The position numbers were made by a program, and so were the translations under genes. Positions 1-18,509 of a stretch of DNA of 18,509 nucleotides are shown here, one piece after another; the first letter of the stretch is position 1; each line of letters starts with the position of its first letter. A model generated the notes under the pieces. The model saw only the letters and a list, made by a program, of their open reading frames with translations, was not told where the DNA came from and ran no database searches. The stretch lies in contig CAYVGZ010000025.1 of assembly GCA_964450845.1 (NCBI GenBank), positions 1-18,509 of the forward strand, in the 5' to 3' direction. The DNA is from an uncultured Candidatus Bathyarchaeia archaeon (GTDB taxonomy: Archaea; Thermoproteota; Bathyarchaeia; Bathyarchaeales; Bathycorpusculaceae).

Positions 1-64
1 ATATTCCATTGCATAACAGTTTAAATTTTGGCTTGCAGTTTTTGCTATTATTGGTGGTTGCGTC

Positions 65-358
65 TTGCAAGTTTCGGTGCGCTTTTTTACAAGTCTAAGA
101 GAGCTAACTGGCAAAAGGGAGGAAACCCTAAAGTTTCGATATAGTAAAGCAGTGACGGTGAATGAGGTTCTAAAAAGATTAGGTGAGCGTTACGGAAAAA
201 GCTTCGTTGAATATGTTTATGACAGCAAGACAGGGGAGGTTAAGGGTTTCCTGCAGTTTCTCGTTAATGGGAGAAGCGCATCCACGCTTAACGGTTTAGA
301 TACAAAACTTGCGGACGGCGACGTTTTAGCTATAATACCGCCTGTTGGCGGCGGCTAA
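65..358 (+). CDS. MoaD/ThiS-family ubiquitin-like small archaeal modifier / sulfur carrier (SAMP1-like)
   Basis: 97 aa, TTG start; N-terminal VSVRFFTSLRELTGK, internal FLVNGR and C-terminal LADGDVLAIIPPVGGG with a free di-glycine end, typical of beta-grasp MoaD/SAMP proteins. TATA-like TTTAAAT at 20-26. Confidence 0.9.
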   Translation: MQVSVRFFTSLRELTGKREETLKFRYSKAVTVNEVLKRLGERYGKSFVEYVYDSKTGEVKGFLQFLVNGRSASTLNGLDTKLADGDVLAIIPPVGGG

Positions 359-673
359 GCATTACTATTTTGGTTATCTACTCCTAGTCTTATCCATGCT
401 ATGTAATGAGTAATTTACCAGCAACAAGCAAAAAAAGCGTTAGAATGTCAAAAAAACAGCACAAAAACACCTAAAAACACAAAAATAGGAAACATTCATC
501 TACTTTCTTAATTAAGAGCTAATTTACTGCTCTACTTGTTTTTGTAGGGTTCATTTTCTAATAGTCAAGTTTTCATATTTAGAGGCTATCAGAAATTTAT
601 TACAGAAACCTAGAGGGGATATACAATTTAGGTTGTGTGACAAGCCTTAAAATTGATGTCTAGTTTTGTGCTG

Positions 674-2455
674 TTATGCTGCCCAGAATGGTTTTTTCTT
701 CCTCATTATGTTTGTGTACTCGTTTAGTGCCTCTTGTTCTTCACTTGTTAACCTGTCCATAAACGTTGTTAGCAACATTTTTGCGTGTAGTTCTGGCACT
801 TTCACGTATAAGGTGTCTTTTTCGAATATGTGTCTTCCAACCATCGGCTTGTCCATGGAAATCGCAACTTGCATTCCTTTTCCAGCTTCTGATAAGGCTT
901 TGCCTTTCTCTTGGATTTGCTGTATTTCGCCTATTTCTTCGCCATCCTCAGCTCTCACAAGAATGCTTTTCGGCTTTATATTTCCCGCCAATATTTCTAC
1001 GCCAACTATTGCTGGCTTTGCCCTTCGGAAAACATAACCTTCCAATATGCGGATTTTTGCAGGTTTAACCAGATTGTCAAATTCATGCTCAAACTTTGCT
1101 TCTCGTTTACTTTTAAGCCAAGACAAGTAATTATCTATTAGATGGTAAATTATTTTTTCCTTAAAGATCTGAACATCCTTAATTGAGGCTTCTTCTTCTG
1201 CGTCTGGCAGAATTTTAACGTTGAATGCTAAAATAGCGCCATATAAGGGCTCATGTTCCTTTACAACCGAAGCCTCTGTAACATCCCGCTTTGAAATGTC
1301 TCCTACGTCTGCCAGCCGAATGGGCACACCATTGCCTTTTAGGTTTTCGGCAATAGCCTCCAAAGAACCAAGCGTATCAGCCTTCAAAACAATCCCCTCC
1401 ACATCCGTCGCAATTCTAATTTTCTCAATCTCCTCAGAAACAAGCCTCACATACTTTTCTGGCTTTTCGCCCTCAGCAACAGCGTATAAAGGAGCTCCAG
1501 CCAAGGCTCCTTCCAAATCTGGCGAAACAATCTTCACCCCAGCTGCTGCAGACACAGAATCCACAGAGGAAAACTTGTCTCTTGGATCCCTAATCTCGTC
1601 TAACGGTTTAGGAACCAAAATCGCCCTTATCCGCGTTACAATAGGCTTTTCCTTCCCGCCCACAACTATTAAATCATTCTTCTGCAAAATTCCATCATAA
1701 ATTATGGTGTTCAATGTCAAACCTAAACCAGGCTCTTCCTTAACCTCCAAAACAGTGCCCTTCGCAGGTCCTTCAGTTGTCTGCAACCGCTTCTTCAAAT
1801 GCTGCTGTGCTAAACCAATAAGAACCATCAGAAGCTCAGTTATGCCCTCTCCAGTCTTAGCACTTGTAGGAACTATTGCGACAGTTTTTGTAAAGTCTTT
1901 AATGCGGTCGAAACGATCCGTCTTAAACCCTGACCGTGAAAAAACACCTATAATGTCGTAGAGTTTTGTGTCTAAATCCTCCCGAACGTAAGGATCCTGC
2001 GCTTGATAAGCCCTCAAAAATGGTGTGTCGGGAAAAGATTTCCAGCCTGGTACGCGGTCTATCTTGTTTGCAGCCACAAGAAAAGGTGTTTTACGTGACT
2101 TCAAAATCTCTATGCACTCGTAGGTTTGAGCCTCAAACCCACGCAGAATATCAATCACAAGGATAGCTATGTCAGCGGCGCTGCCGCCTCTTTTACGCAA
2201 GTTCGTAAAAGCCTCATGCCCTGGTGTGTCGATAACGAGCAAGCCTGGAATTTCTATTTCGCTCTTAACCATAGAAAGTAAGGGACCAACCAACTGCTTA
2301 AGTGTGTCAACTGGGAAAAAACTTGCGCCGATGTGTTGCGTGATTCCTCCAGCTTCGCGAGCTTGGACGCTTGTTTTGCGGATTTTGTCCAAAAGTAGAG
2401 TCTTGCCAGTATCTACATGGCCAAGTACGCAGACGATTGGTTGGCGAATGGGCAT
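674..2455 (-). CDS. infB: Translation initiation factor aIF5B (IF-2)
   Basis: 593 aa; IRQPIVCVLGHVDTGKT (G1), GGITQHIGA, IDTPGHEAFTNLRKRGGS (G3), ANKID (G4), C-terminal beta-barrel with FRRAKPAIVGVEIL. Normal length, no intein. AGGAGA SD upstream. Confidence 0.98.
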   Translation of the reverse strand: MPIRQPIVCVLGHVDTGKTLLLDKIRKTSVQAREAGGITQHIGASFFPVDTLKQLVGPLLSMVKSEIEIPGLLVIDTPGHEAFTNLRKRGGSAADIAILVIDILRGFEAQTYECIEILKSRKTPFLVAANKIDRVPGWKSFPDTPFLRAYQAQDPYVREDLDTKLYDIIGVFSRSGFKTDRFDRIKDFTKTVAIVPTSAKTGEGITELLMVLIGLAQQHLKKRLQTTEGPAKGTVLEVKEEPGLGLTLNTIIYDGILQKNDLIVVGGKEKPIVTRIRAILVPKPLDEIRDPRDKFSSVDSVSAAAGVKIVSPDLEGALAGAPLYAVAEGEKPEKYVRLVSEEIEKIRIATDVEGIVLKADTLGSLEAIAENLKGNGVPIRLADVGDISKRDVTEASVVKEHEPLYGAILAFNVKILPDAEEEASIKDVQIFKEKIIYHLIDNYLSWLKSKREAKFEHEFDNLVKPAKIRILEGYVFRRAKPAIVGVEILAGNIKPKSILVRAEDGEEIGEIQQIQEKGKALSEAGKGMQVAISMDKPMVGRHIFEKDTLYVKVPELHAKMLLTTFMDRLTSEEQEALNEYTNIMRKKKPFWAA

Positions 2456-2593
2456 TTTGCAACATCTCCTTGGATTTGCTTAAACAACCAGTTATTCAAT
2501 GGCGCACTTCAAAATTAATAAACTATTGCCCTAATAAACACTCAGCCTTTTTATTCACAACACATTTAAATGCGCTGCAGAATTCTTTTAGAA

Positions 2594-2926
2594 ATGGTGA
2601 AAAAGCTTTTGCCTTATTGTTTGAAATGTGGAGCAAAATTGAAGGAAGAAGATAAATTCTGTTACGCTTGTGGCACTCCAGTTGCCAAAGTTGTTAGAGA
2701 GGAGTTTGCTGTTTCTGCTGATAACCTTATTGAAAAGGTTAAGGAGTTGCTTCATGAAGGAAACGTGACGAGGATTATTGTTAAGGATGAGAAGGAAAAG
2801 GTTTTGCTCGAGATACCTGCTACTGTTGGCGTTATTGGTGCGGTTCTTGTTCCTTGGCTTGCGGCTTTAGGTGTTATAGCTGCTTTGGTTACGAATTGCA
2901 GAATTGTTGTTGAAAGAAGAGAGTAG
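2594..2926 (+). CDS. Zinc-ribbon plus DUF4342-like domain protein
   Basis: CLKC-x10-CYAC zinc ribbon followed by LIEKVKELLHEGNVTRIIVK...LLEIPATVGVIGAVLVPWLAALG...CRIVVER, which matches my recollection of the DUF4342 pattern. Start moved from 2570 to the ATG at 2594 (inferred). Confidence 0.75.
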   Translation: MVKKLLPYCLKCGAKLKEEDKFCYACGTPVAKVVREEFAVSADNLIEKVKELLHEGNVTRIIVKDEKEKVLLEIPATVGVIGAVLVPWLAALGVIAALVTNCRIVVERRE

Positions 2927-2968
2927 GGGGCTGTTGCGTGTGCGTGCGTGCAACGGCTTATAGCCCCT
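2925..2968. terminator. Inverted-repeat hairpin between convergent genes
   Basis: GCTGTTGC (2930-2937) pairs with GCAACGGC (2950-2957) with one G-U pair; outer AGGGG/CCCCT complementarity. Function unproven. Confidence 0.35.
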
Positions 2969-2981
2969 CTATTTGAAGGTA

Positions 2982-3182
2982 TTATTCTGTTTTGGCGATT
3001 AGCAGGAATACTCCTATGGCTAATAGGAATACGCTTAGAAATCCAAAAAATCCTGTAAAACTGCCTAATGCTGAAGTGCTTGTGAACGTGTAATAGGTGA
3101 TCATGGCACCGATAATAATGATTATCAAACCGAAGAATTTTTCAGCAAGCGTTATTCCGAAACCGCCTTCTTCTTCACTCAT
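2982..3182 (-). CDS. Small membrane protein, two predicted TM helices
   Basis: 66 aa with two hydrophobic stretches (FFGLIIIIIGAMITYYTF; FTGFFGFLSVFLLAIGVFLLIA); lies downstream of top6A on the same strand. Confidence 0.75.
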   Translation of the reverse strand: MSEEEGGFGITLAEKFFGLIIIIIGAMITYYTFTSTSALGSFTGFFGFLSVFLLAIGVFLLIAKTE

Positions 3183-3253
3183 ATTCTAGCCCTTCACTTT
3201 TCAATATGCCTTACACCATAGAACATGAACAGTTATTTTAAATTTCCCCCGCT

Positions 3254-4345
3254 TCACTTTGTTTCTTCAAGCTTTGCTGGCAAGTACTCATCCACAATAT
3301 ACGTTAACCCATATCTGCTGAAAGCCTCTTGCTCTGCCTTCTTCTTAATCTTCATAAACGTCTTGATTTCCCTCTGCCACAATGGGTCTTTATAGCGTGG
3401 GTCCCTCTGTAGCTCATTAAGCCTTTTCATGTCCACCTCATCCAACGGGTCCGTCGGCAGTTTGTAATTGACGATGTCTGTTGCCCACACACCGCTCCAC
3501 TTCGCGTCTGGAGTATTCAACTCTCTTAAGTGCGCAGCATTTGCAGAACCAGAAATTATCACCATGGCTATGTGCATTCCCCAGGGGTCACCGTCCGTGA
3601 AAATGTAAACTGGAAGATTTAGCTCTCCGTTCAATCTCCTGATAAAGTGCCTCGTAGCCCTAGGTGCTTGTCCAGCCGTCAAAACAAGTATGGCATTAAA
3701 CTTCTTATGCACATACTCTTCTATAAAACGTGTGAATAAGCCGCCTTTCTCTATTGCTATGACCTTGTCTGCTGTCGTTTTCACAAATTCAGAAGAAGTT
3801 AAAGCTGGTCCGATCAAGACACCGTCAGGATGAGAAGTCAAATTCATTGTTCTTCCCTCATAACCTGGCACCGTATATTCTATCGTTAAGTCGCCGAAAA
3901 CTGCTGAACGCTCTTCTGGAAAAATGTTAAAGTCTTCCCGTGAAAGGCCCAAAACTGTTTCTAAATCCGTTACAATGTTGTTTGATTCCTGCTGGTCTTT
4001 GAAAGTCATTTCGTACGCTTGAGCAGAATAGTAAACATCTCTTAAGGTTGATGTTTTCCGTTGGGAAGTAAGTTCATGAGAAAATTCTGCAGCCCAAGTA
4101 AGCTGTGTGAAAGGCTTCACATGGCGGATGTTGCGGGCGCTTCGACGAACCCTTCTATCGCCCAGAATGAACTGTCTAAGTTGCGGATCATAATGGATGT
4201 TTTCTGTTGATCTGCTGGGCATTTCCACTGATGGGAAATATCCACTATCAAGTTGTTCGTAAATTTTTTCTCCAAGATTTTCTAAACCTGATATAACTTC
4301 TTTCTTTCTTTCGATAATGCTACTTTTATGTTTCTTCTGCACCAA
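3254..4345 (-). CDS. top6A: DNA topoisomerase VI subunit A
   Basis: 363 aa; TLRDVYY catalytic Tyr motif, TOPRIM motifs AIEK, GQAPRATR, FTDGDPWG and KAEQEA. Overlaps the end of top6B by 20 nt. Confidence 0.97.
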   Translation of the reverse strand: MVQKKHKSSIIERKKEVISGLENLGEKIYEQLDSGYFPSVEMPSRSTENIHYDPQLRQFILGDRRVRRSARNIRHVKPFTQLTWAAEFSHELTSQRKTSTLRDVYYSAQAYEMTFKDQQESNNIVTDLETVLGLSREDFNIFPEERSAVFGDLTIEYTVPGYEGRTMNLTSHPDGVLIGPALTSSEFVKTTADKVIAIEKGGLFTRFIEEYVHKKFNAILVLTAGQAPRATRHFIRRLNGELNLPVYIFTDGDPWGMHIAMVIISGSANAAHLRELNTPDAKWSGVWATDIVNYKLPTDPLDEVDMKRLNELQRDPRYKDPLWQREIKTFMKIKKKAEQEAFSRYGLTYIVDEYLPAKLEETK

Positions 4346-5852
4346 ACTTTCTCACACTCTTCAACAGTTTTTCTATATCTGGAAGTTTTTCTTTACCAGC
4401 CAGTTTAGTTGAAAACTGGGCTATTTTCGGCAAATATTTGCTGAATACGCTGAGGCGTTTACGTTCTCTGTCCACATGTTCCCTTCTTGTCAAGAAATGC
4501 TGGAGTTGACGGGCAACTTCCCGCAGCCCATTACCAACTTCTCTCCTAACTTCAGGTCTGTCAGCGATGAACTCCTTTCCTACAGTTTTGTACGGAACTT
4601 TCGTGCTGCAAACATGCACCAAAATTGCAACTGACATCTCTGGCAGGATTTTATATCGTCGCCAATTCATAGAATCTATAACTTTAACCGAAACATCGCT
4701 TGCCTCATCATAAAGCAACGGAATTCTGTTAGCAAAACGGTAAATCAAGAATCTTCCTTGCTTGGGGATTTCTCCTCCATAAGCGATTGCTCCTTCAATG
4801 ATAAAGGGGTGCCCAGCATAGGTTGCTGGTTTGCGCTGATGAACAGCTACAAACTCGGGTTTTAACTCCTTCACTATCCCCGCCTTTAACAGTTCCTCAC
4901 CCAAAGGTGACAAACAGCTTGCGTCTGGCGGCAAGAATTCTCTAAACTTCTTAAGCATATGCATGAGCCTAACAATTTCCTCATGGGAAAGTTTCTTTGG
5001 ATTTTTAGACGGGCTTATGTTGCTGAATTCCAAAAACTTATTTGCACTAGTTTCTCCAACCCTGTGAAAATGACGCCTCAAAAACTCAAGCATGTTCTTA
5101 TGAGGTGTTATCTGTACAAGGCGTTGAAGAAGCTCCACATCCACACCATATGGGTGTGGTCTAGTCTCTTTTGGCGGCTCAGGCATTTCCTTCGTAATTC
5201 TTGTGAATTTATATAGTCTACCTTTAGGGTCAACAAAAGTCAAGTTCGCATAGGGGTTCATCATAGCTGTTTGTTTAAAATATTCTAGAATTTTGGGCAT
5301 TGCCCTAAAGTAGTCGCCTTCCAAGCAGAATTCAACTATTGTTCCCCTCCACTGCTCCTTGTTTATGAGAACTTTTCTGTCAAGTATGAGTGGACGATTT
5401 CTCTGTATGTCAATCATAAGCTTATACATGTAAATTTTTCCGATGCCGGTGCTTGAGAAAATGGAGGCAGGCTGATGCGTCGTAATCTGCCCGTATAGAA
5501 TTGCCATTTTTCCGCCTAGACCAAAGGTTCCCCTCTGCTGCTTCAACTTGTATTTTGAGCCGAAAAGCACTTGTCCAAAAGCTGATGGTATATGCCTTGG
5601 TGGGACTCCTATGCCGTTGTCTTCAACTCTTAATCTGTAAATTTGGGCTTCTTTGCTGGCTTCCCCCTCGTAGGAAAGCCGTACATAAATGTCTGGCGGT
5701 ATTTTGAGGCTTTCAGCAGCATCTAACGAGTTTTCCACAAGCTCCCTTATAGCTGCAAAAATGGCTCTAGATGGACTTGTAAAGCCAGCTATGTCTCTGT
5801 TTCGGTAAAAGAAATCTGAAGCACTTATCTCTTCAAACGTTGTTTGAGCCAC
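4326..5852 (-). CDS. top6B: DNA topoisomerase VI subunit B
   Basis: 508 aa; GHKL ATPase motifs RELVENSLDA, VEDNGIG, FGSKY and RGTFGLG; H2TH domain; transducer RFANRIPLLY. GTG start preceded by GGTGGAGG SD. Confidence 0.97.
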   Translation of the reverse strand: MAQTTFEEISASDFFYRNRDIAGFTSPSRAIFAAIRELVENSLDAAESLKIPPDIYVRLSYEGEASKEAQIYRLRVEDNGIGVPPRHIPSAFGQVLFGSKYKLKQQRGTFGLGGKMAILYGQITTHQPASIFSSTGIGKIYMYKLMIDIQRNRPLILDRKVLINKEQWRGTIVEFCLEGDYFRAMPKILEYFKQTAMMNPYANLTFVDPKGRLYKFTRITKEMPEPPKETRPHPYGVDVELLQRLVQITPHKNMLEFLRRHFHRVGETSANKFLEFSNISPSKNPKKLSHEEIVRLMHMLKKFREFLPPDASCLSPLGEELLKAGIVKELKPEFVAVHQRKPATYAGHPFIIEGAIAYGGEIPKQGRFLIYRFANRIPLLYDEASDVSVKVIDSMNWRRYKILPEMSVAILVHVCSTKVPYKTVGKEFIADRPEVRREVGNGLREVARQLQHFLTRREHVDRERKRLSVFSKYLPKIAQFSTKLAGKEKLPDIEKLLKSVRKFGAEET

Positions 5853-5944
5853 TTTAAGCCTCCACCAGCATCTCCTTAGCAGCCGTTCTTACGGTATACT
5901 CTGCTCATTCTTTAACTTAACCCCATTTTTTGGGTGAAAATTAT

Positions 5945-6388
5945 TCATTTTCTAAAAGGAAACGGCAATAACTCCTCAAGAGTCTTTACCTTAACACTGT
6001 TAAACAAAATTCTGCCATTTTCCACTTTTGCCATGACAACTTTAACTTTGGGGTTTTCCGCAAAATCATAAATGTATTGGAGGCATGCTCCGCACGGTCT
6101 AGGCTCGCTGTGGCTATCTATATCCGTGACTATGGCTATTTCATTAATTTTCCGATTACCATGCAAAACAGCATGATTGATTGCGTTTCTCTCAGCGCAG
6201 ACCCCAAGTCCAGAAATCCAACTCTCAACATTACATCCCTCGTAAATCTGTCCATCCTCTGCAAGCACTGCTGCGCCAACTTCAAAACCCCAAAGCACGT
6301 AAGCATTATCAATAGCCTCCAAAGCAGCTTGCAACAATTTCTTTCTCCTTTCTTCAATTTTAACCATAGTTATCCCTTGCTGATTCAT
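5945..6388 (-). CDS. cdd: Cytidine deaminase (homotetrameric CDA-type)
   Basis: VGAAVL..DG.IY.GCNVE, zinc-binding CAERNAI and PCGACLQ, C-terminal TLEELLPFPF. ATG at 6388 overlaps the ABCE1 stop (ATGA); alternative start at 6367. Confidence 0.9.
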   Translation of the reverse strand: MNQQGITMVKIEERRKKLLQAALEAIDNAYVLWGFEVGAAVLAEDGQIYEGCNVESWISGLGVCAERNAINHAVLHGNRKINEIAIVTDIDSHSEPRPCGACLQYIYDFAENPKVKVVMAKVENGRILFNSVKVKTLEELLPFPFRK

Positions 6389-8172
6389 TTCTGCAGTGAG
6401 CGCACATAATAGTACTCTCCAATTTCTTTCTGGAACTTGTCCAGTTTTGAGTCTTCTTTGTTGACCCTTGGTCTTTTCGTAAGTGGGTCTCTTCGGAAAG
6501 TCACTTCCATCTGTTTAAGAAATATGTTCATTCCTTTTCTCAGGCTCAATGGCGGATTCGCTGTGCCTCTCTCTCCAGGTTCTCCCGTGAAGACTAGTAG
6601 ATGGTCAGCTATAAAGTCCTGCGCAACCACATCGTGTTCAACAACGAAGGCTGCTATGTTGTGGGTTTCAACCACTCTTCGAATGGTCCGCGCCATATTC
6701 AACCGTTCTTCAACATCCAAGTAAGCGCTGGGTTCATCAAGCAGATAAAGGTCAGCTTTACGAGACAAGCAGGCTGCGATGGCGACTTTTTGCAGTTCTC
6801 CACCACTGAGTTCATTCACATTTCTGTCCAAAAGCAGGTTTACCCCTAAAGGCTGGAGAATTTCCGTCTTATACAAGCTTGAAGAAAAGCCCTCTTTTGC
6901 AACGCTCATTAGTAGCTCTTGGACAGTTCCCGCGTACTCTGCCGAAATATATTGAGGCTTGTAGCTTACTTTCGATTCGCTGAACTTTTGCCCGTCATCA
7001 GCCTCTTCAATGCCAGCTAAAATCTTTATGAAAGTTGTTTTGCCTATGCCGTTTGGCCCCAAGATTCCGATGATTTCGCCTCTTTTTATTTCACCTTTAT
7101 GGGCAACAAGTTTGAACCCTTCGTACGTTTTCTCTATTTGCTTCCATTTTAGCAGTGTTTCGCCAGCGCCAAAACTCACTGTAGGTGGCTTTTCATGAAA
7201 TACTATTGCTTCTTTTCTGAATCGAACGTTCTCGTCTGGAATGTAACCTTGTAGGTAAATGTTAATACCAGTTCTAACGCTGTGGACATTGGAGACTATG
7301 CCATAAACACCTGGTTCTCCGTAGAAAATGCAGATTTGGTCAGACAAGTAATCTATTATCGCTAAATCATGTTCAGCTACGATTATTGTTTTTTCTTCGT
7401 TTTTTAGACTTCTTATGGCTTTAGCTACCTCAAGTCTCTGTTTTACATCTAGGTAACTTGACGGTTCGTCGAAAAGATATGCATCAGCCTCACGACATAT
7501 TGTAGCCGCAACTGCCACGCGTTGCAGTTCGCCACCACTCAAAACTTCAAGGGAACGGTTCCATAGTTGTTTAAGTTCAAGCTGTTCAGCAATTTCATCC
7601 AGCTTTTTCCTCTCATCTACCTTTTCCAGCAACTCTCCAACGTTTCCCGACACAACCTTTGGAATTTTATCCACATACTGTGGTTTAACTGAAACTCGAA
7701 GTTTTCCATAAGCCATGTTTTGGAAATAGTCCTGTAGCGTTGAGCCTCTAAAATGCTTAACTATCTGGTCCCAATCAGGTGGTTCCTCATAGTTTCCAAG
7801 GTTTAACTTAACTTCACCAGAAAGTATTTTGAGCGTTGTTGTTTTGCCTATTCCATTCTGTCCAAGCAAGCCTAAAACCATTCCCGGAGAAGGTGTTGGA
7901 AGTCGATAAAGCTTGAAAGTGTTCTCTCCAAAACGGTGGCTGCAATCTTTCTCCAACTCGTCTGGAAGATTAACTATTGAAATGGCTTTAAACGGACATT
8001 TCTTTACGCATATTCCACATCCCGTGCAAAGGGATTCCACAATGACTGGTTTGTCATTCTCGAACCGTATGGCTTCTATGCGGCTTCGCACTATCGGGCA
8101 AAAACGATAGCACAATCTATTGCAACGTTTTGATTTGCATTTATCAGCATCTAACACAGCAACTCTTGTCAT
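6385..8172 (-). CDS. rli: Ribosome recycling ATPase ABCE1 / RNase L inhibitor homolog
   Basis: 595 aa; N-terminal 2x[4Fe-4S] Cys pattern (C..KC....C...CP; CTGCGICVKKCP), two NBDs (GQNGIGKTT, LSGGELQ, FDEPSSYLD; GPNGIGKTT, LSGGELQ, LDEPSAYLD) and hinge RPRVNK. Confidence 0.98.
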   Translation of the reverse strand: MTRVAVLDADKCKSKRCNRLCYRFCPIVRSRIEAIRFENDKPVIVESLCTGCGICVKKCPFKAISIVNLPDELEKDCSHRFGENTFKLYRLPTPSPGMVLGLLGQNGIGKTTTLKILSGEVKLNLGNYEEPPDWDQIVKHFRGSTLQDYFQNMAYGKLRVSVKPQYVDKIPKVVSGNVGELLEKVDERKKLDEIAEQLELKQLWNRSLEVLSGGELQRVAVAATICREADAYLFDEPSSYLDVKQRLEVAKAIRSLKNEEKTIIVAEHDLAIIDYLSDQICIFYGEPGVYGIVSNVHSVRTGINIYLQGYIPDENVRFRKEAIVFHEKPPTVSFGAGETLLKWKQIEKTYEGFKLVAHKGEIKRGEIIGILGPNGIGKTTFIKILAGIEEADDGQKFSESKVSYKPQYISAEYAGTVQELLMSVAKEGFSSSLYKTEILQPLGVNLLLDRNVNELSGGELQKVAIAACLSRKADLYLLDEPSAYLDVEERLNMARTIRRVVETHNIAAFVVEHDVVAQDFIADHLLVFTGEPGERGTANPPLSLRKGMNIFLKQMEVTFRRDPLTKRPRVNKEDSKLDKFQKEIGEYYYVRSLQK

Positions 8173-8207
8173 GACTAGTCCAATAATGAGAGGTCATAAC
8201 TAGTGGG

Positions 8208-8214
8208 TTATAAA
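8208..8214 (-). promoter_or_regulatory. Putative TATA box of the ABCE1-cdd unit
   Basis: TTTATAA on the minus strand about 36 nt upstream of the ABCE1 ATG. Confidence 0.5.
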
Positions 8215-8299
8215 TATGCGGTTTGAAAAAGGCGCAAATGTTGTTCGAAATGTTTTATGTATAGAAAAATGAAAAAAATTTTGTGAGGTACTTAAACTT

Positions 8300-8362
8300 T
8301 TACCATTCTTCTTCTTCCCATTCTTCTTCCTCTTCTTCTTCCCATTCCTCTTCCTCAGGCAT
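8300..8362 (-). CDS. 20-aa acidic Glu/Trp micropeptide MPEEEEWEEEEEEEWEEEEW
   Basis: ATG at 8362 to TAA at 8300; perfect GGAGGTGA SD (8369-8376) 6 nt upstream; mixed GAA/GAG codons; TATA-like TTTAAA at 8416-8421; oligo-T tracts downstream on the coding strand (8265-8278). Confidence 0.75.
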   Translation of the reverse strand: MPEEEEWEEEEEEEWEEEEW

Positions 8363-8368
8363 CTTTCT

Positions 8369-8421
8369 TCACCTCCCACCTGTTCTAGTGCTTACTGAAA
8401 GCAACCAAGCGATGCTTTAAA
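8369..8421 (-). promoter_or_regulatory. Promoter and Shine-Dalgarno of the micropeptide gene
   Basis: The minus strand reads ATAAAAATG-TTTAAAG (BRE-like plus TATA), then about 40 nt, then GGAGGTGA-N6-ATG. Confidence 0.6.
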
Positions 8422-8488
8422 CATTTTTATTCGTCAGTTGTCGAGAAAAAAATCAAGACGCAGAGGTGTCAATGTCTTTTCAGAGACG

Positions 8489-9490
8489 TTACTTCACAAT
8501 TTTGGCTGTTAAAGAAGCCGCAGGCTCCTGCATTCCTGGCTTAATATAAGCCCAACACAAGTTTGGAGAATTGTGTGCTGCACCAATTTCTCCGTGAACG
8601 TCAATAGAGATTAGCCCCATATGGTTGTACACAGATGGTATTTTTCTGTCAACAAGTCTTATTGCTAGTTCGACAGCTTCCTGAGCCGTTTTTCCATTCT
8701 CCATATAACTGCAAACAGTCTTTGCCAAAACAAGCCTTATGGCTATTTCACCAATACCAGTTGCAGAGCACGCACCAGCTTGGTTATCCGCGTATGTACC
8801 GCATCCAATCAATGGTGAATCTCCAATCCTTCCGGGAAGTTTTAAGGGAAAGCCTCCAGTTGAGGTTGCGGCTGCAACGTTTCCATCGGCGTCTAGGGCA
8901 ACTGCGCCCACAGTTTCAAGCATAAAGAGTTCTGGATAAGTTTTAACCAAATCAGCCAGCCTAGGCAGTTCAAATTTTCCATCAAGCAAGACTTTTTTCT
9001 GTTGTTCATAATATTTTAGCCTAAGTTCCGTTATCGGATTTCTTCTTTCAAGGTTAAAGATTCTGGCGAGTTTTTCTGCTCCTTCGCCAACAACAAAAAC
9101 ATGATCTGTTTTTTCCATGATTATCTTTGCTAAATGAACAGGATTTTTGATGTCTTTTAATAGCCCGGTAGCGCCGGCTTGCAGTGTTTTTCCATCCATA
9201 ATTGATGCTTCCATTTCCACACTTTTTTCTATGTTCAAACTCGAGCCACAACCAGCATTAAATGCACCGTCATCCTCCATGACCATAACGGCTTCCATGA
9301 CGCTGTCAACTGCACTTCCTCCCTTTTTTAGAATTTCAAACCCATTTTTTGCGGCTCTTTTAACTCCCTCTAGACCAGCTTGGCTACGTTCAGGCTGCCA
9401 GGTTCCAGCACCACCATGAACGATGATTACCGGTTTTTGTGTGTCTGTCAACTGCAGCTTCTCCTCATTAAAGGGGATTAGTAAACTCAT
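8489..9490 (-). CDS. Isoaspartyl peptidase / L-asparaginase (Ntn-hydrolase, asparaginase type 2 family)
   Basis: IIVHGGAG, FNAGCGS, MEASIMDG, KNPVHLA, autocleavage nucleophile TVGAVALD, AATSTGG, GRIGDSPLIGCGTYA and SATGIGE. The true start may be the TTG at 9451. Confidence 0.93.
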   Translation of the reverse strand: MSLLIPFNEEKLQLTDTQKPVIIVHGGAGTWQPERSQAGLEGVKRAAKNGFEILKKGGSAVDSVMEAVMVMEDDGAFNAGCGSSLNIEKSVEMEASIMDGKTLQAGATGLLKDIKNPVHLAKIIMEKTDHVFVVGEGAEKLARIFNLERRNPITELRLKYYEQQKKVLLDGKFELPRLADLVKTYPELFMLETVGAVALDADGNVAAATSTGGFPLKLPGRIGDSPLIGCGTYADNQAGACSATGIGEIAIRLVLAKTVCSYMENGKTAQEAVELAIRLVDRKIPSVYNHMGLISIDVHGEIGAAHNSPNLCWAYIKPGMQEPAASLTAKIVK

Positions 9491-9560
9491 GTAGCTTAAA
9501 TTTAAGTTTAGTGTTCTACAACCATCAAAATAGATAAATCTTTGTAGTGAGGTGTTAAAA

Positions 9561-9628
9561 GTGGGATGATGTGAGGCGACGGCAAGGAGCCATAAGCTGT
9601 GAAAAAGCCACTAACCTGCACTGACCTC
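9561..9628 (+). ncRNA. Box C/D 2'-O-methylation guide sRNA candidate (predicted 16S h34 targets)
   Basis: C box AUGAUGU (9566-9572), D' AGGA (9585-9588), C' GUGAAAA (9599-9605), D CUGA (9621-9624). Both box pairs can form K-turns. Guides are GGCGACGGC and ACUAACCUGC. It lies in an ORF-free gap, with a TATA-like ATAAATC at 9534-9540. Confidence 0.75.
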
Positions 9629-9730
9629 AAATTAGCCTACGACGTTTTTAATCGAGTCTTCTTTTAGAAACATTAAATTTACCTACAGATTAATAATAAT
9701 GTGGCATCTTCATTGCAATTGGTGTAGATT

Positions 9731-10255
9731 ATGCTAGGCGATTTTAACCTTTTAGCCACAACTTGGCGTAGAAACGAGGAAAATGCTTGTTCCGAGTTAC
9801 GGTATCTGCTTGAAGAAATTGGTGATTCAGCACCAACTGTTGATAAAACTGGCATTGCTGGCTTAATTACTGCGAAAACGGCTTTTAACCCCTTTGACGC
9901 TATAGAAAAGCTTCGCAAAATTTTGCATGAACGTCCCTACGAGTTTCGTTATACGCTTAGGATAATTCCCGTTGAAAAAGTTGTGTACACAGATTTAGAC
10001 GAAATTCAACAAGCAGCCAGTGAACTCGGTTCTAAAATAGGCGCGGACGAAACTTTCCGCGTTACAGTTGAGAAACGTTTTACGGAAACCCCTACACAGG
10101 GCATCATCGAAGCCGCTGCAGCAAATATTGAACGAAAAGTCAACCTAAACAATCCTGACAAAATCCTCTTGATCGAAGTTGTTGGCAGATTAACTGGAGT
10201 GTCAGTGATAAAACCTGAAGAAATCTTGGCCGTTATGAAGGAAAAAATGTTGTAA
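9731..10255 (+). CDS. Stand-alone THUMP-domain RNA-binding protein (Tan1/THUMPD1-like)
   Basis: 174 aa; N-terminal ferredoxin-like part (FNLLATT...ELRYLL, GIAGLI, FRYTLRIIP) plus THUMP core TFRVTVEKR...VNLNNPDKILLIEVVG. No catalytic domain attached. Confidence 0.88.
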   Translation: MLGDFNLLATTWRRNEENACSELRYLLEEIGDSAPTVDKTGIAGLITAKTAFNPFDAIEKLRKILHERPYEFRYTLRIIPVEKVVYTDLDEIQQAASELGSKIGADETFRVTVEKRFTETPTQGIIEAAAANIERKVNLNNPDKILLIEVVGRLTGVSVIKPEEILAVMKEKML

Positions 10256-10256
10256 A

Positions 10257-10823
10257 CTAACGCTGGGTCGCTGTTAACGCCATTCGTTCAATGACGAGAT
10301 TTGTTAAGGCTTCTTTTAAATCATCTTTTTTCATGACAGTTTTAAGCTCTGAATCTGAAATTTCAAAAGTCTTTTGGATGATTCTCTTCTTTTCTCCTGT
10401 TAACTCGAGAACTATGTCTTCGAGTTGCGCGGTAGCATTTGCTGAAATCATCGATAAAGCTGATTTTACGGCTTCAGAATTTTCTCCAATTATTAGCACC
10501 GCTATCTCTGATGTTTCAGACTTGATTCCAAGAAGTTCCATGGCCTTTCGGATTTGTCGTTGCGTAGAAGCGTAAAGCATTGTTTCCATCGCTAAACTTT
10601 TTGAAATGTTCCTATTGTTTTTGAAAGCTGTTAACGCATTCAAAACTGCAAAGTACAGGTGCTGCCATGTAGTTACATATTTAGCGTCAAAAAATTGGGT
10701 TTCCACGTTTGACCCCTTTTTCTTGCACATATTTTCTAAAAATTCTTCTAAATCCTTAATTTTCACGTTTCTAAAGCCCGTTATTGCGGCGTACTTCCCA
10801 AATTCCTCGATGTATTTTAGCAC
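10257..10823 (-). CDS. cgi121: KEOPS complex subunit Cgi121
   Basis: QFFDAKYVTTWQHLYFAVLNAL...NISKSLAMETMLYASTQRQIRKAMELLGIK and C-terminal LVIERMAL fit the archaeal Cgi121 pattern. GTG start overlaps the PRT stop. Confidence 0.85.
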   Translation of the reverse strand: MLKYIEEFGKYAAITGFRNVKIKDLEEFLENMCKKKGSNVETQFFDAKYVTTWQHLYFAVLNALTAFKNNRNISKSLAMETMLYASTQRQIRKAMELLGIKSETSEIAVLIIGENSEAVKSALSMISANATAQLEDIVLELTGEKKRIIQKTFEISDSELKTVMKKDDLKEALTNLVIERMALTATQR

Positions 10824-11428
10824 TTTTCTTCCTCAAGAATTTCCTTCAGAAATTTTTCAACAAGCTCTGCGGATATTCCAGCCTTAACAAGTTTCGCAGT
10901 TTCTTCTTCTGTAGGTGTTTTCTTTTCCCTGCATCTTTTAACGATTTTTCGGACAGTTTCTTTTATCTCCCATGGAAAAACTATCCATTTGCTTGTTTCC
11001 TTTTCGTAATAATCTGGTTTGACAATGCTCCAAGGCTTGTAATAGACTGTGGCTATTTTGACTTCCGTGGCGCCCTTTTCAATAATGTGCTCTTTTACAA
11101 GTTTCAAACTTTTGCCAGTATCAGCGACTTCATCTACAACAAGCACTTTTTTGCCAGCGACTTTCATAGAAACTGGCTGCGTTAATGTTGGTTCGCCTTT
11201 TGTTTCCGCCACCCCCAAATAGAATTCGGCTTTAACATTTGCAAGGTTAGGGTTACCCATTAAGTCTGATAAGACTCTGGCTGGTGGCCATCCGCCTCTG
11301 GAAACTCCTACAATTATGTCTGGATTGAACCTGTTTTTCCTGATTTTTTCGGCTAGATCCAGAAGCATACTGTATATCTGATTCCATGTAGGAACCTCGA
11401 ACTCGAGTTTTAAGTTCACTTGCGTCAT
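10817..11428 (-). CDS. Type I phosphoribosyltransferase (archaeal hypoxanthine/xanthine-guanine PRT-like)
   Basis: PDIIVGVSRGGWPPAR, PRPP-binding VLVVDEVADTGKSL, KPDYY and WIVFPWE. Confidence 0.9.
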   Translation of the reverse strand: MTQVNLKLEFEVPTWNQIYSMLLDLAEKIRKNRFNPDIIVGVSRGGWPPARVLSDLMGNPNLANVKAEFYLGVAETKGEPTLTQPVSMKVAGKKVLVVDEVADTGKSLKLVKEHIIEKGATEVKIATVYYKPWSIVKPDYYEKETSKWIVFPWEIKETVRKIVKRCREKKTPTEEETAKLVKAGISAELVEKFLKEILEEEKC

Positions 11429-11506
11429 CTCTCTTGAATAGAATATAAGTTATAAAAAACGTTTATTAAAAAAGATAAAAAATATATAAAAAAGAGGACG
11501 TTAATT

Positions 11507-12415
11507 TTAAGCAGATTTTGGTTTTTTGGCTCCGTACAATATTGCTCCAACGCCTACTAGTACAAATCCTAGACCGAGTAGTATGTAGCCATAGGCTTGA
11601 TTCATTATAGCTTGTGCTTCTAACATTGCTGCATCTGCTGTCTTCTTAGTAGCATTCAATTCAGCGTCTTCCATTTCTACCCCTTTGTCTCCTTCGACAG
11701 CAAATGCATCATCATACAGGTCTACGGCATTTTGATAGTGTGTTTTTGCTGCGGTAAAGTTTCCGATTGCCCAATAAGTGTCACCTTGAGATGCCTCAAC
11801 GCCAGCTTTAGTTGCTGACAGGCAACCTTCTGTGGTGCCGAAATAGTATGGAGGATAAGCACTCGCATATGCTTCGTATGTTCTAGACAAGTCCATAGCA
11901 TCTTTTTGATCCTGCGACCATACCACAAACAGATAATCATAGCTCCTTGTCCAAGTATTAGTATAATTGGATCCATAATAAGTATAATTGTATGTGGCAT
12001 ATGCAGTGTATGTATGTGCCCATGCGCTGGAAGCATCACCTTCGTCTGCTTCGAAACTAACTTCAAAATATTTGGTCTCGGCATAGTCTATCTGGACCGG
12101 CAACGTCGTGCTGCAACTCTTGTTTAAGCCCCAATCAAACACCATAAATATATCTGTAACATTTATGTTATCGCCGTAGCCATAGCCAGGATACAGATCA
12201 TTGTATATTGGTATTGTAACATGAACCATGGAACCGTCCACGTATGCAACAATGTACTTACCGTAATAACTGTCATAGCCCTTGTATACGTAGGTTCCTG
12301 GTTCCCAAATGAACGATTGAATTGATGCTTTCGCAGGTTTAAACGTAGACGCAAAAATCAAAGTAGCTAAAAGGGCAGTGAGCAACACTGTTGAAATTTT
12401 TCCTGTTTTTTTCAT
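11507..12415 (-). CDS. Exported, C-terminally membrane-anchored surface protein of unknown function
   Basis: Signal peptide MKKTGK-hydrophobic-AKA; Tyr/Thr-rich beta-like region; Ala-rich helical region; C-terminal TM YILLGLGFVLVGVGAILY followed by basic KKPK. Six N-x-S/T sequons. Confidence 0.85.
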   Translation of the reverse strand: MKKTGKISTVLLTALLATLIFASTFKPAKASIQSFIWEPGTYVYKGYDSYYGKYIVAYVDGSMVHVTIPIYNDLYPGYGYGDNINVTDIFMVFDWGLNKSCSTTLPVQIDYAETKYFEVSFEADEGDASSAWAHTYTAYATYNYTYYGSNYTNTWTRSYDYLFVVWSQDQKDAMDLSRTYEAYASAYPPYYFGTTEGCLSATKAGVEASQGDTYWAIGNFTAAKTHYQNAVDLYDDAFAVEGDKGVEMEDAELNATKKTADAAMLEAQAIMNQAYGYILLGLGFVLVGVGAILYGAKKPKSA

Positions 12416-12540
12416 ATTAACCCCTTAAGTTAATCGATTATATCCATATTGGTATAAAAAACTTGCTAAAAAATTCGCAAGACTTTTTATATTTCCGAGC
12501 TAGAGTTACGTCTAAACGTCAGTTAGAGGGTTATAAATTG

Positions 12541-13461
12541 TTGAAAAAGGTTTTCGAGTGTGTTCCTAACTTTAGCACGTCTAATCCTAAGATTGTAGAA
12601 ATGATTCTTAAGGAGATTAAAAAAACTCCGAACGCACTTCTTTTGGACTATACTTTCGACGACTATTATAACAGACTTGTTATTTCTTTTGTTGGCAACA
12701 AAAAGTCAGTGCTTGAGGCTGCTTTAAATGCGTCTTCTAAGGGCGTAGAATTGATTGACATGCGGAAACATAAGGGTCAGCATCCGCGCTTAGGTGCGGT
12801 TGACGTAGTACCATTTATTCCAATAAGAAATGTCACTTTGAAAGATTGCGTTGAACTTGCCAAAAGGTTTGGTCAAGCCTTGGCAAAAAAGACTGGTGTA
12901 CCCGTTTATCTTTACGGTGAAGCACAGTCGAAGCCTGAGCGGAAAGATTTAGACTGGATCCGTGAGGGGGAATACGAAAAGTTAGAGAAGATGATTGTTA
13001 AGCCTGGCCGCGAACCCGATTTCGGTCCGGCTAAGTTTATTCCTAAATCTGGTGCTACGATTACTGGTGCTCGTAAAGTTATGGTTGGGTTTAATGTGAA
13101 TTTGGGTACTGCTGATTTGAAGGTTGCTAAGAAAATTGCAAAGGCTTTGCATGCGGATAAGGGGGGCTTCTCAAATGTTAAGGCTATGGCTGCGTTTGTT
13201 CCTGAGAAAAATGTTACGCAGATAGGCATGAGTATAAGCGATTTTGAGAAGACGCCGCTTTATCGTGTTTTTGAAATGCTTAGGGTGGAATGTGCTCGTT
13301 ACAATGTGCCGATAGTGGGCTCGGAATTTTGTGGTATGGTTCCTTTAAAAGCTCTTGTTGACATAGCCTCGTATTATTTGAAAATTGACAATTTAACCGA
13401 AGACCGAGTGCTAGAGATAGCTGTGCAAAATGCTATGGAAAAAGGCGGTGCCTTTGAGTAA
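12541..13461 (+). CDS. ftcD: Glutamate formimidoyltransferase (FTCD formiminotransferase domain only)
   Basis: ECVPNFS, NRLVISF, IDMRKHKGQHPRLGAVDVVPFIP (catalytic His motif), VPVYLY, GATITGAR, FNVNL and GSEFCGMVP. No cyclodeaminase domain. Start inferred at TTG 12538/12541 rather than 12463. Confidence 0.93.
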   Translation: MKKVFECVPNFSTSNPKIVEMILKEIKKTPNALLLDYTFDDYYNRLVISFVGNKKSVLEAALNASSKGVELIDMRKHKGQHPRLGAVDVVPFIPIRNVTLKDCVELAKRFGQALAKKTGVPVYLYGEAQSKPERKDLDWIREGEYEKLEKMIVKPGREPDFGPAKFIPKSGATITGARKVMVGFNVNLGTADLKVAKKIAKALHADKGGFSNVKAMAAFVPEKNVTQIGMSISDFEKTPLYRVFEMLRVECARYNVPIVGSEFCGMVPLKALVDIASYYLKIDNLTEDRVLEIAVQNAMEKGGAFE

Positions 13462-14773
13462 AGCTGTTAAATCAAGGGCGAGAGAAAAGGCAGACTGGCT
13501 CATTGTAAACGCTGAAGAGCTTATTACACTTGTTGGTGGTAGCCAGAAGCCACGTATAGGGCAGCAGATGCAGGAGCTTGGAATAATATACAACGGGGGT
13601 TTAGCGGTTAAGGATGGTAGAATAGTTGCTGTCGGGAAGACTTCTGATGTTACAAAAGTTTTCAAAGCTGAAAACGTGATAAGGGCAAACGGAAAAATTG
13701 TTTTGCCAGGTTTTGTCGATCCGCATACGCATCTTGTTTTTGCTGGTTCGCGGGAGGATGAGTTTCAGATGCGGGTTGAAGGCGCCTACTACATGGTGAT
13801 TCTTCGCTCTGGCGGTGGCATATTCAAAACCGTTAAAGAAACAAGAAAGGCAAGCGCTGAAAAACTTGTGGATTTTGGTCTTAAAACGCTTGATGTCATG
13901 TTGGAGCATGGTACAACCACTGTAGAAGCCAAAAGTGGCTATGGTTTGACCACGAAGGATGAATTGAAAATTTTGGAGGCAATAAAGCGTTTATATCAGT
14001 TGCATGCCGTTGATGTTGTTCCAACTTTTTTGGGGGCTCATGCCATTCCTCCCGAATTGCAGAGCAATCCAATTGATTATGTTCACCTCGTTATTGAAGA
14101 GATGATTCCAAAAGTGGCTGAGAAGGGGCTTGCTGAGTTTTGTGATGTTTTCTGCGAGAAAGGCGTTTTCAGTTTAGAACAGACTAGACGTATTTTGGTT
14201 GCTGGCAAGAAATATGGTTTGAAGCCTAAGGTTCATGCTGACGAGATGAGTATGCTTGGCGGTGCAGAGCTTGCAGCAGACATTGGGGCTACTTCTGCAG
14301 ACCATTTGCTCTTTTCTTCTGACGAAGGCATTAAAGCCATGGCAGATAAGAGTGTGGTCGCGGTTTTGATTCCAGCAGCTGCCTTCAGCCTGATGGGTGG
14401 GCGGTATGCGGATGCCAGAAAAATGGTAGACTTTGGTGTTCCTGTGGCTTTGGGCACCGATTTTAATCCTAGTTGTTGGGTTGAAAATCAACAGTTGGTC
14501 ATAGCCTTTGCTTGTCATTTCATGAGGTTGACGGCGGCTGAAGCCATAACTGCAGCCACGATAAACGCTGCTCATGCCATAGGTCGGGCAAATGAAGTTG
14601 GCAGTTTAGAGGTTGGGAAAAAGGCTGATGTTATTGTTTTAGATGTGCCTAATCACAAGTTTCTTGGCTATCGTTTTGGCGTGAATCTCGTGGACAAGGT
14701 TATGAAAAATGGAAGGTTAGTTGTTGATAAAGAAAAACAAGGTGAAACTGTGTTTTTGCGTGAGACAGAGTGA
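13454..14773 (+). CDS. hutI: Imidazolonepropionase
   Basis: PGFVDPHTHLVFAGSREDEF, GTTTVEAKSGYGL, TFLGAHAIP, DVFCEKGVF, KVHADE, SADHL, ALGTDFNP and GSLEVGKKAD. Likely TTG start at 13454, overlapping the ftcD stop. Confidence 0.95.
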   Translation: MSKAVKSRAREKADWLIVNAEELITLVGGSQKPRIGQQMQELGIIYNGGLAVKDGRIVAVGKTSDVTKVFKAENVIRANGKIVLPGFVDPHTHLVFAGSREDEFQMRVEGAYYMVILRSGGGIFKTVKETRKASAEKLVDFGLKTLDVMLEHGTTTVEAKSGYGLTTKDELKILEAIKRLYQLHAVDVVPTFLGAHAIPPELQSNPIDYVHLVIEEMIPKVAEKGLAEFCDVFCEKGVFSLEQTRRILVAGKKYGLKPKVHADEMSMLGGAELAADIGATSADHLLFSSDEGIKAMADKSVVAVLIPAAAFSLMGGRYADARKMVDFGVPVALGTDFNPSCWVENQQLVIAFACHFMRLTAAEAITAATINAAHAIGRANEVGSLEVGKKADVIVLDVPNHKFLGYRFGVNLVDKVMKNGRLVVDKEKQGETVFLRETE

Positions 14774-14784
14774 ACATTATTCTG

Positions 14785-15030
14785 CTACGCTTTTGGTTTC
14801 AATGCTTTTCTCGCGAATGTAAAGATTAACCATACTATTATGCCGTAGATTACTCCGTTAAAGACTGCTGCTAGCAACGTTCTAACTGGGATTCCACTCC
14901 ACTCTATCGTTGAGTCTATTCCCATAGCATCACTGATTGAATTGCCTGGAGGTAGTTCAGCGTAAGCTAAGGTTGCGGCAAGGAAGATTACGAAAGCAAT
15001 TACAAATACTATTGCTCCTTCTCCTCTCAT
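14785..15030 (-). CDS. Small two-TM membrane protein of unknown function
   Basis: 81 aa with two hydrophobic helices separated by a polar loop; fills the gap between hutI and hutU on the opposite strand. Confidence 0.7.
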
Positions 15031-15139
15031 TTTGTTTCTCCCCGTTAGACTAGGCTATGATTATTGCCTCCTAATAAATTTGATTGAATGGCAAAGAATT
15101 ATAACATGTTTCTACATTCTGGTTTACGGTGAAAACACA

Positions 15140-16795
15140 TTGAAGATTGAGAAGCCTGTTAAATGTTTGACTGGCCCAGAACTGCATTGTAAAAATTGGC
15201 AGATTGAAGGCGTTCTTCGCATGCTTTGTAATGTTGTTGACCCAGAAGTGGCTAAGGACCCTGAAAGGCTCATTGTTTATGGCGGGACGGGTAAGGCTGC
15301 GCGGAATTGGGAATGTTTTGAGCGAATTGTTGAGACTTTAACAGAGCTTGAACCAGACGAAACCATGCTCATTCAAAGCGGTAAGCCTGTGGCTGTTTTT
15401 AAAACTCATGAGTGGGCTCCAAGAGCCCTAATAGTCAATGCTATGCTTGTTCCAAAATGGGCTACTTGGGACTATTTCTACGAGTTGGAGCAGAAAGGAC
15501 TAATCATGTTTGGACAGATGACTGCTGGTTCATGGGCTTACATTGGCACGCAAGGCATTTTGCAGGGCACTTATGAGACATTAGCTGCTGTGGGGAAGGA
15601 ACATTTTGTCGGTTCTTTACGTGGAAGGCTTGTTTTGACTGCTGGTTTGGGTGAGATGGGCGGGGCTCAGCCTCTGGCTGTAACTATGAATGGTGGGGTT
15701 GCGTTGGTTGTGGAAATTGACAAGCGAGCAATTGAGAGAAGGCTGAAGCATGGTTACTTAGAGGCTTGGACGGATGACTTAAATGAAGCTGTGGATATGG
15801 CTTTAGAGGCCAAGCGTGAAGGTGTACCAAAGAGTATAGGTTTGTTGGGAAATGCAGCTGAGGTGCATCCTGAACTTCTGCGAAGAAATATAATTCCAGA
15901 CGTTTTAACAGACCAAACGTCTGCTCACGATCCTTTGAACGGTTACTATCCTGCTGGCTTTTCTAAGGAAGGTGCTGACGAGCTTAGGGAGAATAATCCA
16001 GAAGAGTATTTACAGCATGCAAGTGAGAGTATGCGTGTTCACGTGGAAACTATGGTTAAGATGATGCAGAAAGGCGCTGTAACCTTTGAGTATGGTAACA
16101 ACTTGCGTCAGCGAGCCTATGATGCTGGGTTTAAAGACGCTTTTGCATATCCAGGCTTTGTGCAACGTTATATTAGACCAATGTTCTGCGAAGGTCGTGG
16201 GCCTTTCCGTTGGGCTTCCCTTGTTGGCAGCAAAGAGGACATTTACACACTTGACGACGCAATTTTGAAGGAGTTTGCCTATAACAAAGAATTGTGCCGC
16301 TGGATAGAGAAGGCAAAAGAAAAAGTGAAATTTCAAGGGTTGCCAGCGCGGGTTTGTTGGCTTGGCTTCGGCGAAAGGGCAAGATTCGGCAAGATTATAA
16401 ATGACATGGTTGCAGATGGAAGGCTTTCCGGACCAGTTTGGATTGGACGCGACCATTTGGACGGTGGAAGTGTTGCTTCGCCTAACCGAGAAACGGAAGG
16501 CATGATGGATGGAAGCGACGCAGTTGCAGATTGGCCTATACTTAATGCCTTGTTGAATGCTGTGGGTGGAGCAACATGGGTTAGTGTGCATCATGGTGGC
16601 GGCGTGGGCATAGGTTATAGTATTCATGCTGGCATGTGCTTGGTGGCTGACGGCACAAAAGAAGCAGAAAAACGCATAATGACAGTTTTAACAACAGACC
16701 CTGGAACAGCCATAGTAAGGCACGCAGACGCAGGATACAAAGAAGCACAAAAAATAGCAAGAGAAAAAGGCGTTAAAATGCCTATGTTAAAGTAG
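15140..16795 (+). CDS. hutU: Urocanate hydratase
   Basis: [24 protein letters not shown]-like [81 protein letters not shown] and SVHHGGGVG. Start inferred at TTG 15140 with GGTGA SD. Confidence 0.97.
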
Positions 16796-16797
16796 CG

Positions 16798-17106
16798 GTG
16801 GCTGTCTTGAAGAACGTAGCTGCTTGTGGCATTTGTTGTGATGTTTGTGGGCTTCATGAGAAGTTAGGCTGTGTTTGCAGTTCTGGAGTTGAGGAGATTG
16901 CGAAGAAGAAGGTCGAAACACGTTGGGGTGGCAAAGGCGTTCTATGTTTGGTCTTGGATTGTGCCGTAAAACGTGGAGTTGCATATTGCATGAGAGACTG
17001 TGAAGAATTTCCATGCGACAAATATTTTGAATGGTGCTTCCCGTACGGAAAAGACTATCTAGAAATGCACAAAAGCCGAGCGAAAAATAAGAAAAACAAG
17101 AAATAA
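16798..17106 (+). CDS. Cys-rich DUF3795-like protein (putative Zn or Fe-S binding)
   Basis: AACGICCDVC...CLVLDCAVKRGVAYCMRDCEEFPCDKY; 12 Cys in 102 aa. GTG start 2 nt after the hutU stop. Confidence 0.8.
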   Translation: MAVLKNVAACGICCDVCGLHEKLGCVCSSGVEEIAKKKVETRWGGKGVLCLVLDCAVKRGVAYCMRDCEEFPCDKYFEWCFPYGKDYLEMHKSRAKNKKNKK

Positions 17107-17277
17107 TTATTTTAAAAGCCTTAGAAAACCATTGTACAGACCAAAAGTTCAACCTATATATAAGGGGGCTAGAGCCTCTTAACACACCAGAGGAATCAAT
17201 TGCTAAAATCTTCCAGCGAAAATCTCGTTTCAGATGGGTTGGAATGTATAGAACATATGAAAATACACCCTGATTTT

Positions 17278-18345
17278 CTAGTGGCTACTTGCCTTGACAA
17301 TATTGTATCCAGAAGCTTTACGCAGTCTATTCATAACAGCTAAACCGAGTCCTTCAGCAGGTACACCCTCGGCAATAATAACGTCAACACCTTCTAAATC
17401 GAATTCCCTCAAAAGCCTAAACAGATTCTTTGCAATGACCGCAAAATCGCTTCTGCTTCCAAGAGACTTCACAACACTAGCCTTATACTGCTCTACAGTT
17501 TCATCAGTAGCAAGAACACCAACTTTACTGCCTTTCAACATATAAAACTCCACTAACTCTTTCACCTTACCCACAACAGCCGACAATCCTCCCTCAACAA
17601 CAATCACATCCGCATTTGGAGCATAATGCTTATGCTTCATGCCAGGCGAACGCGCCTTCTCAACTGGCAAAGCCTCTTCCGCAACCGCAACAGGATTAAG
17701 CTCCACCTTACCGAGAACCCTCTTTAAAACTTCGTATGGTGTTCCGCCTGGACGCAGGACTTGTGGTGGATCAACGGTCATGTCTAAAACTGTGGATTCC
17801 ACTCCAATATGCGTTGGTCCAGCATCTAAAATGACGTCTATTCTCCCATTAAGGTCGTCTAAAACGTGCTTAGCCGATGTTGGGCTTGGTTTTCCAGCGA
17901 GGTTTGCGCTTGGAGCAGCGATGGAACAGTCGCTTTCTCTAATCAAAGCCAAGGCAACATTATGTCTAGGCATCCTAACCGCTATAGTGTCTAAACCAGC
18001 AACAGTCACATCTGGCACAATTTCCGAACGCTTAAAAATCAACGTCAAAGGTCCAGGCCAAAACTCTCTCATTAGTCTTTCAGCTTTAGGCGAAACTGTT
18101 TTGGCTAGTTTGTAAACGTTTTTTGCATTTCCAACATGTACTATTGGTGGATTATCAAGTGGTCGCTTTTTTGCCTCAAAAAGAGCCAAAACCGCCTTTG
18201 GGTTCAATGCGTCTGCTCCCAAGCCATAGACGGTTTCTGTTGGAAAAGCCACTAAACCGCCTTTCTTGATAAAGTCTGCTGCTATCCGAATCTTTTCTAC
18301 TTCTGGCTCTTGCGAATCAACTTTTAACAGCATTGTTCTCTTCAT
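17278..18345 (-). CDS. sua5: L-threonylcarbamoyl-AMP synthase Sua5 (YrdC domain plus SUA5 C-terminal domain)
   Basis: VAFPTETVYGLGA, KKRPLDNPPIVH, FWPGPLT, AVRMP, APSANLAGKPSPT, ESTVLD, LRPGG, Sua5 linker PGMKHKHYAP and AVMNRLRKAS. Confidence 0.97.
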   Translation of the reverse strand: MKRTMLLKVDSQEPEVEKIRIAADFIKKGGLVAFPTETVYGLGADALNPKAVLALFEAKKRPLDNPPIVHVGNAKNVYKLAKTVSPKAERLMREFWPGPLTLIFKRSEIVPDVTVAGLDTIAVRMPRHNVALALIRESDCSIAAPSANLAGKPSPTSAKHVLDDLNGRIDVILDAGPTHIGVESTVLDMTVDPPQVLRPGGTPYEVLKRVLGKVELNPVAVAEEALPVEKARSPGMKHKHYAPNADVIVVEGGLSAVVGKVKELVEFYMLKGSKVGVLATDETVEQYKASVVKSLGSRSDFAVIAKNLFRLLREFDLEGVDVIIAEGVPAEGLGLAVMNRLRKASGYNIVKASSH

Positions 18346-18509
18346 AAGTCACTGAATCCTTTGACCATCTGATTAGAATCAAACTTAGACATTTAAACCT
18401 CTTCAAAATAACAGACTAAAGAAAAACTGCAAGTTTGTCAAACAACATAGTAGTCTATGACTTTTTTCATGCTTTTTGGCGCAGCTTGCCTCATGGCAAG
18501 TTGTTTCAA

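Follow-up and report, generated by a model that had tools for sequence, protein, structure and literature searches.

A conserved box C/D sRNA gene of Bathyarchaeia with guides predicted to target both strands of 16S rRNA helix 34

Introduction

Can one small RNA guide modification of both strands of a single ribosomal RNA helix? The question is raised by a short intergenic segment within an 18,509-nt stretch of DNA from an uncultured Bathyarchaeia archaeon (hereafter ‘the window’, meaning the whole of this stretch). An initial annotation, made from the letters of the DNA, read positions 9561–9628 as a dual-guide box C/D sRNA whose two guides would target opposite strands of 16S rRNA helix 34 (h34), and suggested that the RNA might be an archaeal counterpart of a eukaryotic snoRNA, SNORD25/snR56. 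Bathyarchaeia are abundant and largely uncultured archaea. A literature search on Bathyarchaeota C/D sRNAs found none described, and an Rfam search of the window found no family at gathering threshold anywhere in it. The window is contig 25 of a metagenome-assembled genome (MAG) of 1.64 Mb in 120 contigs.

Results

Conservation and genomic context of the element

A BLAST search with a 96-nt query around the element returned matches in 57 of 61 relatives, at 80–93% identity. The aligned part was nearly always query positions 18–82, which correspond to window positions 9562–9626. Consistent with a discrete element, an alignment of 30 relatives (~28 genera) revealed a conserved block running from TGGGAUGAUGU to CUGACC between 5' and 3' flanks that are essentially random. 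These sharp edges define a 65-nt conserved core on the forward strand (Table 1). The initial annotation had staked its reading on conservation of the boxes in relatives, and retention of the block in the 57 genomes bears this out.

To follow the element beyond close relatives we used R1, a covariance model built from the conserved block. R1 detects the sRNA family across the class: it identified a single copy in each of 15 sampled genomes of the MAG’s own family and found the element in most families of the order, the exception being family f7 (0/5). Elsewhere in the class it matched six of seven genomes of family f20 and both genomes of f22. Outside Bathyarchaeia (~130/151 sampled Thermoproteota genomes) R1 returned no convincing whole-RNA homologue, only marginal matches with E about 0.007–0.009.

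The element lies 70–190 nt upstream of an asparaginase gene, in divergent orientation, in 66 of the 80 loci fetched via asparaginase. On its other side, in this genome and three further family members, a gene for a THUMP-domain protein lies downstream in the same orientation as the sRNA. The initial annotation had looked to THUMP orthologues as the landmark for conservation; the boxes and guides are indeed conserved, but in f2 the sRNA is kept and the THUMP linkage is gone. The asparaginase linkage is more conserved than the THUMP linkage, so the THUMP synteny looks incidental.

Upstream of the block, an alignment of 16 loci identified a motif in which AAAA and ATAAAT are invariant (16/16) and the surrounding spacer is variable. 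The motif sits 22–23 nt upstream of TGGGATGATGT, the start of the block, and points at the element. From this position and from the motif itself, we infer that it is the BRE/TATA promoter of the sRNA. Downstream, where the 3' flank is not conserved, a T5 run is a possible terminator; it recurs in a same-genus relative and is not kept across the family.

Divergent intergenic settings can also be read another way, with the block serving as protein-binding regulatory DNA between the asparaginase and THUMP promoters and no RNA gene present. The retained position relative to the asparaginase gene fits such a reading. However, conservation falls precisely on the four boxes (C, D', C' and D) and on the guides, and takes in an invariant 9-mer antisense to rRNA; an oriented BRE/TATA motif of the block’s own is retained upstream; and the block is kept where THUMP is absent. 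We therefore regard regulatory DNA as a barely credible explanation.

The MAG also encodes two of the protein partners expected of a box C/D ribonucleoprotein (RNP), with nop5 (259.9 bits) and fibrillarin (318.8 bits) genes adjacent on contig C106. Block conservation, the boxes described below, the promoter motif and the nop5 and fibrillarin genes together indicate that the element is almost certainly a conserved, independently promoted and previously uncatalogued box C/D sRNA gene.

Box architecture and secondary structure

The four boxes of a dual-guide C/D sRNA fall where the initial annotation had put them, are conserved in nearly all relatives and lie downstream of the promoter motif (Table 1). 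The terminal features typical of archaeal C/D sRNAs – boxes C and D and a short GG/CC stem – are conserved across 30 to 64 homologues.

Table 1. Features of the sRNA locus, in window coordinates.
Feature	Position	Strand	Basis or conservation
BRE/TATA-type archaeal promoter (predicted), C-AAAA-..-ATAAAT	9526..9539	+	invariant motif, alignment of 16 loci
Box C/D sRNA gene (conserved core)	9562..9626	+	BLAST, alignments, covariance model R1 (95.5 bits here)
Terminal stem 5' half, GG (pairs with CC 9625–9626)	9564..9565	+	G-C in 62/62 and 56/62 homologues
Box C, AUGAUGU	9566..9572	+	invariant in 30 relatives; 6/7 match to RUGAUGA
D' guide, 12 nt, GAGGCGACGGCA	9573..9584	+	9574–9583 invariant or nearly; +5 = C9580
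Box D', AGGA (family consensus NNGA)	9585..9588	+	GA invariant
K-loop closing stem, G9589-C9597 and C9590-G9596, loop 9591–9595	9589..9597	+	pairs in 63/63 and 64/64 homologues
Box C', GUGAAAA (UG-GA core conserved)	9599..9605	+	TG of GTGA invariant, A-rich tail variable (30 relatives)
D spacer, 15 nt	9606..9620	+	pairing part 9610–9619 = positions 11–2 from D; +5 = C9616
Box D, CUGA	9621..9624	+	all but one of 30 relatives; CUAA in G047
Terminal stem 3' half, CC	9625..9626	+	invariant
T5 run, possible archaeal terminator	9645..9649	+	read from sequence

The internal D'/C' K-loop is also present, with both boxes degenerate, as is common for internal boxes in C/D RNAs. The D' box had been read as AGGA and is so here, but its first two positions vary among relatives (AG, AA, GA, UA, UC or GG), leaving only the GA conserved. 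The loop of the K-loop is 5 nt long here and ranges from 4 to more than 30 nt among homologues.

The extension of the C/D pair by U9572-A9620 and G9573-C9619 and the GC/GC stem closing a 5-nt loop, both noted at the outset, are present and kept in 64 distinct homologues; overall, the seven proposed base pairs are retained in 95–100% of these. We found no stem covariation among the 64 homologues. The pairs are simply invariant and so count neither for nor against the case. Minimum free energy folding was uninformative (z = -0.24), as expected of k-turn RNAs.

Spacing was described initially as archaeal throughout. The D' spacer conforms exactly to the ~12-nt rule, but the D spacer is 15 nt long. 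Within the family it ranges from 13 to 16 nt, its A-rich 5' part being variable, and in f22 it has the canonical 12 nt. Conservation is concentrated next to box D, where nine of the 11 positions from 9610 to 9620 are at least 90% conserved among the 30 relatives.

The D' guide and the 5' strand of h34

The MAG assembly lacks 16S and 23S genes, and targets were accordingly read on the rRNA genes of relatives, including the same-genus genome L003. For numbering, the E. coli positions that we take as landmarks are C1054, the G1064-C1192 pair and m2G1207. Besides these we used the alignment of E. coli and archaeal 16S that Dennis et al. 2015 (PMC4644070) give as Additional file 4.

On relatives’ 16S, both guides show at least 9 bp of complementarity to rRNA with a Watson–Crick pair at +5. 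The D' guide forms nine Watson–Crick pairs, through its positions 2–10 (C9583 to G9575), with GCCGUCGCC on the h34 5' strand, and C9580 (+5) faces the G of GCC-G-UC, the equivalent of E. coli G1061. Both the strand and the nucleotide are those named in the initial annotation, and the nine pairs reach the floor of about 9 bp that it had set for its reading.

The D' guide is invariant across the class, and its target is nearly so. The sequence GGCCGUCGCCAG is present in 10 of the 11 relatives’ 16S genes first aligned and in five further relatives (15/16); the exception, G024, has GUC for GCC and comes from the only family to yield no copy of the sRNA. Within each of those 10 16S sequences GCCGUCGCC occurs once, and the 9-mer was absent from all 200 shuffles of the 16S locus. 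The pairing can be longer in other genomes: guide position 1 is U in most relatives, which adds a G·U pair, and position 11 is U in f11, f20 and f6, which adds a U-A pair with 16S. Across the MAG itself, matches to the guide complements occurred at chance frequency, the same as for a reversed-pattern control. We consider it very likely that the D' arm directs 2'-O-methylation of the G1061 equivalent of 16S rRNA.

We also considered a 23S site as a second, or even the main, target of the D' guide. The site lies in a domain III hairpin, placed at about E. coli 1450–1470 by the alignment in Additional file 3 of Dennis et al. (PMC4644070), which has the sequence CAAGGC-UGUC-GCCUUG in most of the relatives within the family. 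The stretch made up of the loop and the 3' strand, GCUGUCGCCUU, can form 10–11 pairs with the D' guide, including one or two G·U, and would place the loop G at +5. The match is found in G010, G006, G012, G004 and G044, pairing is kept through G·U in G016 and G052 (GGUCGUCGCUU), and the hairpin of G028 carries a perfect GCCGUCGCC. Guide position 11 fits as well: the A of the MAG’s family suits the 23S U but would mismatch the 16S A, with which the U of f11 and f20 does pair.

Against this, the hairpin differs between relatives while the guide is invariant, only eight pairs form in G112, and the site lies within a stable GC-rich hairpin. An identical guide in Ignicoccus sR147 was assigned to 16S only by Dennis et al. 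(PMC4644070). The 23S match, seen on relatives’ genes with the MAG’s own 23S unassembled, is moreover of a kind that a G-rich guide easily finds when G·U pairs are tolerated. Because the 23S site drifts under an invariant, G·U-tolerant guide, we rate it as an unlikely target, secondary to h34.

A different role for the D' guide is suggested by the target it covers. The guide spans a CCG that in yeast carries an acetylated C (ac4C1280, helix 34; PMC5464676), and the THUMP gene downstream of the sRNA, here and in the three other family members, could then encode a THUMP-only partner of an snR4/U13-like acetylation guide. Acetylation guides, however, pair on both sides of a looped-out C (PMC5464676), while the CCG here is paired without a break by a D' guide of canonical 12-nt length. 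The genomic context described above argues against this as well, since the sRNA persists in f2 after loss of the THUMP linkage and the asparaginase linkage is the better conserved of the two. An acetylation guide is thus highly improbable. The bipartite antisense elements that flank a looped-out C in guides of the snR4/snR45/U13 type are absent here.

The D guide and the 3' strand of h34

The D spacer ends in CACUAACCUGCA, directly 5' of box D, and relatives’ 16S genes all read GGCAGGUCAGUAUG at the h34 3' strand. D guide positions 2–11 (C9619 to A9610) pair with GCAGGUCAGU at nine of ten positions, the sole mismatch being A9613 (position 8) opposite C, and C9616 (+5) faces the first G of CAGG(UC), the equivalent of E. 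coli G1197. The initial annotation had proposed this strand, register and target nucleotide, and all three stand; the pairing itself is qualified by the fixed A·C mismatch, the 15-nt spacer and decay of the guide in several lineages. It had also warned of a mismatch should the host 16S carry C at the 1200 equivalent. That C is present in all 16 relatives’ 16S examined (GCAGGTCAGT), but the mismatched guide base is A9613, not A9614 as first given.

Taken alone, the D match is weak, as 45 of 200 shuffles gave a match with no more than one mismatch. The h34 site is nonetheless the only such match to the D guide in a relative’s 16S and 23S. We found no better rRNA target in that 16S and 23S, including any with U opposite A9613, and none above chance in the MAG. 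The complementarity covers exactly positions 2–11, generally regarded as the stretch that the RNP accommodates, and falls in the same helix as the D' target.

Distant families are informative at the mismatch position. The f22 D guide, UUGACCUGCA, forms ten uninterrupted pairs, with G opposite the C. That of f20, ACUGACCUC, also has G opposite the C, its one mismatch lying at position 3. The proposed target is supported by its location in the same helix, by the exact register and by the G found at the mismatch position in these families, and the D arm is likely to pair with the 3' strand of h34, opposite the D' target.

Several observations bear on whether this pairing leads to methylation. Conservation of A9613 within the family is at least 90%, and the 16S C that it faces is invariant. 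Pairing with the target would also face competition from within the RNA, since C9619 and A9620 are able to pair with G9573 and U9572. In addition, G042, G043, G028 and family f6 have a decayed or substituted D guide. We found no compensatory 16S change and thus no guide–target covariation, as G042, G028 and G171 keep both h34 strands unaltered. Decay of the D guide in several lineages without a 16S change suggests that the D arm is under weaker, lineage-dependent constraint.

These features invite the reading that the RNA is a real C/D sRNA in which the D' guide alone methylates, the D arm being a pairing-only (chaperone) arm or a decaying half. The A·C mismatch and the 15-nt spacer would then block methylation of the G1197 equivalent; the position-8 mismatch does face an invariant C, and the spacer exceeds the 12 nt of f22. 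Loss or replacement of the guide in G042, G043, G028 and f6 with 16S unchanged indicates that it is dispensable there, and guides that pair without methylating have been described by Dennis et al. (PMC4644070). On the other hand, nine of the ten D pairing positions, the +5 C included, are at least 90% conserved over more than 25 genera of the family, which argues for selection on the D guide. The mismatch falls away from the target nucleotide, and published criteria accept one mismatch for double guides (PMC4644070). Weighing these points, we consider a single methylating guide rather unlikely. We slightly favour a D arm that directs methylation of the G1197 equivalent, and note that it may pair without methylating.

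Discussion

A model for dual guiding on h34

We return to the reading in which both guides act on h34. As a whole – a C/D sRNA with its own promoter, both of whose target strands would be methylated and chaperoned – we assign it a probability of about 0.75. Transcription would start from the BRE/TATA promoter of the sRNA itself. The RNP would form with L7Ae bound at two places, the terminal C/D k-turn and the internal C'/D' K-loop, and would be completed by Nop5 and fibrillarin, both encoded in the genome. The D' guide would then pair with the h34 5' strand and present the G1061 equivalent opposite C9580 for 2'-O-methylation, while the D guide would pair with the 3' strand and present the G1197 equivalent opposite C9616 for the same modification.

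In the E. coli secondary structure, G1061 pairs with C1195 in h34, and on this basis the two sites would be two base pairs apart across the helix. In mature h34 the two target strands form a duplex with one another, and a single RNP would thus have a grip on both while the helix is still nascent. The RNP could in this way act as a chaperone, keeping both nascent strands close and then freeing them to anneal. The same helix-chaperone role has been proposed for other archaeal double guides (PMC4644070).

A bolder version of this model would make the RNP mainly an assembly clamp for h34. It would bind both nascent strands at once and methylate G1061 and G1197 two base pairs apart, with the conserved A·C mismatch loosening the D arm so that h34 snaps shut; the D' arm might also touch the 23S look-alike. 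The G1197 mark would then be ancient and common to Thermoproteota and eukaryotes (Gm1428, Gm1490), through guides of common origin. We offer this version as a speculation that, taken in full, is quite unlikely to be right.

The RNA leaves the understanding of box C/D RNPs unchanged. What it contributes is a well-supported C/D sRNA family for Bathyarchaeia and two specific predicted 2'-O-methyl sites in a decoding-region helix, one of which probably coincides with a site methylated in yeast, plants and humans.

Comparison with eukaryotic guides

Counted back from Cm1639 along the yeast 18S sequence, G1428 would be the first G of CAGGUC, a placement that agrees with m7G1575 and Gm1572. In the literature, yeast Gm1428 (snR56), human Gm1490 (SNORD25) and Arabidopsis Gm1431 sit in helix 34. 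On this yeast count, these guides would thus direct methylation of an h34 G apparently homologous to the target of the D guide, and the G1197-equivalent site is probably common to eukaryotes.

The likeness to SNORD25/snR56 proposed in the initial annotation therefore probably holds for the site, but is unsupported for the RNA. The eukaryotic guides differ in architecture, being long and intron-encoded, and the SNORD25 and snR56 Rfam models found no match in window positions 9400–9800 even at E ≤ 10. A shared 10-nt antisense sequence is dictated by the universally conserved target and cannot show common descent. Descent from or with SNORD25 is thus unsupported.

Comparison with known archaeal guides

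Among Rfam families, the best likeness is RF01124 (sR36), a Pyrococcus C/D sRNA whose boxes and spacing align with the element over the full model. The gathering score of the family is 55, whereas the match reaches 17.6 bits and its guides show no relationship; the resemblance is a generic C/D likeness only.

Closer parallels come from the survey of Dennis et al. 2015, a set of target predictions covering 489 sRNAs from seven archaea. The criteria used there require at least 9 bp, with one mismatch or two G·U pairs allowed and looser limits for double guides (PMC4644070), and both arms of the Bathyarchaeia sRNA fall within these limits. Counted on their 16S alignment, the predicted target nucleotides are G1037 (D') and G1184 (D).

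Both of these sites have Crenarchaeal precedents. On the 5' strand, the nucleotide predicted here for the D' guide, G1037, is itself the assigned target of Sulfolobus acidocaldarius sR5, which has a second target at G1075 (PMC4644070, Additional file 1). In Ignicoccus hospitalis sR147, box C (AUGAUGA) is followed by the same D' guide, GUGGCGACGGCU, in the form found in f11 and f20. The targets assigned to sR147 are U1038 and, for its second guide, G1058 (PMC4644070, Additional file 1); the offset of one position from G1037 arises because its D' box lies one nucleotide closer. Unlike in the Bathyarchaeia RNA, the second guides of sR147 and sR5 are directed to the same strand region and not to the opposite strand of h34.

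On the 3' strand, the D guide of Pyrobaculum calidifontis sR32 is assigned to G1184, the first G of CAGGUC, and its second target is C1205 (PMC4644070). The two RNAs are alike in box C' and D guide (GUGAAGA and UACUGACCUGCG in Pyrobaculum vs GUGAAAA and CACUAACCUGCA here), which lie in the same register. They differ in that sR32 has G opposite the C where the Bathyarchaeia RNA has A, in its 12-nt D spacer, and in its D' guide, which is directed to C1205 and not to the h34 5' strand.

Double guides on opposite strands have a precedent in Nanoarchaeum equitans, where sR17 (h28) and sR15 (h30) have been read as rRNA-folding chaperones (PMC4644070). As here, one sRNA carries two guides to both strands of one future helix; the helices, the guides and the phylum differ, and there is no sequence relationship. 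The Bathyarchaeia RNA would be the third case of a double guide spanning both strands of one helix. It is also another example of the varied pairing of individual guides stressed by Breuer et al. 2021 (PMC7994747).

The novelty implied by the initial annotation is reduced by this comparison, as both sites, near-identical guides and opposite-strand double guides had already been described (PMC4644070). In Crenarchaeota the two sites and their guides are known on separate sRNAs, and their joint presence here illustrates the reshuffling of guides. The sRNA class itself is well known; what is new is the lineage and the pairing of both guides in one RNA.

Genomic context of the sRNA

The predicted dual-guide box C/D sRNA gene lies in a gene neighbourhood whose order is kept across the family over window positions 6385-11428 (see table), and the guide RNA has THUMP and Cgi121 genes as neighbours. 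In a second family, f2, the linkage between the sRNA and the THUMP gene has been lost.

Genes of the conserved neighbourhood, in order, and the 23S rRNA hairpin resembling the 16S target
Feature	Location	Strand	Remarks
ABCE1/RLI	within window 6385-11428	-	first in conserved order
Asparaginase_2	within window 6385-11428	-	after ABCE1/RLI, before sRNA
sRNA	within window 6385-11428	+	between asparaginase_2 and THUMP-only protein gene
THUMP-only protein	within window 6385-11428	+	after sRNA
Cgi121/KEOPS subunit	within window 6385-11428	-	after THUMP-only protein gene
Phosphoribosyltransferase	within window 6385-11428	-	last in conserved order
23S domain III hairpin	L043:2927-2937	-	23S of G010; also present in L045, L185, L186 and L187

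The TATA motif of the sRNA is only ~36 nt away from the asparaginase start codon, which is at window position 9490 (-). In the interval 9491-9525, an A/T-rich TTAAATTTAAG adjoins this start codon, suggesting that the asparaginase mRNA has a very short 5' leader or none.

sRNA copy number and absence

Two relatives each show two sRNA copies with identity above 90% (G008:C18:8-81 and G008:C31:41029-41100; G041:C58:1-66 and G041:C12:5300-5365). One copy of each pair is at a contig end, and the doubling reflects either real duplication or assembly redundancy.

No copy was detected in any of the five genomes of family f7 (G024, G052, G060, G182, G193); f7 alone among the order's families lacks a detectable sRNA. 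Within f7, the 16S target is altered to GCCGUCGUC in G024 – the only such case among the relatives – and is intact in G052.

rRNA genes of the relatives

In G024 the 16S match (L006, G024:C7:2523-4206) is 1684 nt long versus ~1495 nt in relatives, and the 23S matches of G112 (L184, G112:C4:7512-10920) and G065 (L179, G065:C5:189101-192517) span ~3410 nt versus ~3040-3070 nt. These insertions, of ~190 nt and ~350 nt respectively, are possibly rRNA introns.

On contig C1 of G010, a near-complete relative in two contigs, the 16S (1372047-1373541) and 23S (545363-548402) genes are ~0.83 Mb apart; the rRNA genes are thus unlinked in its Bathyarchaeia family.

The 23S domain III hairpin of G010, CAAGGC-UGUC-GCCUUG, is similar to the 16S h34 5' strand. 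The sRNA's 12-nt D' guide could pair with this hairpin over 10-11 positions, G.U pairs included, and the G028 hairpin has a perfect GCCGUCGCC at the D'-guide-pairing site.
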